Source: a virus. Taken from it: a stretch of 64,000 nucleotides of DNA. How positions within the stretch are numbered: position 1 is the stretch's first letter; every line of letters begins with the position of its first letter. The stretch is taken from IMG/VR virus record IMGVR_UViG_3300047557_002984, positions 1 to 64,000 of that record. One strand, 5' to 3'. Positions 1 through 64,000 of the stretch are shown piece after piece. The notes below the pieces were generated by a model. The model was not told the origin of the DNA. It saw only the letters and a list, made by a program, of their open reading frames with translations, and searched no databases. The position numbers were made by a program, and so were the translations under genes.

Positions 1-3000
1 CCCCTGTGCCGCCCCCCCCGCCGCCTCCCGGTGAGAACAACGACGAAATGACCAGCCGCGCCAGGCTTTTCAAAATATCGCCAACCAAATCCTTGAAGAA
101 ACCCAGCTTTTTCGTAAGCGAATCAATGCCCTTATCCACCACGCCAAGAACTTTATCCTTGAAGCTGGCACCGATGCGCTCAAAGGATTCTGCCAGCGTT
201 TCCGCCTGCGAGCGGAAGCCCTTAAAGAAGCCTTCAAGCGGGGTTAGTTCTGCGCCCAGCGTGCGAAGCTGCTCAATCTGGGCTTGCAATTGGGTAATCT
301 TGAGCGGGTCAACCTCAGCCTGTTGCTGTACCTCAAGTGCGCGGATCAGTTCGTCGCGGTATTGCCGCTGAATCGCCAGCGTTGCTTGCTTGGCTTCGGC
401 TTCGTTGAGAATGCCCAGCGTCAGCAAGTTCTGAATGCGCAATTCTTCAACCCGCAAATTAGCATCCTGCTGGCTGTATTCCAGCGAGGCCCGTTGCGCC
501 GCGAGCAAGGTTTCCCGCGCGCGAAGCTGCTCCGGCGTGAGCTTTTCAGCCGTGCGCAATTGCTCGGAAATATTATCTGTCGCGGGGAGCGCAAGCCCCT
601 GTGTCTCTTTCAGCAGCTTGTTGCGCGCTTCGGTTGCGGCCTTTACAAACTCGCGCTGATTGGCGATCTCAACCTCTGTTAGTTCGCGTGTCTGGATGGC
701 CAAATCCGCCCGCAATTTGATCAACTGCTCTTCAAGGCGAATCTTTTCCGGCGTGCCCGCTTTCGCTGCCGCCAAGGATTTCTCCGTTGCGGCAATTTCC
801 TGCTGCGTCAGGCCGATGGTCAGCGTTGTGTTCTCGCGCTCAAGGCGAATTTTCTCATCATAGAACTGGCTCAACGTCAGCTTGCGGTCTTCATAAAACG
901 CCTTCACCGCATCCAGTTCGCGCTTATTGGCATCAATTGCAAGGCGTGTTTGCTGCTCTAATGCTTCTCTCTCAAACTGCAATTGCGCTTGTCGGAGTGC
1001 GCGCACCTTGGATGCTGCGCCCTCCGTTTCTGCTTTCAGGCCCGCAGCTTTCGGCTTATTGCGCGCCTCTGCGATCTTGTCACGGAAGTTTACAGATGCG
1101 GCAGCCAGATCGGCGTCTGTGATGATGTCCGCATCCAAGTTTCGCCCTTCCTGTACCCGCTGCGCGGCGTCGCGTCCGGCTTGTCGCTGTTGCGATTTCA
1201 ACCCCAGAAAACTGCGCGCATTGCCGACCAATCCGCTCAAGAGGCTTGATGTGGACGGAAACGCGGCAGCCAACCCGCCGACGATTCCGTTAGCAAGGTT
1301 GCCACCGAGCGCTTGCCCGATTTCGCGCGCTAGCCCGGTTTTACTCAGCAGGCTGCGAAAGCCGGTCGTGATCGTGTCGCTCAGGTTGACAATGGCGCGC
1401 GCGCTCAGGGTAATCACGGCGTCCCACGCTTCGCGCCACGCCTTACTAAGTGAATCCCTGAACCCTTGAATATCGCCGGAAAGCAGATTTAACCCGGCGC
1501 GCACCAATTCACGCACCACGTCTAACGACTCACGCACCACATCCTTGAAGGTTTCCCATTGACCGCGCCAAATGCTGCCAAAAATATCGCTCCATACTTC
1601 CAGCGATTTCACCAGCGCATCCAGTACCGGCCCGAAGATGCGGTTAATGTCCGGGGCGATTTCGCGCCAGAACGTCACCACATCGCCGAATTGCTCCCGT
1701 AGAAAACTGAACGCATCGGCGGCAATGCTGCGAATATTCCCAAAGTCCGTCGCAAAGGCGACCGCAAACCCGGACAACGCAGCGGTTGCAGCAAGGAGGA
1801 TCGGCGCTAAACCGCCGAACACGCCCGCCAATCCACCAGACGCCCCCGCGCCGGTCGCTCCGGCGAATACCGTTAGCAGATTGCCGAACGCCCCCACGGT
1901 TTGCACCAGGGAGCCGAACGCAATCACTAGCGGGCCAATCGCGGCAGCCAAAACACCAACCGCCACGATGATCTGGCGCGTGCTATCCGGCAGTTCGGCG
2001 AAGGCTTTAGAGAGACGCTCAATAATCGGAATGGCTTTTTCGACCAGCGGCGCAAGCGTTTGAATAATGGCAAGGCCGAGCGGGCGCAGCGACACAAGCA
2101 CGCGATCACGCAATTTCTCAAACTGCGTGCCCAGCGATTCTGTAATTTTGGCAAGCTTCGGATTGTTCTCTGCCGCCGCCGCAAACGCGGCAAAAAAGGC
2201 ATCCGTCGTGGTCAATCCTAGCTTCTGCGCCGCTTCACGGATCGCCTTACCATTGATCGGGCTGTCCACGTTGAATAGATTTTTGATGATCTCCCCGGCC
2301 AGCGGCGATTGGCCTATAAGCTCTTTTAAGTCGGTGCGCTCAAAGTTTTGCGTGACCAGCTGCACAAGGTTCTGTGAGAACCGTTGCGGGTCAGCAAGAG
2401 GCGCAACAGCATTTAGCCGTCCAATGGCAGGCAATAGGCGGTCAATTGTCCCTACGGAAACGTTTGCGACACGCAATTGCGCGTCCAGCGTTGCGGCAAG
2501 ATTCGTCGTCAGGCCGGGTGTCTTCTGCGACAAGGCCACCAAGGCGGCAAATCGTTTTTCCGCATTCTCCGCGCTGCCGGTCAGCGCTTTTAGCACGTTG
2601 ACCTGTTGATCAATCTGAATTGTGCTTTGCACTGCACTACGGCCAAGGCCAATGATGCCTGCGGATAGACCGCTCAGGAAGTAACCCGCCTGCTGGATGG
2701 ATTCGCCCGCCTCGCGCACCGTGGATGAGTACCGCTTGAAGAAGCCGAGGACGCTATCCGGTGGCGCGGATCGCCGAATTGCCCGCTCCTGCGCCTGTGC
2801 AAACCGCAGGGCATCGCGCTCCGCTTGAATCGCGGCCCGTTCGCGCAACAAGGCGCGCTGCGCATTCGCCTTGGCTTCGATCTCAACCAGGCGCTGTTGG
2901 TGTTTGCGCTCCGCGTCCTCGCTCTTTGTGTGGCGCGCCGTTGGCGAAAGAATATTGTCTAATTGGCTGCGCAGGCGTTGCGCATTGCGTAAACCTTCCG

Positions 3001-3160
3001 TGATGCCCGCTGAGAGGGCATCCCCGATCTTTTTTCCAAGTGATTGCGCATCCGGCACGGCAGAAGAAAGCGCGGATTGCAGGGCTTGCCGGATTTCGCC
3101 TTTTTTGCGGGTGATGTCACCCGCATCCAGCGCAATTTTGATCACAATCGCTTCAGCCAT
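1..3160 (-). CDS. Tail tape measure protein (runs off the left edge)
   Basis: Start read manually as ATG at 3160: MAEAIVIKIALDAGDITRKKGEIRQALQSALSS... It is Ala/Gln-rich and helical and follows the tail chaperones. It is absent from the ORF track, probably because no stop lies in the window; I did not translate it end to end. Confidence 0.85.
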   Translation of the reverse strand, partial: MAEAIVIKIALDAGDITRKKGEIRQALQSALSSAVPDAQSLGKKIGDALSAGITEGLRNAQRLRSQLDNILSPTARHTKSEDAERKHQQRLVEIEAKANAQRALLRERAAIQAERDALRFAQAQERAIRRSAPPDSVLGFFKRYSSTVREAGESIQQAGYFLSGLSAGIIGLGRSAVQSTIQIDQQVNVLKALTGSAENAEKRFAALVALSQKTPGLTTNLAATLDAQLRVANVSVGTIDRLLPAIGRLNAVAPLADPQRFSQNLVQLVTQNFERTDLKELIGQSPLAGEIIKNLFNVDSPINGKAIREAAQKLGLTTTDAFFAAFAAAAENNPKLAKITESLGTQFEKLRDRVLVSLRPLGLAIIQTLAPLVEKAIPIIERLSKAFAELPDSTRQIIVAVGVLAAAIGPLVIAFGSLVQTVGAFGNLLTVFAGATGAGASGGLAGVFGGLAPILLAATAALSGFAVAFATDFGNIRSIAADAFSFLREQFGDVVTFWREIAPDINRIFGPVLDALVKSLEVWSDIFGSIWRGQWETFKDVVRESLDVVRELVRAGLNLLSGDIQGFRDSLSKAWREAWDAVITLSARAIVNLSDTITTGFRSLLSKTGLAREIGQALGGNLANGIVGGLAAAFPSTSSLLSGLVGNARSFLGLKSQQRQAGRDAAQRVQEGRNLDADIITDADLAAASVNFRDKIAEARNKPKAAGLKAETEGAASKVRALRQAQLQFEREALEQQTRLAIDANKRELDAVKAFYEDRKLTLSQFYDEKIRLERENTTLTIGLTQQEIAATEKSLAAAKAGTPEKIRLEEQLIKLRADLAIQTRELTEVEIANQREFVKAATEARNKLLKETQGLALPATDNISEQLRTAEKLTPEQLRARETLLAAQRASLEYSQQDANLRVEELRIQNLLTLGILNEAEAKQATLAIQRQYRDELIRALEVQQQAEVDPLKITQLQAQIEQLRTLGAELTPLEGFFKGFRSQAETLAESFERIGASFKDKVLGVVDKGIDSLTKKLGFFKDLVGDILKSLARLVISSLFSPGGGGGGGTG

Positions 3161-3216
3161 TGCCTATCCGTCCGCCTTCCCCTGATAATTCCCGCCCCCA
3201 AACCAAGGAGGCATCC

Positions 3217-3705
3217 ATGACAATCCTGTTTGCGCTTCTGTTGGCGCTCTCCCAATCCAATCCCGCGACGATTCACCTTGAAGCCGCGCTGGTCTATCAA
3301 AACGGTGATGTAAAACCTGTCGCGCGCACCGAATTTCTGCTGCTCGACGACGACCTGGGCAAAATCCTCAACGAGGCAAAATGCCCGATGCCGTACCCGC
3401 TCAACCTGATCACGCAAGACGCACAGCTTCAGCAGGTCATTACCTACGGCAAGGCGCTGCTACGGCCCGAAAGCTACACCGCATACTTGCCGGAAGCGGC
3501 GAAAGCCTTACAACCGCACGTTCTGCAAGCCCAGAAGACCGGCTTTGACGGCAAAGCGACCTTCACCACGGAGGCGAAAGTCGTCTACCTGTTCGCCGTC
3601 ACACGCACCGCGCGCGGGTACGTGATCTGGAATCACAAGCTCAGCGTCAAACCGGGCGAAAACAAGGTGCAACTCTCACAAGACGAAGCCGCCTTCGTGT
3701 ACTAA
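3217..3705 (+). CDS. Exported protein with signal peptide, antisense to the tail operon (moron-like)
   Basis: AAGGAGG RBS before ATG 3217; hydrophobic N-terminus MTILFALLLALSQS; beta-rich C-terminus; fills the gap between the chaperone and the tape measure gene. Confidence 0.75.
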   Translation: MTILFALLLALSQSNPATIHLEAALVYQNGDVKPVARTEFLLLDDDLGKILNEAKCPMPYPLNLITQDAQLQQVITYGKALLRPESYTAYLPEAAKALQPHVLQAQKTGFDGKATFTTEAKVVYLFAVTRTARGYVIWNHKLSVKPGENKVQLSQDEAAFVY

Positions 3706-4157
3706 CGCCCGCGCCGGATCGCATCTAATCGCGCAGCTGATTGCTCGACCCCGTGTTGCTGCGCCTTCGTCTGTTCTTCGCGCGCATCCGCACGGTTGAG
3801 CGCCGCTTGGTACGCCCGGAGGCAGGCCCAATCCGCGACGGGTAGCGCGTCCGGGTAAGAGAACGTCGCGCCCGCCGCGTGCAAGCCCGCTAAGTCGTAG
3901 GCTCGCGTGATTACGGCCAGCAATTCGGGCGGTTCCGTGCCCGGCTTTGTGGGCAAAAGTTCGCAGCCCTTCACATTGCAAAGATCAAGAACGGGAAGCT
4001 CGCTGTCTTCGGCGCGCCATAGTGCAATCCGCCCGTTTTCCTCGCATGGGCCTTGCCCTGGGCACGCATCCTTCAATTGGCGGCGCTGGTAAACGTCGTT
4101 TGCGAGGAACTCCGTTAGCCGCCGCGTCAGTCCAAGACGGACGCGCTGATTTTTCCC
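3702..4157 (-). CDS. Tail assembly chaperone -1 frameshift extension (gpGT-like)
   Basis: The -1 frame ORF GKNQRVRLGLTRRL... begins at the slippery site and has no RBS of its own. Confidence 0.75.
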   Translation of the reverse strand, partial: GKNQRVRLGLTRRLTEFLANDVYQRRQLKDACPGQGPCEENGRIALWRAEDSELPVLDLCNVKGCELLPTKPGTEPPELLAVITRAYDLAGLHAAGATFSYPDALPVADWACLRAYQAALNRADAREEQTKAQQHGVEQSAARLDAIRRGR

Positions 4158-4870
4158 AGCAGGCATTGCACAACCTGGCGCTTCACGATCGGGTCAACCG
4201 CGCCTTTGTCTGGCGGGGTCGCGCCCGTCAAGCTCACAAACAGCGCGTCGTACAATTCCACGTCTGCTTTCAGGTTGGCGCGGAATTTCATCTTGCGCTT
4301 TTTACTGCCGGTGCTAAACGTGGTCGCAGATGCGCGCCGCTCATAATCCCGGCGCTGTTGCTCGGTCGGCTGCCGCAATCGGTGAACGATTGCGTATTCC
4401 GGCGCGTCCTCATCCCCGCCAATCAATTGCCGGATGTCGTATTCCTGCCCATCCAAATCAAAGCCGTCGCCTTCGTCCTCTACCATTTCCACGCGGAACA
4501 GATAGAGCGCACGCACGGCGGCAACCTTATGATCCGCAGGCAGCTTGGCGGCAAGCTCCGGCGTCACGTCAATCCACTCATCCGGCTTGGCGTCCCCCGT
4601 GCGATAGCCCTTCACCTGCAATCTGATCTTGTCCCACAGGCGCGCCGTCGCGGCCTTATCTTCAACGTGAAAGGCATCTTCACCGGGTGAAACTTCTTCC
4701 ACTTCGGTGACGCTTTCGCTTTCCCGTGTGACCAGTTCGGCCAATGTTGGGCGGCGCAATTTATGAGAGAGGGTTTTGCCACCGACGCTGATCTGCACTT
4801 CAAATTCCGTCTGTGTCAGCGGGTAGCGCTTGGGCTGGGTGTCTACGGCGGTCTGTACTGCTTCTGTCAT
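4127..4870 (-). CDS. Tail assembly chaperone (gpG-like)
   Basis: Lies between tail tube and tape measure; has an RBS; slippery heptamer near its 3' end. Confidence 0.75.
   Translation of the reverse strand: MTEAVQTAVDTQPKRYPLTQTEFEVQISVGGKTLSHKLRRPTLAELVTRESESVTEVEEVSPGEDAFHVEDKAATARLWDKIRLQVKGYRTGDAKPDEWIDVTPELAAKLPADHKVAAVRALYLFRVEMVEDEGDGFDLDGQEYDIRQLIGGDEDAPEYAIVHRLRQPTEQQRRDYERRASATTFSTGSKKRKMKFRANLKADVELYDALFVSLTGATPPDKGAVDPIVKRQVVQCLLGKISASVLD
4151..4157 (-). promoter_or_regulatory. Programmed -1 frameshift site G GGA AAA
   Basis: In-frame X XXY YYZ heptamer (CTG GGA AAA) linking 4127-4870 to the 3702 ORF; the lambda G/T site is GGGAAAG. Confidence 0.85.
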
Positions 4871-4989
4871 ATCCTTCTCCTGTCAAGGCTTCCTGATGTA
4901 TTCATCGGCCCGCCGCGCGTCAGGATGCGCGCCTGTCCCGCTGCTGTACAGGCAGCGGTAAGCGGTGCCGATGCTGAAAGATCACGCTA

Positions 4990-5247
4990 TCAGCGGCTTG
5001 GCGAGTTCCAATCTATGTCAAGGTCTCGGAGTTCAAGCACCGCGCTCACTGGTTCAAGCTGAAAGGCTAAGCCATCGTGATGCATGACTACCTGCGTCGT
5101 ACCTGCCCCCTCACCTACCAGTGCGAAGCAGGAGCTAGCTCTTACGGTAGCGCGCACTGCGTATTGACCGGCTGTCAGCGTGAGAGTGCCCCCAGATGAA
5201 GCGACGCGCTGCACTTCGCTTGTAATGCCTGGAATCGTCGCATTCAT
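4990..5247 (-). CDS. Small protein resembling the N-terminal cap of a beta-helix
   Basis: GGTLTLTAGQY...LVGEGAGTT pattern; start codon overlaps the upstream stop (TAATG). Confidence 0.45.
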   Translation of the reverse strand: MNATIPGITSEVQRVASSGGTLTLTAGQYAVRATVRASSCFALVGEGAGTTQVVMHHDGLAFQLEPVSAVLELRDLDIDWNSPSR

Positions 5248-5513
5248 TACCATTTCCCCAGCGGACACGCCGCGTTCGGCATCCGCCATTTCGTGCGTAG
5301 ATCACTCACGCCCCAGCGCGGGCAACCACACGCATTACAAAACAAGCCTGTTTCTGTAGCGGCCATTCGCTCGCACCGTCGCGCCGCCTGTCCGCTGCCG
5401 GTGCAGGTCGCTTGCCGGTGCAGGTATTCCCCAAGCGATGCGTCCCCGTGCCGCAAGAAGGAACTCACGGCACGGTAGAACGTTTTCGCGCGGGTGATTA
5501 TTGGCCGCAGCAT
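5247..5513 (-). CDS. Small Cys-rich protein
   Basis: C...C...CxxCGC...CPLGKW pattern typical of small phage Zn-binding proteins. Confidence 0.6.
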   Translation of the reverse strand: MLRPIITRAKTFYRAVSSFLRHGDASLGEYLHRQATCTGSGQAARRCERMAATETGLFCNACGCPRWGVSDLRTKWRMPNAACPLGKW

Positions 5514-5734
5514 TTGCGCTCCGATACGTGCAAGCGGGCAGCAGCTTCGTCGCGGGCCTGCGCCTCCTCGACGGTGCAATTCCACAGGATTGCCAGGGAT
5601 TCCCAGCGCTCCTGCATTTCCAACGCCTGTAATTGCTCAGCAGTCAAGCCCGCCTTCGGGTCAAGCGGTGGCTCATCCGGCAATAGCTTTGCCGTGGGGG
5701 CGTCCTGATCGGGTTGTGTGTCTCGTTTTGCCAT
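5498..5734 (-). CDS. Hypothetical protein
   Basis: Tightly coupled downstream of the tail tube gene. Confidence 0.6.
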   Translation of the reverse strand: MAKRDTQPDQDAPTAKLLPDEPPLDPKAGLTAEQLQALEMQERWESLAILWNCTVEEAQARDEAAARLHVSERKCCGQ

Positions 5735-5739
5735 ATTGT

Positions 5740-6810
5740 CTAACTAAAGCTGCTCGCGGTTGAATTGACGACCTCCACAGTCAAAATGCTCGTGCTGCTC
5801 GTGGTCGCCTGGAATTGCAGATTGACCGCCGCCTTGCCGTTGCTATCCACTTGCTGCACCCGCGAAATGTACCCATTCGGGATAATCCACTTCAGGTATT
5901 CATATGTCGGGCCAGCCGCATCCAGCACCGCGCCACGCACGCCAAAGGTAATGTTCGTCAAGGCGGTGTTATCGGCCATGTTTTGCCACCACGTTAGCGA
6001 GCTATCCAGTAAGACTGTGACCTCTGCCGTCACTGTGCGGTCGCCGTGGTTCAGCGATGCCACATAGGGCGATGCGCTCGTGCCGCTCGTCGTGGTGTAA
6101 TCGCCGCGAATCTGCTGTGTGTCGCCGATGCAGCGGTCATCCGTCGGGTTGTGGTTGTTCGCCAGTTCAATAGACCAACTCCGCACCTGACAGTTTGTGG
6201 CCAAATCCTGCGCGGATCCGTTGTTAAAGCTCACGAACGCGTACGGACTCAGGCACGAAAACGACGGCGTAGACGGCAGCGATGTAACCGCGTGCGGCGT
6301 GCGATGCTTGCCCGTGCCCAGCAGTTCAAATCCGATCTGAACCGGGTTGGTGCCGTCTTGCGACATCCGCATCCGATCCACCACGCATCCGGCATACAGC
6401 CAGGTCGCGCCGGAACCGCTAATGGTTGTGACTACCGTGCTGCCCGGCAATTGCAAGCCCGACGATGACGCCAGCATTGGCGCGCTGTGCTTGTACGCGG
6501 CAGATGAAACGACCGTCGTATCTGTCACCGTGCCACCAACGCCGCGCAGAGACAGGCGACTGTACAAATCAAAATTGGCTTCATCGGCAATGCTGATTCC
6601 CGGCGGCAGCCAGTACGTGTTGCACTGCGTAGAGGCAAATTCAGACCCGGCCCGTCCTAGGTCTGTGCGCTTTTCCAATTCAGGATAGAGCGCAATCGTG
6701 TTCGGATTGGTCGCCTTGAGGAAGTTCGCGCCCGTTGTGACCGGCGTGTTAAACGTGCTCTCCGGGTTTTTCGAGATATAAAGTTCCGACGCTCTTTGCA
6801 AATAAGCCAT
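5740..6810 (-). CDS. Major tail tube protein
   Basis: 356 aa, S/T-rich, beta-type; YAGCVVD..M and VRSWSIELAN segments; located between the tail terminator and the chaperones. Confidence 0.8.
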   Translation of the reverse strand: MAYLQRASELYISKNPESTFNTPVTTGANFLKATNPNTIALYPELEKRTDLGRAGSEFASTQCNTYWLPPGISIADEANFDLYSRLSLRGVGGTVTDTTVVSSAAYKHSAPMLASSSGLQLPGSTVVTTISGSGATWLYAGCVVDRMRMSQDGTNPVQIGFELLGTGKHRTPHAVTSLPSTPSFSCLSPYAFVSFNNGSAQDLATNCQVRSWSIELANNHNPTDDRCIGDTQQIRGDYTTTSGTSASPYVASLNHGDRTVTAEVTVLLDSSLTWWQNMADNTALTNITFGVRGAVLDAAGPTYEYLKWIIPNGYISRVQQVDSNGKAAVNLQFQATTSSTSILTVEVVNSTASSFS

Positions 6811-6911
6811 AGCAATACCCTCTGGTGGTGCAGGCTTGCTATGCGCTGTCGAGCGTTGGCCGGTCTGGTCACTGCAAGGCTTCCTTCGCCGTCCGCTTGC
6901 CTATTTGGTTG

Positions 6912-7028
6912 TCAATGGTTGGCGCTATCGTCGGCTGCGGTTTCCTTCAGCCAAATTTCCAGCGCTTTCACAATCCCCTTGAGGGATGCGATTAAGGTTT
7001 CCAGTAATTTCTTCGTTGCGGGTCGCAT
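6912..7028 (-). CDS. 38-aa amphipathic peptide
   Basis: Read manually: MRPATKKLLETLIASLKGIVKALEIWLKETAADDSANH; ATG directly follows the upstream stop. Confidence 0.45.
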   Translation of the reverse strand: MRPATKKLLETLIASLKGIVKALEIWLKETAADDSANH

Positions 7029-7526
7029 CTAGCACGTCGTCTCCCAGCGAATCTTGGCCGTCCCTTTGGCAACGTGTACCGCGACCGGCGCAATGTCCAC
7101 GCTCAGCGCGATCTGGTAAAAGTCCAGCGGTTGCACCCACGCCAACAACTCACTCAGCGCCGTTCCGTCCGGCGTCGTTCCGGTCAGCGCGCGCGGATTG
7201 GAGAACGCCTGAATCACTGCTTCGCGCTCCGTGCTCATCTCGTCTTCCGAGTTCTGGCCTTCGGCCCCGGTCTTGTATTGAAAGAACTGCCACACGTGAT
7301 AGCGAAGCTCATACTCCGCGCCGTAGCTTTCCGCTTCTGTAACCGATTGGCCCGCCAGCGCGACCATCCAACCGTGAACGCGGGGCGTCGGTTCATCGCT
7401 TTGCAGAATCCCCAGCCAGCCACCATCCTGAATGTTTAAGATGTTGCGCGGCACGACGATTGCGCCCGGTGCAGCGTCCCGGATTGCCTGTGCGATGCCG
7501 TAGCGGATGGCTTGCTCTGTGGCCAT
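7029..7526 (-). CDS. Putative tail terminator/completion protein
   Basis: Position and size. Confidence 0.55.
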   Translation of the reverse strand: MATEQAIRYGIAQAIRDAAPGAIVVPRNILNIQDGGWLGILQSDEPTPRVHGWMVALAGQSVTEAESYGAEYELRYHVWQFFQYKTGAEGQNSEDEMSTEREAVIQAFSNPRALTGTTPDGTALSELLAWVQPLDFYQIALSVDIAPVAVHVAKGTAKIRWETTC

Positions 7527-7939
7527 TAAATCAACCCCGCGCTATCGCCGATACGCGCAGACGTATCACGAAATTTCTCTACCACGTCTTGAATTGCCGG
7601 GCCGACAAACGGACGCGCCGCCATCCGAGAAGTCCCTTTTTCCAGGTATTCCGCATAGGGCGCAGCGATGGTCAGCACGCCGGTTAGCGCATCGGGGAAT
7701 TGCTCCGTGATGGAGCGGAGAAGGTTGCCGGTACGGATTGCGGGTGCTTCGCCCGGCGCAGAGGCGCGATAAGTGCCGCCCAATGGCTTCGGGCGGCGAT
7801 ACGTGCGACCGGTCTTGATGCGTCCAAACTGCTCCGCGAATGAGCGGCGAAGCTCGTACACCGCATCTTTGATGACACGGCTTACGGTGCGCTCAACCGT
7901 CACGCGAAACACAGCATCATTGATCTCAACCGAAAACAC
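7526..7939 (-). CDS. HK97 gp10-like neck/tail completion protein
   Basis: RASAPGEAPA.RTGNL.RSI and YAEYLEKGTSRMAARPF motifs. Confidence 0.85.
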   Translation of the reverse strand: MFSVEINDAVFRVTVERTVSRVIKDAVYELRRSFAEQFGRIKTGRTYRRPKPLGGTYRASAPGEAPAIRTGNLLRSITEQFPDALTGVLTIAAPYAEYLEKGTSRMAARPFVGPAIQDVVEKFRDTSARIGDSAGLI

Positions 7940-8311
7940 CTAAATCGTCTCCACCTGCACCAAGTAAAACCGCCAATATCGCACCGTGCTGTTCGGCGGG
8001 ATCGGAGCGCCCGCCACTTGAAAAAGCTTTGTTCCGTGCTGCCAGCCAATCCCGCGCGCAACATCGGCGGCGGTTAGCTCTAGCTCGCTCACGCTCAGTG
8101 CAAACTGCACATCGGTGGGCAATTGCCGCCCCTGAAAATCCAGCGTGTTATATGTCCAGCGCCGCTTGATGCTCTTGTATGGCACTGCCGCCAACGTGCT
8201 CACATCGCGTCGCAGCAGGTCAATCGCATCCGGTTCGCCCGTCGCCACGTGGCATTCAATGCGCGCCAGTTCAATCGCGTCGGCCTGGATTTGCGCAAGG
8301 TTCGTCAGCAT
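7940..8311 (-). CDS. Putative head closure protein
   Basis: Position between adaptor and gp10-like gene; 123 aa. Confidence 0.55.
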   Translation of the reverse strand: MLTNLAQIQADAIELARIECHVATGEPDAIDLLRRDVSTLAAVPYKSIKRRWTYNTLDFQGRQLPTDVQFALSVSELELTAADVARGIGWQHGTKLFQVAGAPIPPNSTVRYWRFYLVQVETI

Positions 8312-8832
8312 TTCACCAGCGTTCTGCTTGCCAATAACAGCCCGGATAGCTTCATCCGCGCCATTTTGCCGAGTGCGCCCAAATCGCGCCCGGTGGCAAC
8401 CTGAAGCTCTGTCCCGCCCGCGCTGACCGTGCGGGAAAGATAGGCTTCATCCGTCCACGCCGGATTTGTCGCCAGCGCCAAGGCCATCTCACACTGGGCA
8501 TCTTTTACGGGCTGCGGGATCGCGTCAGCCGTCCAAAGACGCCCGCGCAAGTCCACCAGTCCCGTTGTAATCGTGGTATTCACCAACCGACGGCGAACGC
8601 CACCGAGGCGGGGCCATTCCAAGGCTTGCCCGGAGTTGGCCCGGCTCCCGATGTAGTTCTGGTTCTCAATCCACAACATTGCCTCCAGCAGAAAATTCGC
8701 CTTGTCATCGGTTGACACAGCTTCCCACCGTGAAGCGCGCGGCGTGGTCGCAAAGTACGCATCCGCGTTCTCGACGGAAACGTAGCTATTGGACGAAGCG
8801 CCGCTAATTGTTGTGATTAAGGTTGCCGCCAT
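8305..8832 (-). CDS. Head-tail adaptor (DnaT-like family)
   Basis: NSYVSV..AD.YF, QALEWPR and IP..VK.AQCE.A motifs. Confidence 0.8.
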   Translation of the reverse strand: MAATLITTISGASSNSYVSVENADAYFATTPRASRWEAVSTDDKANFLLEAMLWIENQNYIGSRANSGQALEWPRLGGVRRRLVNTTITTGLVDLRGRLWTADAIPQPVKDAQCEMALALATNPAWTDEAYLSRTVSAGGTELQVATGRDLGALGKMARMKLSGLLLASRTLVKC

Positions 8833-9107
8833 TATTCGTCAGCTTTCCCTTTTGCCGCCGGTTTCGCCGGAGCAGCTTTCGGCGCGGGTGCAAAGACTTC
8901 CACAACGACGCCTTGCGCGGTGTACGCCTGGCTGATGCTCGCTTCATTCGGGCCGGGGTAGACCACAACCTTGTCACAAGGCTCTGTCACACCATCCCAG
9001 GAATCCGCATTGCGATACACAGCGCTTTCACCCTTGGCGCGCAATTCATCGCGCAAGGAAAGCCCTTCGCGGTTTTTCGATTCTGATCCGTAGACAATGA
9101 TTTTCAT
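8832..9107 (-). CDS. Hypothetical head-region protein
   Basis: Coupled ORF with RBS (GGAG); AKP-rich tail. Confidence 0.6.
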   Translation of the reverse strand: MKIIVYGSESKNREGLSLRDELRAKGESAVYRNADSWDGVTEPCDKVVVYPGPNEASISQAYTAQGVVVEVFAPAPKAAPAKPAAKGKADE

Positions 9108-9109
9108 CG

Positions 9110-9532
9110 TTACAGTCTCCAAGCAAAGCGCAGTGTAAACACCGGCTCGGCTACAGTGTTGGCCAACGTTCCCGTCGCGGCGACGCGCACGCGCAACCGA
9201 TCCCCCGCCACCACCTTCAAATCGGAAAGCGTGGTGCTCAGCGTCAGTGTGCGCTTTGTGTGCGCCGCAAGCGCGGTGCCGGTCGTGGTTTTCGTGGTGT
9301 TAGCATCGGTCGCAGCCAGCAACGCGGCAGAGCCAGCGCCAGCCTGACCCAGGTTGGTAATCGAAAACGTCACGTAGTTGGAACCGTTGGCAGCCAAGGC
9401 CGTTGTCCCGGAGAACAACGCCTCTGTCAGTTCGGCGTTCTTCGGCGCGATCACGTAAATATCCGTGTTTCCGGTGGTCGCAATCGTTGCCGGGTTGGCC
9501 TGGATAACCGTCTCACCAAATTTCGCGGGCAT
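9110..9532 (-). CDS. Putative capsid decoration protein
   Basis: T/A-rich beta protein directly after the capsid gene; strong RBS. Confidence 0.55.
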   Translation of the reverse strand: MPAKFGETVIQANPATIATTGNTDIYVIAPKNAELTEALFSGTTALAANGSNYVTFSITNLGQAGAGSAALLAATDANTTKTTTGTALAAHTKRTLTLSTTLSDLKVVAGDRLRVRVAATGTLANTVAEPVFTLRFAWRL

Positions 9533-9596
9533 ATCGCTCCTTTCGTTTCGTAAAGCGCAAGGGCAGGTATTACGCCTGCCCCATTACGCGAAGTGA

Positions 9597-10577
9597 TTAA
9601 GCCGCGATGCACTGCAACACGACGCCAGCGGTGTCTTTGTTGTCCGTCACGCATTTGTCCCAGTTGGAGCCCGTACCGAGCGTGCCCGATGTCGGATTCG
9701 CGCCACCGTTGGCCACGTCCCAGGCAAAGCCCTTCACGCCGATATTGAAAGCGTATTCACCCTGATACCGGCGCACCAACTGTTCCAAGCCCGAAACGTC
9801 GTCAATCAGCAGGTCGGTCGGCTCGGATTCGAGCAAGCGAATCGCGCCCGCCGTCAGGCCCAACACGAAATACTGATCCGGGTTCGGCGTGGTGTTGATC
9901 AAGCTGGCAGAGTCCGTCACCAGAATGGGACGGCCCAAGCCCGGCACGTCCACGCGCTGCAAGAGTCCCTCGTAGATCGGCGCAACCTGATTGGCAACTT
10001 CGTTGATTGCCAAATCGAAATACTGCGTCGAGTGCATCACCCAGGCCACGATGCGGCTGCTGGCATCACCAAACTTGCGCATGGTGCCCAGCAGATTGGT
10101 CATCGTCGCGGTGGCAGGTGATCCCGCTGTCACGTCATTGGTCAGCGCGGCAACGTTGTTGATCGCAACGCGCGCGGCCAACAAGCCGTCGTTCAACATC
10201 CCCGTGACCATTTCCTTGCCGATCTGTTCACCGGCAACGATGTTGAACACGTCAGGATTCAGCCCCGACATCTTGAACGCCTTCTTGGTGGCGTCGTATT
10301 GGAACCGGCGATGAACTTTCACGTCCACGTTTTCAGCCTGCGCCAGTTTGACCGCTGTAGCAGCCGAAACCGAGGTCAGGTCTTGCCGTCCCACCGCCGT
10401 AGCTTGCGTGAAGAACGAGCGGTAAACGTAATCGCCCTTCGTGGTGTTGGAAGTCATCAGAATTGCGCCGTTCGCGCCGTTCGTGATGGCTTCCGTGCTC
10501 TGGGTCAAAGTCTCTGTCAGAGCGGTTGCTACCTGCTCGTTATAGACCTTGAAATCACTCGTCAATGAAGTTGCCAT
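9597..10577 (-). CDS. Major capsid protein
   Basis: 326 aa after the scaffold; FGDA...I.AWVMHS, LGRPILVTDS, GVKGFAWD...GGANP and NWDK...D.KDTAGV motifs. Confidence 0.9.
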   Translation of the reverse strand: MATSLTSDFKVYNEQVATALTETLTQSTEAITNGANGAILMTSNTTKGDYVYRSFFTQATAVGRQDLTSVSAATAVKLAQAENVDVKVHRRFQYDATKKAFKMSGLNPDVFNIVAGEQIGKEMVTGMLNDGLLAARVAINNVAALTNDVTAGSPATATMTNLLGTMRKFGDASSRIVAWVMHSTQYFDLAINEVANQVAPIYEGLLQRVDVPGLGRPILVTDSASLINTTPNPDQYFVLGLTAGAIRLLESEPTDLLIDDVSGLEQLVRRYQGEYAFNIGVKGFAWDVANGGANPTSGTLGTGSNWDKCVTDNKDTAGVVLQCIAA

Positions 10578-10633
10578 GTGTCCTTCTCCCTATCCGTTAT
10601 CACCAGACAGGAAGCGTGTTCCTGCCCATCCCT

Positions 10634-11452
10634 CTACATTGGCAGCTTGTTGTACGCGTCGGCCCCGTGCCGCCGTATGTATTCTGCCTTTTCTTCGTGC
10701 GTCATCTTGCTGCGCTTGAAGTTGCCACCACCGCCCGCTGTGCGCGTGCCGGTCGTGGAACCACTACCGCCGTGCTGTTCTGGCGCGTCGTATAAAAAAT
10801 CAAATTTGCTGCGCAGAAACTCATTTACAAACCGTTCCGGCTTCAGGTCGCTGGGCATCCCGTCTTCGTCCATCGGAACCAGCGTCTTGCCGTCCTCGTT
10901 CCATTGGAAGAACTCATCTGCCTCTTTCAGCCACGTTCCCAGGCGCTCTTTCTTCACGCCATTGGAAAGCGCCAGCCCGGTCAGCGTCGTGCGCTTCACG
11001 AACGCCTGATGATCGGCTTGCACTCTGGCAAGCTCCGCTTCGCGCTCTTTCAACGCGGCGGCGTGTGCGTCCTTCAACTTCTTTAATTCGCGGTCGTGGC
11101 TCTGCCGCCATTTGGCTTGCAGTTCCTCCACGTTCACGCTCTTGCCATCTGCGCTCTGGCCTTGCGTGCCGCTCGGCGTGGTTGTCGCCTCGCCTTCGCC
11201 TTCTGCTTGCTTGGATTGCCACTCCTGGAATGCGCTCCAAACGTCATCCTCAACGCCTTCAAATCTCTTGGCCGCGTTCTGCGCAGTTTGTAATTTGCCC
11301 AGAAGCTCTTGATTCTTCTTTTTCAAGCCCGCCGCTTTCGCTTCCGCGTAGCGTTCGGGATCAAGCACGAAACCTGCCTCGGTTTCAGCGTAAACACCTT
11401 TGAACTCATCCCCGACCTCATCAAGGGACGCCACCTGTAACGGAATCGCCAT
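10634..11452 (-). CDS. Capsid scaffolding protein
   Basis: Coiled coil, GGSGS linker, terminal MT.EEKAEYI.RHG.DAY.KLP motif. Confidence 0.85.
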   Translation of the reverse strand: MAIPLQVASLDEVGDEFKGVYAETEAGFVLDPERYAEAKAAGLKKKNQELLGKLQTAQNAAKRFEGVEDDVWSAFQEWQSKQAEGEGEATTTPSGTQGQSADGKSVNVEELQAKWRQSHDRELKKLKDAHAAALKEREAELARVQADHQAFVKRTTLTGLALSNGVKKERLGTWLKEADEFFQWNEDGKTLVPMDEDGMPSDLKPERFVNEFLRSKFDFLYDAPEQHGGSGSTTGTRTAGGGGNFKRSKMTHEEKAEYIRRHGADAYNKLPM

Positions 11453-11494
11453 TTCCTCTGCCTCGCTTCGGAATGCCCAGCCTTACTGGGGAAT

Positions 11495-11532
11495 AAAAAA
11501 AGCGCCGCGACTCCCGAAGGAATCACGGCGCT
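11495..11532 (-). terminator. Intrinsic terminator/attenuator upstream of the scaffold gene
   Basis: AGCGCCGTGATTCC-TTCG-GGAGTCGCGGCGCT followed by a U run on the minus strand. Confidence 0.7.
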
Positions 11533-11682
11533 CAACTCGTGGGTTTGCCTACAATAGGCAGCCTACTTTTTCAACAAAAGAACCTGACGCGTGCGGCGTG
11601 CCGGATGTATCTATCCCGGCTTTGTAGCTCACCCCGAAAGGACGCCGCACTTGAAAATGAACATCAGAATCACTCGCGCGGA

Positions 11683-11943
11683 TTATACCATAACCGCACA
11701 ATTTGCAAGCACAATTTCTACGACCGGCACCGGGGCTGTAACTTTTCCCTCTTTTGCCGGATACCAGACCGTCAGGCGATGGCACAGCGGGCAATAGGGC
11801 CGCGTGCGGTCGCGGAACTCAATTGCTACCGATTGCTCGCCAATCGTGCAGGCGATCAGCAATCGTACCCCGTCCGTCCGGCCTAGCTCTGCGCCGCAAT
11901 TTCGACACACAAACAAAGAAAGGCTTTGGTATACTTCCATCAT
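11683..11943 (-). CDS. Small zinc-finger protein (Com-like regulator)
   Basis: CRNC...CPLC motif; lies between portal and scaffold. Confidence 0.55.
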   Translation of the reverse strand: MMEVYQSLSLFVCRNCGAELGRTDGVRLLIACTIGEQSVAIEFRDRTRPYCPLCHRLTVWYPAKEGKVTAPVPVVEIVLANCAVMV

Positions 11944-12071
11944 GCGAAAACAATTTCTCAACGCGTATAAGGGGCGCAAAATTCAGCCGGAAGCCTGGAA
12001 AGCGTTCGCCCTTGACCTCTCCTTTAATGGCTTCCCCGTCAAAGAAATGAGCCACGATGAACTGCTTGTCA

Positions 12072-13622
12072 TCATTGGCGGGCTTGCATTTCGCGGACTG
12101 GCGGAGTTTGCGCCGGAACCACAGGCGGAGGGGCTAACCGCCGCTGTTCTTCCTCAATCCGGGTCAGTTCGTCTTCCTCGTCCAGCGTGTCCGCCAGCAA
12201 GCCGCCGCGCTTCTCGACGGAAAGCAAGGTGCGAATAGAGAGCATCTTGTCTACCGCCTGCTGACGCAGCGTGGCCAAGTCTGCCGGGCTGAGAATTAGT
12301 TCTTCGCCTGTAATCCCCATCTCAACTTCACCGCCCGCATCGTCACCCAAGCCGTACCAGAGCGCGGAAAACTGCAAGGCGAGTTCCAGGCAATCCTTCA
12401 GGGCTTGCGTGATCTGCGAAAGGCGCGACGCGCGCTTGCCTGCTCGCAATAACTGCTCCGTCGCGGTCGTAGCGACGGCTGAGCCTTCCAATAAAAGCGA
12501 CTCAAACCCCATCCGGCGAATCTGCTCCTTGTTCTTCGTAAGCTGCCGCTCCATCGCCTGTAGCCCTGTCCCCGCTGGCTCTGCATAGGCCACCATCCCG
12601 CCAGCCTCACAATCCAAAATCGTTGTCTTGCCCCAGGCTTGCTGCGCGGAATCTTCCTCGGCTGGCTTTAGGTTTACTGTGAACGGGATCGGGGATGAGC
12701 AGATGTGAAGGTTGCTCTCGTGGTCGGATTGCTGCACGTAGTCCTTCACGCACAGACGCCCCAAATCGTAGAGGGTCGGCCCGCCGTTCTGGCGCTCGTC
12801 GTCAGGATCGGGATTGGCAATAAAAGGCGCAACCGGAATGCGGGAGAACTTGCGCGGGTCAAGCTGGCCATTGTCTACCAGCACAGTCTTGGTGGTCTTC
12901 TTGCCGGTGAAATCCGCGTCCCCGTCTTGTTCTTCCCATAGCTCCCACTCTACCGGCCCGGTTACAACGTATTGCCGGTTAGAGATCGCCTCCACGGGCA
13001 AGCGCCAGACGCGATAGCGGACAACTTCCACCTCGCCAAACGCCCCCTCCGGTACGCTATCCACTTCGCGGAAGACGATCTGCTGAAGCGTCGCCTTGCC
13101 ATTGATGAACACGTAGCGCGGGCGCGTGTGAACCTGCGGCCCGGCGTACAGCGTCCAATAGGGGCGCAGGTTTAGCTGTTTGGATTGGGCAGCGTCCAGC
13201 GTGCCACGTTGCGCAACCGGCACGCTCGGCATATCCACCAACACATAGGCCGCGCCGTAATGGATGCCTTTGCGCAGCAACCGATGATTGAACACGTCCA
13301 TGTGTGTTCCGGCAAGGTCTATGTCCTCCGCGTCGGTCACGATCTGCGCCGGAACGGTTTGCGATAGCTTCACCGGCTTACGCAGCACCGCGCCTACAAT
13401 CGCGTCCAGCGTTGCGGCGTAATCACCATCAAATGTGCTTTGCTCCAGCCGGTCAATATAGGCGGCGTCCGACTCTGCCGGGAATTGCGGCAGCATATCG
13501 GTCTTTGCTTCCTGCATTGCAAATGATCCGCCCAAAAGCGTATCCACGAATTGCCACATCGTGCGCAACCGCCCGCCGTAATCCGCGCTCTGGTAATCTG
13601 GTGTGTCTGCCATCCCGTCCAT
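12072..13622 (-). CDS. Portal protein (DUF4055-like)
   Basis: LP.FPAES..AY..RL, D.DLAG, G.AYVLVD.P and RPYW..Y motifs; follows the terminase. Confidence 0.9.
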   Translation of the reverse strand: MDGMADTPDYQSADYGGRLRTMWQFVDTLLGGSFAMQEAKTDMLPQFPAESDAAYIDRLEQSTFDGDYAATLDAIVGAVLRKPVKLSQTVPAQIVTDAEDIDLAGTHMDVFNHRLLRKGIHYGAAYVLVDMPSVPVAQRGTLDAAQSKQLNLRPYWTLYAGPQVHTRPRYVFINGKATLQQIVFREVDSVPEGAFGEVEVVRYRVWRLPVEAISNRQYVVTGPVEWELWEEQDGDADFTGKKTTKTVLVDNGQLDPRKFSRIPVAPFIANPDPDDERQNGGPTLYDLGRLCVKDYVQQSDHESNLHICSSPIPFTVNLKPAEEDSAQQAWGKTTILDCEAGGMVAYAEPAGTGLQAMERQLTKNKEQIRRMGFESLLLEGSAVATTATEQLLRAGKRASRLSQITQALKDCLELALQFSALWYGLGDDAGGEVEMGITGEELILSPADLATLRQQAVDKMLSIRTLLSVEKRGGLLADTLDEEDELTRIEEEQRRLAPPPVVPAQTPPVREMQARQ

Positions 13623-13635
13623 CTCCCGTCCCGTC

Positions 13636-15129
13636 CTAAATCCGAAACTCGCGCGCCCGGTATTGCGGAAAATGCTTTTGCATCACGCCATACCGCAAGC
13701 AGTCATACGCGTCATCGCCGCCTTCGCCATTCATATCCGCGTCCACTTTGAGCACGTCTTCAGGATCGCGCGGGTCACAAACCATACGCGTGAGCGTTGA
13801 GATCGTGCGCGGGCATCGCTCCCGTACCAGCTTGAGCCGTGGCGCAATGCCCAACTCTTGATTGCCCAATCGTTCCGCGATTTCCTTTGCCCCTGTGATG
13901 CGGTCAATGTTCGCCTTTTCCAGCGTGATCCCTATGCCCGCACCCGTCTCAGGATCAACCGCGTCTTTGTACTGCTGCGCAATCGTGCGGGCCGTCGCAT
14001 CCCCCCGCTGCTGGAAACAATCGTGCCCGGCAACGATTTGGCGGATGCGATGAAAGGGAATCTTGCATCGCTCTGCCAAGCGCCGGATCGCCCGGCAATG
14101 CTGCGGCACTAGCCATTTGTGCTGTACGTGCTCTGCCAGCATATAAATCACGCCGTCATTGTCGCGCGTAAACAACCCAAATGCGGTGGGGTGCGCAAAG
14201 CCGTAGTCCAGCGCCCCCCAGATAGGCCAATCTCCCGGCACGTCAAACGGTTCGCACGTATGCAAGCTCTCGTCCCACGATTCAAAATATAAGCCTTCCG
14301 CGCCAACCCATTTCCCGTCACGCAGCCGCGCCCGCCGAATGCCTGTCAAACTGTTGAGCGTTGCCATCGTGCGTTCGCCTTGTGGCGTCCACACTTGCGC
14401 AACCTCATCCCACAGCGAGGGGTTGTCTTTGTGCGTCGTCTCAAAGAGCCGCAATTCCGGGCGCTTAATGATCCAGTGATCCTCCGCGCCGGGGTTGCAA
14501 TCGCCAAAAATCAAGGGCGTTTTCGTTACCGCACCGCGCCCCGTACACCGCGTCAGCAGCGTCTCCCAATCCGACAGGCTCAGTTCTTCGGCCTGGTTCA
14601 GGTAAATAAAATCGCGTTCACCGGACAGAATCTTTTGCGGGTTATCCATCCCGCCAATCCACAACCGCGATCCGTTCGGGTACTGATACCACTCCGGCTT
14701 CTGTCCGCCGTATGGCTGCGCCGGTGCGTCTCCCATCGCTTCGCGTAAATCCTGAATGCGACGGTATGTGACCAGCACCGTCCCCCAGATCGCCACCTGA
14801 AGCTTGCGCGCCAGAATCGCTTGCGCGCCCGGCGTCTCGCGCAACAGGGAATCCAGACGCCAAACCGTAGCCCAGGTTTTCCCTGTCTCCGCCGGGCCGG
14901 ACAGCATAAACTCTGCCGTCTTTGCTGCGCCCGGTTCGCCCACATACGACTGGATCGCAAGGTTTGCACCGCGAAAGATAGGTGCGGAGGGTTGCGCGTC
15001 CCGCAACGTCAAAGAACGATTCGCGTCAGTGTGCAGTCCCTGCGCGATCAGCGATAAGGCCGAATTGATTGAGAGCCGCTTGGAACGCGCGGAGGTCTTC
15101 TGTGTCCCTAATTGTAGAGTTTGCTGCAT
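13636..15129 (-). CDS. terL: Terminase large subunit
   Basis: Walker A GPAETGKT, Walker B-like IYLNQAEE, DCNP, nuclease motifs ALDYG and DDAYDCLRY. Start codon uncertain. Confidence 0.92.
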   Translation of the reverse strand: MQQTLQLGTQKTSARSKRLSINSALSLIAQGLHTDANRSLTLRDAQPSAPIFRGANLAIQSYVGEPGAAKTAEFMLSGPAETGKTWATVWRLDSLLRETPGAQAILARKLQVAIWGTVLVTYRRIQDLREAMGDAPAQPYGGQKPEWYQYPNGSRLWIGGMDNPQKILSGERDFIYLNQAEELSLSDWETLLTRCTGRGAVTKTPLIFGDCNPGAEDHWIIKRPELRLFETTHKDNPSLWDEVAQVWTPQGERTMATLNSLTGIRRARLRDGKWVGAEGLYFESWDESLHTCEPFDVPGDWPIWGALDYGFAHPTAFGLFTRDNDGVIYMLAEHVQHKWLVPQHCRAIRRLAERCKIPFHRIRQIVAGHDCFQQRGDATARTIAQQYKDAVDPETGAGIGITLEKANIDRITGAKEIAERLGNQELGIAPRLKLVRERCPRTISTLTRMVCDPRDPEDVLKVDADMNGEGGDDAYDCLRYGVMQKHFPQYRAREFRI

Positions 15130-15697
15130 CAACGATCTTGCCCACCATCGCCAACAATTGCTCAGCCGTGTACACCATTTCAGACTGCACCAGCCGCCGA
15201 TGCTCACGCTCCTTTGTTCTACCAACCTGCTCGGTGACGCGGTAAACCTCCTGCCAACGGAGCGAATCTGCCATACCGCGATTGATCAACGATTCCAGCC
15301 GGTTTAAGGCTTCCGTCATTTGCGCCGCCGCCTCGGCCCGCTCATCGCTCCCCGCTGGTGCTTGCTGTGCGCGTTGTGCCGCCTTGCGGTAATCCTTGAA
15401 TGCGTCTTGCGCCTGATCCCAGAGCGGCAACGATTCGCCGGTTTCCAGCAATTCGTGAAGGCGTGCTTGCAGCAACGCAGCGTCGGCGCGAAACTCCATC
15501 AACTGCGGGTCTTCCAGACTTTCGCGGTATTTTTCAGCGAGTCGAGCGGGAATATACTTACTGCGGCGTCCGTGTTGGTACGCGTGATGCGCCGGGCCAA
15601 TCGGGCGCGTGCCGCCGTGCGTCCGGCAATATTCGCGCCCATTCATCGCGCTCTTGCCGCAAGGTTCGCCTCGGTTGTTTCTCCCTTTACACTTCAT
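15026..15697 (-). CDS. terS: Terminase small subunit (HGG Zn-ribbon N-terminus)
   Basis: C...C...CRTHGG motif; directly upstream of terL. Confidence 0.75.
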   Translation of the reverse strand: MKCKGRNNRGEPCGKSAMNGREYCRTHGGTRPIGPAHHAYQHGRRSKYIPARLAEKYRESLEDPQLMEFRADAALLQARLHELLETGESLPLWDQAQDAFKDYRKAAQRAQQAPAGSDERAEAAAQMTEALNRLESLINRGMADSLRWQEVYRVTEQVGRTKEREHRRLVQSEMVYTAEQLLAMVGKIVDAANSTIRDTEDLRAFQAALNQFGLIADRAGTAH

Positions 15698-15771
15698 GGT
15701 GAATGACTTATCAAGAAAAGCGTCGCACCGATACGCCAGATGTTCCCTTTTCAAGCGTTAGTTTTACAGGC

Positions 15772-17037
15772 TTAGCCGTTTAATCGCTCTAGCAACTTGG
15801 CGGTCTTACCAGTCTCAGCCTCCCAGCGAGAGATGATCACATTCACGTATTTCGGCTCTACCTCGACAACGCGGGCTTTGCGGTTCGTGCGCTCGCAGGC
15901 AATAAGGGTCGTGCCGGAGCCGCCGAAGGGTTCAAATACTGTGTCGCCTAGTTCTGAGCTGTAACGAACTGCCCGTTCAACAAGTTCAACGGGCTTCATG
16001 GTTGGGTGCTCTTCTGAAACTCTTGGGCGAGGAATCTCCCACACATCATCTTTGTCTCTACCTGCGGAGTCTGAAAACGAGCTTTTACTTTTTGCGTGCC
16101 ATCCGTACCAGATAGGCTCATAGCGCCGGTGGTACTTACTGCGTCCAAGAACAAACTGATCTTTCACCCAGATCACGGTAGCCGACCAATGGAAGCCTTC
16201 AGCGCGAAGACAACTGTCAAGCGTTGGCCATTCAGATGCACCTAAGACGCAGTAAAGATCGCCCGTAAGATATTGAGCGAGTGGCCGCATAAAACCTTGA
16301 AGAAACGCTCGAAAGTCTTCAGGGGAAAGATCGTCATTTTCCAAGCCCTGTCTTTGCCTGTGCCTTGGATTTGAGTCTTTACCGATTGCTACGTTCCACG
16401 GTGGATCAGTAAAACACATCGTAGCTTTTCCATTTGCCATCACCCGCGCCACGTCTTCAGCCTTCGTGCTATCGCCACACAGCACTCGATGTTCGCCGCA
16501 TTCCCACAAGTCCCCGTACTGCACTCGCGCTTGCAATTCTTCGGGTGTTACATCAAAATCGTCTCCACCATTTCCAGGTTTAATATCTTCTACCCGCGCC
16601 AAGCTCGCCAGTAATGCCTCAATCTCATCTCGCTTATACAGCGAACTTACGTCAATCCCACTCTGCGTGTGTTCAAGCAGTATTTCCACGTCCGGCGAAT
16701 AACCGACTTCCGACGCGCGATTGTCCGCAATAGCCAATTGCCGGGCCTTGTCGCGCTCGGCTCCCTGGCCAAGCAACCGTAAGTCCGTGCGTTGGACGAC
16801 AACCAATTCGCTGCCATCGGTTTCAATCACGCGCACGGGTAACTGGTGGTTGATTGCAACCTCCAGCGTCTTGTTGCCAGCAATCACGACCCCCTCGCTA
16901 TCCGCCAGAATGCTTCGCCCCGCGCCTAGCTCGGTCAGCGACCAATCAATGACTTGCCGCCCGCGCTCCGTGCCCTTGTTCACATTAGCCGGATCAGCTT
17001 TCAGGTCGCCGACGCTTTGGATTTTCTTCTTCGCCAC
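15772..17037 (-). CDS. ParB-like domain fused to an N4/N6 DNA methyltransferase
   Basis: IAGN.T and LAIADNR in the ParB-like part; DPPW, HPTMKPVELV and EPFGGSGTT in the MTase. Confidence 0.9.
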   Translation of the reverse strand: MAKKKIQSVGDLKADPANVNKGTERGRQVIDWSLTELGAGRSILADSEGVVIAGNKTLEVAINHQLPVRVIETDGSELVVVQRTDLRLLGQGAERDKARQLAIADNRASEVGYSPDVEILLEHTQSGIDVSSLYKRDEIEALLASLARVEDIKPGNGGDDFDVTPEELQARVQYGDLWECGEHRVLCGDSTKAEDVARVMANGKATMCFTDPPWNVAIGKDSNPRHRQRQGLENDDLSPEDFRAFLQGFMRPLAQYLTGDLYCVLGASEWPTLDSCLRAEGFHWSATVIWVKDQFVLGRSKYHRRYEPIWYGWHAKSKSSFSDSAGRDKDDVWEIPRPRVSEEHPTMKPVELVERAVRYSSELGDTVFEPFGGSGTTLIACERTNRKARVVEVEPKYVNVIISRWEAETGKTAKLLERLNG

Positions 17038-17089
17038 TACTCACCCTCTCCCATCCACCGCTTGCCCGTGAAGCGCTTCCGCCCGATAA

Positions 17090-17293
17090 CTAAGCAGTTC
17101 GCATCTTGACGAACTGATAATCATGCCCACCGATAGAAACTGAGCCAGCCGGGTCTGGCTGCCAATCCGAATCCGCGCGGGATGCGCGATCAGCAATGCT
17201 GAACAACTCTTGCATCACAAGGAACAATTGCCTCGCTTCGGCTGGTGTCAGCGTGATCTCTTGATCCTTTAACGTGATCTCAACTTCGTTCAT
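17090..17293 (-). CDS. Hypothetical protein
   Basis: RBS and coupling to neighbours. Confidence 0.6.
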   Translation of the reverse strand: MNEVEITLKDQEITLTPAEARQLFLVMQELFSIADRASRADSDWQPDPAGSVSIGGHDYQFVKMRTA

Positions 17294-17301
17294 ACCAACT
17301 C

Positions 17302-17520
17302 CTACCTATTGACCACCTCGCGCCCCGGCACGTTCAGCGCCAGGCTTACCACCCGGTATTCCGGCGTGCGAAACTGTTCGTGCGCGGGCCGGTGCAGCGA
17401 TTGCAGCCTGACGACCTCGTTACGCGCCAAATCCGCATCGTTCCACGCGCTCAGCACGGCAAGCGGCTGGTGCGGGTTGCCCCAATCTTCCACGGTTAGC
17501 CAGATGATGCGGTTTGCCAT
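17302..17520 (-). CDS. Hypothetical protein
   Basis: TAATG coupling. Confidence 0.6.
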   Translation of the reverse strand: MANRIIWLTVEDWGNPHQPLAVLSAWNDADLARNEVVRLQSLHRPAHEQFRTPEYRVVSLALNVPGREVVNR

Positions 17521-17714
17521 TACTCATCCTTAAACCGCGCTTGCAGTTCGATTGCATCCCCAACGCGCACGCCCAACGGCAGCCGCGCAACGGGCAGGCG
17601 GCAATCGGCGATCACTTCGCCCTCGCTGGTCAGGTGCGCTTCCAGCCATTCGGAACCGTCGGCAGGCGATGCCACCGTGATGATTTCGCGGACTGTGAGC
17701 GTAATGCCGGTCAT
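17520..17714 (-). CDS. Small beta-barrel-like hypothetical protein
   Basis: ATGA coupling; LP.GVRVGD pattern. Confidence 0.55.
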   Translation of the reverse strand: MTGITLTVREIITVASPADGSEWLEAHLTSEGEVIADCRLPVARLPLGVRVGDAIELQARFKDE

Positions 17715-18100
17715 TGTTTCTTTGCGTCCGGCGCAGGCTTCACCACCGGCGGGAAGTACAGCCGTCCGTCCTGTGTGGGCACCAGTTTCAATTCGTGCGT
17801 GACTTCCGTCGCACCGCCGCGCAGAAAGGCGAGCAGCATCAGCGAATCACGCTGCCCCTGCAAGGCGCGCAATTCAGCGCTCAGCGCATCCAGCCGCAGG
17901 TTGATCATTTGCCAGTCGTTCGCTTGTTCCTTGGTCAAGTAAACGGGCTGCGGTTGTGGCGTAGCCGTGACCGGCGCGCCCTTATCCTGTGCGATCACAG
18001 AGAACGCTTGCGTGAGTACCAGTGCTAGCAGCAAGGCCGCGCCTGCCAGATATGCGAATGTCCGCCAATGGGCGGAAACGTCTTTCCCGGATTCCATCAC
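17711..18100 (-). CDS. Membrane-anchored/exported coiled-coil protein
   Basis: N-terminal hydrophobic segment followed by a coiled coil. Confidence 0.6.
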   Translation of the reverse strand: MMESGKDVSAHWRTFAYLAGAALLLALVLTQAFSVIAQDKGAPVTATPQPQPVYLTKEQANDWQMINLRLDALSAELRALQGQRDSLMLLAFLRGGATEVTHELKLVPTQDGRLYFPPVVKPAPDAKKQ

Positions 18101-18330
18101 TTCATTGCCTCAAGGAATGCCTGCTGCGTTTCCAGCCCGGAAACGATCAGCAGCAATTCAGCCGTTAGTTGTAACGCCTCATCGCGCGCTTGCTCGCGGT
18201 TCGGTGCCTCTGCGCACGCCCGCAGGCCCGCCATAATCGCGGCGCGCCGTTCTGCCTGTTGAACAAATTCGCTAATCATATTTTTCTGTGCGCGGGCAAG
18301 TCCCCCGTGTTGCTTGCCCGCGCGATCCAC
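18097..18330 (-). CDS. Hypothetical protein
   Basis: Coupled ORF; start uncertain. Confidence 0.45.
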   Translation of the reverse strand: MDRAGKQHGGLARAQKNMISEFVQQAERRAAIMAGLRACAEAPNREQARDEALQLTAELLLIVSGLETQQAFLEAMK

Positions 18331-18376
18331 AAGGGCCGCGATGACCTGGGTGCTAATCCCTCGTGGAAGCTTGCGA

Positions 18377-18649
18377 TTACTTCACCCGCGCTTGCGCGAG
18401 CTCAGCCACGCGAATGTATTTCGTCCGTTCCTCTGCCATCAGGTTTGCCAGCGCGTAAGCTCCTGCCACGTCTCGACGGACGCTCTCATCACCGCGTAAG
18501 GCTTTCTCCCACGCGTCGCGCCCTAACAAGAACATCACGAAAATATCAACGATGTCCGTTGATGGGCCGCCAAGGTTAAAATCATCAGTCGGGTTCTTGT
18601 CCATAAAATCCTTAAACCGGAAAGCGCCGTGCGTCAGCCCCCGTGCCAA
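18377..18649 (-). CDS. Hypothetical protein
   Basis: AY.LA..M..ER pattern common in small phage proteins; real start probably internal (MDKN). Confidence 0.5.
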   Translation of the reverse strand: MARGLTHGAFRFKDFMDKNPTDDFNLGGPSTDIVDIFVMFLLGRDAWEKALRGDESVRRDVAGAYALANLMAEERTKYIRVAELAQARVK

Positions 18650-18698
18650 TTACAGCGACGCCTTCCGGTATTTTGCCGCAGCCCCATGCGGCAAAGCT

Positions 18699-19079
18699 CT
18701 ATGCTTGGGGATCGTCCGTGTCACCGCGTCGGCGTGGTTTCGCGCGCAGGATTGCCCCCCAGATGCCTTGGGCAAATTGCACCACGAATGCGCCCGCGAT
18801 CACGATCAGCAAGTTATTCAAAAAGCTAATTTGCGTCTCTAGGCGGATCATTCGATTTTCCAGCAGTGCCACCGCGCGCTGATCAGCCTCCCGCTGCTGC
18901 TGCAATGCTTCGCGCGGGTCTTTCGCCTCCTGCTCCACCATTGTGATGCGTCCGGCTGCTTCTGACGCGCGCACAGATTGCCTATATTGCGCAATCACGG
19001 TGCCACCGAAGCCCAGCAGCCACAGCAGGCCGAAAGACAGCACAAGCGCCTGTGTTTGTCTTACTTTCCTTGCTCTCAC
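18699..19079 (-). CDS. Two-TM coiled-coil protein (holin/spanin-like)
   Basis: TM-coiled coil-TM layout with a basic tail. Confidence 0.55.
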   Translation of the reverse strand: MRARKVRQTQALVLSFGLLWLLGFGGTVIAQYRQSVRASEAAGRITMVEQEAKDPREALQQQREADQRAVALLENRMIRLETQISFLNNLLIVIAGAFVVQFAQGIWGAILRAKPRRRGDTDDPQA

Positions 19080-19274
19080 CTATCCCCATCCGTTCGTTTG
19101 TGGCACCTGTCAAAACCTTGCCCCTTGCCCGCTCCCCAGCGTTCACCCCGGAGTTTTTGGTAAAACGTCCGAATCCAACACCGAGCCATTAAGAGAGCGG
19201 GCAAGAGATTGCAGGCCGCCCGGCGCGTGCAATAGACAACCTGCCCCGCGCCCGCCAGCGACCATTCCGAGAAC

Positions 19275-19997
19275 TTAGCGCAGTTGTTTTAGCCGAAGCT
19301 CAACCACGTTCTGTAATTGCGTGCTGATGTATTCCTGCACCGCGTTGTATTTCTTGTCGCGCATTTCCCGCAGCAAAAGCGCATCTGCGCCTTTCTGTGC
19401 AGCAATGTCCGCCGTGAAGTCGCTGGCGATGTTTCCCATCGCCGTGATCAGGTTGGCCGTATCCTGTGCGCTACGATACGCCGCCGCACGGCTCGCCTTT
19501 TCGCCCGCTTCGTTCAGTTTTGCTTTGAGTTGCTTGGGTGTAGTGCTTTCCTCTGCCGTTGCAATTGCCAACCGGAAAGCTGAAGCGGTAGAGCGGATAA
19601 TCAGCAACCAGCCACGGACGCGCGTTTCTTCCGGGTGCAGCTTCGCAATTGTGGCGTCAATTTGGCCGAGGTAACGGTCAGCTTCCGCGAGCAATTGCGC
19701 TTTGCTTTGTGGGTTGATTTCAACGGTGGCATCAATCTGGCGGGAGAAGTCCTGGCCGATGTCGGATGTGGATTTCAGCGCCTTTAAAACTTCTTCTTTG
19801 GTCGGGTTGCTCAGCGTGTTAGGCGCGTAGGTATTCACCGCCACCACGACGCGCGACGCAGCCAGAATGCCGATCTGGAAATTGTAGCCAGCCGCCGTCA
19901 GCGGGCGTTCTGCCTTCTTCCAATCACAGGCCACAAGGTTCAATGCGAGCGCGGTAATCAATACCAGCGCAAATCCTTTTCTCAGGGTACAGATCAC
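19275..19997 (-). CDS. Lipoprotein
   Basis: Signal peptide with lipobox LVAC; all-helical body. Confidence 0.75.
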   Translation of the reverse strand: MICTLRKGFALVLITALALNLVACDWKKAERPLTAAGYNFQIGILAASRVVVAVNTYAPNTLSNPTKEEVLKALKSTSDIGQDFSRQIDATVEINPQSKAQLLAEADRYLGQIDATIAKLHPEETRVRGWLLIIRSTASAFRLAIATAEESTTPKQLKAKLNEAGEKASRAAAYRSAQDTANLITAMGNIASDFTADIAAQKGADALLLREMRDKKYNAVQEYISTQLQNVVELRLKQLR

Positions 19998-20008
19998 GGA
20001 TCACCTCC

Positions 20009-20302
20009 TTACAGTTTGCCAGTAACGATTGCCTTCACATGCTCAGCCGTAACGCCGTCCGCTGGATTGCTTTGCAACGCCACGCTGATCAACTTGTCCT
20101 GCAATTGCGCCTGCGCGTGCGCCTTAATCCAAATCCAGACCAGCGAACCGACAAAGAAAACAGCCGCCGCAGCTTCAGCGACTAGGAAATCGGTCTGATC
20201 CTGTGAAACGACACCCTTCTGCACCAAGTACGCGGTAATGCCACCCAGCAGAAAGCGCGTAACGCTCAGGGCGATGCTCTTGTAAATTTCCGTTTTATCC
20301 AT
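20009..20302 (-). CDS. Putative holin
   Basis: 97 aa, two hydrophobic segments (RFLLGGITAYLV..GVV); RBS before MDKTEI. Confidence 0.6.
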   Translation of the reverse strand: MDKTEIYKSIALSVTRFLLGGITAYLVQKGVVSQDQTDFLVAEAAAAVFFVGSLVWIWIKAHAQAQLQDKLISVALQSNPADGVTAEHVKAIVTGKL

Positions 20303-20471
20303 CGTTACTTCTCCCCTTTCTCCCGCTTGCAACGCCCGCCGTCGTGAGCACATCGGGTCAGCGCAAAAGCAGAATCCGTCCATAAACAAAAAGCGCCACC
20401 GAGTAACTTCCGGGACGAATCCGGGAAGCCCTATGGTGGCGCGTCACTGAATTAAATCAGCCGAAACCTAT

Positions 20472-20678
20472 TTAATTGTCTGCTGCGCGTTCGAGCGATT
20501 CAAGCCGCGCAGCTTCCTGCAATAATTCGGATAATTGCTGCTCTGCTGCCCCAAGCGTGCGGCGGATGGAGTCAATCAGACGGCGCTGCTTGGCTGCTGA
20601 CGCACGAATAACATCCGGCGTGATGTCTTGCCGGGAAATCCCTGCCAGCGACTTTACTAGCTTCGCTTGTTGAGCCAT
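20472..20678 (-). CDS. Hypothetical coiled-coil protein
   Basis: Downstream of a TATAAT element near 20705; RBS present. Confidence 0.55.
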   Translation of the reverse strand: MAQQAKLVKSLAGISRQDITPDVIRASAAKQRRLIDSIRRTLGAAEQQLSELLQEAARLESLERAADN

Positions 20679-20777
20679 ACACCTATTCGGGGCACCGTGT
20701 ACATTATAGCCCAGCCTGTTATTTTTTGTGCAAGAAATATTTAGAACAGTGAGTGGACGCTGGAGCAGAGCGAAAAC

Positions 20778-20844
20778 TTTTTTCGTGTTTTAATAATTTT
20801 ACACTTGCACTTTTGCAAGTGTTGCGATACTATCTGCCTGTCGG
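20778..20844 (+). promoter_or_regulatory. Promoter P1 with palindromic operator
   Basis: T-tract; TTGCAC(20805)-17 bp-TACTAT(20828); perfect inverted repeat CACTTGCA-CTTT-TGCAAGTG at 20802-20821. Confidence 0.85.
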
Positions 20845-20882
20845 TTGGCAATCACGCCAACGACGAACCAAGGAGGTTTCTT

Positions 20883-21098
20883 ATGGCAAACACTGCCGCT
20901 CATCAAATCGCTGTTTCCCACTTTGGCGCAAAGCGCATTAAAGCTTTGGCTGCTCTTGGCATCGTAATCGTCGGCATTCAAGCATTGCCGGATGCTACTG
21001 GCTCGTCTCTCAACTCAGAAACGGGGTACTGCCTCGACAACAACGGCGAGCATCAAGTTCGCAGCTATTTGGAAGTGATTGCGCTGGTTAATAGCTAA
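20883..21098 (+). CDS. Small hypothetical protein (anti-defence candidate)
   Basis: AAGGAGG RBS; first gene after P1. Confidence 0.7.
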   Translation: MANTAAHQIAVSHFGAKRIKALAALGIVIVGIQALPDATGSSLNSETGYCLDNNGEHQVRSYLEVIALVNS

Positions 21099-21155
21099 CC
21101 AGCGCAATCTAACCACCGTCCGCGAGCCTGCCCCGCTCGCCTTAATGGAGAGATC

Positions 21156-21359
21156 ATGTCAGTGCAAATCATTAAACCTAAGAGCAACACGCCACAGGCG
21201 GAGCAGGTGTTAATTGAAAACGGTTTTACGGTCTTGTCGCCGTGGGTAGACGACAACCGATTTGAAAAAGACGGGCAAGTTTACAAGCTTTCACATCCTG
21301 TTTGGCAGATTGGCCCGTCGGGAAATTTCGTTGGCGTGCGAATCGAGAAAGAAGATTGA
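21156..21359 (+). CDS. Small hypothetical protein
   Basis: GGAG RBS; second gene of the P1 operon. Confidence 0.7.
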   Translation: MSVQIIKPKSNTPQAEQVLIENGFTVLSPWVDDNRFEKDGQVYKLSHPVWQIGPSGNFVGVRIEKED

Positions 21360-21374
21360 GAACCCGCTCGCCTT

Positions 21375-21445
21375 CTTTTTTTTCTCGTTTTTAATGATTT
21401 CCCACTTGCACTTTTACAAGTAGAGTGGTACTATCTGCCTGTCGG
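21375..21445 (+). promoter_or_regulatory. Promoter P2 (copy of P1) with operator
   Basis: TTGCAC(21406)-17 bp-TACTAT(21429); ACTTGCACTTTTACAAGT; followed by the shared CTGCCTGTCGGT. Confidence 0.85.
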
Positions 21446-21481
21446 TGAGGGAAACGACAACTTTTAACAAGGAGCACGACA

Positions 21482-21676
21482 ATGACTTTCAACCAAATCG
21501 CCACGATGAACGAAATCCAAATCAGCACCGCGCTGCGCCAAATGACCAGAACTGAACTCATCGCCTTCTGCAAGGCGAACAAAATCGGCGACATCAAAAG
21601 ACTGGGCGGGCACCTGAACGCCGCCTTCCTGTGGTGCAAAGAAGTGGCAGCCTACGCCAGCATCACGCTGCGGTAA
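21482..21676 (+). CDS. Small hypothetical protein
   Basis: AAGGAG RBS after P2. Confidence 0.7.
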   Translation: MTFNQIATMNEIQISTALRQMTRTELIAFCKANKIGDIKRLGGHLNAAFLWCKEVAAYASITLR

Positions 21677-21729
21677 GGCTGAGGCAGTGCCCCGCTAACG
21701 ACAAGGAACAGACAACGAGGAGTAAAACG

Positions 21730-21915
21730 ATGCGTTACGACTTCATTCTTACGCGCGACAACACAAAAGACGGTGATCAATGGTTTGGCGAGGTCTACGC
21801 CCAACCACAGCAAGATGATGATGACGCTGTTCACACTACCGGATTTTGCGCCACATGGATGGACGCGCAAGCTGACTGCAACCAGTGGATTAAAAATCAA
21901 GAGGCAACGCAATGA
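21730..21915 (+). CDS. Small highly acidic protein
   Basis: GAGGAG RBS; MRYDFILTRD...QQDDDDAV. Confidence 0.7.
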   Translation: MRYDFILTRDNTKDGDQWFGEVYAQPQQDDDDAVHTTGFCATWMDAQADCNQWIKNQEATQ

Positions 21916-22172
21916 ACATCAGCGCAGCACTAGAACGCCTGCAAGCGCAAGGCGTCGAACTCACGCACCAAGGCTTACGCTACCGCATCATTCTGCTGAT
22001 TGAAGCTGGCAAGTTAAAAGAAGAAGAGGTCAAGCTTGGGATGACGCGCAAGGGCCAAGTCCGCTGGGATTTGAGCGAGAAGCACCTTGAAGTGATCGCC
22101 GCTTATGAAGCGCCGCCTGCCGGGCGCGGTGGCGGGCAATCGAAAGCAAAGCGCAAGGCGCGCAAGGAGTAG
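21912..22172 (+). CDS. Putative HTH DNA-binding protein (Aca-like candidate)
   Basis: MerR/excisionase-like pattern (MNISAA..RL...LT.QGLRYRI, W.LSE) with a basic tail; near the operon end. Confidence 0.6.
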   Translation: MNISAALERLQAQGVELTHQGLRYRIILLIEAGKLKEEEVKLGMTRKGQVRWDLSEKHLEVIAAYEAPPAGRGGGQSKAKRKARKE

Positions 22173-22174
22173 CG

Positions 22175-22387
22175 ATGGCCTTCAAAGCGCCACCAATGCC
22201 CGCCGCAATCTATCGTCCGGCACCCACCACGCCGGATGAGCAATTCCACGCTTACCGCACAGCACTGGCAATGCTCTGGGCGCACGCCGCAACCGCGACC
22301 GGCAGCACGCGCGATGAACTGGAAGATGCCGCCATCATTGCCCAGCGGGCGCTGGATGCGCTGGCGGATGAGCTACTGGCGCGCTAG
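22175..22387 (+). CDS. Hypothetical protein
   Basis: AAGGAG RBS. Confidence 0.55.
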   Translation: MAFKAPPMPAAIYRPAPTTPDEQFHAYRTALAMLWAHAATATGSTRDELEDAAIIAQRALDALADELLAR

Positions 22388-22695
22388 GCTGCCTTCCTTA
22401 CCGGCCCCCGGCTTTTGCGCCCGTTCCGTTGCGACGCCCGCACCTTTCGCCGCGTCTTCGCCTGCCCGCCTGCCTTCCCCGCCGCCGCCAACCGCGCGCG
22501 GTGCTCAACGTAAAATGCACCCACATCGGCCAACGCCAGCAGGTAGCGCCGCTGCGTCGCGCTCAACGCAAGATCGTCAAACATTAACGGCGCGCCCGGT
22601 TCCGCTAAGTAGTTGTGCAAATTCCAGGCCGCGAGGGCGGCATCTGCAAGCTGCTCCGGTGTAGGGCGATTACTCCCAGGATTTTGAATATTCAT
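22384..22695 (-). CDS. Basic-tailed putative DNA-binding protein
   Basis: C-terminal GKAGGQAKT.RK..ASQRNGRK.RGP. Confidence 0.55.
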   Translation of the reverse strand: MNIQNPGSNRPTPEQLADAALAAWNLHNYLAEPGAPLMFDDLALSATQRRYLLALADVGAFYVEHRARLAAAGKAGGQAKTRRKVRASQRNGRKSRGPVRKAA

Positions 22696-22888
22696 GGTCT
22701 TTGTAAATCGTCGGCAATCCGAACACCACAACGCGCGAAACCTTGTGCGCGCGCAGCTTGGCTAACTCGATGGCGACCCTGGTCTTGCCCGTCCCCATCT
22801 CCATGAGCAAACCACCAATGCGCGACGGCAGCACTTTGGCAACCGCTGCGCGTTGGTGGCTCATCAGGTCTGTGCGGGTGGTGAACAT
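22670..22888 (-). pseudogene. Truncated SNF2-type helicase N-terminus
   Basis: LM.HQ.AAV Q-motif and LLMEMGTGKTR Walker A, then a stop at 72 aa with no further helicase motifs. Confidence 0.75.
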
Positions 22889-22891
22889 TAG

Positions 22892-23290
22892 CTATTGCGC
22901 GACATTAACAACAATCGGAGTTTGCGCGTTGAGTTGCGCGATCTCTGAATCGGAAATTGGTCGGCAATCCGTACGAGACCATGTAGCCATGACGTGGCCC
23001 AACAGAATGGAACCAGGGTATTCAAGCGTGTGCCATTTGGTGGGGTGCATGATGTCGCCCCGGTTCGGGACGGACTTGAAAATCGGAGAGTATGCGTGCT
23101 GCCCTTCCGCGTCTGCTTCGTTATACGAGCGATCAATGATCACCCCGCATAAAGAATCTGTGAGCTTTGCGTTGAGAACACCCGAAGGCGCATCTGCGAG
23201 CGAACAGAGAGAAGCGTATGCACTTTGAGGATTGCTGTTGAATCGGGAGGTTCTGACGAACCCCACGAGTTGAAGTTGGATCGTAGACAT
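22892..23290 (-). CDS. Hypothetical protein
   Basis: AAGGAG RBS; second gene of the 23.87-kb promoter operon. Confidence 0.65.
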   Translation of the reverse strand: MSTIQLQLVGFVRTSRFNSNPQSAYASLCSLADAPSGVLNAKLTDSLCGVIIDRSYNEADAEGQHAYSPIFKSVPNRGDIMHPTKWHTLEYPGSILLGHVMATWSRTDCRPISDSEIAQLNAQTPIVVNVAQ

Positions 23291-23292
23291 TG

Positions 23293-23814
23293 TTAAAAGT
23301 CTCCTTTCGTGTAAGGCGTACCATCATGGTCTGCTGGGCTGAACGATTCGCCTGCCACGCCAATCCCGCCCGCCGCGATGCGGAGCAACTTGGCGCAAGT
23401 CGCGCACAGCGGATCGTATACCGTAACACCCGCAACTTTCCCTTTGCGGAAGGTCGGTTGGCCTTCGATCCGATCACCGCACCGCTCGCAATGGAAAATC
23501 TCAGCAGGAGGGGCGGGAATTTCACCCGACGCTTGCCACGCGGAAACCGCCGATTCAATGGCGGCAACCGCCGCCATACGGATCAGGATGCCGTCGCAGA
23601 TGGCGTACTCCGCTGGGTTTGCATTCAGCTTCTTCAACTGCGCAACCATTCCCGACGGAAGATTGCGCGAAATCTCAGTCTTGCCCGCCGCATCCAGCGG
23701 GAAGAAGTTGATTCCCTGGCTTTTCGTGCCATTGCTAATGGTCACGCGATACGTGCGCCCGTCTGCGCTGCCCGTGACCGTGTAGTTGCCGTCTTGGTAG
23801 ATTGTCGTTTCCAT
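23293..23814 (-). CDS. Hypothetical protein with a C-terminal Zn finger
   Basis: CERC...CATC motif; AAGGAG RBS. Confidence 0.7.
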   Translation of the reverse strand: METTIYQDGNYTVTGSADGRTYRVTISNGTKSQGINFFPLDAAGKTEISRNLPSGMVAQLKKLNANPAEYAICDGILIRMAAVAAIESAVSAWQASGEIPAPPAEIFHCERCGDRIEGQPTFRKGKVAGVTVYDPLCATCAKLLRIAAGGIGVAGESFSPADHDGTPYTKGDF

Positions 23815-23846
23815 TGCGTTTCTCCTTGATTTCTTAGGGCAAGGGA

Positions 23847-23875
23847 ATACTACCCCAAGCTAGCTTAGGATGCAA
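23847..23875 (-). promoter_or_regulatory. Promoter with palindromic spacer
   Basis: TTGCAT-17 bp (CCTAAGCTAGCTTGGGG)-TAGTAT; a related site lies at 24542-24558. Confidence 0.75.
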
Positions 23876-23884
23876 GCAAGAAAA

Positions 23885-24529
23885 TCAATCTTCGTCTAAA
23901 AATTCCGGCGCGATTCCCTCCGACACAGCTTCCACCTCCGGCGCAGCCTTCACGCGCGGGCGCAACTCCACGCGCACCGCTTGCAAGCGCCGCTGGCGCG
24001 CATCTTCCGCAACCTGCTGGGCGGCATCAGACACCCGAAATCCGTACTGTTGCGCGAAATCTAGCACCGCCTCATAGCTCTCTGGCGGCACGGCCACGCA
24101 CGGCTTGTCATATCTCGCGCCGGGCAGCTTGATCGCGTGCCGGTACATGTCATCGCCGCGCCGATACTCAATGTAAAACCAGCCCGCCCGCGCTCCCTTG
24201 ATCAGCTTCGTCACCCAGCGCGTTTGTTCATCCTGGTACTGCCCCGCCGCGATGCGCTCCACATCGTAATCATCCGGCACGGCCACCACGAACCCCTTGC
24301 TCAGCAGCTTGTATGCCGCCTCTATCAACCGATCCGGGAGCGGCCCGTTGCGCAAGGTGATCTGGCGCTCGCGTCGCATTTCCTGCTCGTTCCAGCGCAG
24401 GTTTAAGTTGTAGGCAATGTCGCGCAACACATCGTCGCGTTGCGCGAATTTCAGGCACAGCAAGTCGCCGACCGCGTAAAGCTCGGCAATCGTCTCCGTG
24501 CGCGGATTGTCTGGCCGCAAGGTAATCAT
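23885..24529 (-). CDS. Hypothetical protein, HARP-like/helicase-associated
   Basis: AIKLPGARYD...V.P......VLDFA..YGF pattern. Confidence 0.6.
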   Translation of the reverse strand: MITLRPDNPRTETIAELYAVGDLLCLKFAQRDDVLRDIAYNLNLRWNEQEMRRERQITLRNGPLPDRLIEAAYKLLSKGFVVAVPDDYDVERIAAGQYQDEQTRWVTKLIKGARAGWFYIEYRRGDDMYRHAIKLPGARYDKPCVAVPPESYEAVLDFAQQYGFRVSDAAQQVAEDARQRRLQAVRVELRPRVKAAPEVEAVSEGIAPEFLDED

Positions 24530-24743
24530 GGGGCGATTTTACCCTAACCTGGCTTGGGCTGGTAGCAAAAAAAATAATCCCGCGCACTTTTTCTCGCACG
24601 CGGGATTGCGCATTTCGTGAGCCAGCCTTTCGGCACCCACCGCCAGCGCAGGCGAACGCGGCTATGATAGCAGATCGCGCCGCGCGGGCAACTCAGTAAA
24701 GCGAACTATCCGCGATGCCAAATTCCCGGCGAATATCCGCCAA

Positions 24744-25487
24744 CTAGGCCATCTCTGATCGAAGCCTATTAAGCACGGCTGACACATCGGCTAAAACTTC
24801 CTCGTTCGTGAACCGAATAACCCGATAACCAACACGCCTTAAATGCTCATCACGCTGGTTGTCGTAACCTTCTCTGCCATTATGAAAAGACCCGTCTATT
24901 TCCACGATGATTTTATGATCAGCGATTAAAAAATCGGCAATGTATCCATATACGGGAATCTGGGGAGCAATCCCTTGTAGCTTTTGCGATTTACAGGCTA
25001 ACCAAAAACATTCCTCGGCTGGGGTTAAATTCCGACGCATTCGATTAGCAAACTTCGCCTTTTCAGGCTTGCATTTGCTTTGCATGTCCCGCAATTCCGC
25101 AACCTGATCCCTTGATAGCTTAGCTTGACCATATCCAATTTGAGGAACAGCATCGCCCCTGGTCGTGTAACCGCCCTTATTATTTTCAGTTTCCAAGATG
25201 AATGTATATTCCCAGCTAATCCGATCTCTTTCATTGTCGGCTGATGGCATAAACCGCACTCGCTTTAAATGCTGCTTGCCTTCCAGTTCTTTTAAGACTT
25301 TTTGCAGCTTTTCTTTTCCCCAGCCAGTCTTAACCCTGAGCCAGCTCATGTAAAACTGCCAGTTCTTTGGCAAGACAGACACCATCGCCAAAAGAAAGCG
25401 AGCATCTGATGATAGACAGGTATCTAGCATCACATCAGACGATACGATGCCAAAACCGTTAGATTTTCTCTCAACCTTACAAATCAT
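24744..25487 (-). CDS. Rep-like winged helix fused to a DUF559 (Vsr-like) endonuclease
   Basis: N-terminal LS..AR.LL....LP.NW and LKELE..; C-terminal MRRNLTPAE, YIADF, IVEIDGS.H, RD..L...GY.VIRFTNEEV; AT-rich. Confidence 0.8.
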   Translation of the reverse strand: MICKVERKSNGFGIVSSDVMLDTCLSSDARFLLAMVSVLPKNWQFYMSWLRVKTGWGKEKLQKVLKELEGKQHLKRVRFMPSADNERDRISWEYTFILETENNKGGYTTRGDAVPQIGYGQAKLSRDQVAELRDMQSKCKPEKAKFANRMRRNLTPAEECFWLACKSQKLQGIAPQIPVYGYIADFLIADHKIIVEIDGSFHNGREGYDNQRDEHLRRVGYRVIRFTNEEVLADVSAVLNRLRSEMA

Positions 25488-25750
25488 TTGTCCTTCTCCT
25501 GCGTAAAACATTGAAGAAGGCTAAAGAGGCAAGAATGGCAGTGGATTTTTGACAAAGCGAGAAAAGGCCGTGTTAGTATCCATCCGCTAACAATCTCTCT
25601 TTAACCGTGAATTGTTAGCAACGGCCCTTGAAGGTAGCAGTTCAAGGGCCATCGCTTTTCCCGCACATTATACCAAAAACTACCGAAAATAGAGCAAGAA
25701 AAAGGCCACCCGTAACGAGCGCACCACTCCCGCTCCAACGATTCACCGCT

Positions 25751-25822
25751 CTTTTTTTTTTCGTGTTTAATAATTTTCCACTTGCATTTTTACAAGTAAA
25801 AGGCTATTATCTGCCTGTCGGT
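25751..25822 (+). promoter_or_regulatory. Promoter P3 (copy of P1/P2) with operator
   Basis: TTGCAT(25782)-17 bp-TATTAT(25805); ACTTGCATTTTTACAAGT; CTGCCTGTCGGT. Confidence 0.85.
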
Positions 25823-25862
25823 GAGGACAACGAAACAACAACCGCTAACAAGGAGCACGACA

Positions 25863-26087
25863 ATGACAGACCTGATGACACGCAAAGCAAACCTCGAAAA
25901 TCAACTTTCCCAGATCGCAGGCGTTTCCGTCGAAGTGACCGTGCGCGGGCTGCGCGCCTTCACCTTCAGCTTTGAAACCGTGAACGCGGAAGCGGTCGCC
26001 GCTATTGAAAAGTACTTCGGCGACCTCGCCAAGCTGGAAGTCGAAGTGGACGAAGAATGCGGCACATTCATTTACGCCACGGTCTAA
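25863..26087 (+). CDS. Small acidic protein (anti-defence candidate)
   Basis: RBS region TAACAAGGAGCACGACAATGAC identical to that of the P2 gene; monocistronic. Confidence 0.75.
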   Translation: MTDLMTRKANLENQLSQIAGVSVEVTVRGLRAFTFSFETVNAEAVAAIEKYFGDLAKLEVEVDEECGTFIYATV

Positions 26088-26106
26088 AACGCCGGGCGTG
26101 CAAAAG

Positions 26107-26134
26107 AAAAGGCCACCCGCGAAGGTGGCCTTTT
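26107..26134. terminator. Bidirectional intrinsic terminator
   Basis: AAAA-GGCCACC-CGCGAA-GGTGGCC-TTTT between convergent genes. Confidence 0.85.
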
Positions 26135-26137
26135 CTG

Positions 26138-26389
26138 TTAAGCGGCGTCTGAATGAGTGCTCAGCAGTTCCGGCTGACTGAGCAATTTATTGATCGCTCT
26201 TGAACACTCCCGGTCAGCATCCGTAACTAATCCCTGGCCAGTCTTCAAGAATCCCACCAGCCAAGCCTGACGCTGCTCAATTTCACCGGGCCGGGGTTTA
26301 TATTCTCCGTTTGCAGCTTGTGCGATCATGCTCAAATGAGCCAGCGCAATCGGCAGATAGTCAGCCTGCGTAAGATTTGCGGTTTCCAA
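26138..26389 (-). CDS. Hypothetical protein
   Basis: AAGGAG RBS, TTG start. Confidence 0.55.
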   Translation of the reverse strand: METANLTQADYLPIALAHLSMIAQAANGEYKPRPGEIEQRQAWLVGFLKTGQGLVTDADRECSRAINKLLSQPELLSTHSDAA

Positions 26390-26779
26390 TTTGTTTCTCC
26401 TTGGCTAGCAAGCCGGATTGCTCCAAACTTTTCCAATTAAAATATCCCGCCAACGGAAAAGCTGAGTTATCCGCAGACGTGCGATCTGGCTTTCGACTGA
26501 GTACCCACAAATACGAAATCCCATACTCAGTTTCGGCGATGTTATACCCCGGATAGCGGCGAATGAGCCACCCCTTTCTAACACGACTACGCTTCCACTT
26601 TGACCGATTGAACGGCTCGACAGTCAGTTTTTCCTTATATCGTGTTAAATCAGTCACTTGCGCGACAGGCTGAGCACTCAGTTTGGGCCAAGCTGAGCAC
26701 TCAGTTTGGGCTACATCAGCCGCCGCTTGTTGTAGGTCAGCGGCGTCTGAATGAGTGCTCAGCGATTCCGGCTGACTGA
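26141..26779. repeat. 41-bp direct repeat pair plus an internal 20-bp tandem pair sharing TGAG-NN-CTCA
   Basis: 26141-26181 vs 26739-26779 (2 mismatches); GCTGAGCACTCAGTTTGGGC at 26669 and 26692. Confidence 0.9.
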
Positions 26780-26783
26780 CCAC
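26361..26783 (-). CDS. Hypothetical protein (C-terminal part of the 344-aa track ORF)
   Basis: GTG start at 26783 after an AGGTGG RBS; protein-like composition begins only here. Confidence 0.55.
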   Translation of the reverse strand: MVSQPESLSTHSDAADLQQAAADVAQTECSAWPKLSAQPVAQVTDLTRYKEKLTVEPFNRSKWKRSRVRKGWLIRRYPGYNIAETEYGISYLWVLSRKPDRTSADNSAFPLAGYFNWKSLEQSGLLAKEKQIGNRKSYAG

Positions 26784-26794
26784 TTGCCCCCCAC

Positions 26795-27436
26795 CTAAAC
26801 CCGCCGCGCCAGCCACGCCCGCACGGTCAGCTTGGGGCAACTGTCCGGCATCGTCACCCAGCCGCTCAGCACCCAAAGTTCCACCAGAACCACCGCCAGC
26901 AGGAAGGCCCGGCACGCCCACACCGTCAAACGATGCCCCCAAAACCTTGTGGAAATTTTCGCCCATCGCTGACGCAGGGGAAGTGTCGCCCGGTGCGGTT
27001 TGCGGCGAACCTGGGGCGATTTCCGCCGCAGCGTTGGCGCTCCCTTCCCCACCTAGTAGCCCCCCATTTTTAGCAAGCTGTGGGCGATTTCCCACAGCCG
27101 CCAGAGAATCGTCACCATTCGCATTGCTTTCTTCCTGGGGCACAGGTTGAAAATGATTTTCAAAATTAGCGCGGCCCTGCCCTATCGCCCCCACAACGCC
27201 AGCGCCAGAAGGCAGAGCAGCAGGATCGCCACAAAGGCCGTCTGAATCCGCCGCGCTGGTTTCGATGGCGGGAAGTCGGGAAGCATTTAGAGCCTCGCCA
27301 GCATCGCCACGATGGCGGCTGCTACCATTCCCCAGCCCATCAGCCACACCGCCAGCAGGATCAACGCCAGCGGGCGCTTCTTCAGCCGTTGCCACGACGC
27401 CCGCACTTCTGCCCGGTTCTGTTCTCGTCTCGTCAT
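26795..27436 (-). CDS. Chain of four small hydrophobic ORFs (27287-27436, 27182-27286, 27053-27124, 26795-27052)
   Basis: Read manually; all in one frame; the first has an AAGGAG RBS; three carry a clear TM segment. Confidence 0.55.
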
Positions 27437-27499
27437 TCGCTTTCTCCTTGTTTCGCGCCGCCAGCGGGGCGGGGTGAACGCCCGCTGTGACTGACGGCG

Positions 27500-28366
27500 C
27501 TAATTTTTTGGGCCGACGGTAAAGTTTTGGCCGGGCGTGGTCTGGTTGCTCGGTTGCGGTGCTGGCGTGGCGAAACCAAGCGGTTGCGGGCGCTGTGGCG
27601 CTTGCGGGACGGGCTGAACTTCCTCCACGTCCGGCGTCCCGTTGTCGTCCCTGTCTACGTGCGGCTGTGCGGCACGAGCAAAGGCCATCGTGATTGCCAG
27701 CACCAGCGCAGCCAGGGAAGGCAAAAGCGCGTACATGCCGCCGTTGACGTACCAGTCAGGCAGGAAGGTGGACGGCTTTGTTTTTTCCGCCGTCTCCTTC
27801 AGAGATTCTTGCCCGCTCTGCACAATGGTTTCGCCGATCTCCTTGCCTTGTCCCAAAGCACGCCGGGCGGTGTTGTGCTGCCCAACGCCGTTCAGCTTTT
27901 GCGCGACCTCGCCTGACGACGTAACCGCAGCCGTAACGCCCGCGCTTACAATCGCCGCTTGGCCCTCAGATACGCTTTTGAGCATCTGAACGCGCTCTTT
28001 GCTGGATGACTCATACTTCAGCACGGCCCCGGAATGTACGACCTCTGCAATCAGCAGCAGCCAGGACATCCAGAAGCACCAGTTGACCAGCCGGACAACC
28101 GTGGGGTGTGATCTGTGGACACGGCGCGCGCCAATATCGTCCACGAACAATTCCCAGCAGGTCAGGATAAGCGCGACAGCGGGCAAGAGCAGAAGACCAG
28201 CCTTAGCCAAAAAGCCATAGGTGCCCTCTCCCATCACGCTTTCAATATGCGACCAAAGCACCGACGTGGTAGCCACGAGTGCCAGCGTGAAAAACGCAAA
28301 CGTTGCAATCACGCGCTGATTGCGAAACGTCGTCACGCGATTCGGATTTTCAGATTGATTCACCAT
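27500..28366 (-). CDS. Multi-pass membrane protein
   Basis: Three N-terminal TM segments, a helical domain, one more TM and a Pro/Gln tail; GAGGTG RBS. Confidence 0.75.
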   Translation of the reverse strand: MVNQSENPNRVTTFRNQRVIATFAFFTLALVATTSVLWSHIESVMGEGTYGFLAKAGLLLLPAVALILTCWELFVDDIGARRVHRSHPTVVRLVNWCFWMSWLLLIAEVVHSGAVLKYESSSKERVQMLKSVSEGQAAIVSAGVTAAVTSSGEVAQKLNGVGQHNTARRALGQGKEIGETIVQSGQESLKETAEKTKPSTFLPDWYVNGGMYALLPSLAALVLAITMAFARAAQPHVDRDDNGTPDVEEVQPVPQAPQRPQPLGFATPAPQPSNQTTPGQNFTVGPKN

Positions 28367-28577
28367 TCACCTCGAAGTTGAGGCGATGAAGGCGGGCCGT
28401 TGCGGAAGATGTTGCGGGTCGGATACAATGAAATCCGCTGCAAAGCTGCGCTCCATCGCAGTTTATGGCTCCCGATAGCGCCTTGTAATCACTATCGGGA
28501 GCCGCAGCGGTGATGATACACCTTTTGCCAAATTCCCGAAAGATGCAAAAGGCCAGCCGAAGCCAGCCTTTCCATTC

Positions 28578-28808
28578 TCACTTTTTCTTTTTCTTCGGTT
28601 TCGGCCCTGAACCGGGCCGCGCCCCGCCGCGCTGTCTCGGTGGCAGGTCGAGCGCAAGGCGCACGATGTTCTGGTTGGTCAGCGCCGCGAAGGCGACATC
28701 ATCCAGATCGGGCGCGTTTGCGCGTGCGCGCGGGCAGATGATGTCGCGCCATTCGGCGGCGGTGAAGCGGAGCTTCTCCACGATGATGGATTCTTTTAAT
28801 GTTCCCAT
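28578..28808 (-). CDS. Small putative DNA-binding regulator (Aca-like candidate)
   Basis: RHH-like N-terminus and RGGARPGSGPKPKKKKK tail; last gene of the DUF1874 operon. Confidence 0.6.
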   Translation of the reverse strand: MGTLKESIIVEKLRFTAAEWRDIICPRARANAPDLDDVAFAALTNQNIVRLALDLPPRQRGGARPGSGPKPKKKKK

Positions 28809-28812
28809 TTGC

Positions 28813-29334
28813 TTAAATCACAGCCACCCGCTCAATCCCCTTGGCGGTAAAGGTAAATTCCTCGCCGCCCGCAACCTGAACCTCTTTCCCTCCATCAGAC
28901 GCGAAGCCAAGCAAGGGCTCTTGGCTTAACCTAGTATCAAGCAGGACAGGGCAACCATCTGCAAGATTTCGCGGCATATCTTGCGGCTTCCACCATCGAA
29001 GCGAAAACAGGTTGAATGTGATGAGCGCGCCAAAGGTAAATCCAATGGCGTGGCACTCTTCTGCTGTTAGAATTTTGCCTTCGGGCGGTCGCCCGTTGAG
29101 CTTGAAGACAATCGCCACATCTCCAAGCCGCTGCTTATATTGAATGCGATTTACCGGAACATCTTGCCCTAGCAACTCAGAGAGAATCTGCGCTGTGGCA
29201 TCGTGGCCGATGGCCGATGTCACCGTGGCGCTTGGCTGATTTACCAGCCACTGCGCTTGTTGCAATGTCAGCGGGGCATAAACGGACGCCCCGTGCGTTG
29301 TCAGGATTGACGTGTTCAGTAATGCGATGTTCAT
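28813..29334 (-). CDS. acrIII-1: DUF1874/YddF family protein = AcrIII-1 ring nuclease homologue with a C-terminal extension
   Basis: LLN.SI, SAIGHDATAQILSELLG (catalytic GH), VNRIQY and FKL.GR.PEGKILT motifs. Confidence 0.85.
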   Translation of the reverse strand: MNIALLNTSILTTHGASVYAPLTLQQAQWLVNQPSATVTSAIGHDATAQILSELLGQDVPVNRIQYKQRLGDVAIVFKLNGRPPEGKILTAEECHAIGFTFGALITFNLFSLRWWKPQDMPRNLADGCPVLLDTRLSQEPLLGFASDGGKEVQVAGGEEFTFTAKGIERVAVI

Positions 29335-29372
29335 GATTCTCCTTTACTTCGCAGTATTACTTATGGGTTAAG

Positions 29373-29591
29373 TTACGCAGCAGGTGCTTTCTCTAAGCGC
29401 CAGACATTTCCGGGCACTTGCTGTCCGACCATGTCGGCGAGTAAAGCGGTGGCGTACACTACTGCTTCTTTTTGCCATTTACCACTAATGTTTAGAAATT
29501 CGCCTGTTTGAATGTTAACAACGCAAAAGCCCTGCTTTTGCGTTTCTGGCACGTTCGTTAATGCGCCCCGACTCAGTTCGTCGTGATACAT
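29373..29591 (-). CDS. Small hypothetical protein (anti-defence candidate)
   Basis: AAGGAG RBS; first gene of the AcrIII-1 operon. Confidence 0.7.
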   Translation of the reverse strand: MYHDELSRGALTNVPETQKQGFCVVNIQTGEFLNISGKWQKEAVVYATALLADMVGQQVPGNVWRLEKAPAA

Positions 29592-29662
29592 ACATTTCTC
29601 CTTGTTTTTTTACTGCGTCCTTGTTTCTCTCCGGCGACCCCATGCCGCCTTCGATGGTTTGC

Positions 29663-29690
29663 ATTATATTCAAAGTCGAACTTGAATCAA
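29663..29690 (-). promoter_or_regulatory. Promoter of the AcrIII-1 operon with operator
   Basis: TTGATT-16 bp-TATAAT; imperfect palindrome ATTCAAGTTCGACTTTGAAT at 29668-29687. Confidence 0.8.
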
Positions 29691-29708
29691 GGGAAAAATG
29701 CGATTGCG

Positions 29709-29742
29709 CAAAAAAAAAAGAGCCAGCCCGAAGACTGGCCCT
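29709..29742 (-). terminator. Intrinsic terminator after dnaN
   Basis: AGGGCCAGTC-TTCG-GGCTGGCTCT followed by a long U run. Confidence 0.85.
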
Positions 29743-29764
29743 TGCACACCACCGCGCACCATCA

Positions 29765-30856
29765 TCACACCCGCATCGGCATCACCACTTGCCGCTGGCT
29801 CGGTTGCGCCCCTGCATCCGGCGCGCACAATTCAACCCGTGATCTCGCATCTTTCATCCGCAGAACCACATCGCCAGGGAAGCAGCCGAGCGCATCCAGA
29901 AAATATGTGGAATTGACCGCCAGCGCAATGTCCGGCCCAACATAAGCAACCGGCATTTCATCTGCACACTCGCCCGCGTCACTGGCTGCACTGATCGCTA
30001 CGCGCCCATCGCTGAAATCCAGCTTGACCGTGCGGCTGCGTTCATCTGCCATCAGGCCCGCGCGGCGAATTGCAGCGGCAAGGTCTGCGGCGGCCATTGT
30101 GGCGTGGTGGTTGTTGTCTTTCGGCAAGACCAGTTCATAGTTCGGGAATTGCCCCGACAGCAACCGCGAGACAAGCAGGCGCTCTCCGGCGCGCACGAAT
30201 AGCTGATTCTCGCTCACGGCAAGCTCAACGTTGCCGCCAATTAGGCGCTGCATTTCGCTCAACGCCTTGCGCGGGATGAGTACATCTAGCTTCGCATCGC
30301 CCGCACCCGGCAGCGGTTCTTCCGTGAACGCCAACCGGTGCCCATCGGTGGCCACCAAGCGCAGCACGCCGCCTGCGATTTCCATCTTGGCCCCGTTGAG
30401 CGTATAGCGGCTTTCTTCCAGCGTAATGGCAAACGCCACGCGCTCAATTTGCCGCGCCAATTGCGAACCTGGGATTGGCAAAAACTCGCCCGCCGGTTTG
30501 GCCACATCGGGGAAGTTCTCAGCAGCGAGGCTCAGCAGCTTAAACCGACTGCGGCCATACGTAACTTGGATGTGTTCGCCCGGATCGCCGCTAAACGTGA
30601 TCTCTCCATCTGGCGCGTTCCTCACGACCTCACTGAGTTTCTTCGCGCTCAGGCAGCACGCGCCAGACACGTCCACGGCTGCCGCGCATAATGTTTGCAG
30701 CGTCACGTCCAGGTCGGTGCCGGTGATGCGTAACCATCCATCTTTCGCATCCAACAGCACGTTGGACAGAATTGGGATCGTGGGTTTGCGCTCCGTCACC
30801 CCTACCACAAGGGCAAGCTCTGCGAACAGAGCGGCTTTGCTAATGTTGAATTTCAA
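29765..30856 (-). CDS. dnaN: DNA polymerase III beta sliding clamp
   Basis: TIPILSNVLL, GTDLDV, EESRYTLNGA, VATDGHRLA, SRLL.GQFPNYE and VVMPMR motifs; TTG start after AAGGAGG. Confidence 0.95.
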   Translation of the reverse strand: MKFNISKAALFAELALVVGVTERKPTIPILSNVLLDAKDGWLRITGTDLDVTLQTLCAAAVDVSGACCLSAKKLSEVVRNAPDGEITFSGDPGEHIQVTYGRSRFKLLSLAAENFPDVAKPAGEFLPIPGSQLARQIERVAFAITLEESRYTLNGAKMEIAGGVLRLVATDGHRLAFTEEPLPGAGDAKLDVLIPRKALSEMQRLIGGNVELAVSENQLFVRAGERLLVSRLLSGQFPNYELVLPKDNNHHATMAAADLAAAIRRAGLMADERSRTVKLDFSDGRVAISAASDAGECADEMPVAYVGPDIALAVNSTYFLDALGCFPGDVVLRMKDARSRVELCAPDAGAQPSQRQVVMPMRV

Positions 30857-31020
30857 TCCGCCTCCTTCAGTGCCGCATCTGCAAATTGCATGCGGCAATC
30901 GCTACACGTTAATCGGTGCGTTTCCAGCCAGACTTGCCACGCGAGCGTGTTCGGTTTTGGCCAGATACGCGTTGAATTGCACCAGGGGCACGCGAAATAA
31001 AAGTTTTCAGGATTGGCCAT
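30853..31020 (-). CDS. 55-aa zinc-finger protein
   Basis: Read manually: MANPENFYFACPWC...TCSDC...; coupled to dnaN. Confidence 0.55.
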   Translation of the reverse strand: MANPENFYFACPWCNSTRIWPKPNTLAWQVWLETHRLTCSDCRMQFADAALKEAD

Positions 31021-31244
31021 TACTTACCAGCCTTTGACACCGTTTACACATCGCCACGCCCGCGCGTTCTGCCGTCGCCACGCTTGCGCCCTTGGCCCGC
31101 CGTCGCACGCCGCACAGCATTTGCCGCTTGGCCGCATCCGCGCACCAGTGCGCTTTGCTGTGGTCATTGCCACGGTGCCGGGTGGCGTAATACCACCAGC
31201 ACCAGCCGACGGCGCACGGGGCAAGCGGGGCAACAGGGAATAGC

Positions 31245-31673
31245 TCAAGCTGTGGCGTCATTAAACTCTCGCTCTTTCCAGCCGCCGCCCTCTTTCTTGG
31301 GCAATCGCTGAATTGCCACAAAGCGGAACGGGAACAAGGTGGCCGCGACTTTGATCTTGATCAACGCATCTTCTTGCCAGAAGCCTTTGACCTCTCTGCA
31401 CTCGATCTCACCACTCGCCAACTGCACCACGAAATCGGGCGTGTAGCGGCAGTCATCCGCCAACTTGAGCGTGAGCCGCTCAAACCAATAATCCGCGATC
31501 TCACCCGCCAGCTTAAGCGGCTCCAAGACCTCACGCGCATACGCCGCTTCTAACCCGTTCATCTGTCCGGGCGTGTGTCGTCCTCGGCTTGCGCGGGCAA
31601 CTGGACGCCTGCCGTTTTGTCGGAATTGCTTATAGTTGATTCTTGCGGTTTCTTGATTCTCCATATGCTCCAA
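31245..31673 (-). CDS. PD-(D/E)XK nuclease (DUF1064-like)
   Basis: MN.LEA.Y, YTPDFVV and EVKG.W motifs. Confidence 0.8.
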   Translation of the reverse strand: MEHMENQETARINYKQFRQNGRRPVARASRGRHTPGQMNGLEAAYAREVLEPLKLAGEIADYWFERLTLKLADDCRYTPDFVVQLASGEIECREVKGFWQEDALIKIKVAATLFPFRFVAIQRLPKKEGGGWKEREFNDATA

Positions 31674-31860
31674 ACCTCCTGCTTACCTTCAATCCGATGC
31701 GAAAGCTTGTATTGCCCTCGCTCTAGTTTTAGCTTGCTGATTTTCGCGTCAGCGGCTTCCCGCGTCAGTCCTTCGTGCTGGCGCGTCCATCCCAATTCCA
31801 CCCACGCGGCAAGCATCAATTCGCCGCGCGTTGGGCCTTCAAATTTCAAGTGCTGCGCTC

Positions 31861-32487
31861 TCATTGCTGGCTGCCTCCATTCCATCGCGGCCAAGTCACA
31901 CCAATGCGCTGCGCGAAGTCTTCCGCTTGCACCGGGCCAACAAAGCTCAGGCTTTGCACGTTGAATCGATCCCGCAACGCCAGCTTGACCGCTTCCGTGG
32001 TAGCCGTCGGTTCAAGCTGCAATTTCGCCAGCAACTCCGGGTTGTGCTGGATTTGGCATTGTCCGAAAAGATGCTGCCAGTATGCGCCGTGCGGGCCGCG
32101 CTCTTTTTTGGCTTTTTCCGCCAATGCGCCATCGCCCTCCATCAGGATTTCCAAGCGCAACGCCCGGTCGTCGTAGCCGATCAGCTTGGCCGCGTTGAAG
32201 ATTTCCGTTTCCGGCACATCAAACTTCACCTTGGCGCGCTCACGCGTGAAGACCAAGCTTGAGTTGATTTGCGCCAGGGCTGCACCAAATTCCGCAACGG
32301 GCTCCGCAGTATCCGCCGCAACGTAAAAACGCAGCCTGAGCCGTTTTTGCTTCAGCGCGAGCAGTGCCATCGCCGCGCCTCGGTCGGCATTGGTTGGCTT
32401 TGACCAGATTTCGATGCGCGCCGCATCGCCAAATTGTAACGCGTGCGCGGTCGGGGCAACCTCTGCCCAGAAAATCACGGATGTCAT
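31861..32487 (-). CDS. Hypothetical protein
   Basis: Coupled to the DUF5131 gene. Confidence 0.65.
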   Translation of the reverse strand: MTSVIFWAEVAPTAHALQFGDAARIEIWSKPTNADRGAAMALLALKQKRLRLRFYVAADTAEPVAEFGAALAQINSSLVFTRERAKVKFDVPETEIFNAAKLIGYDDRALRLEILMEGDGALAEKAKKERGPHGAYWQHLFGQCQIQHNPELLAKLQLEPTATTEAVKLALRDRFNVQSLSFVGPVQAEDFAQRIGVTWPRWNGGSQQ

Positions 32488-33522
32488 TTACGCCGCCTCC
32501 TTCAGTCTCGGCATTTCGTTCCATTCGACGCCATCAAGCAGGCGGCCAGCGGCCTTCTTGCCGACGCGGTACATCACTTGGCCAAGGATATTTTCGTATT
32601 TGCTGTAGGTGCCTTCGTGGAACTTCCACGTTCCGTTTTCATCAAAGATGCCGCGCTTGTAGTCGCTATCGTAATAACTCAGGATCGGCTCTCGCTTCAT
32701 TACCGGATGCTCAGCCGGAACCCATTCCCCGTTTTGCTTGAAGAAAAACGGCACACCCGCCGCTTGGCACTGATCGCGTAAACTTCGCGCCCAATCCGGG
32801 TGCATTGGACGCGCGCCGGGGCCAGACTCGCCGCCAACGATCACCCAATCAACGCGAGACGTATTTGCGCCTTCGGGATAGTTTTCATTTGCAGGCTTCC
32901 ACCCGTGGAGCACGTCCCATCGCTCAGGCCCAACTTTGGTTAAATTTACCGGCCCTAGCAGCGGCTCGCACGACAAGAAGCGAACACGCGCCGGAACCTT
33001 CAGCAAGTCAGGAATGCGCTTGTCGACCTGCTCTTGGTTCTCCACGGTTGTGCCGAGCCACACATTCTCCGGCGGCTCACCCCAGCCATCCCACGTCGGC
33101 GGGTACAACCTTTTCAAGTTCTCAGGCCGCTTTGTCAGCAGGAGCCAGTCCAAATGCGGCGTGTCATCGATCAGGCGAAAAAGCCTCTGACGTGGCGAGC
33201 GGAGTTCGGGTCGATCCTCAAACACGTCGGCCAGAGATGCGCAAAACACGCGCCGACGCTCGCCCGCCTTGGCTGCCGCCTGATTCCACGCGAGGGGTTG
33301 CCGCCAACCACGCTCACTAGCAACCTGCCTCTCCGCATTCGCGCCCCAGAGTTCACGCCCCACAGCGCGCGCAATGCGCACGGGTGGCTGATGCTCGGCA
33401 TAACAATGAGCACAAGCCGCCGATACCTTGGCGCAACCAATCCACGGATTAAAAGTGTAGCCAGGCACCCAAGTTCCATCTGGTTGTTGATATGAAGTCC
33501 ATTCAATTTTTGTTAATCCCAT
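32488..33522 (-). CDS. Phage Gp37/Gp68 (DUF5131) family protein
   Basis: TKIEWT, FNPWIGC.KVS..C.HCYA, VFCASLADVF, LLTKRP, SCEPLL, VGGESG and FFKQ motifs. Confidence 0.93.
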   Translation of the reverse strand: MGLTKIEWTSYQQPDGTWVPGYTFNPWIGCAKVSAACAHCYAEHQPPVRIARAVGRELWGANAERQVASERGWRQPLAWNQAAAKAGERRRVFCASLADVFEDRPELRSPRQRLFRLIDDTPHLDWLLLTKRPENLKRLYPPTWDGWGEPPENVWLGTTVENQEQVDKRIPDLLKVPARVRFLSCEPLLGPVNLTKVGPERWDVLHGWKPANENYPEGANTSRVDWVIVGGESGPGARPMHPDWARSLRDQCQAAGVPFFFKQNGEWVPAEHPVMKREPILSYYDSDYKRGIFDENGTWKFHEGTYSKYENILGQVMYRVGKKAAGRLLDGVEWNEMPRLKEAA

Positions 33523-34066
33523 GTCACCGCTCCTATGTTATAATTTCGTGGTACGAATTAACCTTCAGCTAGCACGTAAATCTTTATGGCTCAAACAAAG
33601 GGGGAGGCCATCCGCTTTCAAAGGACGATCTCACACAATAGAAGCCAAGCTTCAGATGAGCGCAGCGGCAAAATTGAGGGGATCGAATCGCACCGGCAAG
33701 CCTCACACTGCCGAAACGAAAGCGCGATTGAGTCAGATCACGCGAGAGCGTGGCGCAAGAGGCGAGAACCACTACGCCTATAAACACGGCCAACACCAAC
33801 GCAATCTGAGCGAGCGTCGAACAATTGAATACGCCAACTGGCGCGCCGCCGTTTTTAGCCGAGACTCTTACACCTGCCAGCATTGCGGCGACAGCAAGGG
33901 CGGCAACCTGAATGCACATCACATAAAAACTTTTGCTGATTTCCCAGAGCTTCGCTACGAACTTAGCAACGGCATTACGCTTTGCCAGGACTGCCATGAG
34001 AAAGTTCATCTGAAGCCAATTCCCAAAGCGAAGTGTCGTCGAAAAAAACACGCGCTGCCTACTTGA
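33521..34066 (+). CDS. NUMOD3 + HNH homing endonuclease
   Basis: GRSHT.EAK..MS and GKPHT.ETK..LS repeats; RD.YTC..CG, AHHI, NGITLC..CH...H. Start uncertain. Confidence 0.9.
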   Translation: MSPLLCYNFVVRINLQLARKSLWLKQRGRPSAFKGRSHTIEAKLQMSAAAKLRGSNRTGKPHTAETKARLSQITRERGARGENHYAYKHGQHQRNLSERRTIEYANWRAAVFSRDSYTCQHCGDSKGGNLNAHHIKTFADFPELRYELSNGITLCQDCHEKVHLKPIPKAKCRRKKHALPT

Positions 34067-34105
34067 CGTGTGATGCGCCCACTCGATTTTTGTATTTTCG
34101 CCCAT
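34067..34105 (-). pseudogene. Orphaned original 5' end of the DUF5131 gene
   Basis: GGAGG RBS plus MGENTKIEWAHHT, ending exactly at the HNH stop codon. Confidence 0.8.
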
Positions 34106-34307
34106 CTCACTTCCTCCAAAATTCAATTTTTCCGCCGTGGCGCATTCGTAAGATTCGCAATCCGGCCTGCGATTGCCCGACGTGCGCACGCCGGTTGCTC
34201 TTCCCAAGAGAACTGATTTATAGAGTGGCTCAGTCTAGGCGAGTAAGTGATTGCCAGATTTTGATTTCTCTATATACAGTCCAAAGAACATCACGGCGGG
34301 TAAATCC

Positions 34308-35210
34308 CTAAAACTCCTGACAGGCGCGCATAATCGCCCGCCCGATAACTTCCGCAACTTGCGGCACGATGGCGTTGCCGAGCGCCTTCAAAGAGGCCAC
34401 TCGATGCCGTCGAGCCAGTCGCTCGGAAAGCCCTGCAGCTGACTCACCCACCGGTAATTTAACAATGCGCGGCTGCTCCCATTCGTATTGAGGCTGTCCG
34501 GGTCGGGCTGGCCATTGATAACCACCGAAGCCGGAAGACAAGGCGACTTCCGCGCCTGCGCTGCGGGTTCCGTTCCGCTGTCTTTCCAGTCTCGCGTTGA
34601 GGGCGTCGGCCACAGCCGCGCAATTTGCGTTTCCAGATTCGGAAACCTGTTTGCCGCGTTCGCTATCGCATCGTCGGTTATTCCCGCTGCCATCGCGGAG
34701 CAATTTCGCGGAGTAGCCCACGAAGAAAATTCGCTCTCTTCGCTGCGATGCGCCAACGTCTTCAGCAGCCAACTCGACGGGGAACAATTCGTAACCTCTA
34801 GCCGCAAACTCACGCGCAATCCATTCGCTGAATTGCATTCCTTCAACGCAAAGTGAAGTGATTCCGCCAGGATTCTCCGCCAACACCCACACGGGTTTGA
34901 CTTCAGACACCAAGCGCAGAAAGTCAGGCCAGAGCCAGCGATGATCGGCGGCCCCTTTTCGCTTTCCGGCGACGCTGGCGGGCTGGCAGGGAACCCCGCC
35001 GCAAAGAAGGTCAACTGTTCCGCAGTGCTGGGCGACTTGAGCGCCCGTGAGCGTTTTGACATCATTCCACCTCCAAACATCTGGCCAATGCTTTGCTAAT
35101 ACTTTCTGGCAAAATGGCTCAATTTCCACCTGGCCAACGCAACGCATTCCCGCGCGCTCAAGGCCAAGATCGAAGCCACCCACCCCCGCAAAGAGAGATA
35201 AAAACCTCAT
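34308..35210 (-). CDS. C5 cytosine DNA methyltransferase, alpha chain
   Basis: FAGVGG, GVPCQ, ENP, Q.RERIF and LGNAIVP motifs; motif IX is missing. Confidence 0.92.
   Translation of the reverse strand: MRFLSLFAGVGGFDLGLERAGMRCVGQVEIEPFCQKVLAKHWPDVWRWNDVKTLTGAQVAQHCGTVDLLCGGVPCQPASVAGKRKGAADHRWLWPDFLRLVSEVKPVWVLAENPGGITSLCVEGMQFSEWIAREFAARGYELFPVELAAEDVGASQRRERIFFVGYSAKLLRDGSGNNRRCDSERGKQVSESGNANCAAVADALNARLERQRNGTRSAGAEVALSSGFGGYQWPARPGQPQYEWEQPRIVKLPVGESAAGLSERLARRHRVASLKALGNAIVPQVAEVIGRAIMRACQEF
34388..35065 (-). CDS. C5 MTase beta chain in an overlapping frame
   Basis: Internal GGAGGT RBS; WATP/WPTP repeats and motif IX-like LN.RWV.QLQGFP.DW. Confidence 0.75.
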   Translation of the reverse strand: MMSKRSRALKSPSTAEQLTFFAAGFPASPPASPESEKGPPIIAGSGLTFCAWCLKSNPCGCWRRILAESLHFALKECNSANGLRVSLRLEVTNCSPSSWLLKTLAHRSEESEFSSWATPRNCSAMAAGITDDAIANAANRFPNLETQIARLWPTPSTRDWKDSGTEPAAQARKSPCLPASVVINGQPDPDSLNTNGSSRALLNYRWVSQLQGFPSDWLDGIEWPL

Positions 35211-35214
35211 ACGC

Positions 35215-35484
35215 CTAAAACTCCGGTTGCCAGAACGTGCGCTCAACCGCGCGGCTGTCCGTGCCGCCATCGCCCGCGCTGGTGAATGCCGCTTGCTGCG
35301 CTTCGGTCAATTGCCGATTACTGGTGCGCTTTTGGCCCTTCTTGGCTGCCAGCGTCGCCAGCGTGCGCGGCTGCTTGCCCATCCGTTTGCGCATCATTGT
35401 CGTGAAATTGCGCGTTTCGCGGATCGTGGCATCGAAGGCCACGAGCACAGGATCATTGCTTAAATCAAGTTTCTTTCTTGCCAT
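35215..35484 (-). CDS. Basic hypothetical protein
   Basis: GGAGG RBS before MARKK. Confidence 0.6.
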   Translation of the reverse strand: MARKKLDLSNDPVLVAFDATIRETRNFTTMMRKRMGKQPRTLATLAAKKGQKRTSNRQLTEAQQAAFTSAGDGGTDSRAVERTFWQPEF

Positions 35485-35486
35485 CG

Positions 35487-36104
35487 TTATCTTGCCTCCC
35501 GTGCGGGCGTTGGCCCGCTTTGCGTGTTGTATCGCCCCGTCACAGTGTAATCGTTCAACGGCGGCGCAGCCATTCGCACCAGTTGCATTTGCATCACGCG
35601 CTGACCTGCTTCCAGCTTGATCGGCCACGGCGCAACGTTTTGAAATTCAAACGTCCACTGCGCGCCTTCGGGCGTGGCCAGCCCAAAGCCCGGATCGCCC
35701 AACCCCGCGTGCAAGTGCTCCAGTCCTCTGCGGCCCGTGCTGCTCTTGCTATAGAGCAGGGCAGTGACATCGCGCGGGATGCGGACAAATTCAAGCGAAT
35801 GGCAAAGCACGAACTCACCCGGTAGCAGGTAGTAAGTGCTAAATTCCCGCGCATCTTCCCAAAGATCATCCGGGCCAAGCGACCACCTATTGCCTACATC
35901 GTGCCCCTCTGTTTCCAGTTGAAACCGCGCCACACTCAGCCGCTCCGGTGTGTAAACCTCTCCCCACCAGCGACGCGGGCGGCGGATCAGATTGCCCAGG
36001 CGCAAATCAATGCTGGCCGGATTGATCAGCGCGGGATCGTATGGCGTCACAAGCGGCGCGTCCCCTTCGCACAGTGCTTTGATTTGTTCGTCGTTCAGGA
36101 TCAA
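35487..36104 (-). CDS. dcd: dCTP deaminase
   Basis: MILND..I, NPASIDLRLG, KSS.GR.GL, AG..DPGF and Y...GRY..Q motifs. Confidence 0.9.
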   Translation of the reverse strand: MILNDEQIKALCEGDAPLVTPYDPALINPASIDLRLGNLIRRPRRWWGEVYTPERLSVARFQLETEGHDVGNRWSLGPDDLWEDAREFSTYYLLPGEFVLCHSLEFVRIPRDVTALLYSKSSTGRRGLEHLHAGLGDPGFGLATPEGAQWTFEFQNVAPWPIKLEAGQRVMQMQLVRMAAPPLNDYTVTGRYNTQSGPTPAREAR

Positions 36105-36116
36105 GCGTGTTCTCCC

Positions 36117-36428
36117 CTATGCGGCCTTAGCCTTGCTGCTCATCAATTGCCGCCATTGGTTCAGGTACGCGGTGATGCGCTGGCGGTAAGCGTCGCACGC
36201 GTCAAATGTCCCCACGATGTCACCGCAAGCCGCGACGCGCTCAATCAGCGCCTCCGCGTCGTGCCAGCGTTCGCCGCTGATTGAGAATCCCGACGGCAAC
36301 GCATCCCACGATCCAAGTTCACCCACAAACGCGCTGATCTCTGCGCACGCGTGGCGAAAGCTCGATTGCACAACCTCACGGCAAAACGCTATTGCTTGCT
36401 CTTGCGTTAAAACTCGCGTTCCTGGCAT
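36117..36428 (-). CDS. Hypothetical protein
   Basis: Coupled ORF. Confidence 0.6.
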   Translation of the reverse strand: MPGTRVLTQEQAIAFCREVVQSSFRHACAEISAFVGELGSWDALPSGFSISGERWHDAEALIERVAACGDIVGTFDACDAYRQRITAYLNQWRQLMSSKAKAA

Positions 36429-36430
36429 TG

Positions 36431-38341
36431 CTAAAACTCCGGTGTAAATGCGTACTCATGCCCCTCTTGTAAAAATGGCACGAACACTTGCACAGCCTGT
36501 CCACGGCTGAGCATTTGCTTGCTGTCGGGGTCAAACCAAAACGGCATGAAGGGCAATTCGCCCTCGCCTTCGCGTTGTTTCTGCACCACCCACGCCCCAT
36601 CCGCGCCGTCGAGCGCGCCTTGTTCTTCGCGCGTCAGCGGCTCGCCAATTGACACTTTGGCCTGTGCCCGTTCGCGCGCCTTGTTGCGCCAAATCGCCAG
36701 CACGTTATCCGCCTGATCCGTGATCCCGCCCGAACCTTTCACGCCGTTGTTATCCGGCGGATTTTCTTCGGTGCCGTCCTTGCGTCCGTGCGCCACCAGC
36801 AAAACGTGCGCGTTGAACTGCTTGGCAAAATTCGCGGCGCGGTCAGCAAACGCGTCCTGTCCGTCTAAGTCGTCGCCGCGAATGCCGCACTTCATCAGCG
36901 AATCAATCACAAAAAACGTCACGCCGTAGCGTCGCCACGCGTACTCGAAGACCTCGAAAATCTTATCCGCCGTCACGCGCCCAACGTGATCAAACAGCCA
37001 CAGCCGGTCGAAGTACCACGTCATCACCTGTCGGATGTACTCCCGCGAGGGCAGGCGCTGCGCGGTCAATTGCCGCACGGCGCGCTTGAGCAACACCGGC
37101 GCTTTCATTTCCAGCGAGGCGATCAACCCGCGCTCTCCGTGTGCAAGCGCGGAGTTCATGATCAGGTTGATTGCCTCCGTCTTGCCGTGGCCGCGATAGC
37201 CCGTCACGATGGTCATTTCGCCCAGGCGAAAGCGAAACTTGTCACCAAAGCCCGCCAGCGGCACAGCAACGCCTGTGTGTGTTCCTTCGTCGGGGTAAAA
37301 CTGCTCAATGACTTGATCCGTAAAGGCAACCGCGCTGCGGAGTTCGTCTGGATCGCACGAATCGGACTCTTCAATCAGCGCGCGCATTTGCTCAGCCGAC
37401 ATGCCCGCGCGAAGGCAATCGTTCACGTCCTTGTGCCCATCCGGCATTTCCGGCACAACGCGGCACCGATGACGCCCCAATCGCTCAATTAAATCCGCCA
37501 CCGCTTCACGGCCCGGCGCATCCTGATCAAAGTTCAGATAAATCACCTCGAACCGCTGCAACTGCTCCCACTCGCTTGCAATCCAGCGGTGTTTGCTGTC
37601 CTTGCCCGCGCCAAACGGTGTCGCCACGGCGGGAATGCCGTACTGATGCCACGTCATCGCGTTGATCTCGCCTTCCACGATCACCACCGCGCGCGCGTTG
37701 GCGGGGAACGCTTGCCAGCCAAACAGGATCGGCTCACAGCCTGCCTCTGCGTCAATCAGCTTTTTGCCGTCAGGCCGTTCCGTGCCCAGGTACTTCACAA
37801 ACTTCAACTCGCCAGACGCCGCCGCTTTGAACGGGAACACCACCGCCGGGCAGGAATGCCGCCCGCTTTTGGCGGCAAAGCTATGTTCCGTTTGCGCGCC
37901 AACTTGAAACGCCTTGATCGTTTCCGCGCTTAGCCCGCGCTCGCGTGTCAGGTAATCCAGCACGGCGTTGCGCGGCATCGTTAGGTTTTTCACTTGCGGC
38001 TTGCGGTACTCAACCGGCGTCTCCGCAAATTTTGAGGCCCGCTGCAATTGCGGTTCGTGAATCCCTAGGAAGTTTTTCGCCCACGTCAGCGCTTCGTTCA
38101 GCGCCACCCCACGCACGGCGCAGTACAAATCCAGCAGGTCGCCGCTTTTACCGGCGGCGAAGTCTGCCCACAGGCCCGCCTTTTCGCCCGAAAGATGCAC
38201 TTTCAGGCTTTGGCCCGGTTCGCCCGCCGTTGAGCCAACGCACCACTCTTGGCCGACGCGCTTTCCGTTAGGGAACAGCGCGCGCGCGACCGATTCGGCG
38301 CGCGCGGCAAGCTGTGTTTTGATCTGTCCGGCGTCAATCAT
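36431..38341 (-). CDS. Primase-helicase (TOPRIM + DnaB-like SF4, T7 gp4/Twinkle-like)
   Basis: VEGE.NA and D.D.PG TOPRIM motifs; GYRGHGKT, SLEM, VIDSL, LVAH.RK and GSG.I...ADN. Confidence 0.92.
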   Translation of the reverse strand: MIDAGQIKTQLAARAESVARALFPNGKRVGQEWCVGSTAGEPGQSLKVHLSGEKAGLWADFAAGKSGDLLDLYCAVRGVALNEALTWAKNFLGIHEPQLQRASKFAETPVEYRKPQVKNLTMPRNAVLDYLTRERGLSAETIKAFQVGAQTEHSFAAKSGRHSCPAVVFPFKAAASGELKFVKYLGTERPDGKKLIDAEAGCEPILFGWQAFPANARAVVIVEGEINAMTWHQYGIPAVATPFGAGKDSKHRWIASEWEQLQRFEVIYLNFDQDAPGREAVADLIERLGRHRCRVVPEMPDGHKDVNDCLRAGMSAEQMRALIEESDSCDPDELRSAVAFTDQVIEQFYPDEGTHTGVAVPLAGFGDKFRFRLGEMTIVTGYRGHGKTEAINLIMNSALAHGERGLIASLEMKAPVLLKRAVRQLTAQRLPSREYIRQVMTWYFDRLWLFDHVGRVTADKIFEVFEYAWRRYGVTFFVIDSLMKCGIRGDDLDGQDAFADRAANFAKQFNAHVLLVAHGRKDGTEENPPDNNGVKGSGGITDQADNVLAIWRNKARERAQAKVSIGEPLTREEQGALDGADGAWVVQKQREGEGELPFMPFWFDPDSKQMLSRGQAVQVFVPFLQEGHEYAFTPEF

Positions 38342-38344
38342 CGG

Positions 38345-39355
38345 TTAAGCCACCAGCCCTTGTTGTTTTGCCTTCTGGTAATTTTCCATCGTCCAGCGGC
38401 GCTGCTCGCCAAGGCTCATTTGCTCCCAATTCGCTGGTTTGGGCGGCATCGGGATCACAACGGCCCCTTCCGGCACAGGAAAGCATCCGCCGATACGTGT
38501 CGGGGGTTGAGGTTGGCCAGCAAGCGAGACGTGGAACAGGTCTTTAAACGCCCACGGGCTAAGCGCCTTCGTCGGGTAGCGGGCAGCCAGCCACGAAGGA
38601 AAGGCCCGCACGTCGGCGGCTGTTGCCTTCAGCGAGAGCGCAAATTCCGCGAGTTCGCGCATCGTGCTAAAGTTCGTTGCGTGGCCAGGAAAAACATCCT
38701 CCAACGCTGTGCCCAACTCTCCGTGCGGGGCAGCCGTAGGCGGGGGGCTGGTTTTCCCCCTGGTTTTCCCCCTGGTTTTCTTCTGGTTTTCTTCTGGTTT
38801 TTGTGTGTCTGTTGAACAGACCACCTCCGGTCTGTTGGACTGACTACCTCCGGTCTGTTGAACAGACCATCTCTGGTCTGTTGGACTGACTACCCCTGGT
38901 CTGTTCAACAGACTACCCCTGGTCTGTTCAACAGACTGGCTCTGGCGGGCAGATTCTGTTTGCCGGATGGCTCTCTCGGCTTTTTGTCCGGCGCGCGCTT
39001 GCAGGATGTCCAGGCGGACATTGTTGGAGTCCATTTCCAATTCGTAGCACGCCCCGTCGTTGGATAGGTTGTTCTCGTCCGCCTTGACCAGCAAGCCGAC
39101 CTCGACCAAATACGCCAACCCGTGAATGACGGTTGAGCGCCCCAAGCCCGTGCCGTGGTCGCGGATTTCGCCATTGGCCCCGCGTGCGCCGTTGCAGAAC
39201 TGCGACAGGCTGATGCGATCCCGCTGCTTATGAAAGCCCATAATGCGACGCACGGCATACAGCAACAGAGCTAGCTCCGTGCCGGTCAGCAAGTGCATAA
39301 CCTCATCCACGTAGAAATTCGGCACCTGAAACGTATTCGGATGAATCTTTGACAA
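38345..39355 (-). CDS. Replication initiator (lambda O-like)
   Basis: FQVPN..VD, R...GF.K..DRISLSQF and TGL.RSTV wHTH; internal iterons; TTG start after AGGAG. Confidence 0.85.
   Translation of the reverse strand: MSKIHPNTFQVPNFYVDEVMHLLTGTELALLLYAVRRIMGFHKQRDRISLSQFCNGARGANGEIRDHGTGLGRSTVIHGLAYLVEVGLLVKADENNLSNDGACYELEMDSNNVRLDILQARAGQKAERAIRQTESARQSQSVEQTRGSLLNRPGVVSPTDQRWSVQQTGGSQSNRPEVVCSTDTQKPEENQKKTRGKTRGKTSPPPTAAPHGELGTALEDVFPGHATNFSTMRELAEFALSLKATAADVRAFPSWLAARYPTKALSPWAFKDLFHVSLAGQPQPPTRIGGCFPVPEGAVVIPMPPKPANWEQMSLGEQRRWTMENYQKAKQQGLVA
38748..38936. repeat. Putative replication origin: six 23-bp iterons and five 11-12-bp pyrimidine-rich repeats
   Basis: GTCTGTT-N-AACAGAC-type units at a 23-bp period from 38807; CTGGTTTT repeats at 38748-38802. 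Confidence 0.9.
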
Positions 39356-39586
39356 AACGCACCTCTCCTGATACGCCAGCGAATCTGGCGCTCGCAATGC
39401 CTGCCCGGCTCAGGGCAGGCGAGAACTAAGGAAACGAGATTGCGCCGGTGAGGGCGCTAGGTCTGAGGCGGGCGCGTGGGCACCGTTCGTCCGTCCAGGC
39501 CGTCGCCGCGCGTGGATTGGGGCGGTGCGCGCGACGCTCGCGTTAGCTTCGGGGGCTGACGCGTGGGTTAGGGTTGATCGTTAGGG

Positions 39587-40504
39587 CTAAGTGATTGCGC
39601 CATCATTGGCGGTCAGGATTCCGTAGCCTTTGCAATGTCGGCAGACTTTCACGCCACCATCGAGCGCCTTCATTCTTTCCTCGACATAAGTATCAAGCTT
39701 CGCCTTAAGCGCGAAATAGTTTTCAGCTTCAAGCTGCGGCAAATCGCCCATCTTTAATTCGATCAGGCTGCGCTGAATTGAACGCAGAGGACTTACTGTG
39801 ACCTTGCCACGTCCGCCACTTCTGCCGGTTTTACCCGCAACGCTTTCTTGATGCTCCACGGGCAATAACTGCTTCACGTAAAACGAGTAGTCCGGCGTGT
39901 AGGAAACTTCAACGCTGTCGCCTTGTTGAGCGATGCGTTCTTTGAGTTTTTTCGTGACATACCGAAACGCTTCTTTGCTGCTTACGGCGCACGGGTATTT
40001 GTAGTAACTGACCGGATGAAAATCGAGCGCGTAGGGAAATTTTGAAATCACCTCAAAGGCAAGTGTGATCGGTTCACAGTCCTCGTCTACGATGTCAACG
40101 GTCACGTCTTCCAGCCTTAGATCGTGACTCGGTACAACGCGGCGCACCATCTGGTAAAGGCCGAAAATCTCATCATTCTTGCGCTCATCGTCGTCATCGT
40201 ATACAAAGAAATCTAACTCCACGGTCGGAGAAAGATGCGAGAGCGAGCTAAACTCCGGCTTCAGTTCGTAATGGGAAGGCTCGGTTGTTTGAGGCTTCTG
40301 AATACTGACCACCTGGGGCGCTCCACCAAGTTGCGCCGCATCTGCGAAATACCATTGCGAATTACCGGGGCATTGATTCACGGGCACCCCGTTGATTTTC
40401 AGGATGTCGCCGTATTCCACCCGCAACGGCAGGTACGGGCTGGGCTGGAAGTAGTATCTGCCGTCTTTTTTAATGGCTAGCATTTTATTTTTCATATTGC
40501 CCAT
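39587..40504 (-). CDS. Hypothetical protein with terminal CxxCxGxG
   Basis: 305-aa ORF. Confidence 0.7.
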   Translation of the reverse strand: MGNMKNKMLAIKKDGRYYFQPSPYLPLRVEYGDILKINGVPVNQCPGNSQWYFADAAQLGGAPQVVSIQKPQTTEPSHYELKPEFSSLSHLSPTVELDFFVYDDDDERKNDEIFGLYQMVRRVVPSHDLRLEDVTVDIVDEDCEPITLAFEVISKFPYALDFHPVSYYKYPCAVSSKEAFRYVTKKLKERIAQQGDSVEVSYTPDYSFYVKQLLPVEHQESVAGKTGRSGGRGKVTVSPLRSIQRSLIELKMGDLPQLEAENYFALKAKLDTYVEERMKALDGGVKVCRHCKGYGILTANDGAIT

Positions 40505-40901
40505 CCTTCCACGCCGCTAGCACGCACGCCATTGTGCGCGCCTCGGCTTCGGTTTCCATCAGCGGACTAACCGCGCCTAAATCGCGGCTCTGATCCACCA
40601 TAAGGGCAAACCCAAAACGATCTTTCTCCACAGTCAGCTTGTTCCAGCCGCGTTCGGCCATTGATTCATACGCGAAAGCGGCAGATGTAAGGCGCGTTGA
40701 TGGTTCAAACCACCAGTGACGGCCTTCGTCTACCACCGTCCACGAATCGTACTCAGCCAGGTATTCCACATCCTGCATGCACAACCGCGCACAGGCTGCG
40801 TCCAAGTCCTTGCCGCGAAGGTCAAGAATGTCGCCTTCCATCAGCGCAAGGAAATCCTCGCGGGTGCGTTCGTGTGGTGCTTTTTGAATTGCTTGGCTCA
40901 T
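40485..40901 (-). CDS. Hypothetical protein (ABA-sandwich-like)
   Basis: LDA.CA, F.PST....A and A.A...A.VLA patterns. Confidence 0.6.
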   Translation of the reverse strand: MSQAIQKAPHERTREDFLALMEGDILDLRGKDLDAACARLCMQDVEYLAEYDSWTVVDEGRHWWFEPSTRLTSAAFAYESMAERGWNKLTVEKDRFGFALMVDQSRDLGAVSPLMETEAEARTMACVLAAWKDGQYEK

Positions 40902-40991
40902 CGCGCCTTCCCGTGTTTGGTAGGTAGTAGAGGCGGGAAGACTGCCCTGAAACGGCGAACCCGCGACCAGCTACATTTGACCATTCGTGTT

Positions 40992-41129
40992 TGCGAGACA
41001 ACGATTAGTGAAGTGCGCGCTGATCGCGGGATTGCTCTTTTACAGGAAGAAACTCGCGGGGTCAAATTAGCACCCACTCTCTCGTTGTCTCGCATTTCTG
41101 ACTATACGCTTTCCGCTCCCATTTTGCAA
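40992..41129 (-). promoter_or_regulatory. Promoter plus long-hairpin 5' leader
   Basis: TTGCAA-17 bp-TATAGT; 13-bp inverted repeat 40992-41004/41082-41094. Confidence 0.7.
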
Positions 41130-41267
41130 CAACAAAAAACGCGCGAACCCCTGATTTTACAGGGCCGCGCGCGATTTTCGCTTACACACAACCGCTCTGC
41201 CAGCGCGGATTGCGCCAGTCGTTTTTCCGCGTAATTTTTGCGGGGGATTCCATGTTTTGCGGTAATC

Positions 41268-41699
41268 CTATAACCGAAACTGAGCCATTCGTTCGCCTTC
41301 TTCCGCCGCCGTGGCTTTGCTCGCTTCTTGCAAGCGTTCGGGGATCACCATATCAAGCCACCAATGAGGGTAATTCGGGTCAGCGTATAGCTCCCAGGCG
41401 CAAAGCACTTTATTGCGCCCTGTGCCGTTCAGGCTTTCCAGCCAATTCTCAACGGTCACGCCCATCCACTTTTTGCCGATGTTGAAACCGTTGTCCGGCT
41501 TTATGTCCATGTCGTCACCTAGCGTGCGCTTGACTAAGCCCGCGCCATACGTTTCAACAAGGAACATTGACAGGGCCGCGCGCTCCGAGAAATCGCACAC
41601 GAAGCCTGTTTCAACGGTTGTCCGCGCAAAGTATCGGTACAGTTCCGACATGCGCAGCCAGTTTTTTGTGGGTCGTGTTGGTAGTTTGATTTCGCTCAT
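41268..41699 (-). CDS. Hypothetical protein
   Basis: Start at MSEIKLP. Confidence 0.6.
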   Translation of the reverse strand: MSEIKLPTRPTKNWLRMSELYRYFARTTVETGFVCDFSERAALSMFLVETYGAGLVKRTLGDDMDIKPDNGFNIGKKWMGVTVENWLESLNGTGRNKVLCAWELYADPNYPHWWLDMVIPERLQEASKATAAEEGERMAQFRL

Positions 41700-42049
41700 G
41701 GCCAGTAATCTGCTCCCGCACCGAATCGCGGCAACTCTACCGCGTGCGGGCGTTCGGCAAACATTGCTTCTCGATAATCCAGCGCTTCCGACGTGATCTG
41801 CCATTCGGCGAACGTGGGCGGGTGCGCGACAATCGGCGGCTGCTCGGCGGCGGTGATGTAAGGCTCTGTGGATGGTGTCATTGGCAAAGACTTTCCCAGC
41901 CTGTTACAGCATAAAGAATCGGCCAGCGATGAAACGGCGCGACATCTGAAGCGAAACAAGCGTGATGCTCGCCATCCGTTGCTTCTTTTCCGTCGCGGTA
42001 AATTACAAGCACGGGGACATTCCCCGTCAGTGCGCCATTTTCCCGCCAT
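41696..42049 (-). CDS. Hypothetical protein
   Basis: ATGA-coupled to the next gene; real start probably internal (MTPSTEP). Confidence 0.4.
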   Translation of the reverse strand: MAGKWRTDGECPRACNLPRRKRSNGWRASRLFRFRCRAVSSLADSLCCNRLGKSLPMTPSTEPYITAAEQPPIVAHPPTFAEWQITSEALDYREAMFAERPHAVELPRFGAGADYWP

Positions 42050-42208
42050 TGCAATGAAGGAGCGCCGCCCTGTAGGGGCAAGCGACGCCCCCCGGCCCTC
42101 GGCAGTGAAGCACTGCGAGCGGTTGAGCGAGCGGGCGGAATGGAGACGTGCCAGGGCTTCCGGTGTCTTCCGACCGCCCCGACCCGTTCTCGGCTTCGCC
42201 GGATGGCG

Positions 42209-42523
42209 CTATTCATCCGGCCACTCGCCCCTCTCTTTCAAGGCAGCAGTTACGTCAAAGCCTGCTGCTGGTGTGATGGCAAATCCGGGGGGATTCGGTT
42301 TCTTTTTGTGAGCGTTAAGGCTCATTGCCATATTTTGCGCAAACTCAATCACGGCTGGATTGCTATTTGCGGCGGCGCTATTCGTAATCCAATCTACTGC
42401 CCAGGAAAGGGCGTTGTTGTATCCCAATCGCTCTCCCTCTAAGAGGGTGCGAACTGTTTGAATTGCTGCTCTTTGAAGAGCTATCTCGCCATCAAGAAGT
42501 TCTTTTTCACTTTTGCTTTTCAT
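42209..42523 (-). CDS. Hypothetical protein
   Basis: ORF in the minus-strand operon. Confidence 0.6.
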   Translation of the reverse strand: MKSKSEKELLDGEIALQRAAIQTVRTLLEGERLGYNNALSWAVDWITNSAAANSNPAVIEFAQNMAMSLNAHKKKPNPPGFAITPAAGFDVTAALKERGEWPDE

Positions 42524-42586
42524 AAGTAATCAATATCCAGAACGGATGAAAACCGGAAATCTTTTCGCCAATAGCCCATTCGGATG

Positions 42587-42778
42587 TCACCCGAAGGGGC
42601 GGGCATAGTAGAAACGAGCGACGCACCAGAGAAGCAGGAGCGAGTCACGCAGGCGGGCGGGACTCCGAACCGCGAGCACCGGCCACAGCAGCGCGGTCGG
42701 CGCATCGTGTAGACAGACATACACACCGCCAGCGACGATTAGGTACAGCACGAATAACACAGACAAGAAATCTTTCAT
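42587..42778 (-). CDS. Small membrane protein
   Basis: Hydrophobic, 63 aa. Confidence 0.5.
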   Translation of the reverse strand: MKDFLSVLFVLYLIVAGGVYVCLHDAPTALLWPVLAVRSPARLRDSLLLLWCVARFYYARPFG

Positions 42779-42972
42779 TGCGTAGCTAAAAATTGCCCGG
42801 CAGCGTAACTACCGGGCCAAAAGGTTGTAACAACATAGGCTCCGCGCCTATCCCTCGCCGCGTGGCGAAGATCGTTTGCGCATTGCTGCGCAGAAATTAC
42901 GGCTGGCGGGAGTACAACCACCAGCCGACTGCCCGCTCCCCCGTCTCTCCTTTGCGGGCAATATCAAACTCT

Positions 42973-43012
42973 TGGTGCAGCGGCAGGGGAGCTTGATAAG
43001 CCCTGCCGCTGC
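42973..43012 (-). ncRNA. 12-bp minihelix ending in ACCA
   Basis: GCAGCGGCAGGG-loop-CCCTGCCGCTGC-ACCA. Confidence 0.45.
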
Positions 43013-43049
43013 TATCGCCCGCATACAAGGAATTGCGGGCAATCTTTTT

Positions 43050-43130
43050 GCGCGCCTTCGGGAATCGAACCCGCTGCCCGTCTGATTGGTCGCTAAACCT
43101 CTCTAGGCGTCCTTATGGGGCGCAGCGCGC
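43050..43130 (-). ncRNA. tRNA-like element (non-canonical or pseudo-tRNA)
   Basis: 7-bp closing stem GCGCGCT/GGCGCGC and T-arm CGGG-TTCGATT-CCCG; D and anticodon arms irregular. Confidence 0.55.
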
Positions 43131-43221
43131 AAAATCATAAATGTAAAGACCGGGCGGGGCGGTGCGCCGCTATGGCCTAGATGTAGGCACTGGCGCTGGT
43201 GTCATTCCGCCCCGGTAGTCG

Positions 43222-43416
43222 CTACTTAGAGTCGCGCGCGCCGCGCCGGTGACTCGTTGCGCCCCGCTGGGGCTGCACTCGTTTCAACCGGCGCAAGAAT
43301 TTTTCGACTCTTTGCACGCAGGTTCCTGTTTCCGCGAGCGCCATCGCTCTCCGCAGGCGTAACTTCCGGGCCTCTCGCCCGTAGAGGATTGCCAGCCTGT
43401 TGCGATTGCTCGCCAT
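43222..43416 (-). CDS. Small basic protein
   Basis: GAGGTG RBS; embedded in the hairpin array. Confidence 0.5.
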   Translation of the reverse strand: MASNRNRLAILYGREARKLRLRRAMALAETGTCVQRVEKFLRRLKRVQPQRGATSHRRGARDSK

Positions 43417-43452
43417 TCACCTCAAACAATCACAGTTGCGCGGCTGGCAAAT

Positions 43453-43516
43453 TGGTGGCTACGATTGGCGATTGGCTTCCGCGAACCGCCTGCGCGTCGC
43501 AACGCACACCGTAGCC
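43453..43516 (-). ncRNA. 64-nt three-way-junction RNA ending in ACCA
   Basis: GGCTACG...CGTAGCC-ACCA enclosing two hairpins. Confidence 0.5.
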
Positions 43517-43632
43517 ATAATTGAAAAGACCTTGTAAAAAAAAACGGGCGCGCGTTTCCACGCGCCCAAGCTCCCACTTCCAATCATTCAAGGAGATTCG
43601 CCACGATGCCCGGCGACCGGCTACCCGATGCG

Positions 43633-44316
43633 CTATGCAGGCAGCGCAAAATAATCTTTAGCAAATCGTTGCAACACCGGATGCGGAGGCATTCCCTGAC
43701 GCAAGTGATGAATGGCTTGGCCGACAATGTAACGCCCCATCCGTTCGCGCGTGTTGAACGATTCCGCCGGTTCGCCGACGAGATCACTTTCGCGGTATCC
43801 GGCACTAATCAATAGCGTGGCCAGCCATTCCTTCCCGCCGCGACGCAAGCCGGTAGCCTTGTTCCAGTCAATGTCTACATCGTCAGCATCTTCCACGAAG
43901 GAGTTGAGCCAGCCAATCACCACGTCTAATCGTGTCAGCGGTGCAATGTCCGCTTCCTGTAACGCAAGCAGACCGGGCAAGCCACGAATGGCAGCAGTCA
44001 CAGCGTCTTGCCGTTTGGCCAGTTCGAGTGCGCGGCGTCCAGCGTATGCCTTGCCCGCCGCCGACGCTCGCCAAGCCTTTCTTTCGGCTTCCATCGCGGC
44101 CATATAGCGCGCTTCAATCGCTTTGGCGTTGTCCTCTTGCGGGCGAACGCGCATGAGGATGTCGTTGAACTTAAAAACGACTTCCGCATTGTTTCGCCGC
44201 GCCAGTTGCAACGCTTGCCTTGCAGCGAAGCCGATGCTGTCACCGGCACATAGCTCCATCTTTAACATTCGCTTTGGTTGATTGCGCTTGGCGCGTTTAT
44301 GAGCCGTCTTTAGCAT
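43633..44316 (-). CDS. Hypothetical protein
   Basis: AAGGAG RBS; conserved-looking C-terminus YIVGQAI..L..GMPPHP. Confidence 0.7.
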   Translation of the reverse strand: MLKTAHKRAKRNQPKRMLKMELCAGDSIGFAARQALQLARRNNAEVVFKFNDILMRVRPQEDNAKAIEARYMAAMEAERKAWRASAAGKAYAGRRALELAKRQDAVTAAIRGLPGLLALQEADIAPLTRLDVVIGWLNSFVEDADDVDIDWNKATGLRRGGKEWLATLLISAGYRESDLVGEPAESFNTRERMGRYIVGQAIHHLRQGMPPHPVLQRFAKDYFALPA

Positions 44317-44804
44317 CGTCTTTCTCCTTACTCATTCCCCAGCAGCACGCACATCACCAGCGCTTGCCGGATGCTGCGTGTCCGCTGTTCGTGGCGCGCA
44401 CGGCGGGCAACGCGCCAGTGATCATATGCTGTGCGCAGGATAGCCAAACCGCCGACCACGCCCAACACGCCGCAGGTGATTAGGATTGCTGTGATCATTG
44501 CAGCGCTCCTTCCAGTTCAGCCTTTTCAGCTTTCAGCCTTTCAATGCTGCCTGCGACCCAGATTTTCATTTCAAACTTCGGACATTTGCGGTCGTCACTG
44601 GAAGGGCCGGATTTGCGACCGCTAGGCAACAATGTTTCTTGCGGACAACGGGAAGTCATCCACAGATTGCAACTACCGCATCTTGTTTGCAGCTTCAGTA
44701 TCTCGTTAGGGATTTCACGGAGTCGCTTGATTATCATGTGCTTGTCGCTCATCGCATTTCCTCGAAAGGGCGCGGCCCCCAGTGTGCTCATTTTGCCGCG
44801 CCCT

Positions 44805-45056
44805 TTATTTGCCCGCCGCGCAGCGGGCAAGCTCACGCTTCGGTGCTCGTTTTCGTGTGGGTACTGTTTGCGCCTCGCTTAGAAACGCTTGCAGCACCGC
44901 GACGGGGAAGAGCACGCGCCGATTGATCCGCGCCGGTTTGATTTTTCCGGCGCGCACTAGGTTTCGCACTGTCCCCTGGCTTACGCGCAAAAACTGCGCC
45001 GTCTCCGGGTACGTCAGGGGCGGCAGCAGATACGGTAAAGATTCGGATCGCATCAA
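44805..45056 (-). CDS. Excisionase-like HTH protein
   Basis: LT..E.AQFL.VS..TV.NLV..G.I...RI.RR pattern; GGGAGG RBS. Confidence 0.8.
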   Translation of the reverse strand: MMRSESLPYLLPPLTYPETAQFLRVSQGTVRNLVRAGKIKPARINRRVLFPVAVLQAFLSEAQTVPTRKRAPKRELARCAAGK

Positions 45057-45213
45057 AATTGCCCTCCCGCAGCGCGTTCACCAAAAATTGAAAATATTCG
45101 CGCCGCGACCGAATCATCGGACGTGACGCCTGAATCTGTCCGTCCACCCAGGCAAGTTGCGCGGGTGTCAGGTGCAACAAGAATGTTTTTTCATCTCGTA
45201 AACTCACAATCAT
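44833..45213 (-). CDS. Putative RHH-like regulator, possibly leaderless from GTG 45207
   Basis: beta-helix-helix pattern TFLLHLTPAQLAWVD...SRREYFQFLV; first gene of the leftward operon. Confidence 0.5.
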   Translation of the reverse strand: MIVSLRDEKTFLLHLTPAQLAWVDGQIQASRPMIRSRREYFQFLVNALREGNFDAIRIFTVSAAAPDVPGDGAVFARKPGDSAKPSARRKNQTGADQSARALPRRGAASVSKRGANSTHTKTSTEA

Positions 45214-45243
45214 CTTATACTGCGAAATCTAGTATTGCGTCAA
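45214..45243 (-). promoter_or_regulatory. Leftward promoter
   Basis: TTGACG-18 bp-TATAAG at the strand-switch point. Confidence 0.65.
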
Positions 45244-45480
45244 TATATAAAATCACAAGTCTCATAGAAAAATCAGTAATTGCGCAACGGATTCCGTTTG
45301 GTGTATTTACTCTGTCGTTTCCTCAGTGCAGATTAATGCCCCAAAGATATTCCATAAGCTAGTAATCCTGCCTTAGTTCCTTACCGCGCGCGGTAGGGAA
45401 TGCCCCTCGTGTGCCCGCTCTCCGATCTTCCCTGCTTTGACCGTATCCGAGCGCAGAATTGCCTCTTCTTCGTGGATCAC

Positions 45481-45639
45481 AAAAAATCACAGTGGTTGTT
45501 ATTTTTTTATATTGACTCTATATCGGCCTTGTTGTATTCTCCTTTTCGTAGTCGAGAGCGCGGGGACGGCGACGGTGAACCTGTTGACCCGTACCCAATC
45601 GGCGAGGCTTAGCCCAATCCCCACACCCGCGCAGACTAC
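45481..45639 (+). promoter_or_regulatory. Rightward promoter plus structured leader
   Basis: TTGACT(45512)-17 bp-TATTCT(45535); GTAGTC/GACTAC and GCGCGGG/CCCGCGC pairings. Confidence 0.75.
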
Positions 45640-45683
45640 AGGTGAAAGGTGCCCCGGATTCTTGCGGTTAAAGAGGTGGCCTT

Positions 45684-48600
45684 ATGCGGACGATGCAACA
45701 GTTGGAAGACGATCTTTTGATTCAGGAAGCGCAACGGTTCACGAAGCTGGCCAAGAGTGCGATTGACGCACTCAACGCGGACGATGCTTACCAATTCGCC
45801 AGAAAAGCGGCGGCGCTCTGGCAGCAGGTCAACACGGTTCGCCTCGCGGTGAACGCGCTGGACGCGCTGGACGCGGCGAAAGTGGAAGCGACGCAGGCGG
45901 ACGCCCGCGAGATCGTGATCGAAGCGACGTCGCGCGGTTATCGCACGCGCTTCCCGTTCAAGCCCAGCGATAGCGCGATTCGCGGTTTCCATCAGGCTGG
46001 GATGGCTTGGCAGGGGTCGCAACGCGACGTTTACTGGACGATTCCAGCAGGCAAGCTGGAATTGGCGCAAGACATCATCCGCTACTGGTGGGAGGAAGAC
46101 CGGGGCGACAAACAGAACCGCCACAATTGCGCGCCTTACGTGGTGCGCGTGGCAGTGGAAGAAAGAAAGGCGGCGTAATGAATTTTATTGAGCTGTATTT
46201 TGACGCGCCGGAGCCAGAAACCTCCGTACCGCTAAATGTACAAGGCTTCGCGCCGCTACTGCCTAATTGTCCTGTATGCGGGGAAGAAATGATGCCATGG
46301 GGTAAGCGCAATTGGCGCAGGCGCGGAGAGGCTTCTTACGTATGCAGGGCCACTCACGAGAGAGCGGACAAGCTTTGGCGGGAAAGCGACCTGACTGAAG
46401 TGGAAGCTGCCGTAAAGACGGCAAAGCAAAAAAGTGACGACGAGTGCCCATTTTAGCCTGGCTCATCAAACTTGGTAAGGAGATTGATATGAACGCGAAG
46501 CAACCAACACCGGAACCTTGGGCGGTGAATCCGATCAATCCCACCTTCGTGAATGGCCCGCCCGGCTTCAATCACGATTCGGATGGCGATTGGGCAATTT
46601 GCCAAACGTTCGGGCCTGACGCGGAGGCGAATGCTGTGCTGATCGCCGCGTCGCGCGACATGTTGGCGGCGCTGGAAATGGTCAGCGATGAGCTCCACCA
46701 CCGCGCCAGCGGTAATGATGGGGAAAGTCGCTATGAATGCGCCGGAGCGGGACACTGCCCGAAATGTACTGTAGACGCTGCAATCGCAAAAGCCAAAGGA
46801 GAAACATGCTAACCACACGCACACCACGCACGCAATTTGGCTGGGTGGCCACGGATGAAGTGACCGGCGCATATCTGCTGCCGCTCACGTATTGGCAAGG
46901 CGCGCAGCCACCCCGCTACCTGCTGGCGCTGCCGGTAGACGGCGACGTAATGAACCACGACGCGCGACGCTACGCCACGATCAGCGCACCAACGCTGGAA
47001 AGCGCGATGCGGGCGGCGGATGGCGTAGTGAAGAAGTGGAGGACGCAATGAGCATTGTTTTGAACCCAACAGATCACCCGGCGGGCACGGAGTTCATCCA
47101 TGCAAGGGAAGGCCAGATGGTTAGCGACGCAATTACGCGCTGGTCAGAGGGCGGACGGCTGCAAATCAGATCAAAAGGGTCGCTCTATTGGTTTTTTCCC
47201 GCAGGTGTGGAAGTGCTGGAAATCCTGCCCCCATCGCCAACGCCAAGCACGTCAGTGGACTTCGCGGAGCTTGTTGATGCGTGCCGGTCGCTGGACGCGG
47301 AGCTTCTCGACGAGTACGACAGCGAGGCGGTCAACGCGGCGCTCCATCGCATCCGCGCCATTGTGGGCAGATGCGTCAAGATGCCCCAGGAAGGTGGCAC
47401 CAATGAGTAAGGAAAAAGACTTGCTCGCGGAAATCGAGCTCCAAGAGGCAGTAATCGCGGAGGCAACCGAGCGCCTGGAAGCGCTGCGCGTGGAGGTTTA
47501 CGCATTGCAACTTGTAGCCCGTCACAACAAGAAGCCAACGGCTGCGATGTTGGACGTGCTGGCCAAACTCGCGGCGGGCGATGCTGTGTGTCGTTTCGTT
47601 GGCACTCGGAACTGGAAGTCGTATTACAGGCTTCTTAGTACAGATGATCGCGTACCAACGTCCGCTATAGACGGACTGAGAGAGCGCGAATGTATCCAAT
47701 GGCGAACCGAAGAGCGCGCCAGCCAAGTCGCCCGCATCACAGACCACGGGCGCGCAGTGCTTGCCAAGCACCAGAAAGGTGGCGGCGATGCCCAATGAGT
47801 TTTACATCGTCAACTCCGCCACCGGGCGCATCGTGGACGGCTTCCCGTCGTTCGCGGAAGCGGAGCGCGAATGCGCGTGGTGGTGCGAGCAGCGCCAGCA
47901 GATGTACGTCGTGCGGGAACTGCCCGCACTGAGCTTCCACGAAATGCTGGCGCACAACCGCCGCATGATGGTCGCTCACACTCACAAGTGCCTTAATCCT
48001 AACTGTAACATCGTCTTCACCTGTGACAGCTATATATGCCGCTCCCTAGAGCAGGCCACAGGCGTGGCGTCATCCAATAGAAGGGCAACCTGCGATGAAT
48101 GCTTAAGGTTTGGCCCACGAACGGCGCTTCGCCGTCACCACTAAGTCGGCGGAGTCGCTTTTAACAGTGCCCTTAACCCACCGACCCCCAAGGTGGTGGA
48201 TATGTCAGATCAACCAATGAGCGAGCGCCGCGCGGAAATGCTGAGAGCGGCGCTGGCAATGAAAGACCAGTTTTGGATTGAGATTTTTGCAGGCGTGGAC
48301 AGCGAAAGCGAGGAATCCCCCAATGAGTAAAGCCAAATTGATCAAGCTGGGCACGCAAGAGAAGCCGCTTGACCAGCGCATCGTGAAACCGCAACCCGCG
48401 CAGCGGATCACGGCGGCAACGGTGGCGCAGTGGGTGAAAGAGCGCGAGGGCCAAGCAATCAAGGCGCGCACGGCCTGGAATGCGCTGTTTGTGGAGGTGC
48501 AGAAATGAGCACCACGAGCAGCGACGCGCTGAAACCGGCGCAGACTCACGCAGAGCGCCGGAAGGCGGAATACGAAGCCAAGCGCGCGGCAGATCGCCAA

Positions 48601-49337
48601 GCGCAACTCGAAAGAAACGCGGAAATCCGCGCGCAGTGGAAAGGGGCAGACCAATGATCAAACGGATTATCCGCTGGGAAGCAGGCGGGATTAAATTCGC
48701 CCGTGGCTACATCTTTGGCAATTACGGCTGGTCGGTCGCTGACTACGCCAAGCTGGTCAAGCAGGCGAAGCAAGACTTTCCCGGTCTAACCGATGACAAC
48801 ATCGAACCGGGCAAGGTAGTCAAGTCCACCTACATGAACAAGTTCAAGGTGGTTTCGTTCCCGCTGGAACCAACGCAGGCACACCCAGACTACGAAGTCT
48901 GCGATAAGTGGGACTTTGAACTCGCATAACGGAGGCCGACCAATGAAAGCCGCAACCATACGTCGCATTGATCGCTACGTAAGTCTTTACCGCAACCTGC
49001 GCGCTCGTGTGGATGCGCTGTGCGCCAGTGCGCAAGAGGTTGCTTGGCGCAATCTCGGCAAACTGTTTCTCGCGTTGGTGCGCACCTTCGGCAACGGGCC
49101 GGACGCAGCCAGCGCGGCAATGTGGATGCTAGGCGTCAGTAGATGAAGGAGGGAAAGACGATGACACCGACTCAACACGAATTTCCGGCAGCGCATCCCG
49201 CGCGGCGGATGCTGCGCTTGGCGGCAATGCAGCGCGCCAGGCTGATCAATACCGCCCAATGCGCCGAGCGCACCGCGCGGTACGAGCAAGCGATTGAGTC
49301 ATTGAAGGCGCAGGCCAACATAGCAAAGGCGGCATAG
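45684..49337 (+). CDS. Run of small coupled hypothetical early genes (starts 45684, 46178, 46489, 46806, 47048, 47403, 47788, 48323, 48505, 48654, 48943, 49143)
   Basis: RBSs and overlapping stop/start codons. The 46489-46812 gene has the TP.PW...ANA.LIAA...ML.AL pattern common in phages. Confidence 0.65.
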
Positions 49338-49551
49338 ATGCAACCACCGAACACACAAGGCCGCTTCCTCGGCGTCGTGCTGGCATTCGTCGCCCTCGTT
49401 GCGCTGTGCGCTCTTGCCGCGTGGCGAGGCCATCAAGACGGAATTCAAGGGGCCATCCAGCGCCCATCGCAACACACCATCGGGCGCTAACCGGCGCGGG
49501 GCTGAAATGAGGCGGCCCCGCGCACTCAATAAACCAAGAAAGGAAAATGCA

Positions 49552-49755
49552 ATGTCATCATCATCTGGAAACACTGGCGGCATCGGGCTGGCTGGCGCGT
49601 TTGGGCTGCTATTCATCGGATTGAAACTTGGCGGCGTGATCGCGTGGTCTTGGCTGTGGGTGCTGTCCCCGTTCTGGATTCCGCTGGCGATCTCCGCTGT
49701 GATTCTTTTGGTCGCGGGCGTCATTGCGATTGTTGGAGCATTGGCGCGCGGCTAG
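49552..49755 (+). CDS. Small membrane protein
   Basis: LFI.LKL.GVI.WSW.WVLSP.WI motif of a common phage family. Confidence 0.75.
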   Translation: MSSSSGNTGGIGLAGAFGLLFIGLKLGGVIAWSWLWVLSPFWIPLAISAVILLVAGVIAIVGALARG

Positions 49756-49905
49756 AAATTTATCGCTGATCCTGAAAGGAGGTGAACCGGCACAGAAAGA
49801 CTGTTAGTTGATCGCAAGCTGAAACAACCGGGCGGCTGGCAACGGTCGCCCGAAGAAAGAACACACTCCACCCGCTAGGAGTAGGTAGCGGGAGACAAGG
49901 GAAGT

Positions 49906-50313
49906 ATGAGCGAGCAAGTAAAGCAAGTAACGGAACGCCCCGCATATGGGCGTCCAATTCAGGAAATCGTTGCAGATTTGGCGGCTGAAATTCCAGCCAA
50001 GATGCTGGCAACCAAGACTCTCAAAGGCAAAGAGATCACCTATCTTCCGTGGTATCGCGCCGCGCGAATGCTGGATTACTACGCGCCTGGATGGCAGTAC
50101 GAAATCCGCGACATTAAGCCTGTTGGTGCGCAATGCGTGATCATCGTTCGCCTTTCCATTCCGGCAGCGGAAGGAACTTTTTACCGTGAAGCCACGGGGA
50201 TCGAAGAAGAGAATGTTTCAGGATACGGCGACCCGACATCTAACGCCGAATCAATGGCGTTGCGCCGTGCCGCTGCGAAGTTCGGCTTAGGCCGTTACCT
50301 GTACGAGAAATAA
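49906..50313 (+). CDS. Rad52/22-family single-strand annealing protein
   Basis: Y.PW, APGW.Y, VRL.I, REATG.E and AESMALRRAAAKFGLGRYLY motifs. Confidence 0.88.
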   Translation: MSEQVKQVTERPAYGRPIQEIVADLAAEIPAKMLATKTLKGKEITYLPWYRAARMLDYYAPGWQYEIRDIKPVGAQCVIIVRLSIPAAEGTFYREATGIEEENVSGYGDPTSNAESMALRRAAAKFGLGRYLYEK

Positions 50314-50322
50314 GGAGGAACC

Positions 50323-50781
50323 ATGGCTTCATTCAACAAGATCGTAATTGTGGGCTATCTGGGCCGCGATCCTGAAATCCGCTACACGCCGCAAGGGATG
50401 GCGGTTTGCAGCTTCAGCATTGCGACCACCGAACGCCGGAAAGATAAGTCTGGCGAGTTTCAGGATCAGACAACGTGGTTTCGCGTTACGTGTTGGGGGA
50501 AACAGGCAGAGTTCGTCAATGAACGCCTGCAAAAAGGCAATCAGGTGTACGTGGAAGGCCGGTTGACGCAATCGGAATACACGGACAAGGACGGCAACAC
50601 CCGCACATCACTAGAGGTCAATGCCTCCGACGTGCAACTGCTGGAACGCGCGCAGAAGGCCGATGACGAAGGCCAACCGAACGCCCGGAACGCGGCAGCA
50701 ATGACCGCGCAGCGACCGGCGCAAGCGGCACGGCCAACAGGCAAATTCAGCGGAGCGGATGAGAGTGATATCCCGTTCTGA
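50323..50781 (+). CDS. ssb: Single-stranded DNA-binding protein
   Basis: NK...VG.LGRDPE.RYT, KG..VYVEGRL and the DIPF terminus. Confidence 0.97.
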   Translation: MASFNKIVIVGYLGRDPEIRYTPQGMAVCSFSIATTERRKDKSGEFQDQTTWFRVTCWGKQAEFVNERLQKGNQVYVEGRLTQSEYTDKDGNTRTSLEVNASDVQLLERAQKADDEGQPNARNAAAMTAQRPAQAARPTGKFSGADESDIPF

Positions 50782-50843
50782 TCGCACCACGACAAACGCG
50801 CGGCGGCACGCCCCCGCCGTCGCGCACAAAGGAGGGAGCCACA

Positions 50844-52771
50844 ATGCCACAGCCCACGCTAACTGACGCCATCAATGCCGTGCTTGCCATTGCGCAACGC
50901 GAAAGCCCGCGCGCACGGATCATCTTGCACCAACTAGCGGCGGCACTGAACAACCCCGCCCGCTTGTCTGCGCTGGCCAGCCTGTGCGCCAACGCGAGCG
51001 CAGTGCAGGTGCAGATTGGCGAGGTCAATGCGGCGGAAACCGGAGACGATTGGCCGACGGGAAAACATTGGAGCGCGTAATGGACACCTTAGACACCGCC
51101 GCCAACCTTGCCGCCGTGGAACGCGCCGTTGCGGGCGTGCGCTGGCATCAAGACGATTCGCCCTTGGAATACATCAAAGCGAAGGGCGGCAAAATCATGA
51201 TGTTCAAGGTAGGGCTAGCGGCGGATGAGTATGTTGACAAGTACCGCTGCCGGATGGCGGTGGTGTGGCCAGATAATCGAGGCGCGGCGCAGACATACGG
51301 CGACACTGTGCAAGATGCGGTTATGGTCGCCTTGATTAAACTGGCAATCTTTCACGGATGGAGATCCGACTAATGCGCCGCCTGACATTCGCCATTCTAT
51401 TCGCGCTCGCCTTACTGCTGGCCAGCTACGGCGGCTGCCAGTTTGGCGCGCACGTCGCAACGGAAAGGGAAGAACGATGACCAACGAAACACGCGAGCGA
51501 GATATTTACTTGGCAAAGGCGATGGGCTGGCGGTACGTGCCGCCGGGGCCGGAGACGGCAGAAATGTATGGTGAGGGCGTCCACTGCCTGCGCGATCCTG
51601 AGGGGCGATTCTGGCCCTGGCCGTCGCCTTGGGCGAAAACTGAGGATGAGACGTGGACGCACTTAGCCCCTGATTTTCACGAATGGGAAAGCGCGAAGGC
51701 GAAGCTGCTCCGCTGGTTGGCGGCGGATGAGGCGCGGTTCGAGGCGTTCTATAACGAGATAGACGCGGTCTACGACGAAACTGACTGCGAGAACCAATTT
51801 AGCGTTGTAAGTTGGTCGCGCTTCCTGCTCACGCTAACCCCGGCGCAGGTCGCAGAGGCAGCGGAGAAGGCGCTGCGAGGGATGGAGGGAAAAAGCTAAT
51901 GAACATCACGCCTGAGCAAATCCGCTATGGGCGTGGATTCACTTTTCATCTCAAACTGGAAGTGCTGGTTGAGCAGTGCTTGACCTGCTTTGAAACACAA
52001 TGGAGCGCGCCGACATTCGATTGCCGGTGGCATCGCTTCGAGAAACGTTTTATGCAGACGGCTGACGCCGAAGCGCCGACGCTGGAAAACGCGTTGCGCA
52101 AGCTGGAAGCGGTCAGCGCGATGGAGCAAAGGAGGGCTGCGTGAGCTATAACATAGACACTTGGAAAACGAAAAAACTGATTGATTTGAAGATTCCGCTC
52201 AGTGCTTTCTATAAGCACCCACGCGCGGACTGGCATCCAGAAATTAAGAAAAAGGATGGTAAAACTTTCGTGCTTGTTTGCGGGTGCGATCAAGAAATTC
52301 TTGGCGAGGTTGAGGACGGGATTTTGTCCGTAGTGGTAGTAAACATGGCGGGCGAAGGATCGGGCACTTTTTACAAATGGATACTTGAGCCTGCTTTGTC
52401 GGAATCCACCGGAGAGCTTGAGGCCGTGCTAGTCTGGGAAGGCGGTGATTCTATTTCCAGGCTTACCGTAAAAGACGGTAAGGTTGAAAACAAGGAAATT
52501 GACCTGTAAGGAGGGCAGCATAATGATTACCAGCAAAGTCATCAGTGCATCATTGAGCGAAGGCGACAGGGTAATTCTTGGCCACGTTAAACGAGTCACC
52601 GACGGCCTCGCTTTTCCTGTTGATTGCTCGCACTGCAAGGATGCCGGAACAGAGAACCCCGTCATTGACTCAATCACGGAACTGGGCGGCATTGATTTGA
52701 ATACGAATTTACCTATTTGTCAGGGCTGCGCCGAAGCCGAGGCCGACGAAGCCGAGTATATTCACTGGTAG
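50844..52771 (+). CDS. Six small hypothetical genes (starts 50844, 51080, 51477, 51899, 52141, 52523)
   Basis: RBSs and coupling. Confidence 0.6.
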
Positions 52772-52773
52772 TT

Positions 52774-53667
52774 ATGAAAAACCAAGCCCTTGCCATAGTT
52801 CAATTGCCTGCGCTCGCACAGCGCTTTACGTCTGCCACGTCTGATGACGATCTGGTAGATAGCTGGATACGCGTTAAAGGCTCAAGAAGCACGCACACGC
52901 GCGACGCCTACGGAAAGATCGCTGCTGATTTCCTAACGTTTGCTGGCTGCCCGCTGTCACAGGTCACAATTGATCGGCTGCAAGATTACGCGGACTCGTT
53001 AAAGGAATATTCCGCCGCGACGCAACGCCAGCGCATCTTTGCCGTCAAGAGCTTGCTGAGCTATGGGCAAAAAACCGGCTATTTGCAATTCAACGTTGGC
53101 GCGGCACTGCAAGCGCCCGCCGCGAAAAATGAACTGGCGCAGCGCTTCCTGAGCGAAACAGACATCTTCAAGTTGATCGAGTCCGAGACAAATACGCGAA
53201 ATCGTTTGTTGCTTCGATTGCTGTACGTGAGCGGCGCGCGCATTAGCGAGGCGCTGGCGCTGCGCTGGTCTGATCTGACGCCGCGCGAAAACGGCGGACA
53301 GGTGACGATCTTTGGCAAAGGCAGCAAAACCCGGCAAGTCTTAATTCCGGGTAAGTTGTGGGATGACCTGCAATTGGTGCGCGGGGAAGACGACGCGCCG
53401 GTGTTTACGTCGCCACGTTCAGACGGCAAGCCGTTGTGCCGCAAGTCTGGCTGGTACATCGTCAAGCAAGCGGTCAAGCGTGCCGGGATTAACTGGAAGG
53501 CATCTTGCCAGTGGTTGCGGCACGCACACGCGACGCACGCATTAAAGCGCCACGCGGACATTAAGCTTGTCAGCGCGACGCTGGGGCATTCAAACGTTTC
53601 GGTTACAAACGTCTACTTAGACGCGCAACCGGGCGAAAGCTCGTCAACATTTTTAATGGGAGTGTAA
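52774..53667 (+). CDS. Tyrosine recombinase (XerC/D-like)
   Basis: GARISE, GKG.K.R, QWLRH..ATH and LGH......VY motifs. Confidence 0.93.
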   Translation: MKNQALAIVQLPALAQRFTSATSDDDLVDSWIRVKGSRSTHTRDAYGKIAADFLTFAGCPLSQVTIDRLQDYADSLKEYSAATQRQRIFAVKSLLSYGQKTGYLQFNVGAALQAPAAKNELAQRFLSETDIFKLIESETNTRNRLLLRLLYVSGARISEALALRWSDLTPRENGGQVTIFGKGSKTRQVLIPGKLWDDLQLVRGEDDAPVFTSPRSDGKPLCRKSGWYIVKQAVKRAGINWKASCQWLRHAHATHALKRHADIKLVSATLGHSNVSVTNVYLDAQPGESSSTFLMGV

Positions 53668-53668
53668 A

Positions 53669-55368
53669 ATGGTTCGGTATTTTTGCGATCAATGCAGTCT
53701 GGAAATAAAAGAGTCAGAGACGAGGGAAAGAAACCCTCTTCACCGCCTGACAGTAACAATTGGAAAGGGCGATAAGACGTTGACTGTTGAGGTCGTTGAA
53801 TCCAAAGACGGCGTTGCCAATGCTGGTCATTTTTGCCGCTATTGCGTAATTGACGCAATAAACAAATTGGATGATAGACCGCGCGAGTTGAGACATAACT
53901 AGACTTATGGAGACACGGAGACGGTATGAAACTTGAACTTCTCACCCCCGATGAACTCACGCCCGATGAGGTTGCATCGCTTAGCGAGCAAGGCGTTGGC
54001 ATGGATGACTGGGATTACCTAATCCTTGCGCCATTGGATGCCGTATCGGTTAGAACAACGCGACGCGATGACTGGAATTGGGAGACAGGGCGCGAAGAGT
54101 CGCGTGATGTAGAGGAAATCTGCCCCAATGAATACCTTCTTGAGCGTCTGCTTGTCGGCTGCTGCGCAAATGTTTGGTATCAGGCACGCTTGCGCAGCGA
54201 TGACAAGCGCGCCATAGGGGTGGCGTACCACGCTTGATTGAGCCGGGACAACCTGGGAGCATTTTTTAGATGGACGTTAAATTATGGCCAACAAGTACAA
54301 GCACTTTTCCCACGCTGCCCAACGTGAGCGCCGGAAGTGGCAAGCTTGCTTGCGGAAGCGCGCATACGAGGAAGCCGCGCACCAATCCGGGCAGGTACAT
54401 TACCGGTGCTCGTACTGCGGCAAATGGCATCGCAGCGGACAACTGACCACGCTTATTGCAACAATCCGGCGTGCGCTAACCAGCGGGAGAAAATGGACAT
54501 GAACCAGGATACACACCAAAACTTAGACGAATCCTTAGCGGCTGCCTGCAAAGAGTGGCTAAAAGGCTGTACGTGCGCGCCTGCGGATGCGCCGCAACAG
54601 TGCGCGGAGTGTACCAACGCGTTTCTGGAATCGCTGGTGCATCGCGCGCAACAATTAGGACTGCCTGTTGGAGAGAATGCAATCAATGGCACACCTCGCT
54701 AAGTACACATGCGAACGCTGCGGCGGAACCGGCCAGCAGGAAGCCGGGACGCCTTGCCCACTGGGTTGGGGATACTCTGATCGAGCGGGAACGTGCGACC
54801 GCTGCAAAGGGCTTAGAATACTGGGCAACGTCACGGTGGCGCAAGACGTGCCGCTGGTTGAGGAAATCAACTGGCTAGCGGAAGACGCGTTCTGCGCTGC
54901 CTATCGTATCGGCACGGCGGAAAAGTACCCTGAAATTTTCGCCACCAAAAACGATGACACGTTGATCTTGCGCGACAGCGCGGGCAAGCTGAGCAGTATC
55001 ACGTTTGCCTGCGCGAAAGGCTTAATTGCGGAAACGGCGCGGTACGGCGTGCGCGTGGTCGCATTCAAGCAGGTCGTTGACTTGCAGGAAGCGCGCCCCG
55101 TGTGGCGATGTCCGCAGGAAGGAGATAAGCAATGACACCACACAACCGCTTTATGCTGTACGTCCTCGGCTCTGCCCTTTGCGGAACCGTGGCAATTAGC
55201 ATCTGCCTGGAATCACCGGCAATGCTTTTCGGATTGTTGCTTGGCTGGGTATCGCTAAGCATCGCGTTGCGCCCGTACATTGCAGAGCAATTCCTTATTC
55301 AATCACGTCAAGCAAATGCTCAATCGTCTGATCCTCCGCCTCATCCGCCAACAGGCGCACCGCAATAA
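53669..55368 (+). CDS. Six small hypothetical genes, several Cys-rich (starts 53669, 53926, 54284, 54499, 54686, 55132)
   Basis: CxxC motifs; Y.C..CG.WH in the 54284 gene; DnaJ-like CxxCxGxG in the 54686 gene. Confidence 0.6.
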
Positions 55369-55753
55369 ATAGCCGCTGCGCCTGCTCCCGAAAATACGCC
55401 ACCTGCTCATCGGTGCCGCCGGGGTGAAAGGTGTTGAATGCCTGCGCCGTAGCCGCGCCGATCCCGTGTACCAGCAAATGCAACAATTCGTGCCGGATCG
55501 TATCGCGCGTGTCCTCGGTTGCGCGCGTGGATTCCAGCAACCACATCTGCGCTTTGCGGTACTGCTGGCAAGGCGAAATCTGCGCCACGGTTTCCATCAC
55601 CCCGCCGTCATCGTTGGCTGACATCTGCGCAGCGCTGAGCGTGTCCACGGTGATTGTCCACAGGTCAAGCTTTAGCCGCTTGACTTCTTGCCGGATGAGT
55701 TTGCGCACGCTCTCAGGGATGGACGGGGCAAAACGCAACTTGGCACGCGGCAT
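55295..55753 (-). CDS. HExxH putative metalloprotease
   Basis: TIRHELLH motif. Confidence 0.65.
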   Translation of the reverse strand: MPRAKLRFAPSIPESVRKLIRQEVKRLKLDLWTITVDTLSAAQMSANDDGGVMETVAQISPCQQYRKAQMWLLESTRATEDTRDTIRHELLHLLVHGIGAATAQAFNTFHPGGTDEQVAYFREQAQRLFIAVRLLADEAEDQTIEHLLDVIE

Positions 55754-55759
55754 ATTTCC

Positions 55760-57169
55760 CTACCCTTCCACGACAATGGGCGCGGCAATCGTGGCACCGC
55801 GCGCAGCATCCAGCAATTGAAAGTTCTGTGTCGGCGTTTCCGGCGAAGCGCCGATTGATTGCGCGTATGCGTTGTAACCGATAAGTGATGAGTTGGCCTG
55901 GAAGCGATACCAGGGCGCAAACGGAAGCCGCGTGTGGTAGTGCCCAATGCTGTGCATATACACTCTGCGCTGCTGGTCAATGCGGGCGATATACTTCAAC
56001 AAGGGCACGGTCATCCCGCCAACGCCGCCCTTGTAATAGGTGTCATCACCGTGATGGAAGGCCAGCGGGTAGCCGTAGCAGTCCACGTAATTCAAGTAAC
56101 CATTAACGACGCGCATTTCGATCACATCATCGCCTTGATAGTGCGCCTCAAGCTCTTTGTAGAGCATCCATTCGTAGCTATTGCGGTAGCCGGTGGAAAT
56201 CCTGCGCTTCTTGGTGGTGCGCCCGTGATTGCCAAAAGATGTCGGCACGATGATGCGCTTAAACTCGCCATCCTCTTTGAGCATCTTCAGCCCGCCCATG
56301 ATCAGTTGCTTGGCAAGCAAGGATTCTTCCGTTGGGCTGAGATAGTTTGATTCTTCCAGTTCGTCGTGAATGTAGCCGGTGATCAGATCGCCACCTAGCC
56401 ACAAGATGAGCGTGTCAATTTGCACGTCCTGGCGCTCTTTGCGCACCAGTTTTAGCCCGTTTTGAAAGAATCGCTTGGCCCGCGCGGTGGCGATGTCGGG
56501 GTTGTATTCGTTCAGGTAGTTGATCGTGGACGGCTCTACGCGCTCGCCAACGTGCCAATCGGAAGCCTGCCAGATTGCCGTGGCCTGCCCACCGTTTACG
56601 CTTAAGTCGGCTTCGATTTTGACCGGGCTAACGGACTCTTGCACGGAGAGCAATGCGGATTGCCGCGCCTCGCTTTCCTCAAGCTGGCGCAGCGTTTCAT
56701 CGTACCGCCGCTTGGTTTCCTTTAACTGCGTTTCTAATTGAATCCGCTGCCGGTCGGTGGCCACCACATCGGCAACCGTTGGCTCTGGCGCGCTTTCCAG
56801 CCAGTAGCGCCCGCCATCTTCCCGCAATTGGCCGCTGCCGCGCAGTTCGTCTACGCGATCCAATGCCGCGCCGCGTGTGCAGCCCAGCACGGTGGCCAGT
56901 TCGTCCAGTGTGCGTGGTGTCTTGAGTGCGCTATGTAGCGCGTCTGTGGAAGGCGGTGCGAACGCGCTCGGCATCGTCGGCGCGGGCAGATCATCCGGGC
57001 GTGGCAGGCGCAAATACCGGCACACGCTGTCGCGGTGAACGCCAACGGCGCGTGCAATGGCTGACCGTGACGGCTTAGCATCCCCAGCGGCGACGCGCCG
57101 GTCGTGCTCAGCCCAGATCGCTTTGATTTTTTGCGGGGAAAGCGAAACCCCGACCTTATGAATGCTCAA
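55760..57169 (-). CDS. HTH + coiled coil + calcineurin-like metallophosphoesterase
   Basis: SRSAIARAVGVHR.SV.RYL HTH; SDWH.GE, GD, GNHG, HHGD and GHYH motifs. Confidence 0.88.
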   Translation of the reverse strand: MSIHKVGVSLSPQKIKAIWAEHDRRVAAGDAKPSRSAIARAVGVHRDSVCRYLRLPRPDDLPAPTMPSAFAPPSTDALHSALKTPRTLDELATVLGCTRGAALDRVDELRGSGQLREDGGRYWLESAPEPTVADVVATDRQRIQLETQLKETKRRYDETLRQLEESEARQSALLSVQESVSPVKIEADLSVNGGQATAIWQASDWHVGERVEPSTINYLNEYNPDIATARAKRFFQNGLKLVRKERQDVQIDTLILWLGGDLITGYIHDELEESNYLSPTEESLLAKQLIMGGLKMLKEDGEFKRIIVPTSFGNHGRTTKKRRISTGYRNSYEWMLYKELEAHYQGDDVIEMRVVNGYLNYVDCYGYPLAFHHGDDTYYKGGVGGMTVPLLKYIARIDQQRRVYMHSIGHYHTRLPFAPWYRFQANSSLIGYNAYAQSIGASPETPTQNFQLLDAARGATIAAPIVVEG

Positions 57170-57260
57170 ACTCCCAACCCTTCGGGCACCATTCCGATAG
57201 TGTTCGGCCTGTGAGGAATGCGCTGCTGGCGCGTTGCCAGCCCCAAGCCTGCGCGAGCTT

Positions 57261-57641
57261 CTATTTATTGCATGGATTTTCAGGCAACGCTTCCATTGCC
57301 TGATCCCAACTGTCCGCTTCTTTCATCCGGTGAATGATTGGGGTCTGAGGTTGCATTTGGCGTTTGTGACAGCACCATTTGGCAACGCCCCAAACCGGAT
57401 CGGTGGCGTGTGCGCGGTATATTGGCTCAATGTCTGCCATTCCAAACAGTTCGGCGTCAGCCAACCCCCAAGCAAAAATGTCGCTACAGAACACAAAGAG
57501 GCACACTTGATAGCCATCTCCTACGGGAACCGAATTGGCAAAGATTCTCCCGTCACGAAGAAGCACGGCTAATGCGATCTCTTCATCGAAAAACTCTTCT
57601 CCGTCCACCGTAGTTATAACTTGCGCGCTTAATTCATCCAT
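57261..57641 (-). CDS. Hypothetical protein
   Basis: V.CSD.FAWG.ADAE and WG..KWC...R...PQ patterns of a conserved phage family. Confidence 0.7.
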   Translation of the reverse strand: MDELSAQVITTVDGEEFFDEEIALAVLLRDGRIFANSVPVGDGYQVCLFVFCSDIFAWGLADAELFGMADIEPIYRAHATDPVWGVAKWCCHKRQMQPQTPIIHRMKEADSWDQAMEALPENPCNK

Positions 57642-57720
57642 AAACAAGAAAAACGCCCGCCGCCGTCCGACGCATCCCAGAATCAGCCAACGGCGGGCCT
57701 GTTAGCGTGTCGGGTGAGGA

Positions 57721-57918
57721 TCACTCACCCCGTTGCCCTAAATTCGCCACCACAACACCCCTCACCGGCTGCCGTGGTGGTGCTTCAGTCAGTTGAGGTA
57801 AATCGTAAAAATCTTGACAGCATCGCAAGGTGACGGTCTGCGCGGAAATGACAACATCCGTCGCGTTCGCCACCACGGACGAACCGAGCAAGAGAAGTGT
57901 GAGAAGAAATGCTTTCAT
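57721..57918 (-). CDS. Short signal-peptide ORF (possible gene remnant)
   Basis: MKAFLLTLLLLGSSVVANA followed by only about 45 aa. Confidence 0.45.
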   Translation of the reverse strand: MKAFLLTLLLLGSSVVANATDVVISAQTVTLRCCQDFYDLPQLTEAPPRQPVRGVVVANLGQRGE

Positions 57919-57998
57919 AGAAATTTGGCGACCGCCCGTAACGCGCACCGACCCCCGTCTTTGCGCGATTGCTGCCCTACAGCCGGGCGGTCATAGCG

Positions 57999-58394
57999 TT
58001 AGGGTTTGGTCGGCTTTTCCTGAGCTTCAAAATCCGCGTCCGCTTGCACGCTGGCAGCGGTCAATCGGTTTGCACGAAGACGCTCTTTTGCTGCCGTGGC
58101 AATATTATTCTCAAAGATCGCACCCAATTGTGCGCTGACAATGGCCAAGTCGTAGATAATTTCGCCTTTGGCGTTTTTCTTACAAGTGCCGTCAACTTCT
58201 TTTTCGCAAAGGTCAATACGTCCACGGCTTTCCACGTAAGGAGCAAGGTATGCAGCGAGTTTCCGATCTGCGGCTTGTTGCGTATCTGCCGCAAATCGCT
58301 GCGTAAAGCGAAAGGTTGCTGTTTGTTGTTGCGCCCCGATCAATGTCGAGGCGAGAACGAGAACGAGAATGGTCAAAAAGAAAAGTCGTTTCAT
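57999..58394 (-). CDS. Exported protein
   Basis: Signal peptide MKRLFFLTILVLVLASTLIGA; GAGG RBS. Confidence 0.7.
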   Translation of the reverse strand: MKRLFFLTILVLVLASTLIGAQQQTATFRFTQRFAADTQQAADRKLAAYLAPYVESRGRIDLCEKEVDGTCKKNAKGEIIYDLAIVSAQLGAIFENNIATAAKERLRANRLTAASVQADADFEAQEKPTKP

Positions 58395-58400
58395 AAATCC

Positions 58401-61388
58401 TCAATTACAAAGATATACGCGCCAGCGCGTTGAAGTTGTGTCATAGCGAGCGATGGCACATTTGCCCGCCGTTAAAGTCAAATCAGCACCCGTGGACGTG
58501 GTAAACCGATTCGCGGCAGTACTGCTTGCGTTTTCGTTTTGCAAGACAATGTCGTTGCTTCCGACGTTCCAGATTTCCATGATCTGGCCATCTATGTTGC
58601 CCTGTGACATTCCCGTCACATTGCGCGACGCATCGCTTGACCATCGCTGAAACCAACCAGTACCAGGAGCATAGTTGTTTCGATCAGCAGTAATCTGCGC
58701 AGGAGTACGCGCAGGGGTAGAGAACGTAGCAGGCGTGGTGCCTGAACCATTTCCCGCAAGTTGCAGAATGTTCACACCGCCACGCCGCAGCCAGTTGTCT
58801 TGGGAAAGATTGTCAATTCCTAGCTGGCTCAAACTGAAACCGTTTGAATTGACTATGCCGCGTTGCGTGCCGCTAGTAACAATGCCCAAGACTCCCGCGC
58901 CTATTGAGTAAATGCCGTCAGTTGCGGAACCAATTGCTAACGCAGGAGCGCCTGCGGCTCCCGCTTGCGTGATAAAGACCTGCCCGGCAGTACCAGTACC
59001 GATTCCCGCGCCGCCCGTTAGAACAATATTGCCGCCATTCGCATTTCCGCTTGTATTTCGCGCGGCTGCCCCACTGGTGATCGTAATGGCCCCGCCTGCG
59101 GCTGCACCTGTATTACTACCAGCCGTGGCGGCGCTTGCTGTAAGGTTGAACGGCGTTCCGGCTGTCGCGTTTGTAGCAGCAGCAGGAGCATTTGCGGTCA
59201 AACTGACAGCGTTTCCAGCAGTGTTGTTAGCAATGGTGATGTACTGCGTCGCGCTCGTTGTCGGCGAAAAGGCAAGCATTGGGTTGCCGTTTGCGTCGTC
59301 TAACTCCGTGGTGATGCGCGGTGATGTGGCGCGCAAATTACCTGATCCAGCGGTGACATTCGTACCATCAGATGTAAAGCCGGAAATTTCGCCATAGACG
59401 CCCGCGTTATTGTAAGGGATACGGGTATTGGTGCCGCTGGTAATCGTTGTGGTGCCCACGGTGATGCCGCCACCGCCACCACCGCAGCCCGTGCAACTGG
59501 TCACGGTCAGCGCGCCCGCCACGTCCAGCTTGGCAACCGTTGTGCCCGCCGCATTCTGAAAATCAAAGTAATTGCCGGTGGGTGATGTATCCGTATTCCG
59601 CTTGATCAACAGGCCCGTGATGTTGTTCGCGCCCAGCGTGGCCGAAATCTGCCCGCCGCTGGTTGGTGCCGCTACACCAAGGCCGAGATTACCAAACCGC
59701 GTGTTGCTCGTGGTGGCGATGTCCTGCGGCAAGCTCAATGTGACCGCGCCAGTGGCTGCGCTGGCCGTGACCTGGTTCGCGGTGCCCGTGATCGAATTGA
59801 CCACGTTCGTTAAACTCGCTCCGCTCCCCGTGGGCGCAAGGTAATCCGTGCCTGCTACCGCCGATGAGAATCCGCCGCTCCCGTTGCCCTTCAGGATTGC
59901 GCTGCCGGAAGTCGCGGGCGCATAATCCGTGCCGCTCACAGCCGCGCTCACGGTGCCGCTACCGTTGGCTTTCAGGATGCCGTTGACCGTACCCGCGCCG
60001 CCATAGCTTGAACCAATCACCGCGCCATTCCATGTGCCCGTGGTGATCGTGCCCAGCGTCGTGATTGTGTTTTGGCCTGTGTAGGTGCTGGCAATCGTGA
60101 GCGTTGGATTGCCGCTTACGCCATCGCCATTCGTGACCGTGATCTTATCTGTCGTGCCCGTGATGGTGCGCGCCGCGCCTGTGCCCGCGCCTGTGCGCGC
60201 CCAAAGGCCGCTTGTCGAGTTCCCAGCGAGCGCGGTCAGATCGGAATCCAGGTCTTGCTTGTTGCCAAGCTGCGTCTGGATGGCCGACGTGACGCCTGAC
60301 ACATAGCCCAATTCAGTGGACGTGACCGAGGACGCCGTAAGCACGCCTGACGCATCTGTAACCGCCGCGCGTGACGCCGTGAGCGCCGCCAGCTTGGAAA
60401 GCGCAATCGCCGCAGATGCGGATAGCTCGGTATTCGTAATGCCGGACAGGCGCGCCAGTGGGAGCGTGCCGCTGCTCAGGTCTGACGCGCTGCGTGTGGT
60501 AATGTCCCCAAGGCTGGATGTCGTCTTATCAATCTGCGCCCAAGTGTAATCATTCGTGGCCGCAACGACTGCGCCGGTTCGCCCGAATACGGACGAAACC
60601 GCACCCCCACCGCCGCCCGTGCCGTTCGCCTTGGCCGTCACGCGCCCATAGGCATCAATCGTCAAATCGCAATTCGTACAGGTTCCCGCGCTCACGCCGG
60701 ATGTCGCCAAATCTAACGCGCCGCTGGCAAAGTCGAACCGCGCGGAGGGCGTAATGTTTTCCGGTGCGCCCGTGCTAGCCGTGGTGCGCCCTAAGAGCAC
60801 GCCAGAGCTAAGCGTCAGCCCGCTGGTCGTGATCGCGCCCGGCGCAACGTAATCCGTCCCCGCAGATGCTGTGGCCGGTGTGGATGTGCCGCTGCTAACC
60901 GTGTGCTTGAGCAGGCCGCTGGTCAGTGAGCCCAGGCTGAACTCCGCGCTCAGGCCAGATTCCGCCGTGCGCGTGATGAAGGTGGCGCTCGATGGCGCGT
61001 ACCCGGTCGCGGTCAGCGTGCGCAGTGCGTCCGCCTCGCTTAGTAATTCGTGCAGATTGGCCGTGCTGCTGGCGGGAATGTAGAGGCGAATGCCGGAGCG
61101 GAAATCGTACCGCCCCAGGATCATATTAGCCCGGATTGTAGTGATAGATCGCTGCGGTACGGTGAAAGAAACAGCACCCGTGCTAGCGTCAGATGTTACC
61201 GTCTGAGCTACTGTCTGAATAACTGCGCCATCAACTTCAACTTGCACAATCTGAAGCGTGCAAGAGGTGCAAGGCACGTTCGTGGTTTTCAGGAGAACGC
61301 CTGACACTGTGCAGGAGCTAACCGTTTGTGCGCGAGCGGATAAGGTGAGCAGCGCGAAAAGCGCGAGTAGAAAAGAAAGGCGACGCAT
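58401..61388 (-). CDS. Long fibre/adhesin-like protein with signal peptide
   Basis: About 995 aa, G/T/S/A-rich; TIDAYGRVT, VSSVFGRTGAV, GTDY repeats and NGDGVSGNPT, all typical of tail fibres; N-terminus MRRLSFLLALFALLTLSARA-Q. Confidence 0.8.
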   Translation of the reverse strand: MRRLSFLLALFALLTLSARAQTVSSCTVSGVLLKTTNVPCTSCTLQIVQVEVDGAVIQTVAQTVTSDASTGAVSFTVPQRSITTIRANMILGRYDFRSGIRLYIPASSTANLHELLSEADALRTLTATGYAPSSATFITRTAESGLSAEFSLGSLTSGLLKHTVSSGTSTPATASAGTDYVAPGAITTSGLTLSSGVLLGRTTASTGAPENITPSARFDFASGALDLATSGVSAGTCTNCDLTIDAYGRVTAKANGTGGGGGAVSSVFGRTGAVVAATNDYTWAQIDKTTSSLGDITTRSASDLSSGTLPLARLSGITNTELSASAAIALSKLAALTASRAAVTDASGVLTASSVTSTELGYVSGVTSAIQTQLGNKQDLDSDLTALAGNSTSGLWARTGAGTGAARTITGTTDKITVTNGDGVSGNPTLTIASTYTGQNTITTLGTITTGTWNGAVIGSSYGGAGTVNGILKANGSGTVSAAVSGTDYAPATSGSAILKGNGSGGFSSAVAGTDYLAPTGSGASLTNVVNSITGTANQVTASAATGAVTLSLPQDIATTSNTRFGNLGLGVAAPTSGGQISATLGANNITGLLIKRNTDTSPTGNYFDFQNAAGTTVAKLDVAGALTVTSCTGCGGGGGGITVGTTTITSGTNTRIPYNNAGVYGEISGFTSDGTNVTAGSGNLRATSPRITTELDDANGNPMLAFSPTTSATQYITIANNTAGNAVSLTANAPAAATNATAGTPFNLTASAATAGSNTGAAAGGAITITSGAAARNTSGNANGGNIVLTGGAGIGTGTAGQVFITQAGAAGAPALAIGSATDGIYSIGAGVLGIVTSGTQRGIVNSNGFSLSQLGIDNLSQDNWLRRGGVNILQLAGNGSGTTPATFSTPARTPAQITADRNNYAPGTGWFQRWSSDASRNVTGMSQGNIDGQIMEIWNVGSNDIVLQNENASSTAANRFTTSTGADLTLTAGKCAIARYDTTSTRWRVYLCN

Positions 61389-61445
61389 CCCGGAATCCTC
61401 GAAATTCCAGGATGAACGCTGTGGCTCAGCGTGCGGAGTATAACA

Positions 61446-61540
61446 AAAAATCACAGGAATGGTGATTTTTCTCTTGCGGAACTAGGCGCGCTTGCGGTAC
61501 TATGCGCTTGTCAGTTGGCAAGCACGCCAGCGACGAACCG
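61446..61540 (+). promoter_or_regulatory. Promoter P4 with a P1-like leader
   Basis: TTGCGG-18 bp-TACTAT; the leader TGTCAGTTGGCAAGCACGCCAGCGACGAACC matches P1's TGTCGGTTGGCAATCACGCCAACGACGAACC. Confidence 0.7.
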
Positions 61541-61551
61541 GAGGAAAAGTA

Positions 61552-63800
61552 ATGGCCAGCTTTTGCACTTACTGTCAAAAAGATTTCACCGAAGGCGAGA
61601 AACCTGTGCGCGCCAATCGGGGCGCACTAGGAAAATGGGCGCACGCTGGTTGTAAGCCTGTCAGCGGCAGTCATACGGCGGCTGGTTGGCGCGTCGCAGT
61701 CAGCGAATCCACAAACCGCAACGTTCCCGTCGGTCTCACCAAGCAGTTCGTGAATGAGTGCAAAGCGCGCGCGTATGCGGCTGGCCTTGAAGCCTTTGGC
61801 GGTGTTACATGTACCGTCTCGGAAATTTAATCACCCCCCGCGAGCCTGCCCCGCTCGCTCACAGGAGCACGACATGACCAACAAGCAACTGAAAGACATC
61901 ATTGAAATGACGAGCTACGAAACCCGCTCCTACAGCGGGCGCGGCATGTATGGCAAAGAATGCCTCGCCTTCACTGCCGACGCTGGGACATCGAGCTTCG
62001 TCGTCGCGGCGGATTTGATGGAAGCGGCACTTTACGCGGGCGAAGATTTCATTGAGTCAGTTTTGGCAGCAATGCGGGGCATCCGAACGGACAGCCTGGG
62101 ACGTGGCACGGTGTTCTACTTTCCAGGCGTGCCCGCTGACGGGCTTCGCTTTGAGGAAGCGGAAGACGAAGGCGACGCACCGGGCGAAGGCAACCCGGCA
62201 CAGTGGCGGTAAGGAGGGGCGCTATGACCGAGCAACAAACCAAGGAGCTTTTCAATATCCACATCGTCACGAACGACGCCCGCACCATCTTTGCCAGCGG
62301 TCGCGACTTCTTGGAAGCGTTCGAGAAAGGCGCAACCATCGAAGGCGCATTTCTGGTCACAGCGTACTGGTTTCACCGTGAAATTCCTGCATGGATCGCC
62401 GCGCTTGACCAGCTTTACGTTGAGTACGAGTTTCACCATGGCCAGCGTGTTGACCTCGCCATCAAGTATCTGCGCGCACAGGGCGTGCAATGCCCAGAGT
62501 TCACCGATTACCTGCTGCGCCAGTCTCGTTACGGGACTGCGCCAGCGGGGAGCGTCAGCGATGTGGTATTAGGAGCGTTCCACCGCTCGCTGGATTGGAG
62601 CAATGAATGACAGATCAAGGCTTAATTGGCAAAACTGTCTATTGGGTAAGCGTTGGCCACATCTCGCGCGGTGTGGTCAGGGATAGCCGTGAGGTTATCT
62701 GGCCTAACGACACGCTCACGATTGAGCATGTGGACGGATACAAGCAAACTATCGGCGCGTCACGCGTCCACTGCGATCCGCTTGATGCCGCCAGAGAAGC
62801 GCGGGAATGCGCGGAGGCGCTGCTGGATGCAGCGAATCAGTTGGAAAAGGAGGCAAGCGAATGAACCCAGACCACAACGCCCTAAACCACTTTCTTGCAG
62901 CAGCAATGGGCGAGGATGAATTTCTGCCGCGATGCTTCGCGGAACGCCACGCCATCAACGGCGATGGCGATTGTTTGGATTGCGGCATTGACGCGCACGA
63001 ATCGCCGCAAGTGCCGCCGGATTATGCCGGGAATCAAGCGGAAAGCAGACGCTTGCTGGCGTGGATCAACCGGCAATACGGCGGGGTAAGGTTGCGGTTT
63101 ATGAAACACTTATGCGACCTGTGCGAATTGCACGCCCCGCTATCGCTCTTAGAGGTGCTAACGCTGATGGCTGAAGTGCCACTGCTCGCGATTGCGCAGG
63201 CAGCGGAGTTGACGATTAAAGAGAAGGAGGCAAGCAAATGAACCTGATTAAGCTTATCAAGCAATGCTTATGCGATCACAACTGGATCGCGCGAATTAAG
63301 GAAAGCAAAGAGAAATGGCAACCCGATACGCACTGGCGCGTAATCGCCGCTGAGTATCGCTGCCCAAAATGCGGGAAAACGCGCCCAATGGACGAAGAAG
63401 AGGCGCAACTACTCGCGGAGGCAAGCAAATGAACGAATTTACCCAAGAAGAAAAAGCCAAACTGCCCAAGTGGGCGCTGCAAAAGATTGAAATGCTTGAA
63501 TCTGAACGCCAGGCCGCAGTCACAGCGCTGCGACGGTACACTGACGAGCAAACGGGAAGCCCGTTCCGCGTGACTGAATTAGAGTGCATCGGCGAACAAG
63601 TCGGGCCGACATTCATCACGCGATACATTCAAGCCTACAAAATGGAAATCGCTTGGAAGGGCGTAGAGCTTACTGTTATCACTAAGGATGATGGCATCTT
63701 CCTATCTTGGGTGGCAGAAAATCAGAGCGTGCGCAATTTCGTAGGCTTAGTGCCCCTCGCGTTCCAACAGGCCACATTGCGCGCGGAGGCAAGCGAATGA
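61552..63800 (+). CDS. Seven small hypothetical genes (starts 61552, 61874, 62224, 62607, 62861, 63238, 63429)
   Basis: Strong RBSs and ATGA coupling; 61874-62212 is acidic with YSGRGMYG..C. Confidence 0.7.
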
Positions 63801-63802
63801 AC
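62849..63802 (+). repeat. Four copies of the gene-junction motif GGAGGCAAGCRAATGAAC
   Basis: Copies at 62849, 63226, 63417 and 63785. Confidence 0.92.
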
Positions 63803-64000
63803 CAATGGCAACCAATGAGCACTGCGCCGAAGGACGGCACGAAAATTCTAGGCTGGCGGAAGGATTGCGGCGTTCTCTTGATTCGTTGGGATTGTGCCGC
63901 ATCGTTCCTAACCGCTGACGAACGGCGGCATATGGACGAAGATTACCTATCCGCGATGGATTGGTTTTGCGCCGATTTCATCACCGGCGCGCGTCTTGAG
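63797..64000 (+). CDS. DUF551-like protein (runs off the right edge)
   Basis: MNQWQPMSTAPKDGTKILGW. Confidence 0.75.
   Translation, partial: MNQWQPMSTAPKDGTKILGWRKDCGVLLIRWDCAASFLTADERRHMDEDYLSAMDWFCADFITGARLE

What the first reader, a model, noticed from the sequence alone, without database searches (positions are those of the whole stretch)
20778..26134. Dispersed regulon of cloned promoter-operator cassettes driving tiny genes (candidate anti-defence system)
Seen: three near-identical 70-100 bp modules at 20778, 21375 and 25751. Each has a T-tract, TTGCAY-17-TAYTAT, the inverted repeat ACTTGCA-N4-TRCAAGT over the -35, and CTGCCTGTCGGT. P2 and P3 also share TAACAAGGAGCACGACAATGAC. All point against the surrounding gene flow and drive unrelated 61-74 aa proteins, two clearly acidic. 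One HTH-like gene (21912-22172) lies near the end of the P2 operon. Inference: one repressor controls several physically separate immediate-early cassettes, like an acr-aca regulon spread across the genome, and the cargo genes are new Acr, anti-RM or DNA-mimic candidates.
Basis: partly seen in the sequence, partly recalled or inferred. Interest (0 to 1): 0.8.

Follow-up and report, generated by a model that had tools for sequence, protein, structure and literature searches.

The report
Reused promoter-operator part driving phage morons
A temperate phage uses the same roughly 85-base promoter, with a built-in palindromic operator, three times within 5.4 kb to drive small accessory genes. One of these operons looks like an anti-CRISPR (acr-aca) operon, so it is a good candidate set but a known kind of arrangement.

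Summary
Three copies of an ~84-nt module lie at 20773-20856, 21374-21457 and 25750-25833. Each has a T-tract/AT-rich stretch, the palindrome ACTTGCA-N4-TRCAAGT over a TTGCAY -35, 7 variable nt, then an invariant TAYTATCTGCCTGTCGGT. These are the only copies in the 74-kb virus record and exceed chance.

The modules head three plus-strand units in a minus-strand accessory region of an integrase-bearing siphophage:
- P1: c1a, c1b.
- P2: c2a, c2b, c2c, c2d.
- P3: c3a plus a strong terminator.

Microhomology repeats at terminator arms flank c1b and the P3 cassette, as expected of morons.

c2c (21912-22172) matches no Pfam family and has no distant relatives. Its predicted fold resembles MerR/Xis-type winged-helix DNA-binding domains (Z 5-7, moderate). 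In two metagenomic relatives c2c and c2d are conserved, while the slot just upstream holds three unrelated acidic proteins (pI 4.05, 4.74, 4.21). This matches acr-aca architecture.

The most likely mechanism is that c2c represses its own promoter and, in trans, P1 and P3. Binding, timing and any anti-defence role are untested. "Dispersed across the genome" is overstated.

An Aca regulator controlling its own and a neighbouring operon through a shared repeat is already published. Verdict: new member of a known kind, interest 0.4. The scan did not find this module on other DNA.

The parts
20773..20856 (+). Module P1: T-tract/AT-rich stretch, palindrome 20803-20820 (perfect 7-4-7), -35 TTGCAC 20805-20810, -10 TACTAT 20828-20833, invariant CTGCCTGTCGGT 20834-20845
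20883..21098 (+). c1a, 71 aa, with a hydrophobic TM-like segment. Member of phrog_27490, with relatives in Rhizobium and Sinorhizobium phages
21122..21143 (+). GC-rich hairpin after c1a. Its right arm, CCCGCTCGCCTT (21132-21143), recurs at 21363-21374. Removing the DNA between the two copies restores a hairpin followed by a U-tract, a terminator-like structure
21156..21359 (+). c1b, 67 aa, flanked by the 12-nt direct repeat; matches no family
21363..21457 (+). Module P2: second copy of the 12-nt repeat plus T-tract, palindrome 21404-21421 (one mismatch), -35 21406-21411, -10 21429-21434, invariant 12-mer 21435-21446
21482..21676 (+). c2a, 64 aa, basic. HeH/LEM-like is only a lead. 83% identical in L055
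21730..21915 (+). c2b, 61 aa, pI 4.05, found in no other record. This is the variable slot, replaced by unrelated acidic proteins of 69 aa (L055) and 84 aa (L056)
21912..22172 (+). c2c, 86 aa, basic with a K/R-rich tail; its start overlaps the c2b stop (ATGA). Candidate regulator with a MerR/Xis-like winged-helix model. Found only as close homologues in one lineage
22175..22387 (+). c2d, 70 aa, conserved together with c2c in both relatives (83-87% identity); function unknown
25700..25712 (+). First copy of the 13-nt repeat AAAAGGCCACCCG. The second copy, 26107-26119, is the left arm of the terminator. Together they bracket the P3 cassette
25750..25833 (+). Module P3: palindrome 25780-25797, -35 25782-25787, -10 TATTAT 25805-25810, invariant 12-mer 25811-25822
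25863..26087 (+). c3a, 74 aa, pI 4.37, member of phrog_22104. Confident alpha/beta sandwich model with no specific structural match. The family occurs in Septimatrevirus and in Bacteroides phages
26104..26136 (.). Strong bidirectional intrinsic terminator closing the P3 cassette (-27.4 kcal/mol for the 61-nt stretch folded, 26085-26145; z -3.9)

Best explanation
The three modules are copies of one expression part. Each has a degenerate terminator remnant with a T-tract, an AT-rich upstream stretch, and a sigma-70-type promoter (TTGCAY, 17 nt, TAYTAT). The -35 sits inside an 18-bp 7-4-7 palindrome, and a fixed 12-nt segment follows the -10.

The modules head three small plus-strand transcription units. 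These were inserted as morons, by recombination at short homologies in terminator arms, into the minus-strand accessory region of a temperate siphophage.

The palindrome most likely acts as an operator. A dimeric DNA-binding protein sitting on it would cover the -35 and block RNA polymerase. The best candidate is c2c (21912-22172), a lineage-restricted 86-aa winged-helix-like protein. It is conserved at the end of the P2 operon, directly after a slot that holds a different acidic protein in each relative.

c2c would then repress its own operon and, in trans, P1 and P3. This is the acr-aca logic with one regulator for several operons.

Shown: the repeats, their block-wise conservation, the gene layout, the slot swapping and the insertion scars. 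Inferred: promoter activity, c2c binding, repression, and what the cargo does.
For: - The repeats exceed chance and are confined to these three sites.
- The palindrome and the -10 block are 16-18 of 18 identical in four copies, while the 7 nt between them are 1-4 of 7 identical and the flanks are unrelated. This points to constraint rather than only recent copying.
- The palindrome is perfect in P1 and in the P2 copy of L055.
- Each -10 lies about 50 nt upstream of a start codon that has an RBS.
- The c2c model (pLDDT 76.5) has a helix-helix-helix-hairpin layout. Its best structural matches are DNA-binding winged-helix domains: ParA2 N-terminus Z 6.9, P1 ParA 6.0, RacA 5.1, CvkR 5.1, pSK1 Par 5.0, then GlnR, TnrA, CueR, SoxR, Xis and TorI.
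- c2c and c2d are conserved (81-94% and 83-87% identity). The slot before c2c holds three unrelated acidic proteins, and the swap boundaries fall at the RBS/start codon and at the ATGA junction.
- A 12-nt and a 13-nt direct repeat at terminator arms flank c1b and the P3 cassette.
- GC is lower in the cassettes, 0.45-0.53 against 0.55-0.60 in most of the surrounding DNA.
- An AcrIII-1-family gene nearby sits in an operon of the same design, with a terminator, a promoter carrying its own palindrome, and an AACAAGGAG RBS.
- The precedent is published: Aca2 represses its operon through inverted repeats in the promoter (PMC6765145), and Aca14 represses both its own and a neighbouring operon through a shared repeat (PMC13551039).
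Against: - c2c has no sequence-level link to any HTH, MerR or Aca family.
- Its fold matches lie below the tool's own confidence line (Z under 8), and the model was made from a single sequence.
- c2c lacks the long dimerisation helix of MerR proteins, and Xis-type proteins often bind direct rather than inverted repeats.
- All relatives found are close, so regulator and operator cannot be tested for co-variation.
- The hexamers match the consensus only 3 of 6 and 4 of 6, and the promoter scanner did not call them.
- No cargo protein resembles a known anti-defence protein.
- The record is only about 74% complete, so another regulator could be encoded in the missing part.
Confidence: 0.5

Rival explanations
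1. The modules are only copied promoter parts, with no dedicated repressor. Recombination duplicated a convenient strong promoter when the morons were built. On this view the palindrome persists because it contains the -35 and because the copies are young or homogenised by gene conversion.
For: P2 and P3 are 86% identical and share their leader. All copies lie within 5.4 kb. Insertion scars show active cassette shuffling. The T-tract is explicable as a former terminator tail.
Against: The right arm of the palindrome lies outside the -35 hexamer, yet it is kept at 6-7 of 7 positions in all four copies. The adjacent 7 nt have diverged to 1-4 of 7. P1 otherwise differs widely from P2 and P3.
Confidence: 0.2
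2. The palindrome is an operator, but for another protein. This could be a host regulator, the phage's main repressor, or a factor encoded in the missing quarter of the genome. c2c would then be something else, for example an excision factor or a general DNA-binding protein.
For: The record is 74% complete and holds no recognisable CI/XRE, S24 or MerR repressor. In unrelated low-GC phages and bacteria the same palindrome, at the same promoter position, precedes XRE/CI-type repressor genes. c2c also resembles Xis and TorI, and the phage has an integrase.
Against: The palindrome occurs nowhere else in the 74 kb, so no main early or immunity promoter in the record carries it. The record has no homologue of those XRE repressors. 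Two better excisionase candidates with HTH_17 matches exist elsewhere. c2c is conserved at the end of a palindrome-headed operon.
Confidence: 0.2
3. c2c and the palindromes form a DNA-organising or partition-like system, comparable to pSK1 Par, RacA or the N-terminal domain of type Ia ParA. The sites would serve segregation or anchoring rather than gene control.
For: The top structural matches are the ParA2 and P1 ParA N-terminal domains, RacA and pSK1 Par.
Against: There are only three sites. Each sits exactly over a -35 at a fixed distance from a -10 and a gene start. No ParA-type ATPase was seen next to them. The phage integrates.
Confidence: 0.05

Closest known systems
acr-aca operons with an autorepressing Aca, including Aca14, which controls its own and a neighbouring operon (PMC6765145; PMC13551039)
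   Same: A strong promoter carries an inverted repeat. Small variable genes, often acidic, lie upstream of a conserved small DNA-binding protein at the end of the operon. The same repeat appears in the promoters of nearby operons. The setting is a temperate phage, with a known Acr family close by.
   Different: No cargo protein is a known Acr. c2c is not a sequence relative of any known Aca, and its model is a MerR/Xis-like winged helix rather than a classical HTH or RHH. Here the whole ~85-nt promoter part is copied, not only the repeat. Repression is untested.
Morons of temperate phages (promoter-gene-terminator units inserted between phage genes; Juhala/Hendrix concept, cited from my own knowledge)
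   Same: Each is a self-contained unit on the opposite strand with lower GC. P3 has its own promoter and a strong terminator. Insertion scars are present, and content differs between close relatives.
   Different: Classical morons each bring their own unrelated promoter. Here three units share one promoter-operator part, which implies common control.
Dispersed operator regulons of phage repressors (P1 C1 operators, mycobacteriophage L5 stoperators; from my own knowledge)
   Same: One recognition sequence is repeated at several separate transcription units of a phage genome.
   Different: Those sites are asymmetric, number 17-30, are spread over the whole genome and serve the immunity repressor. 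Here there are three symmetric sites in one 5.4-kb accessory region.
MerR-type promoters
   Same: A 7-4-7 dyad lies within a promoter, and the candidate binder has a MerR-like winged-helix fold.
   Different: MerR dyads sit inside an over-long 19-20-bp spacer and activate by DNA distortion. Here the spacer is 17 bp and the dyad covers the -35, which is repressor geometry. c2c also has no effector or coiled-coil domain.

Membership tests
acr-aca type autoregulated anti-defence operon | Inverted repeat within or overlapping the operon promoter | tested here: met
   The 18-bp 7-4-7 palindrome covers the -35 in all three modules.
acr-aca type autoregulated anti-defence operon | A small DNA-binding regulator (HTH or RHH) encoded in the operon, usually last or near last | tested here: inconclusive
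   c2c has no Pfam, PHROG or PDB sequence match. Its single-sequence AF2 model (pLDDT 76.5) resembles MerR/Xis-type winged-helix domains at Z 5.0-6.9, below the tool's confidence line.
acr-aca type autoregulated anti-defence operon | Regulator belongs to a described Aca family | tested here: not met
   A profile of c2c and its homologues against all PDB sequences, at E up to 10, gave only two rows, neither named as an Aca. phmmer against 1.84 billion representatives finds only c2c's own cluster. No dedicated Aca library was available.
acr-aca type autoregulated anti-defence operon | A validated or recognisable anti-defence gene in the operon | tested here: inconclusive
   No cargo protein matches Pfam, PHROGs with a known function, or PDB sequences. 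The c3a fold is non-specific. No Acr or anti-defence library was on hand.
acr-aca type autoregulated anti-defence operon | Variable cargo next to a conserved regulator among relatives | tested here: met
   Three unrelated acidic proteins occupy the slot before c2c in the window, L055 and L056, while c2c and c2d are conserved.
acr-aca type autoregulated anti-defence operon | Regulator binds the repeat and represses the promoter | not testable with these tools
   This needs EMSA and reporter assays. No protein-DNA modelling tool was available.
Moron | Own promoter and own terminator around one or a few genes, set against the local gene flow | tested here: met
   P3 has the promoter module and a terminator (-27.4 kcal/mol for the stretch folded, z -3.9). 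For P1 and P2 the terminator is degenerate or split. Flanking genes are on the minus strand.
Moron | Signs of insertion: scars, deviating composition, absence or variation in relatives | tested here: met
   12-nt and 13-nt direct repeats flank the units. GC is lower. Content varies in L055 and L056.
Sigma-70 promoter | -35 and -10 hexamers near consensus with a 16-18-nt spacer | tested here: inconclusive
   TTGCAY matches 3 of 6, TAYTAT matches 4 of 6, and the spacer is 17 nt. The scanner did not call them. An AT-rich upstream stretch and the fixed distance to the genes argue in favour. No transcript data exist.
MerR-type activated promoter | Dyad centred in a 19-20-bp spacer | tested here: not met
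   The spacer is 17 nt. The dyad starts 2 nt before the -35 and ends 7 nt before the -10.
Integron gene cassette (attC) | Imperfect palindromic recombination site at the 3' end of each cassette, next to an integron integrase | tested here: not met
   The palindrome lies 5' of the genes, inside a promoter. Cassette boundaries fall at terminator arms. The only integrase found is about 27 kb away.

The most novel reading that the evidence does not exclude
The phage lineage keeps a standard plug-in part: terminator remnant, promoter, operator and leader/RBS. Newly captured genes are wired through it into one co-regulated accessory regulon. Capture happens by microhomology at terminator arms, and by swapping at RBS and ATGA junctions. 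The regulon would be governed by a new winged-helix (MerR/Xis-like) class of Aca-type repressor, and its acidic slot proteins would be new anti-defence proteins.
Probability: 0.25. Interest if true: 0.6.

Novelty: new member of a known kind. Interest (0 to 1): 0.4.

Why it matters
If c2c proves to be the repressor, it would add a structurally different regulator family to the Aca set. That would give a new guilt-by-association marker for finding anti-defence genes. Candidates so far are three orphan acidic proteins in the slot, plus c1b, c2d and c3a. The locus would also be a clear natural example of one promoter-operator part being reused to place several morons under common control. The concept itself is already established: Aca autorepression, Aca control of neighbouring operons, and morons.

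Tried and rejected
Searches for homologous modules elsewhere:
- Exact-pattern scans of IMG/VR for the palindrome, for the -10 block, and for palindrome plus -10 gave only unrelated or chance hits.
- A scan of GTDB genomes gave only low-GC Firmicutes and Tenericutes promoters.
- blastn of the module against isolated phages found nothing.

Searches for relatives through proteins:
- Protein-based searches in IMG/VR with c3a and with the 214-aa neighbour gave nothing useful.
- L039 and L040 are not relatives.
The 24-kb and 7.3-kb contigs holding c2c homologues P0006 and P0003 therefore could not be read.
- phmmer of c2c against 1.84 billion representatives found only its own cluster, so a co-variation test is impossible.
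- c2b has no homologue in any other record among 5.8 billion proteins.

Function of the cargo and nearby RNA:
- Pfam, PHROGs and PDB sequence searches of the cargo gave no function.
- Rfam and tRNA scans of the region found nothing above threshold.

Ideas rejected:
- N4-type hairpin promoter: the open 1053-aa ORF at the contig end is a tape measure protein, not a virion RNA polymerase.
- Integron attC.
- MerR-type activation geometry.
- FNR/CRP class II activation: the palindrome centre is about 28-30 nt from the likely start, not 41.5.
- Terminator function of the palindrome on either strand: no U-tract follows it.
- An XRE repressor like those next to the same palindrome in Firmicutes phages: the record has no homologue.


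Full report
**Setting**

The window is the first 64 kb of a 74,321-bp IMG/VR virus record, classed as linear and about 74% complete. It is a siphovirus-like phage with these genes:
- minus strand: tape measure, major head protein, portal, large terminase, a ParB-methyltransferase fusion, primase/helicase and an exonuclease;
- minus strand: a clamp, DUF5131, a C5 methylase and a dCTP deaminase;
- plus strand: a block with a Rad52-like protein, SSB and a tyrosine integrase.

The integrase indicates a temperate phage. The portal is only about 28-30% identical to those of isolated phages of Pseudomonas, Stenotrophomonas, Bordetella and Variovorax.

**Observation**

Three copies of an 84-nt repeat lie at 20773, 21374 and 25750. 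The palindrome and the -10 block each occur exactly three times. Shuffles never reach that count. The rest of the record has no further copy.

Alignment of the three copies, and block counts that also include the P2 copy of relative L055, show the layout:
- a T-tract and AT-rich stretch;
- ACTTGCA-N4-TRCAAGT, 16-18 of 18 identical, containing TTGCAY;
- seven variable nucleotides, 1-4 of 7 identical;
- TAYTATCTGCCTGTCGGT, 17-18 of 18 identical;
- a leader that only P2 and P3 share (D6).

DNA upstream of the T-tract is unrelated between copies (7-10 of 30). This uneven pattern argues for constraint on the palindrome and on the -10/start block. Recent duplication alone would not produce it.

**Genes**

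The plus-strand ORFs have RBSs and coding-type GC by codon position.
- P1 drives c1a and c1b. c1a is 71 aa with a hydrophobic segment, belongs to phrog_27490, and has relatives in Rhizobium and Sinorhizobium phages. c1b is 67 aa.
- P2 drives c2a, c2b, c2c and c2d. c2a is 64 aa and basic, with HeH/LEM-like only as a lead. c2b is 61 aa with pI 4.05. c2c is 86 aa and basic. c2d is 70 aa.
- P3 drives c3a, then a strong terminator. c3a is 74 aa with pI 4.37 and belongs to phrog_22104.

The cargo proteins are mutually unrelated. None matches a Pfam family or a solved structure.

The c3a family is highly conserved. It occurs in lytic Septimatrevirus phages, and at 33-46% identity in Bacteroides phages. 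In phage DLP_1 it has its own TTGACG-17-TACTAT promoter. Its confident model is a plain alpha/beta sandwich with no specific match.

**Cassette nature**

- CCCGCTCGCCTT flanks the c1b unit. Its first copy is the right arm of the hairpin after c1a.
- Joining the two copies in silico restores a hairpin followed by a U-tract. The T-tract at the head of P2 is therefore probably a former terminator tail.
- AAAAGGCCACCCG brackets the P3 cassette. Its second copy is the left arm of the terminator.
- GC is lower in the cassettes than in most of the surrounding DNA.

These are moron features.

A nearby minus-strand operon holds a STIV_B116-like/DUF1874 protein, the AcrIII-1 family. It has the same design with a different palindrome: terminator, promoter with a palindrome in the spacer, and an AACAAGGAG RBS.

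**Candidate regulator**

c2c has no family match. Its only homologues are six close ones, 81-94% identical. A full phmmer search of 1.84 billion representatives found only its own cluster.

A single-sequence AF2 model (pLDDT 76.5) gives three helices, a beta hairpin and a further helix. Foldseek matches are weak but dominated by MerR-family domains. VIA-align ranks these highest:
- ParA2 N-terminus, Z 6.9;
- P1 ParA N-terminus, Z 6.0;
- RacA, Z 5.1;
- CvkR, Z 5.1;
- pSK1 Par, Z 5.0;
- GlnR and TnrA, Z 4.6;
- then CueR, SoxR, BmrR, Xis and TorI.

The theme is consistent: MerR/Xis-like winged-helix DNA binding. The scores, however, are below the tool's confidence line.

**Relatives**

Two metagenome contigs were recovered.

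L055 matches window 20861-23367 at 84-92% identity.
- It begins just after the P1 module, which fits an assembly break at a repeat. This is my inference.
- It keeps P2 with a perfect palindrome and a different 7-nt spacer.
- It has c1a, c1b, c2a, c2c and c2d, but a different 69-aa protein in the c2b slot.

L056 has a third, unrelated 84-aa protein in that slot. c2c and c2d are conserved, but its minus-strand neighbours differ: a ParB-like protein, a PAPS-reductase/DUF3440 protein and an SNF2 C-terminus.

All three slot proteins are acidic, with pI 4.05, 4.74 and 4.21. The swap boundaries are the RBS/start codon and the ATGA junction with c2c. c2b itself has no homologue outside this record.

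**Mechanism**

The layout fits a sigma-70-type promoter whose -35 lies within an operator. The half-site centres are 11 bp apart. The palindrome centre lies about 28-30 nt upstream of the likely start, which is repressor geometry.

The most economical reading is that c2c represses P2 (autoregulation) and also P1 and P3 in trans. This is the published acr-aca logic (PMC6765145). It includes one Aca controlling its own and a neighbouring operon through a shared repeat (PMC13551039).

Nothing here shows binding, repression, timing or anti-defence activity.

The invariant CTGCCTGTCGGT after the -10 remains unexplained. It could be a GC-rich discriminator or start region, or a second recognition element.

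**Rivals**

- Copied promoter parts with no dedicated repressor.
- An operator for another regulator, from the host or from the missing quarter of the genome.
- A partition-like role for c2c and the palindromes.

These are weighed in their own sections of this report.

**Side result bearing on the second rival**

In unrelated low-GC phages and bacteria, the same palindrome at the same promoter position precedes genes for mutually homologous XRE/CI-type repressors. This geometry is therefore a recurrent operator design. The present record has no homologue of those repressors. It also has no XRE, S24 or MerR Pfam hit.

**Verdict**

This is a plausible new acr-aca-like, multi-promoter accessory regulon built from a reused promoter-operator part in a moron-rich region. 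It is a new member of a known kind. Its value is as a source of anti-defence candidates, and possibly of a new regulator family.

Noticed in passing
L006:9361-10059, L045:2775-3202, L047:3583-4358 (minus), L021 (minus): In unrelated low-GC phages and bacteria, the same ACTTGCA-N4-TGCAAGT palindrome over a -35 lies directly upstream of XRE/Cro-CI-type repressor genes. One of these carries an S24 peptidase domain. Three of the repressors are 38-57% identical to each other. This is probably their operator, and convergent with the phage studied here.
   Followed up: partly
window 22670-22888 (minus); L056:1086-4590: Only a 72-aa N-terminal stub of an SNF2/ResIII helicase remains here, and it is also broken in L055. 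Relative L056 instead carries an SNF2 C-terminus followed by a 289-aa unknown protein, a PAPS-reductase/DUF3440 protein, a ParB-like protein and a 218-aa protein. This region is hypervariable or decaying.
   Followed up: partly
window 24744-25511 (minus): A low-GC (0.44) gene fuses an N-terminal DNA-binding/Rep-like region to a DUF559 (Vsr-like endonuclease) domain, next to the P3 cassette. It is probably a recently acquired selfish or nuclease gene.
   Followed up: partly
window 28578-29742 (minus): An operon contains a STIV_B116-like/DUF1874 (AcrIII-1 family) protein of 173 aa. It lies behind a terminator and a promoter with its own palindrome, ATTCAA-N8-TTGAAT, in the spacer, and uses the same AACAAGGAG RBS style as P2 and P3.
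   Followed up: partly
window 20703-20732 (minus): A promoter-like site, TTGCAC/TGCACA then TATAAT, lies back to back with P1 upstream of the 68-aa gene 20472-20678. It may start the lysis and late genes, and it uses the same TTGCAC -35 variant.
   Followed up: no
window 26141-26187 and 26739-26785; 26666-26711: A 47-nt direct repeat (91% identical) occurs 598 nt apart, and a 23-nt tandem pair lies just beyond the P3 terminator.
   Followed up: no
L055:2017-2629: Relative L055 has about 610 nt that the window lacks, lying between the helicase stub and the 132-aa gene. This stretch includes a 107-aa minus-strand ORF with no family match.
   Followed up: partly
window 25863-26087: The c3a family (ending DxECGTFIYAT) is strongly conserved across phages of Pseudomonas, Stenotrophomonas, Xanthomonas and Variovorax. 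It also occurs in large Bacteroides phages, an unusually wide spread for a 74-aa protein of unknown function.
   Followed up: partly

Follow-up and report, generated by a model that had tools for sequence, protein, structure and literature searches.

Does the three-gene unit that follows the dnaN-like gene in this viral DNA form a counter-defence operon, with cargo that disarms host immunity and a last gene that regulates the whole, or is its one recognisable gene a passenger in a unit with some other purpose? We analysed this unit within a window of 64,000 nucleotides (the whole stretch of DNA presented here, from a 74-kb record) and, on balance, read it as an acr–aca-type counter-defence operon of a tailed phage from freshwater and wastewater. 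The steps that we infer, namely cleavage of cyclic tetra-adenylate (cA4), DNA binding, repression and the timing of expression, would run as follows. A near-consensus sigma-70 promoter, with hairpin terminators on both sides of the unit, would drive three genes. Gene 1 would supply a conserved small cargo protein, and gene 2 would bind cA4 at its dimer interface and cleave it through His44 in the manner of SIRV1 gp29 and YddF, and removal of cA4 would take away the second messenger that activates the CARF effectors of type III CRISPR. A gene 3 dimer with a basic tail would most likely bind a dyad in the promoter and repress its own transcription once the protein has accumulated.

Architecture of the operon

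All elements of the operon lie on the minus strand, in the order terminator, promoter, three genes and a second hairpin:

29708..29743, minus strand: upstream intrinsic terminator (of the dnaN-like gene), with an 11-bp stem, 4-nt loop and T10
29663..29690, minus strand: sigma-70-type promoter TTGATT-16-TATAAT, 10/12 consensus matches
29668..29687, minus strand: candidate operator dyad of 20 bp, ATTCAA-N7-TTTGAAT, 8/10 symmetric, spanning the −35/−10 spacer
29592..29656, minus strand: leader of ~65 nt, with a small GC hairpin and then an AAGGAG ribosome-binding site
29373..29591, minus strand: gene 1, 72 aa, pI 5.6, function unassigned
29023..29334, minus strand: gene 2 N-terminal domain, residues 1–104, DUF1874/AcrIII-1/Crn2 ring-nuclease fold
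28813..29022, minus strand: gene 2 C-terminal extension, residues ~105–173 plus stop codon, predicted five-stranded small beta-barrel
28578..28808, minus strand: gene 3, 76 aa, basic (pI 10.4), candidate Aca-like autorepressor, predicted RHH-type homodimer
28547..28572, minus strand: closing terminator-like hairpin, with an 11-bp stem and short U tract

The initial annotation had described a terminator-insulated strong promoter whose spacer is a 20-bp imperfect palindrome, followed by a 72-aa gene, a DUF1874 gene and a 76-aa gene, and each of these elements is present. The dnaN-like beta-clamp gene (30898–29765) immediately precedes the upstream terminator, whose stem (29743–29718) is followed by ten T residues and folds with an energy of −22.2 kcal/mol (z −4.65); this terminator shields the operon from upstream transcription. 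Promoter activity is predicted, as is the transcription start. The dyad (29687–29668) covers the final 3 nt of the −35 element, the entire spacer and the first nucleotide of the −10 element. Dyads of equal quality occur at 6.7e-4 per position within the window, and in the 74-kb record the 20-mer is single copy when at most one mismatch is allowed and the pattern ATTCAA-N7-TTTGAWT occurs once.

Downstream of the promoter, the GC hairpin of the leader (29649–29633) lies near the predicted 5′ end and is no more stable than shuffled sequences (z −0.9). Rfam searches over 28400–29800 returned sub-threshold chance rows only, and no exact leader motifs were found in IMG/VR outside the contig of one related locus described below (L016). 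Genes 1 and 2 both carry AAGGAG ribosome-binding sites, and the gene 3 start follows the gene 2 stop after a gap of 4 nt. The closing hairpin (−18.9 kcal/mol, z −3.3) is not called by a simple terminator scan and carries a long T run in a second related locus, L015. A blastn search of the operon against GenBank phages gave no match. Metatranscriptome contigs from two runs of one study cover genes 1–3 in part and patchily, and leave the final 200 nt of dnaN wholly uncovered. Neither strand nor transcript ends can be read from such contigs, and one contig of an RNA library extends to 29703, which lies upstream of the predicted transcription start. We consider this evidence too weak to speak to expression of the operon.

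Gene 2 and its small neighbour

Gene 2 (173 aa, 29334–28813, minus strand) is almost certainly a member of the DUF1874 family, the assignment that the initial annotation had made from the sequence. An HMM search against Pfam matched PF08960 at 88.5 bits (cut-off 26, E-value 3.6e-25; 89.7 bits when scored on the DNA), the match being confined to residues 3–100 of 173, and profile comparison retrieved the PDB chains of AFV3-109, Csx1-Crn2, STIV B116 and SIRV1 gp29. The structure model (pLDDT 91.3) agrees: VIA-align places it on AFV3-109 (Z 15.6, rmsd 2.6, 104 aligned) and on Csx1-Crn2 (Z 14.7, rmsd 2.0, 108 aligned), the match to B116 has Z 14.1, and Foldseek gives E-values of 2.4e-8 to 2J6B and 1.2e-6 to 6SCF.

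The SAIGH motif noted earlier is present, and its histidine H44 is invariant in 45 homologous sequences together with N7, T8, S9, T47, R63, R82 and E85. In SIRV1 gp29, H47 is the absolutely conserved catalytic histidine of the GH motif, and T50, R66 and R85 (lid loop) are among the residues that contact cA4 (10.1101/778746). Pairing by position offset equates gene 2 H44, T47, R63 and R82 with gp29 H47, T50, R66 and R85, and the set of gp29 cA4-contact residues N8, S11, T50, R66 and R85 falls, paired by offset only, on gene 2 N7, S9, T47, R63 and R82, all of which are invariant. Gene 2 very probably cleaves cA4. It shares with the AcrIII-1 proteins (SIRV1 gp29, PDB 6SCF; B. subtilis ICEBs1 YddF; AFV3-109; STIV B116) the PF08960 family and fold, the GH catalytic histidine, the cA4-contact residues and a virus-encoded gene. 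AcrIII-1 members are about 105–120 aa long, whereas gene 2 has 173 aa with an added barrel of ~70 aa, and gene 2 sits in its own promoter–terminator unit with a candidate repressor, whereas SIRV gp29 and gp37 belong to a middle/late operon. The same ring-nuclease domain occurs in Csx1-Crn2 (Marinitoga, PDB 8Y6Z/8Y7F/8Y7G), where it tolerates fusion to a CARF-HEPN effector, in contrast to the small beta-barrel fused here; cellular Crn2, encoded in CRISPR loci, restrains the response of the host itself, whereas gene 2 is viral.

The C-terminal extension of gene 2 is acidic (pI 4.9) and, in the model with pLDDT 91.3, adopts a Tudor/SH3/Sm-like topology. It is common only to six other protein clusters (P0001–P0006), has no Pfam match and gave no match in a tblastn search of GenBank phages. 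Its fold matches to Tudor, SH3 and Sm barrels are weak (Z 4–5.3) and reflect a common arrangement of strands, and we claim neither kinship to these barrels nor a new fold. Long-form DUF1874 proteins 52–58% identical to gene 2 exist, and a viral-contig scan with gene 2 returned no relatives. The neighbourhoods of DUF1874 genes in Vibrio phage Rostov 7 and Fusobacterium phage phiFN37 contain no obvious regulator. The closest short DUF1874 genes are found in Acidobacteriota MAGs, and the capsid protein of the phage has relatives in 2 of the 301 Acidobacteriota genomes searched, one at 38% identity and the other a fragment in G054, an unpublished genome on which no claim rests. As only Acidobacteriota were searched with the capsid protein, with no comparison phylum, we name no host, and a host that uses cA4 signalling, as the initial annotation had it, is a conjecture.

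Apart from P0128, which is the window protein itself, the clusters P0129 and P0130 hold homologues of gene 1, and comparison of gene 1 with the copy in the related locus L012 yields a dN/dS of 0.08 at a dS of 0.96. Judged by this comparison of sequences, gene 1 is a real gene under purifying selection. It has no Pfam, PHROG or PDB match, PDB profile search included, and the one row from NCBIfam stays below threshold (E 0.023; 14.9 bits, where the cut-off is 102); neither tblastn against GenBank phages nor a scan of viral contigs found relatives. With a weak model (pLDDT 63.5) that matches no fold above Z 4.5, gene 1 is assigned no fold. The initial annotation had called gene 1 an anti-defence protein; we retain it as a candidate for that role, and a doubtful one.

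Gene 3 and its candidate operator

The last gene had been described as encoding a basic RHH-like protein, and structure modelling bears this out. The homodimer model of gene 3 scores 0.45, whereas the best of three controls scores 0.00; in calibration the mark was reached by 20 of 30 proteins whose solved structure is a pair of one chain and by 1 of 23 proteins solved as single chains, counts that hold only roughly because our own alignment was used. At least 91% of contacts are common to the dimer runs, the partner pLDDT is at least 67, and the predicted contacts, antiparallel pairing of residues 5–17 together with a helix at 45–55, are those of the RHH arrangement. The pass may reflect likeness to RHH dimers, which are well represented among solved structures. 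Conserved positions in the family are K12 and R14 in the strand, R50, G61, G62 and R64, the dN/dS of gene 3 is 0.19, and the protein ends in a basic, Gly/Arg-rich tail (RGGARPGSGPKPKKKKK). We consider it probable that gene 3 is a dimeric DNA binder. Like the RHH repressors Arc, MetJ and CopG and the NikA-like mobilisation proteins, gene 3 is predicted to pair its N-terminal strands antiparallel across the dimer, with two helices and basic strand residues, and its target would be the dyad inside the promoter; it differs from them in the added conserved Gly/Arg-rich tail and in having no detectable sequence kinship except in one family member, whose E-value of 0.028 to a NikA-like family is the sole RHH sequence signal when gene 3 and 15 aligned relatives are compared with Pfam.

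The gene 3 family is undescribed. It comprises 16 matching clusters among 1.84 billion representatives, and gene 3 itself has no Pfam family, an empty PDB profile search, sub-threshold rows only in NCBIfam and no tblastn match in GenBank phages; ESM Atlas scores of 0.78–0.87 came with no named family and are uninformative. The tail motif of gene 3 equals an N-terminal motif of small-terminase-like ORFs, and a viral-contig scan with gene 3 recovered only these tail-motif matches.

Gene 3 has, in our estimate, a slightly better than even prospect of repressing the operon through the dyad ATTCAA-N7-TTTGAAT. The closest precedent is Aca14 of Pasteurella multocida, an RHH protein that represses its own operon, which encodes the ring nuclease Csx20, by way of an inverted repeat lying over the −10 element (PMC13551039, 2026). 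Both systems combine a ring nuclease with a small RHH-type regulator, a promoter inverted repeat and a model of autorepression. They differ in the ring nuclease (Csx20 there, DUF1874 here), in the placement of the repeat (mainly over −10 there, across the −35/−10 spacer here) and, compared by description only, in the regulator, as Aca14 has a long helical extension whereas gene 3 has an RGGARPxxG basic tail and no Pfam RHH match. With one operator copy, the present operon gives no sign of the control of a neighbouring operon, unlike csx20–aca14. The canonical acr–aca operons governed by Aca1–Aca13 likewise have a strong promoter that contains an inverted repeat, small cargo genes that vary and a conserved regulator in last place; their regulators are HTH proteins, whereas gene 3 is predicted to be of RHH type, and their cargo targets a Cas protein, whereas gene 2 would target a type III second messenger. 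The proposal that gene 3 founds a new Aca family stands in part. The family is undescribed, and related loci with swapped cargo, among them a distant one whose promoter holds the dyad in the same register, fit an Aca-like autorepressor; on the other side, the pairing of an RHH-type Aca with a ring nuclease has a published example (Aca14–Csx20) and is not new in kind, and the promoter of L012 has no dyad.

Related loci and competing readings

Two related loci, L013 and L014, keep dnaN, the terminator, the promoter (with a −10 of TATAGT), the dyad, the leader and the ribosome-binding site, and encode a gene 3 86% identical to the window copy, and in place of genes 1 and 2 they carry one unrelated ORF of 151 aa that has no tblastn match in GenBank phages. 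A more distant locus, L016, was retrieved by protein homology alone through a gene 3 of a distant clade (hhalign 99.2%), and has the order terminator, TTGATT-17-TATATT promoter, three unknown small ORFs, gene 3 family member and terminator. The L016 promoter contains an 8/10 dyad with the same outer half-sites, offset by 3 from the start of the −35 element as in the window, and the spacer similarity is reached by 44 of 20000 random 17-mers. Across 22 loci, each gene-3-family locus with a dyad promoter holds a single instance of ATTCAA-N7-TTTGAWT, and no further instance is present. In L012, near-identical genes 1–3 lie behind a different promoter, TTGACA-17-TATAGT, that lacks the dyad, with an extra 80-aa ORF upstream, so gene 3 is not always paired with the dyad. 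L013, L016 and the upstream promoter of L012 have a CATCG-hairpin leader at the corresponding place, and leader type does not follow gene 3 clade. The survey of gene 3 neighbourhoods that the initial annotation had proposed found the last-gene position and swapped cargo, but the other cargo includes no known acr: of the four cargo sets that accompany the family, only the set shared by the window and L012 contains a recognisable anti-defence gene.

The strongest alternative is that the unit is a general accessory-gene (moron) cassette. Its promoter, leader and terminator would, with the RHH gene, be a portable frame, the ring nuclease would be one cargo of many and gene 3 a general regulator of the cassette or phage. 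The cargo of L013/L014 and L016 and the extra ORF of L012 have no anti-defence annotation and belong to no family at all, the L012 promoter has no dyad, the site takes other cassettes (the gene 3 terminator of L015 is followed at once by a two-gene insert that has a different promoter), and the leader segment 29628–29658 recurs in run contigs behind other promoters and ahead of other genes. Yet acr loci normally consist of unannotated small genes, the sole identifiable cargo belongs to an anti-CRISPR family, and published Aca families also govern mixed anti-defence cargo (PMC13551039). We hold this alternative, which departs from the acr–aca-type reading in the function of the cargo and not in mechanism, to be a serious but minority possibility.

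It is improbable, though conceivable, that gene 2 is not an anti-CRISPR in this phage: its cleavage of cA4 or of a related signal may serve a different purpose, or it may act chiefly through protein interaction, which the C-terminal beta-barrel might mediate, possibly with gene 1. The native AcrIII-1 homologue SIRV2 gp37 is expressed too late in infection to act as an Acr (bioRxiv 10.1101/2023.01.10.523387); its main action is a different one, the binding of a host methyltransferase. The association of AcrIII-1 with early promoters is the lowest among archaeal anti-defence genes (0.13), the extra domain of gene 2 is confidently folded, and this domain and gene 1 are both confined to a small clade. 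Against these points, every cA4-contact and catalytic position of gene 2 is conserved, the partner of gp37 is restricted to Crenarchaeota, and gene 2, unlike gp37, stands behind a strong promoter of its own, with a candidate autorepressor.

Least likely, and in our view very improbable, is that the dyad is bound by a host factor or reflects conservation of promoter context, and that gene 3 acts elsewhere: on the conserved leader, as DNA or as RNA, on a different target in the phage or the host, or on DNA non-specifically through its basic tail. In favour of this reading, a conserved leader with a hairpin follows each of the four promoters, leader RNA is reported as a target of Aca1 and Aca2, L012 has gene 3 without the dyad, and the two clades differ in the strand residues presumed to face the DNA (V-K-R in the window, I-N-E in L016) while the half-sites are alike. 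Against it, the pattern is found, across the 22 loci, only at gene-3-family promoters, stands in the same register in a locus found by protein homology alone, and leader type does not track gene 3 clade either. The difference in strand residues could mean that the dyad is read by the conserved gene 3 tail or by another factor.

A bolder form of the acr–aca-type reading, which we regard as rather unlikely, is that the gene 3 family marks a portable counter-defence cassette of terminator, dyad promoter, hairpin leader, variable cargo, RHH regulator and terminator, that its cargo consists of new anti-defence proteins, and that the beta-barrel of gene 2 adds a second inhibitory or targeting activity, possibly with gene 1. 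If this were true, gene 1, the 151-aa ORF of L013/L014, the 80-aa ORF of L012 and the three L016 ORFs would encode new anti-defence proteins.

The acr–aca-type reading bears on a current dispute, as the native anti-CRISPR role of viral DUF1874 ring nucleases has been questioned on the ground that the SIRV copy is expressed too late. A promoter with a candidate autorepressor is the layout expected for early burst expression, and a bacteriophage copy of gene 2 behind a near-consensus promoter and such a regulator would make a good test system outside archaea. The extra domain of gene 2 is a further and separate lead. The gene 3 family could serve alongside Aca14 as bait in guilt-by-association searches, and the swapping of cargo beside it yields a short list of candidate anti-defence genes.

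Operon layout and phage setting

The operon lies in the initial 64 kb of a linear IMG/VR virus record of 74,321 bp (estimated completeness ~74%) whose source is a tailed phage. Among the genes with PHROG matches, those for a primase/helicase, a replication initiator and a dnaN-like clamp lie on the upstream side of the operon, and those for a DNA methyltransferase, the large terminase, the portal and major head and tail proteins lie on the downstream side; nearly all of these genes in the window are on the minus strand. Freshwater and wastewater metagenomes of 11 studies contain DNA near-identical to this stretch. The initial annotation described a terminator, a promoter with a palindromic spacer and three ORFs, and this layout is correct, with every element on the minus strand.

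Operon elements
29765 (gene end), minus strand: dnaN-like gene, upstream neighbour
29743-29708, minus strand: upstream terminator hairpin, 11-bp stem and T10 run (fold, -22.2 kcal/mol, z -4.65)
29690-29663, minus strand: promoter TTGATT-16-TATAAT (sequence scan)
29687-29668, minus strand: dyad, an imperfect palindromic 20-mer (8/10) across the promoter spacer
Upstream of the three ORFs, minus strand: leader, ~65 nt, with a small GC hairpin
28572-28547, minus strand: stable closing hairpin at the downstream end of the operon

Dyads of equal quality occur in the window at a background rate of 6.7e-4 per position, and the 20-mer is found once in the whole 74,321-bp record with up to one mismatch allowed. 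The three ORFs, genes 1 to 3, encode 72, 173 and 76 aa. AAGGAG ribosome-binding sites precede genes 1 and 2, and 4 nt separate the gene 2 stop from the gene 3 start. A further hairpin with a perfect 14-bp stem (28467-28503; -27.4 kcal/mol, z -5.3) lies between the operon terminator and a 288-aa membrane-protein gene and is also kept in three compared contigs (L012, L014 and L015).

The DUF1874 protein and its 72-aa neighbour

AcrIII-1 is an established family, and the proposed DUF1874 identity of gene 2 is borne out by an HMM search (PF08960, STIV_B116-like; 88.5 bits, cut-off 26), by fold and by conservation of catalytic-type residues. A 45-sequence gene 2 profile matches the PDB chains of AFV3-109, Marinitoga Csx1-Crn2, STIV B116 and SIRV1 gp29. 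The AlphaFold model is confident over the full length (pLDDT 91.3), superposing its N-domain gives Z 15.6 with AFV3-109, Z 14.7 with Csx1-Crn2 and Z 14.1 with B116, and Foldseek matches gene 2 to cA4-bound gp29 (6SCF, E 1.2e-6). Residues H44 (in SAIGH), T47, R63, R82 and E85 do not vary across homologues, and these conserved residues match by position the catalytic His47 and the contacts T50, R66 and R85 of gp29 (10.1101/778746).

The PF08960 match is confined to residues 3-100 of 173, and residues ~105-173 are predicted to form a small five-stranded beta-barrel, whose only fold matches are weak ones, of a common-arrangement type, to Tudor/SH3/Sm-like domains (Z 4-5.3). Searches found no Pfam match for this extension and no relatives in phage sequences; it is otherwise present in just six protein clusters (52-92% identity). 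Since other DUF1874 proteins bear different N- or C-terminal additions, the family is tolerant of fusions.

Gene 1 has a dN/dS of 0.08 at dS 0.96 relative to the L012 contig, where it overlaps the gene 2 start, and it is a real gene. Apart from the window's own protein (P0128), homologues fall in two clusters, P0129 and P0130, and sequence-family, PDB and fold searches gave no family, confident fold or structural match. The anti-defence role first proposed for gene 1 is a candidate one, by association alone. Within its coding sequence, 29520-29544 forms a hairpin (11-bp perfect stem, 3-nt loop; -14.4 kcal/mol, z -3.4) that keeps 8 base pairs in L012 despite heavy synonymous divergence.

Gene 3 as a candidate operon regulator

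Gene 3 had been described as a basic, ribbon-helix-helix (RHH)-like last gene. The protein is strongly basic (pI 10.4; C-terminal end RGGARPGSGPKPKKKKK) and its predicted dimer is of RHH type, although the one RHH sequence signal is a NikA-like match from a single family member (E 0.028), and gene 3 has no match in Pfam, PHROG, NCBIfam or PDB sequences. The homodimer model scores 0.45 against 0.00 for the best of 3 controls, a mark reached in calibration by 20 of 30 proteins solved as same-chain pairs and, among the 23 proteins solved as single chains, by one, counts that are only approximate for gene 3 because its alignment was our own. Across runs, contact agreement was at least 91% and partner pLDDT at least 67. 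In the model, residues 5-17 pair antiparallel between chains (10 with 13, 8 with 15) and helix 45-55 packs across the dimer axis, an arrangement that as modelled is ribbon-helix-helix; the pass may reflect likeness to RHH proteins, as many RHH dimers have been solved.

Searching 1.84 billion representatives with the gene 3 profile returned just 16 clusters at E <= 0.001. Small relatives have in common a strand KITNLxFT, a helix, a helix TPQNVLRLALG and then RxRGGARPxxG, and hhalign links two clades (99.2% probability, 68 columns). The gene 3 tail carries the motif GGARPGSGPKPK, which is probably a generic DNA-binding arm. Small-terminase-like ORFs on two viral contigs (L002:196-260 and L003:4022-4345) have this motif at the N-terminus, and the one in L003 stands immediately ahead of a 554-aa ORF presumed to be a large terminase.

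Comparative evidence bears on regulation from both sides. Two contigs of a related phage (L013 and L014) retain dnaN, terminator, promoter, dyad and leader to the ribosome-binding site, with a single dyad change at a non-symmetric position. Their gene 3 is 86% identical to the window copy (dN/dS 0.19, window versus L013), and one unrelated 151-aa ORF, lying after the ribosome-binding site and ahead of gene 3, replaces genes 1 and 2; L014 also retains the downstream membrane-protein gene. The IMG/VR locus L016, found by protein homology alone, carries a terminator, TTGATT-17-TATATT, unknown ORFs of 70, 67 and 94 aa, a 76-aa family member, a bidirectional terminator and a convergent integrase gene. 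Its promoter holds an 8/10 dyad, ATTCAA-N7-TTTGATT, that is placed as in the window (an offset of 3 relative to the -35 start) and shares the outer half-sites of the window dyad, and the likeness of the two spacers exceeds that of 19,956 of 20,000 random 17-mers. ATTCAA-N7-TTTGAWT occurs exactly once per gene-3-family locus with the pattern in its promoter and nowhere else among 22 loci. Against this, L012 carries genes 1-3 downstream of an 80-aa ORF, and its promoter, TTGACA-17-TATAGT, lacks the dyad. Putative DNA-facing strand residues also differ between gene 3 clades while the half-sites are alike, and among gene-3-family cargo a recognisable anti-defence gene is present only in the window-type set. 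Cargo exchange and the shared dyad fit the proposed Aca-type regulator, and L012 counts against it. Overall, the first interpretation is partly supported.

Cassette exchange, possible hosts and relation to known operons

A CATCG-hairpin leader follows 4 of 4 promoters seen, and L012 and L016 have a 27-nt leader stretch in common with one position different. In L012:140-441, a near-consensus promoter (11/12) and the shared hairpin leader precede the 80-aa ORF, which has no family; the hairpin 3′ of this ORF has terminator orientation for the opposite strand. Leader segment 29628-29658 (~31 nt) recurs in contigs of three sequencing runs with unrelated flanking DNA: one flank holds different promoters, among them one whose TATATT is abutted by a TACACG-N11-CGTGTA repeat, and the opposite flank holds different ribosome-binding sites and start codons. 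Many cassettes in these communities therefore seem to share the leader. L012 is itself a mosaic contig when set against the window (28813-29591 versus L012:590-1570): the two copies do not differ over the gene 2 C-half and gene 3 (dS 0), yet dS is 0.12 in the gene 2 N-half and 0.96 in gene 1, a pattern that indicates either recombination within the operon or chimeric assembly. In L015:170-1275, two genes of no family (163 and 226 aa) with promoter TTGCAT-N18-TAGTAT form a cassette inserted directly 3′ of the gene 3 terminator.

The closest short DUF1874 genes are in Acidobacteriota MAGs (Blastocatellaceae, Pyrinomonadaceae). In a Pyrinomonadaceae MAG (L008:5001-6993), the two genes after a cellular DUF1874 gene are a 148-aa ORF, for which no family match was significant, and one for a 402-aa Cas_NE0113 (CARF) protein; the same contig also has a weak Cas10-like ORF, at a distance of ~9 kb. 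This shows that such Acidobacteriota pair Crn2 with CARF proteins, and is no demonstration that they host the phage. A capsid protein search gave matches in just 2 of 301 Acidobacteriota genomes, one of them the unpublished G054.

The operon design is already known, because Aca14, an RHH-type Aca described in 2026, was shown to repress its own csx20 ring-nuclease operon by way of an inverted repeat overlying the -10 (PMC13551039). Both operons combine an RHH-type regulator (predicted, for the window), a ring nuclease and a promoter repeat, whereas the window's repeat lies across the spacer; what the window adds is a new regulator family, a DUF1874 cargo bearing an additional domain, and visible exchange of cargo. 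Expression in the middle/late phase leaves SIRV2 gp37 with no Acr activity in native infection (10.1101/2023.01.10.523387), and an archaeal early anti-defence promoter is seldom found on AcrIII-1 genes. The window AcrIII-1 copy, with its own strong and apparently autoregulated promoter, is therefore a useful test case for a native Acr role.

Follow-up and report, generated by a model that had tools for sequence, protein, structure and literature searches.

Within a 64,000-nucleotide stretch of viral DNA (hereafter the window), we identified what is best explained as one copy of a mobile, splice-free homing cassette specific for the 5' ends of DUF5131 genes. In the absence of cleavage, splicing or translation data, we assign this reading a probability of roughly 0.8. 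Read in the direction of the DUF5131 gene, the locus consists of a DUF5131 stub, an antisense NUMOD3-HNH gene and a complete DUF5131 gene with a second start. Its parts are the following:

34112-34117, minus strand: original Shine-Dalgarno sequence GGAGGA of the resident DUF5131 gene, 6 nt 5' of the stub ATG (read from the sequence)
34067-34105, minus strand: stub of 13 codons, MGENTKIEWAHHT, from the resident short-form DUF5131 gene, with its ATG at 34105
33584-34105, minus strand: read-through ORF in the stub frame, 173 codons plus stop (TAA at 33584-33586)
33521-34066, plus strand: NUMOD3-HNH homing endonuclease gene, longest ORF, 181 codons (from Pfam, homologues and alignment)
33586-33604, plus strand: ATG reading MAQTKGE, with a GGGGG run at 33600-33604 (sequence; its reading as a scar is inferred)
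33536-33544, plus strand: perfect extended -10 box, TGTTATAAT, directed into the HNH gene (read from the sequence; function inferred)
33523-33585, minus strand: AT-rich spacer, GC 0.40, which holds the new Shine-Dalgarno sequence AGGAG (33530-33534)
33454-33522, minus strand: element-borne replacement N-terminus of 23 codons, long form MGLTKIEWTSYQQPDGTWVPGYT (GC3 0.26)
32488-33453, minus strand: resident body of the DUF5131 gene (Gp37/Gp68, radical-SAM-like) from FNPWIGC onwards (PF07505; GC3 0.655)

The last stub codon (34067-34069) directly adjoins the TGA stop of the plus-strand ORF. A first-pass annotation of the window had already described an RBS-bearing stub abutting the stop codon of an antisense NUMOD3-HNH gene, and its coordinates and sequences proved correct. 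That the stub ends at this point holds for homology, but not for the reading frame, which runs on antisense. On the other side of the insert, the DUF5131 gene (32488-33522, minus strand; a 344-aa product that matches PF07505 from end to end, E = 1e-82) restarts as described with an AT-rich N-terminus, MGLTKIEWTSYQQPDGTWVPGYTFNPWIGC, from an ATG at 33522 that has its own ribosome-binding site upstream. The new N-terminus has a foreign composition, with a GC3 of 0.26 compared to 0.655 in the gene body and 0.615 in the stub (binomial P = 1.3e-4); the stub resembles the body. We infer that the stub was left behind by insertion into a resident short-form DUF5131 gene and that it constitutes the left homology arm. 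Removal of positions 33454-34066 indeed restores a normal allele: the 13 residues of the stub followed by FNPWIGC form the start of database protein P0108, MGENTKIEWAHHTFNPWIGC. The N-terminus had also been called 'alternative', but it is not unusual: the long form is natural in the family and occurs in 48 of 118 ordinary homologues. We considered the long form as a signature of the element and rejected this idea, which is contradicted by these ordinary homologues and by six element-bearing loci with short-form replacement N-termini.

The layout is not a product of chance, since it recurs in many independent loci. When the same architecture was looked for elsewhere, at least 15 further loci were found in phages and prophages of several bacterial phyla. 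All seven of the nearest HNH relatives in IMG/VR are accompanied by a divergently oriented DUF5131 gene and a short-form stub abutting the HNH stop; further examples come from metagenomes (L095, L096) and from genomes of Hymenobacter, Pyrinomonadaceae, Bacteroidota, Acidocella, Caulobacterales and Microcoleus. Distant lineages carry the stub at the identical codon, and each locus has its own start codon and a full N-terminus after the HNH gene. Judged from these relatives, the cassette comprises the antisense HNH gene and a replacement 5' end, i.e. a ribosome-binding site, a start codon and N-terminal codons. The new ribosome-binding site of the window lies in the short AT-rich spacer beside the HNH start, while in some relatives both start codons overlap; in L010, L011 and L096, the HNH ORF takes up the whole insert between the stub junction and the new ATG, which it overlaps. 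Decayed copies exist as well: L007 carries an in-frame stop in the N-terminal domain and L094 a degenerate stub. GenBank phages yielded no close relative of the window locus, of the L010-type element or of this HNH clade, and single-protein scans of IMG/VR returned only distant HNH matches and few DUF5131 relatives.

Evidence for mobility comes from sister elements. In one prophage group (L174, L175, L176, L199 and L213), the HNH proteins are 97-100% identical at the amino acid level, while the DUF5131 genes are only 63-83% identical and the upstream flanks are unrelated. The HNH gene of these sister elements occupies 8 of 151 related DUF5131 loci. Alignment with HNH-free alleles revealed precise empty sites: L313 and L243 have the upstream flank of L199 (95%) and exactly its first 36 nt of the gene, and diverge thereafter, and the stubs of relatives are identical to HNH-free alleles in 36 of 36 nt. 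By these alignments, the exact empty site lies 36 nt into the DUF5131 gene. On the opposite side, identity between L176 and the HNH-free L183 is 33-80% within the ~230 bp at the start of the gene, then rises to 97-100%; the corresponding switch in identity lies ~205 bp into the gene for L199/L318 and ~445 bp for L174/L179. A tract of 200-450 bp from the 5' end of the gene was imported together with the nuclease. The earlier proposal that the element carries its own 5' end is supported in this way, with an imported tract that can extend beyond the first codons. The sister elements show two hallmarks of homing endonucleases, presence/absence polymorphism at one precise site and co-conversion with discordance between element and host gene. 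Their HNH proteins are 44-61% identical to that of the window; mobility of the window copy itself is not demonstrated, because its phage lacks close relatives.

Among 136 empty alleles, no DNA of the DUF5131 gene is better conserved than the target, which agrees with the suggested insertion into a conserved motif. Alteration of the cut site by the element-borne copy, likewise suggested before, was found in two forms: L010-type loci carry a recoded copy (GATCAT ACC TTC TCG CCA TGG instead of GACCAC ACG TTC AAC CCT TGG), and in the window the copy is interrupted by an 11-codon insertion. Both fit self-immunity of the occupied allele, for which cleavage data are lacking.

The HNH ORF of the window matches Pfam HNH (PF01844, E = 5e-8) and NUMOD3 (PF07460, 24.2 bits against a cut-off of 20.4). 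In an alignment of 27 sequences, C119, C122, H133, H134, N150, C155, C158, H159 and H163 are invariant; the window protein holds all invariant HNH and zinc-binding residues, and its 159-codon HNH body is intact. Its closest HNH proteins are P0121-P0127, with 61-65% identity. Co-location of P0139 with P0094 and of P0155 with P0030 is only suspected. The 5' end is less clear. Homology to relatives begins near 33600, the N-terminal domain of longer relatives is missing, and the ATG at 33586 (MAQTKGE) resembles the conserved MAQTKEG start of relatives, yet is shifted by one base relative to the reading frame of the HNH body. The region from this ATG to the end of the GGGGG run is probably the scar of a frameshift or of a deletion of the N-terminal domain, and the true start codon remains uncertain. 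We saw no Shine-Dalgarno sequence before the ATG at 33521 and no clear ribosome-binding site for the HNH gene; a simple two-hexamer promoter scan of the spacer gave nothing useful and did not report the extended -10 box. Because the conserved ATG is out of frame and a clear ribosome-binding site is lacking, the window copy, perhaps degenerate at its 5' end, may be inactive.

A second property of the cassette concerns the strand opposite the nuclease. In the window, the stub frame runs codon-aligned antisense through the HNH gene for 173 codons, with 159 codons of the HNH stretch open, and stops 61 nt before the new DUF5131 ATG. An antisense frame open over 112-231 codons is present in 14 of 16 divergent loci, but in only 6 of 145 unlinked HNH relatives (Fisher P = 9e-14), and co-oriented members of the same HNH clade have merely 11-43 open codons. 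A rough look at the six unlinked loci with long open frames (L024/L104, L029, L030, L074 and L156) revealed no stub/duplicate layout. In a codon-usage test, the probability of zero antisense stops was 2e-9 for L333 (31% GC), 2e-5 for L327, 0.002 for L006 and 0.004 for L095. The HNH genes avoid the codons TTA, CTA and TCA, and the antisense frame is apparently under selection. This claim rests on the low-GC loci and the controls, as the open frame of GC-rich loci is not significant individually (P = 0.12-0.57); closed frames occur in two lineages (L094/L330-332 and L103). The stop of the stub ORF is found between -19 and +61 nt from the new start in 11 of 13 open loci, and it overlaps this start in L010, L011 and L096, as ATGGCTGA in the first two. 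Stub and restart do not form one read-through fusion frame, a possibility that we rejected: they are in frame in L008 only, its close relative L009 differs by 1 nt, and the frame relation of stub and restart is not conserved among loci. The purpose of the open frame is likely translational coupling or avoidance of polarity, as inferred from these patterns. Coupling is not strictly needed in the window, since the restarted gene has a good ribosome-binding site and starts 61 nt past the stop of the stub ORF.

From these observations, we propose the following course of events. The nuclease would cut or nick HNH-free alleles at the conserved coding sequence ...IEW-x-DH|T-FNPW-x-GC, and an occupied allele would then serve as the template from which repair copies the cassette. 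To the right, a variable tract of the gene's 5' end would be co-converted; to the left, repair would resolve within the first 36-39 nt of the gene and leave the stub. The host DUF5131 protein would then be translated from the new start, and the altered target copy, or the N-terminus longer by 11 codons in the window, would protect the occupied allele against re-cutting. The old start codon would remain in use: as the frame is kept stop-free across the antisense HNH gene, ribosomes of the host would pass across the insert and end translation at the new start or close to it, which may couple translation and shield the transcript from polarity. A more general formulation, in which a widespread class of antisense homing endonuclease genes obeys a codon code (no TTA, CTA or TCA) that lets the original ribosomes read through before termination-reinitiation at a parasite-carried duplicate start, is put forward tentatively, at slightly less than even odds.

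Could the insert instead be a self-splicing intron or another spliced element with an antisense endonuclease ORF, the stub being spliced to FNPWIGC and the second N-terminus being incidental? Its excision would give a perfect short-form gene, and some nuclear group I introns carry antisense endonuclease genes. Nevertheless, this reading can hardly be upheld: no Rfam intron match was obtained at E values up to 10 in positions 32400-35300 of the window and none above the gathering score in 10 related loci, and L010, L011 and L096 leave no room for a non-coding RNA core because the HNH ORF fills the insert. Moreover, every locus has its own start and full N-terminus in an unconserved frame relation to the stub, and as much as 200-450 bp of coding sequence is exchanged by co-conversion. 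The splice-free nature of the element, as originally proposed, is thus supported by its recurrence, by near-identical HNH genes in divergent alleles and by the lack of a ribozyme match. An intein was also rejected: the stub frame, which closes at 33584, is not the frame of the restarted gene, and the 173-aa product lacks a Pfam domain. It is highly improbable that the HNH protein is a working partner of DUF5131 rather than a selfish gene, with the stub as a relic of a one-off rearrangement. Co-oriented HNH-DUF5131 pairs in the same HNH clade (L097, L091, L328 and L334) would suit such a partnership, but an HNH gene at just 8 of 151 related loci, near-identical HNH genes in divergent alleles, sharp identity boundaries, exact empty sites and a stub at the same codon in distant lineages do not.

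That antisense stops are strongly avoided even in loci of 31-42% GC, and that the ORF has an ATG and a good ribosome-binding site, could also indicate that the antisense ORF is a functional overlapping gene, e.g. for a regulator or a nuclease immunity factor, so that ribosome passage is not the point. We regard this as unlikely. The 173-aa product matches no Pfam family, its N-terminus is merely the host stub, length (142-234 aa) and C-terminal end vary with the HNH gene, and the stop tracks the new DUF5131 start; for the ShiLan domain, whose host frame is also open across an HNH gene, no separate function was proposed (PMC11855218). A final alternative is compatible with the homing cassette and concerns only the present state of the window copy, which may be a fixed, decaying relic whose HNH protein is no longer made or active, so that only the repaired host gene matters. 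This is a serious possibility, although we would not bet on it. The displaced MAQTK start at the GGGGG run, the absent N-terminal domain, the missing Shine-Dalgarno sequence ahead of 33521 and the decay in L007 and L094 argue for it; the intact HNH body with every invariant residue and the still open antisense frame argue against it, and neither an upstream in-frame ATG or GTG nor a misassembled run of Gs can be ruled out.

Terminus-duplicating endonuclease cassettes as such are already known from fungal mitochondria, where mORFs form gene hybrids, e.g. in atp6 of Allomyces macrogynus (PMC3630166, citing Paquin et al. 1994) and in atp6, atp9, cox2 and nad3 of Glomus (PMC3630166). They too are intron-less endonuclease genes within a coding region that import a foreign copy of a gene terminus, the native terminus remains as an unused fragment, and the native piece matches close relatives while the inserted piece does not (PMC3630166). 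The DUF5131 cassette meets this description at the 5' rather than the 3' terminus: fungal mORFs replace the 3' (C-terminal) end on the same strand, whereas the DUF5131 cassette replaces the 5' end and is antisense. Fungal mORF endonucleases belong to the LAGLIDADG or GIY-YIG type, that of the DUF5131 cassette to the NUMOD3-HNH type. Unlike fungal mORFs, the cassette supplies a new ribosome-binding site and start codon, and the old frame is open across the nuclease.

Intronless homing is established for the free-standing Seg and Mob endonucleases of phage T4 (PMC2988022), including the mobA / gene 39-gene 60 cassette (bioRxiv 10.1101/2022.08.31.505936). HNH members among these endonucleases nick (PMC2988022), and homing endonuclease genes are located at recombination boundaries (PMC10448857). 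As with Seg and Mob, a free-standing endonuclease gene lies beside or within its target and would spread via break repair with co-conversion of flanking coding sequence; for the DUF5131 HNH family, homing is inferred from comparative data alone. T4 elements lie between genes or divide one gene into two parts that both function, unlike the DUF5131 cassette, and none is described with a dead duplicated stub and a host frame open through an antisense endonuclease gene. The start/stop overlap of T4 mobE with nrdA suggests translational coupling for expression of the endonuclease, not for a restart of the host gene. Hidden HNH endonucleases that lie out of frame within methylase genes of mycobacteriophages, namely the ShiLan domain and the Pacc40 insertion (PMC11855218), share with the DUF5131 cassette an HNH gene inside a phage gene, without intron or intein, and a host frame that is stop-free across the insertion. 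There, host gene and HNH gene share one strand but differ in frame, and the host protein is believed to be made in one piece that includes an additional loop (PMC11855218). The DUF5131 cassette departs from this arrangement of same-strand HNH gene and continuous host protein: its HNH gene is antisense, the host frame closes behind the insert, and the protein begins anew from a duplicated N-terminus.

For survival inside genes, homing endonucleases are believed to rely mainly on introns or inteins. The family described here shows another, compact solution that occurs in phages and prophages of several bacterial phyla and combines a spare gene start with an old frame kept open. If the proposed class with its codon code is real, homing elements would have a third way of residing in coding sequence, and the class may lie behind the almost random exchange of long and short N-termini among DUF5131 genes. 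The family offers a natural system, with occupied as well as empty alleles and with known junctions and co-conversion tracts, to study how much homology homing needs (36 nt on one side), immunity by target recoding, and possible selection for translation across an antisense gene. Annotation is affected too: the stubs and the antisense ORFs of 140-230 aa will be mistaken for genes, and DUF5131 genes may have chimeric 5' ends.

The cassette lies near the start of the DUF5131 gene and combines an antisense NUMOD3-HNH gene with a replacement DUF5131 5' end. From the sequence and Pfam matches, the locus in the window is composed as follows:

34112-34117, minus: Shine-Dalgarno sequence GGAGGA, rated good, before the stub ATG
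34067-34105, minus: stub, the first 13 codons of the resident short-form gene; ATG at 34105, peptide MGENTKIEWAHHT
33521-34066, plus: NUMOD3-HNH ORF (Pfam HNH E 5e-8; NUMOD3 24.2 bits, cut-off 20.4)
33536-33544: perfect extended -10 box TGTTATAAT, between the ATGs 33521 and 33586
ATG 33522, minus: DUF5131 gene of 344 codons with AGGAG ahead (33530-33534); DUF5131/PF07505 E 1e-82 over the whole profile

Read on the other strand, the TCA codon that follows the stub is the TGA stop of the HNH ORF, and the restarted DUF5131 protein reads MGLTKIEWTSYQQPDGTWVPGYT before it reaches FNPWIGC. This bears out the first-pass annotation, which had described a stub with a ribosome-binding site ending at the stop of an antisense NUMOD3-HNH gene and a DUF5131 gene restarting with its own alternative N-terminus. 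Its further claim that removal of the insert restores a normal gene also held, as the start of the database homologue P0108, MGENTKIEWAHHTFNPWIGC, equals the stub and its continuation exactly. Both genes are single-copy in the 74-kb IMG/VR viral contig containing the window.

Comparison with HNH-free DUF5131 alleles and a search for the same architecture elsewhere, both proposed in the first-pass annotation, yielded exact empty sites for related loci as well as viral, metagenome and genome loci of the same layout. With an alignment of HNH homologues as query, IMG/VR, JGI metagenomes and GTDB genomes were scanned. In all seven nearest viral relatives (L005-L011; HNH identity 44-61%), DUF5131 divergently adjoins the HNH start, and a short-form stub, M..N.KIEW.DHT, ends at the HNH stop codon on the far side (7/7). 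The layout was also found in the metagenome loci L095 and L096, in Hymenobacter polaris (L325), a Pyrinomonadaceae MAG (L327), Acidocella (L335) and, with a frameshifted stub, a Bacteroidota MAG (L333), while decayed versions occur in Microcoleus (L094, L330-332) and L103. A Caulobacterales MAG (L329) carries a small Cys-rich ORF between the stub MGTFTSISWTDHTFNPEARHV and HNH; this ORF (MCNACRFLCC...CDHCPCEAC..., ~2990-3200, minus) continues in the same frame into the antisense HNH. Most loci have the stub/HNH junction behind the DH(T) codons; L007, L095, L096 and L327 have it a few codons further on, behind FNP(W). In other loci, members of the same HNH clade lie directly upstream of DUF5131 in the same orientation, and there is no stub (L097, 2671-4096; L091, 2298-3852; L328; L334). 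Their 3' ends overlap the DUF5131 start, and one of these four loci comes from a Nitrosotalea (archaeal) MAG.

The DUF5131 proteins of L011 and L008, used as queries against IMG/VR, retrieved 151 related prophage loci, and the HNH gene is present in eight. Five of these eight (L174, the same locus as L011; L175; L176, the same locus as L010; L199; L213) share HNH proteins that are 97-100% identical, while their DUF5131 genes are only 63-83% identical. In a five-way DNA alignment, only L176 and L213 have related upstream flanks; similarity starts exactly at the stub ATG, and 97-100% identity extends across HNH and 130-300 bp of the gene before decaying. The HNH-free loci L313 and L243 have an upstream flank 95% like that of L199 and share the first 36 nt with its stub; thereafter they read ACG TTC AAC CCT TGG, compared to GCG CTA ATT CAG in L199, where the HNH C-terminus and stop are read in antisense. 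On the right-hand side, identity between L176 and the HNH-free L183 is 33-80% up to ~230 bp into the gene and 97-100% over all the rest of it; the switch lies ~205 bp into the gene for L199/L318 and ~445 bp for L174/L179. These switches delimit co-conversion tracts of variable length, which are expected from break repair (PMC2988022). The upstream flanks vary from one background to another, so recombination on the left must be resolved inside the 36-39-nt stub, which we infer would act as the left homology arm. The occupied loci are mosaics in which one HNH-free relative matches the upstream side and another the gene body (L174/L190, L176/L183, L199/L313 and L318), placing the cassette at a recombination boundary, as is the case for other phage nuclease genes (PMC10448857). 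The target, ATCGAaTGGaccGACCACACgTTCAAcCCgTGG, is the most conserved DNA of the DUF5131 gene in 136 empty alleles, and the copy borne by the element is recoded (GATCAT ACC TTC TCG CCA TGG).

How the interrupted gene is expressed could be explained by splicing, by fusion or by a restart. Rfam searches of the window region, run up to E 10, gave no intron match, and neither did those of ten related loci. Moreover, in L010, L011 and L096 the HNH ORF takes up the whole insert between the stub junction and a shared CATG, at which the HNH and new DUF5131 ATGs overlap on opposite strands, leaving no room for a ribozyme. The first-pass claim of a splice-free element is thus supported, albeit without RNA data. 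The frame of the restart relative to that of the stub varies between loci; as far as sequence comparison can tell, restart rather than fusion or splicing is therefore the working solution. The start overlap is a CATG palindrome, often CCATGG (window 33520-33523; L010/L011 near 3781-3784; L096 near 634-640). With no intergenic DNA there, an HNH promoter would have to be inside the DUF5131 coding sequence; the candidate -10 box of the window, located in a spacer, is an exception.

The N-terminus occurs in two forms among the 120 best DUF5131 homologues: a short form, IEW-xxHT-FNPW (8-residue spacing), and a long form, IEW-TxxxxPDGTxxPGYT-FNPW (19-residue spacing), the latter in 48 of 118 classifiable sequences. 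In the window, the stub is short and the replacement N-terminus long. The latter is foreign to this genome by composition (GC3 0.26, compared to 0.655 in the gene body and 0.615 in the stub; P 1.3e-4). The long form is not the mark of the element, because replacement N-termini are long in the window, L007, L095 and L335 and short in L005, L006, L008-L011, L096, L327 and L333. On a FastTree phylogeny of 118 protein bodies, calculated without the N-terminus, a minimum of 32 changes is required to explain the long and short states (37.6 +/- 2.5 after label shuffling), which are therefore distributed almost randomly. This scatter fits, and may trace, frequent 5'-end replacement in the DUF5131 family; it could instead reflect a poorly resolved tree. 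Some DUF5131 proteins (P0103, P0109 and one near 1754 in L334) lack IEW and start with unrelated residues up to RFNPWRGC; they may result from 5' insertions that brought no duplicate.

The codons of the stub frame and those of HNH are in register in all stub-bearing loci, so antisense stops can arise only from the HNH codons TTA, CTA and TCA. The frame stays open for 159 codons in the window and 112-231 in stub-bearing relatives, compared to 11-43 in co-oriented DUF5131-linked relatives and a median of 12 in 145 HNH relatives not adjoining DUF5131, six of which reach 100 (open frame in 14/16 divergent loci versus 6/145; Fisher P 9e-14). We also calculated the probability of zero antisense stops from the codon usage of each locus's own DUF5131 gene. 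It was 2e-9 for L333 (31% GC), where 15 of 18 Leu codons in the neighbour gene are TTA/CTA and 6 of its 12 Ser codons are TCA and HNH uses none of these, 2e-5 for L327, 0.002 for L006 and 0.004 for L095; GC-rich loci were not significant alone (0.12-0.57). The 181-codon ORF of the window has four such codons (3.9 expected), all within its first 22, and none in the 159 under the stub ORF. Selection keeping the host's old frame open across HNH is thus statistically supported.

The stop of the stub ORF lies near the new start.

Gap from the stub-ORF stop to the new DUF5131 start (nt; negative values are overlaps)
L335: -19
L010, L011, L096: -8 (ATGGCTGA in L010/L011, ATGGGTGA in L096)
L327: +1
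L333: +14
L008: +24
L009: +25
L095: +47
L005: +53
Window: +61
L006: +112
L007: +344

In the two closed-frame lineages (L094 type, L103), gaps of roughly 700 nt contain AT-rich, promoter-like spacers ahead of a strong RBS. Where the restarted gene needs upstream transcription and translation, ribosomes from the old ATG would have to cross the insert. They would then terminate and reinitiate at the new start, and Rho-type polarity would be avoided; this coupling is an inference.

Terminus-duplicating endonuclease cassettes are established at gene 3' ends in fungal mitochondria (PMC3630166 and the Allomyces work that it cites). Free-standing phage homing endonuclease genes spread with co-conversion and are located at exchange boundaries (PMC2988022, PMC10448857), and the mobA cassette of T4 includes a part of gene 60 (bioRxiv 10.1101/2022.08.31.505936). 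For a host frame kept open across HNH, the nearest precedent is the ShiLan insertion (PMC11855218); in contrast to the present loci, HNH shares the strand of its host gene there, whose protein is taken to be continuous. New are a defined, widespread DUF5131-specific family with pairs of occupied and empty alleles, the antisense orientation with overlapping divergent starts, and statistically supported selection for an original host frame that stays free of stops throughout the parasite.

The HNH body of the window retains all residues invariant in the homologue alignment and lacks the N-terminal domain of its relatives. No RBS precedes ATG 33521 in the window sequence. ATG 33586 (plus) reads MAQTKGE, resembling the relatives' conserved MAQTKEG start, and its frame is offset by one base from that of the HNH body at a GGGGG run (33600-33604). 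This copy may be a decaying pseudogene, use an unconventional start or reflect an assembly error. L007 looks like a decaying copy; near 2716-3060, its HNH N-terminal domain MAQTKEGALKIAAKKAGLSIT is truncated by an in-frame stop. Upstream of the window stub, a C5 cytosine methylase gene (34308-35270, minus) matches the Pfam profile (324 positions) over positions 1-165 only, and a 230-codon ORF (34388-35080) is nested in another frame.

Follow-up and report, generated by a model that had tools for sequence, protein, structure and literature searches.

Background

Genes for tRNAs carried by phages are now viewed as counter-measures against tRNA-targeting immunity, and the CI RNA of phage P4 is a regulator which is processed by RNase P. 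The C4 regulatory RNA of phages P1 and P7 is likewise an RNase P-processed molecule, its processing being documented (PMC4919922, reference 206 therein). The locus described below resembles C4 in being phage-encoded, in its predicted placement within a longer transcript and in the possession of a helix with a 3' CCA suited to RNase P, but it differs from C4 in showing neither target complementarity nor an immunity-gene context, nor any relation by sequence or in Rfam. A second point of comparison is provided by the t-elements of plant mitochondria, tRNA-like structures which mark mRNA ends (PMC1920247). The shared features are acceptor-type tRNA-like structures situated between genes, with a proposed role in setting mRNA ends via the tRNA-processing enzymes. 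The t-elements belong, however, to another domain of life, whereas the phage array comprises several unlike modules in a row. Finally, the anti-phage toxSAS enzymes recognise an acceptor by its first five base pairs together with the CCA, and they accept a bare minihelix of synthetic origin as a substrate for modification (bioRxiv 10.1101/2024.07.05.602228). Such a minihelix, a substrate of RNase P and toxSAS alike, has the same geometry as a 12-bp helix followed by ACCA in the present array, and another element of the array, E1, offers the first acceptor base pairs and the CCA. Unlike the synthetic molecule, the array helix is natural, has a loop of 12 nt rather than 7 nt, is buried in a larger hairpin (E8) and is apparently absent from a close variant.

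Phage RNAs which resemble tRNAs and are processed by RNase P have been described before, as has tRNA-like punctuation. The distinctive feature of this locus is that the acceptor end of tRNA-Met is joined to a body unlike that of a tRNA, in an early operon of the lambdoid type which contains no true tRNA gene. Full-text literature searches found no published account of such a combination.

Genomic context of the array

The window analysed here comprises the first 64 kb (64,000 nt) of a 74,321-bp IMG/VR virus record, which is classed as linear and has a CheckV completeness estimate of 74%. Near-identical DNA occurs in runs from 13 studies, covering freshwater, wastewater and activated-sludge samples. 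The presence of a tyrosine integrase gene (53164-53628), approximately 10 kb from the array, marks the phage as temperate. Its early operon, transcribed from the minus strand, runs from a gene for a 227-aa protein through the array and several small ORFs to genes for a Gad1-like anti-defence protein, an O-like replication initiator and a primase/helicase (Table 1). The Gad1-like gene and E1 are thereby located in the same operon. The 227-aa protein matched no Pfam or PHROG family and has four homologues in a set of 5.8 billion proteins. No sigma-70-type promoter was found within 42000-44500. An ATG lies at 42778, E13 being the last element before it. A retron or DGR RNA was rejected as a candidate, given that the 74-kb record contains no match to the reverse transcriptase family RVT_1.

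Structure, strand and coding potential

Approximately 750 nt between the terminator T0 and the next plausible gene start are devoid of a credible ORF, and in this interval we count 13 hairpins (E1-E13), in addition to T0 upstream of them. When the region is folded as a single stretch of 861 nt, its minus strand has a z-score of -7.8 and its plus strand one of -5.5, and the array ranks within the top three 750-nt blocks of the 74-kb genome in degree of structure. Seven separately folded segments (E1, E2, E5, E6, E8, E9 and E10-13) have z-scores of -3.3 or below. The minus-strand version is the more stable one for 12 of 14 hairpins, E6 being more stable on the plus strand, and G-U pairs number 25 on the minus strand against 12 on the plus strand. 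These asymmetries, to which the G excess of the minus strand contributes, point to a predicted RNA of the transcribed minus strand rather than to palindromes in the DNA.

Judged by codon usage, the 227-aa gene has clearly positive log-odds, whereas the values between 43600 and 42800 are negative or close to zero. The short ORFs inside the array translate to GC-rich noise abundant in Arg, Ala and Gly, and one of them crosses the terminator. The earlier note on this DNA, made from the letters alone, had seen about ten GC-rich hairpins in largely non-coding minus-strand DNA; this description holds, with a slightly larger number of hairpins and no convincing coding signal. The four elements which it had singled out (a 12-bp helix, a three-way junction, a canonical T loop and a branched element at 43149-43216) are all present on the minus strand where it had placed them, the last corresponding to E6. 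Its suggestion that the hairpins mimic CRISPR repeats finds no support: beyond two short pairs the array contains no repeat family, there is no repeated unit, and the sole match to a CRISPR direct repeat (E 8.6) lies outside it, at 42553-42615.

Table 1. Elements of the array and neighbouring genes of the early operon, with positions in the window; z, fold z-score
Feature	Position	Strand	z	Description
227-aa gene	43633-44316	-		Function unassigned; last gene before the array; clear coding signal by codon usage
T0	43536-43568	-	-3.05	Intrinsic terminator; GC-rich stem of 9-10 bp (43545-43568), GAAA-type loop, nine U
E1	43453-43517	-	-4.1	Three-way (Y-shaped) junction
E2	43389-43450	-	-4.07	9-bp closing stem and inner 12-bp stem; inverted repeat I11; starts 2 nt past E1
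E3/E4	43300-43388	-	-0.22	Small hairpins, not above chance
E5	43228-43312	-	-4.22	Long nested hairpin; GAGUC/GACUC, GCGCCGGU/ACCGGCGC, GCCCC/GGGGC
E6	43147-43222	-	-3.35	Branched hairpin; 8-bp GGGGCGG stem, U-rich stretch after it
E7	43046-43134	-	-1.7 (own fold)	tRNA-like element
E8	42927-43044	-	-6.46	118-nt nested hairpin; repeats D2, I1, I9, I10
12-bp helix, inside E8	42973-43012	-	-5.0	Perfect helix, 12-nt loop, then ACCA; minihelix geometry
E9	42900-42927	-	-5.77	10-bp hairpin, then UAAUUUCU; terminator-like
E10-E12	42829-42892	-	-4.33 (42790-42895)	E10 (6 bp, GCAA loop), then second Y-shaped junction with E11 and E12
E13	42788-42817	-		10-bp hairpin, then AAUUUUU; terminator-like; same in L053 and variant X18
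Gad1-like anti-defence gene	39587-40504	-		PF25705, E 5e-15
O-like replication initiator	38345-39397	-		Downstream of the array
Primase/helicase	36431-38341	-		Downstream of the array

tRNA-derived sequence in E1 and E7

The ends of E1 consist of a 5' GGCTACG and a 3' TCGTAGCC-ACCA (in RNA, GGCUACG ... CGUAGCC-ACCA). When compared with the E. coli genes for elongator tRNA-Met, metT and metU, all 7 base pairs of the acceptor, the discriminator A and the CCA are identical, as is the T preceding the 3' strand. Since tRNA-Met(CAU) genes of approximately a dozen of the 301 genomes in a sample of another phylum carry the same stem, that of E1 is evidently a natural tRNA-Met acceptor stem, although not a universal one. 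The three-way junction and the ACCA which had been noted earlier at 43453-43516 are confirmed, but the outer stem, described at that time as 7 bp, has 9-10 bp because closure over the discriminator by a U-A pair is possible. Inside this stem E1 is unlike a tRNA: a hairpin of 6 bp, with UGCG as its loop, is followed by a single A and by a hairpin of 7+2 bp, with GGAA as its loop. E1 has no match in Rfam even at an E-value of 10. The mitochondrial mode of ARAGORN does call it an armless tRNA, but the call carries no weight because the same mode makes 14 calls across the 74-kb phage.

A second copy of E1 (corresponding to 43453-43522) has 5 differences in 70 nt, and is thus about 93% identical, in contigs in which both flanks are unlike those of this phage. 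Its context is the same in three studies, at a depth which exceeds that of contigs from the phage itself by a factor of 5 to 30, and the likeness stops at 43453, the final A of the CCA. Given the unlike flanks on both sides and the end of the likeness exactly at the CCA, E1 is, on this comparison, a bounded module common to this phage and another, more abundant genome. A micro-ORF of 19 codons within E1 was rejected as a candidate gene: no Shine-Dalgarno-like sequence precedes it, and the combined effect of two known differences of the second copy is a single Arg-to-Gly replacement.

The second element with a specific tRNA relationship is E7, in which an acceptor-like, GC-rich closing stem of 10-11 bp encloses a canonical T arm, CGGG-TTCGATT-CCCG. 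A distantly related phage has a true tRNA-Glu whose T arm consists of the same 17 bases, which is the reason for regarding E7 as containing real tRNA sequence; the 11-mer GGTTCGATTCC is unique in the window. E7 does not encode a CCA, its tail being AAAAAG, and has neither a D arm nor an anticodon arm, in agreement with the earlier observation of a TTCGATT loop without a regular anticodon arm at 43050-43130. It is also the only tRNA-type Rfam match in the array at E-values up to 10: with 18.2 bits, the tRNA-Sec family falls short of its gathering score of 47, the match being driven by the perfect T arm and the GC-rich closing stem. Both the E1 stem and the E7 stem are directly preceded by a U on their 5' side, and a U at the base before the stem is favoured by bacterial RNase P.

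ARAGORN detects no tRNA gene in the window, and its relaxed and mitochondrial modes are dominated genome-wide by false calls. At the gathering threshold no Rfam family matches the array, and GOLLD, ROOL and other large Rfam RNAs were rejected as candidates because none of them gave a match. As compared with canonical tRNAs (RF00005/RF01852), E1 shares the acceptor, the discriminator A and the CCA of tRNA-Met, and E7 shares the T arm; neither, however, reaches the family threshold or folds into a complete cloverleaf (D, anticodon and T arms). E1 lacks the T arm as well, and has the GGAA tetraloop in place of an anticodon loop. The RNAs of E1 and E7 are unable to decode. The tRNA kinship claimed earlier is accordingly real for these two, each of which is identical to a specific part of a tRNA and can be termed a tRNA-derived element, but it does not extend to a tRNA gene that ARAGORN or Rfam would call. 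An attP core overlapping the 3' end of a tRNA was rejected as an explanation on the grounds that the integrase gene is distant and that E1 and E7 have both acceptor strands.

The 12-bp helix and the frequency of CCA ends

The helix inside E8 is perfect in both arms (42977-42988 and 43001-43012), as the earlier note had it. With about 12 bp followed by RCCA it conforms to the minihelix-type substrate of RNase P, against which E1 shows 9-10 bp plus a junction before its (A)CCA. The earlier caveat that the ACCA ends could be due to chance is in part justified, in that such ends exceed chance only modestly. Over the whole genome, 7-bp stems with NCCA directly after them number 62, as against 57 in shuffled sequences, and stems of at least 9 bp followed by NCCA number 7, as against 5.2; two of the latter 7 are in the array, both with ACCA. 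By a rough estimate for about 13 hairpins, two ACCA tails would arise by chance approximately once in a thousand cases, and two NCCA tails approximately twice in a hundred. Because E1 matches tRNA-Met exactly, chance is a much less convincing explanation for its CCA than for the CCA of the 12-bp helix.

A tRNA-processed early leader as the favoured reading

Three of the approximately 13 hairpins, namely E1, E7 and the 12-bp helix, probably represent tRNA-shaped RNAs, built from tRNA parts or imitating them. By virtue of their acceptor-like stems, followed in two of the three by a CCA, they would therefore be substrates of the host enzymes which process tRNA ends. The reading which we favour, tentatively and with rather less than even confidence, is that the array is a non-coding, read-through leader of early RNA made up of independent hairpin modules, of which the three tRNA-derived, non-decoding ones would be handled by RNase P like tRNA ends, with a CCA 3' end. 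It might thus act as a polycistronic precursor yielding CCA-ended small RNAs. In the pathway envisaged, transcription would read through T0, RNase P would cut 5' of the acceptor-like stems, and 3' trimming would halt at the stem and the CCA. The products would be stable, non-decoding small RNAs with tRNA ends, and the long early message would be split into separately stabilised pieces, with E9 and E13 acting as weak terminators or end protectors.

This reading is supported by the excess of structure, the minus-strand preference, the lack of coding signal, the tRNA-derived sequence, the U before the E1 and E7 stems and the occurrence of E1 in a second genome, with C4 and the t-elements as precedents; its weak points are the lack of a promoter, the strong terminator upstream, the negative results with ARAGORN and Rfam, and the loss of modules in close variants. 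A low-depth contig from an RNA library covers T0 into E1 and E2 (43433-43584), a weak hint of read-through of T0, given that DNA can occur in such libraries. The public runs compared at the locus were assembled contigs, and hence show neither RNA ends nor the level of expression, and gaps in their coverage carry no information.

Variation among relatives and the possibility of tRNA decay

The only relative of the array in the scanned collections is a 2.8-kb metagenome contig (L053), 98.3% identical, which was found via the 227-aa protein. Its 43 differences from the window are patchily distributed, with none in the 227-aa gene, E1-E6 or E8. Eight of them cluster in 29 nt of the interior of E7 (43087-43115), the predicted fold of which is not kept between these two 98%-identical sequences, whereas its acceptor stem and T arm show no change; no matching partner sequence was found for this variable loop. 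The changes in T0 and E9-E12 all fall in loops or keep the pairing. Those that preserve pairs comprise a double change by which G-C replaces A-U, in the outer stem AACGAU/GUUGUU which encloses E11 and E12, and three substitutions via G-U which work only on the minus strand: the sole difference in T0, turning a G-C into a G-U, and two U-A/U-G swaps in E11. This structural neutrality is not significant, since between two sequences six random transitions would spare all 45 pairs 15% of the time, and covariation is weak because the single relative is nearly identical.

A further variant, X18, approximately 94% identical, retains E9, E10 and E13, but has 3 nt of the 3' arm of E12 deleted and one E11 pair broken. 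One of its contigs passes directly from 42968 to 43002, which means that the loop and 3' arm of the 12-bp helix are absent or replaced, and the helix with its ACCA thus appears to have been lost or replaced in this variant. The distant homologues of the 227-aa protein (L054-L057, 36-38% identity) have no DNA likeness to the array downstream, and in L054, the only one with enough downstream DNA, ORFs follow the gene at once. Taken together, these comparisons imply that the array is an accessory insertion of this lineage. Searches for other relatives of the array returned nothing relevant from blastn of phage and plasmid records or from exact-pattern scans of IMG/VR, in which four matches, by a rough estimate not exceeding the chance number, had unrelated interiors. 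Pattern scans of genome contigs gave no relative and one chance match (L071), and the whole records of 43 IMG/VR loci encoding a related primase contained none either.

A rival reading is that of a decaying tRNA gene cluster with terminators, in which ancestral tRNA genes near the replication module would have left remnants without function. Relatives with a 40%-identical primase indeed have tRNA genes near the primase gene, with tRNA-Met in four loci, but the acceptor of their tRNA-Met genes differs from that of E1. Erosion would also accommodate the score of E7 far under tRNA thresholds and its variable interior, the dispensability of E12 and of the 12-bp helix in X18, and the lack of an array in L054. 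It would likewise fit the degenerate duplicate which E3/E4 contains of the first (5') half of E13 (43357-43372) and which matches 15 of the 16 bases of 42803-42818. Decay should, however, erode pairing, yet the acceptor of E1 is perfect and surrounds a new and very stable interior, E1 is well conserved with sharp borders in another genome, and most modules are individually much more stable than shuffled versions of themselves. On the whole, we consider decay a possible but somewhat unlikely explanation.

Terminators and a possible role in transcription control

The array lies between the early genes and those for the O-like initiator and primase, a location which, in phage lambda, calls to mind the tR1 and nin terminators, which delay or gate downstream expression until an antiterminator acts. 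Accordingly, the array might be a leader for transcription control, in which T0, E6, E9 and E13, together with alternative folds of E8, gate the anti-defence and replication genes until antitermination. Eight terminator-like sites are found within 42000-44500, as against 3.0 expected, E9 and E13 are kept in both L053 and X18 (the L053 change in E9 falling in the loop), and four segments of E8 permit mutually exclusive pairings. Nevertheless, only T0, with a stem of 10 bp and nine U, has the proper U run of an intrinsic terminator, the tails of E13 and E9 being weaker, and none of the alternatives within E8 is in competition with the stem of E9. Furthermore, neither an antiterminator protein nor a nut/put-like site was identified, and such a leader would not explain the tRNA-Met acceptor with its CCA or the T arm. 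We regard this account as rather doubtful.

Possible acceptor-end decoys

E1, and perhaps the 12-bp helix, could also be acceptor-end decoys, in line with the decoys for tRNA-targeting nucleases suggested in the earlier note, an idea which we rate as improbable. They would be abundant small RNAs displaying the acceptor stem and CCA of a host tRNA on no decoding body, and would soak up defence enzymes which recognise precisely this part, thereby sparing the real tRNA pool. The targets envisaged may be toxSAS (CapRel, FaRel2, PhRel2) or nucleotidyltransferases of the MenT/AbiE type, and E1 may then be a mobile module shared by unrelated phages.

E8 as a possible DNA site or source of antisense RNA

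E8 is built around the 12-bp helix from four copies of a motif of approximately 10 nt, AUUGCCCGCA, two direct and two inverted, the exact motif being present nowhere else in the window. These copies, numbered as segments 1 to 4, can pair as 1:2 with 3:4 or as 2:3 with 1:4. The grouping of direct and inverted copies around a central palindrome, restricted to this place, is what would be expected if the near-palindromic ATTGCCCGCAAT were a protein-binding site in the DNA, such as an operator, partition or recombination site. This interpretation is quite improbable: the minus-strand fold of E8 is 8.6 kcal/mol more stable than the plus-strand fold, with five G-U pairs against one, the integrase gene is remote, and E8 alone would be covered, leaving out the rest of the array.

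When the array (766 nt) was compared with 149 kb of sequence, the best complementary stretches were of 12-16 nt, which is at chance level. The antisense regulators proposed in the earlier note are not borne out either, since complementary stretches elsewhere in this phage reach 12-14 nt at most and are no better than chance. Immunity-type antisense RNAs after the manner of P1 C4 and P4 CI, excised by RNase P and pairing with repeated targets in the same transcript, would suit the CCA-ended helices, the RNase P processing known for C4 and the direct repeats of E8 (segments 1 and 3, each of them the complement of segment 2), an arrangement which resembles the seqA-seqB-seqC layout of P4, but this reading is unsupported and scarcely credible because no complementarity elsewhere in the phage exceeds chance, the variable loop of E7 lacks a partner, and no repressor or antirepressor context was identified.

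Implications

The significance of the locus depends on which of these readings applies. If E1 does act as a decoy, the counter-defence ascribed to the spare tRNAs of phages would be widened to include mimics of tRNA ends. Alternatively, under the favoured reading of a leader handled by RNase P, bacterial viruses would be seen to cut their messages with tRNA-like punctuation. If the modules are instead decayed tRNA genes, the locus would document the erosion of phage tRNA clusters.

Extent of the non-coding tract and related modules

The array of minus-strand hairpin modules is directly followed by a 63-aa ORF (ATG at 42778) whose coding signal is almost nil. No Shine-Dalgarno sequence was seen for it by inspection, and its 10 differences from L053, a closely related metagenome contig, are spread 4/3/3 over codon positions 1/2/3. 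The non-coding tract of the array may therefore extend to ~42524, for a total of 1.1 kb.

The layout of E1, the three-way junction with a tRNA-Met-like acceptor stem, is shared by a second Y-shaped junction, which lacks a CCA tail. Two further segments of the window recur as short stretches in contigs with unlike flanks and at much higher depth, as does E1. In other genomes, 42130, 42208 or 42363 directly adjoins 42589 or 42550, and these segments look like mosaic junction modules common to related phages. In the IMG/VR contig L068, a stretch composed, in order, of GGCTACG, 52 nt and TCGTAGCCACCA directly precedes a terminator, the 5' arm of which overlaps the acceptor 3' strand. This stretch is unrelated to the interior of E1; it may be a tRNA-Met in truncated form, or what remains of an att site.

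The tRNA-like element E7 carries 8 substitutions within 29 nt relative to L053, with the two phages being otherwise 98.3% identical. These centre on one of its apical loops (GGU-UUAGCG-ACC to GGU-GUGGAA-GCC). The cluster would be either the trace of a recombination event or a specificity loop under rapid evolution; a search for a complementary partner of this loop found none.

Positions of features (in the window unless a contig is named)
Feature	Position	Strand	Remarks
Tract after the array, with the 63-aa ORF	42524-42778		
Second Y-shaped junction	42829-42876	-	outer stem, two hairpins one base apart
Mosaic segments	42054-42201, 42553-42669		
Stretch starting with GGCTACG	L068:503-573		
E7 variable patch	43087-43115		
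Strongest local fold	38851-38950	+	-61.6 kcal/mol, z -6.2 (GC-regression measure)
Gabija anti-defence 1 match	39587-40504	-	305 aa, PF25705, E 5.4e-15

Operon context

The operon that contains the array also encodes the Gabija anti-defence 1-like protein, 2.3 kb further downstream. The strongest local fold of the genome falls within the O-like initiator gene of this operon. As the lambda origin is situated within the O gene, this fold is by analogy a likely candidate for the replication origin.
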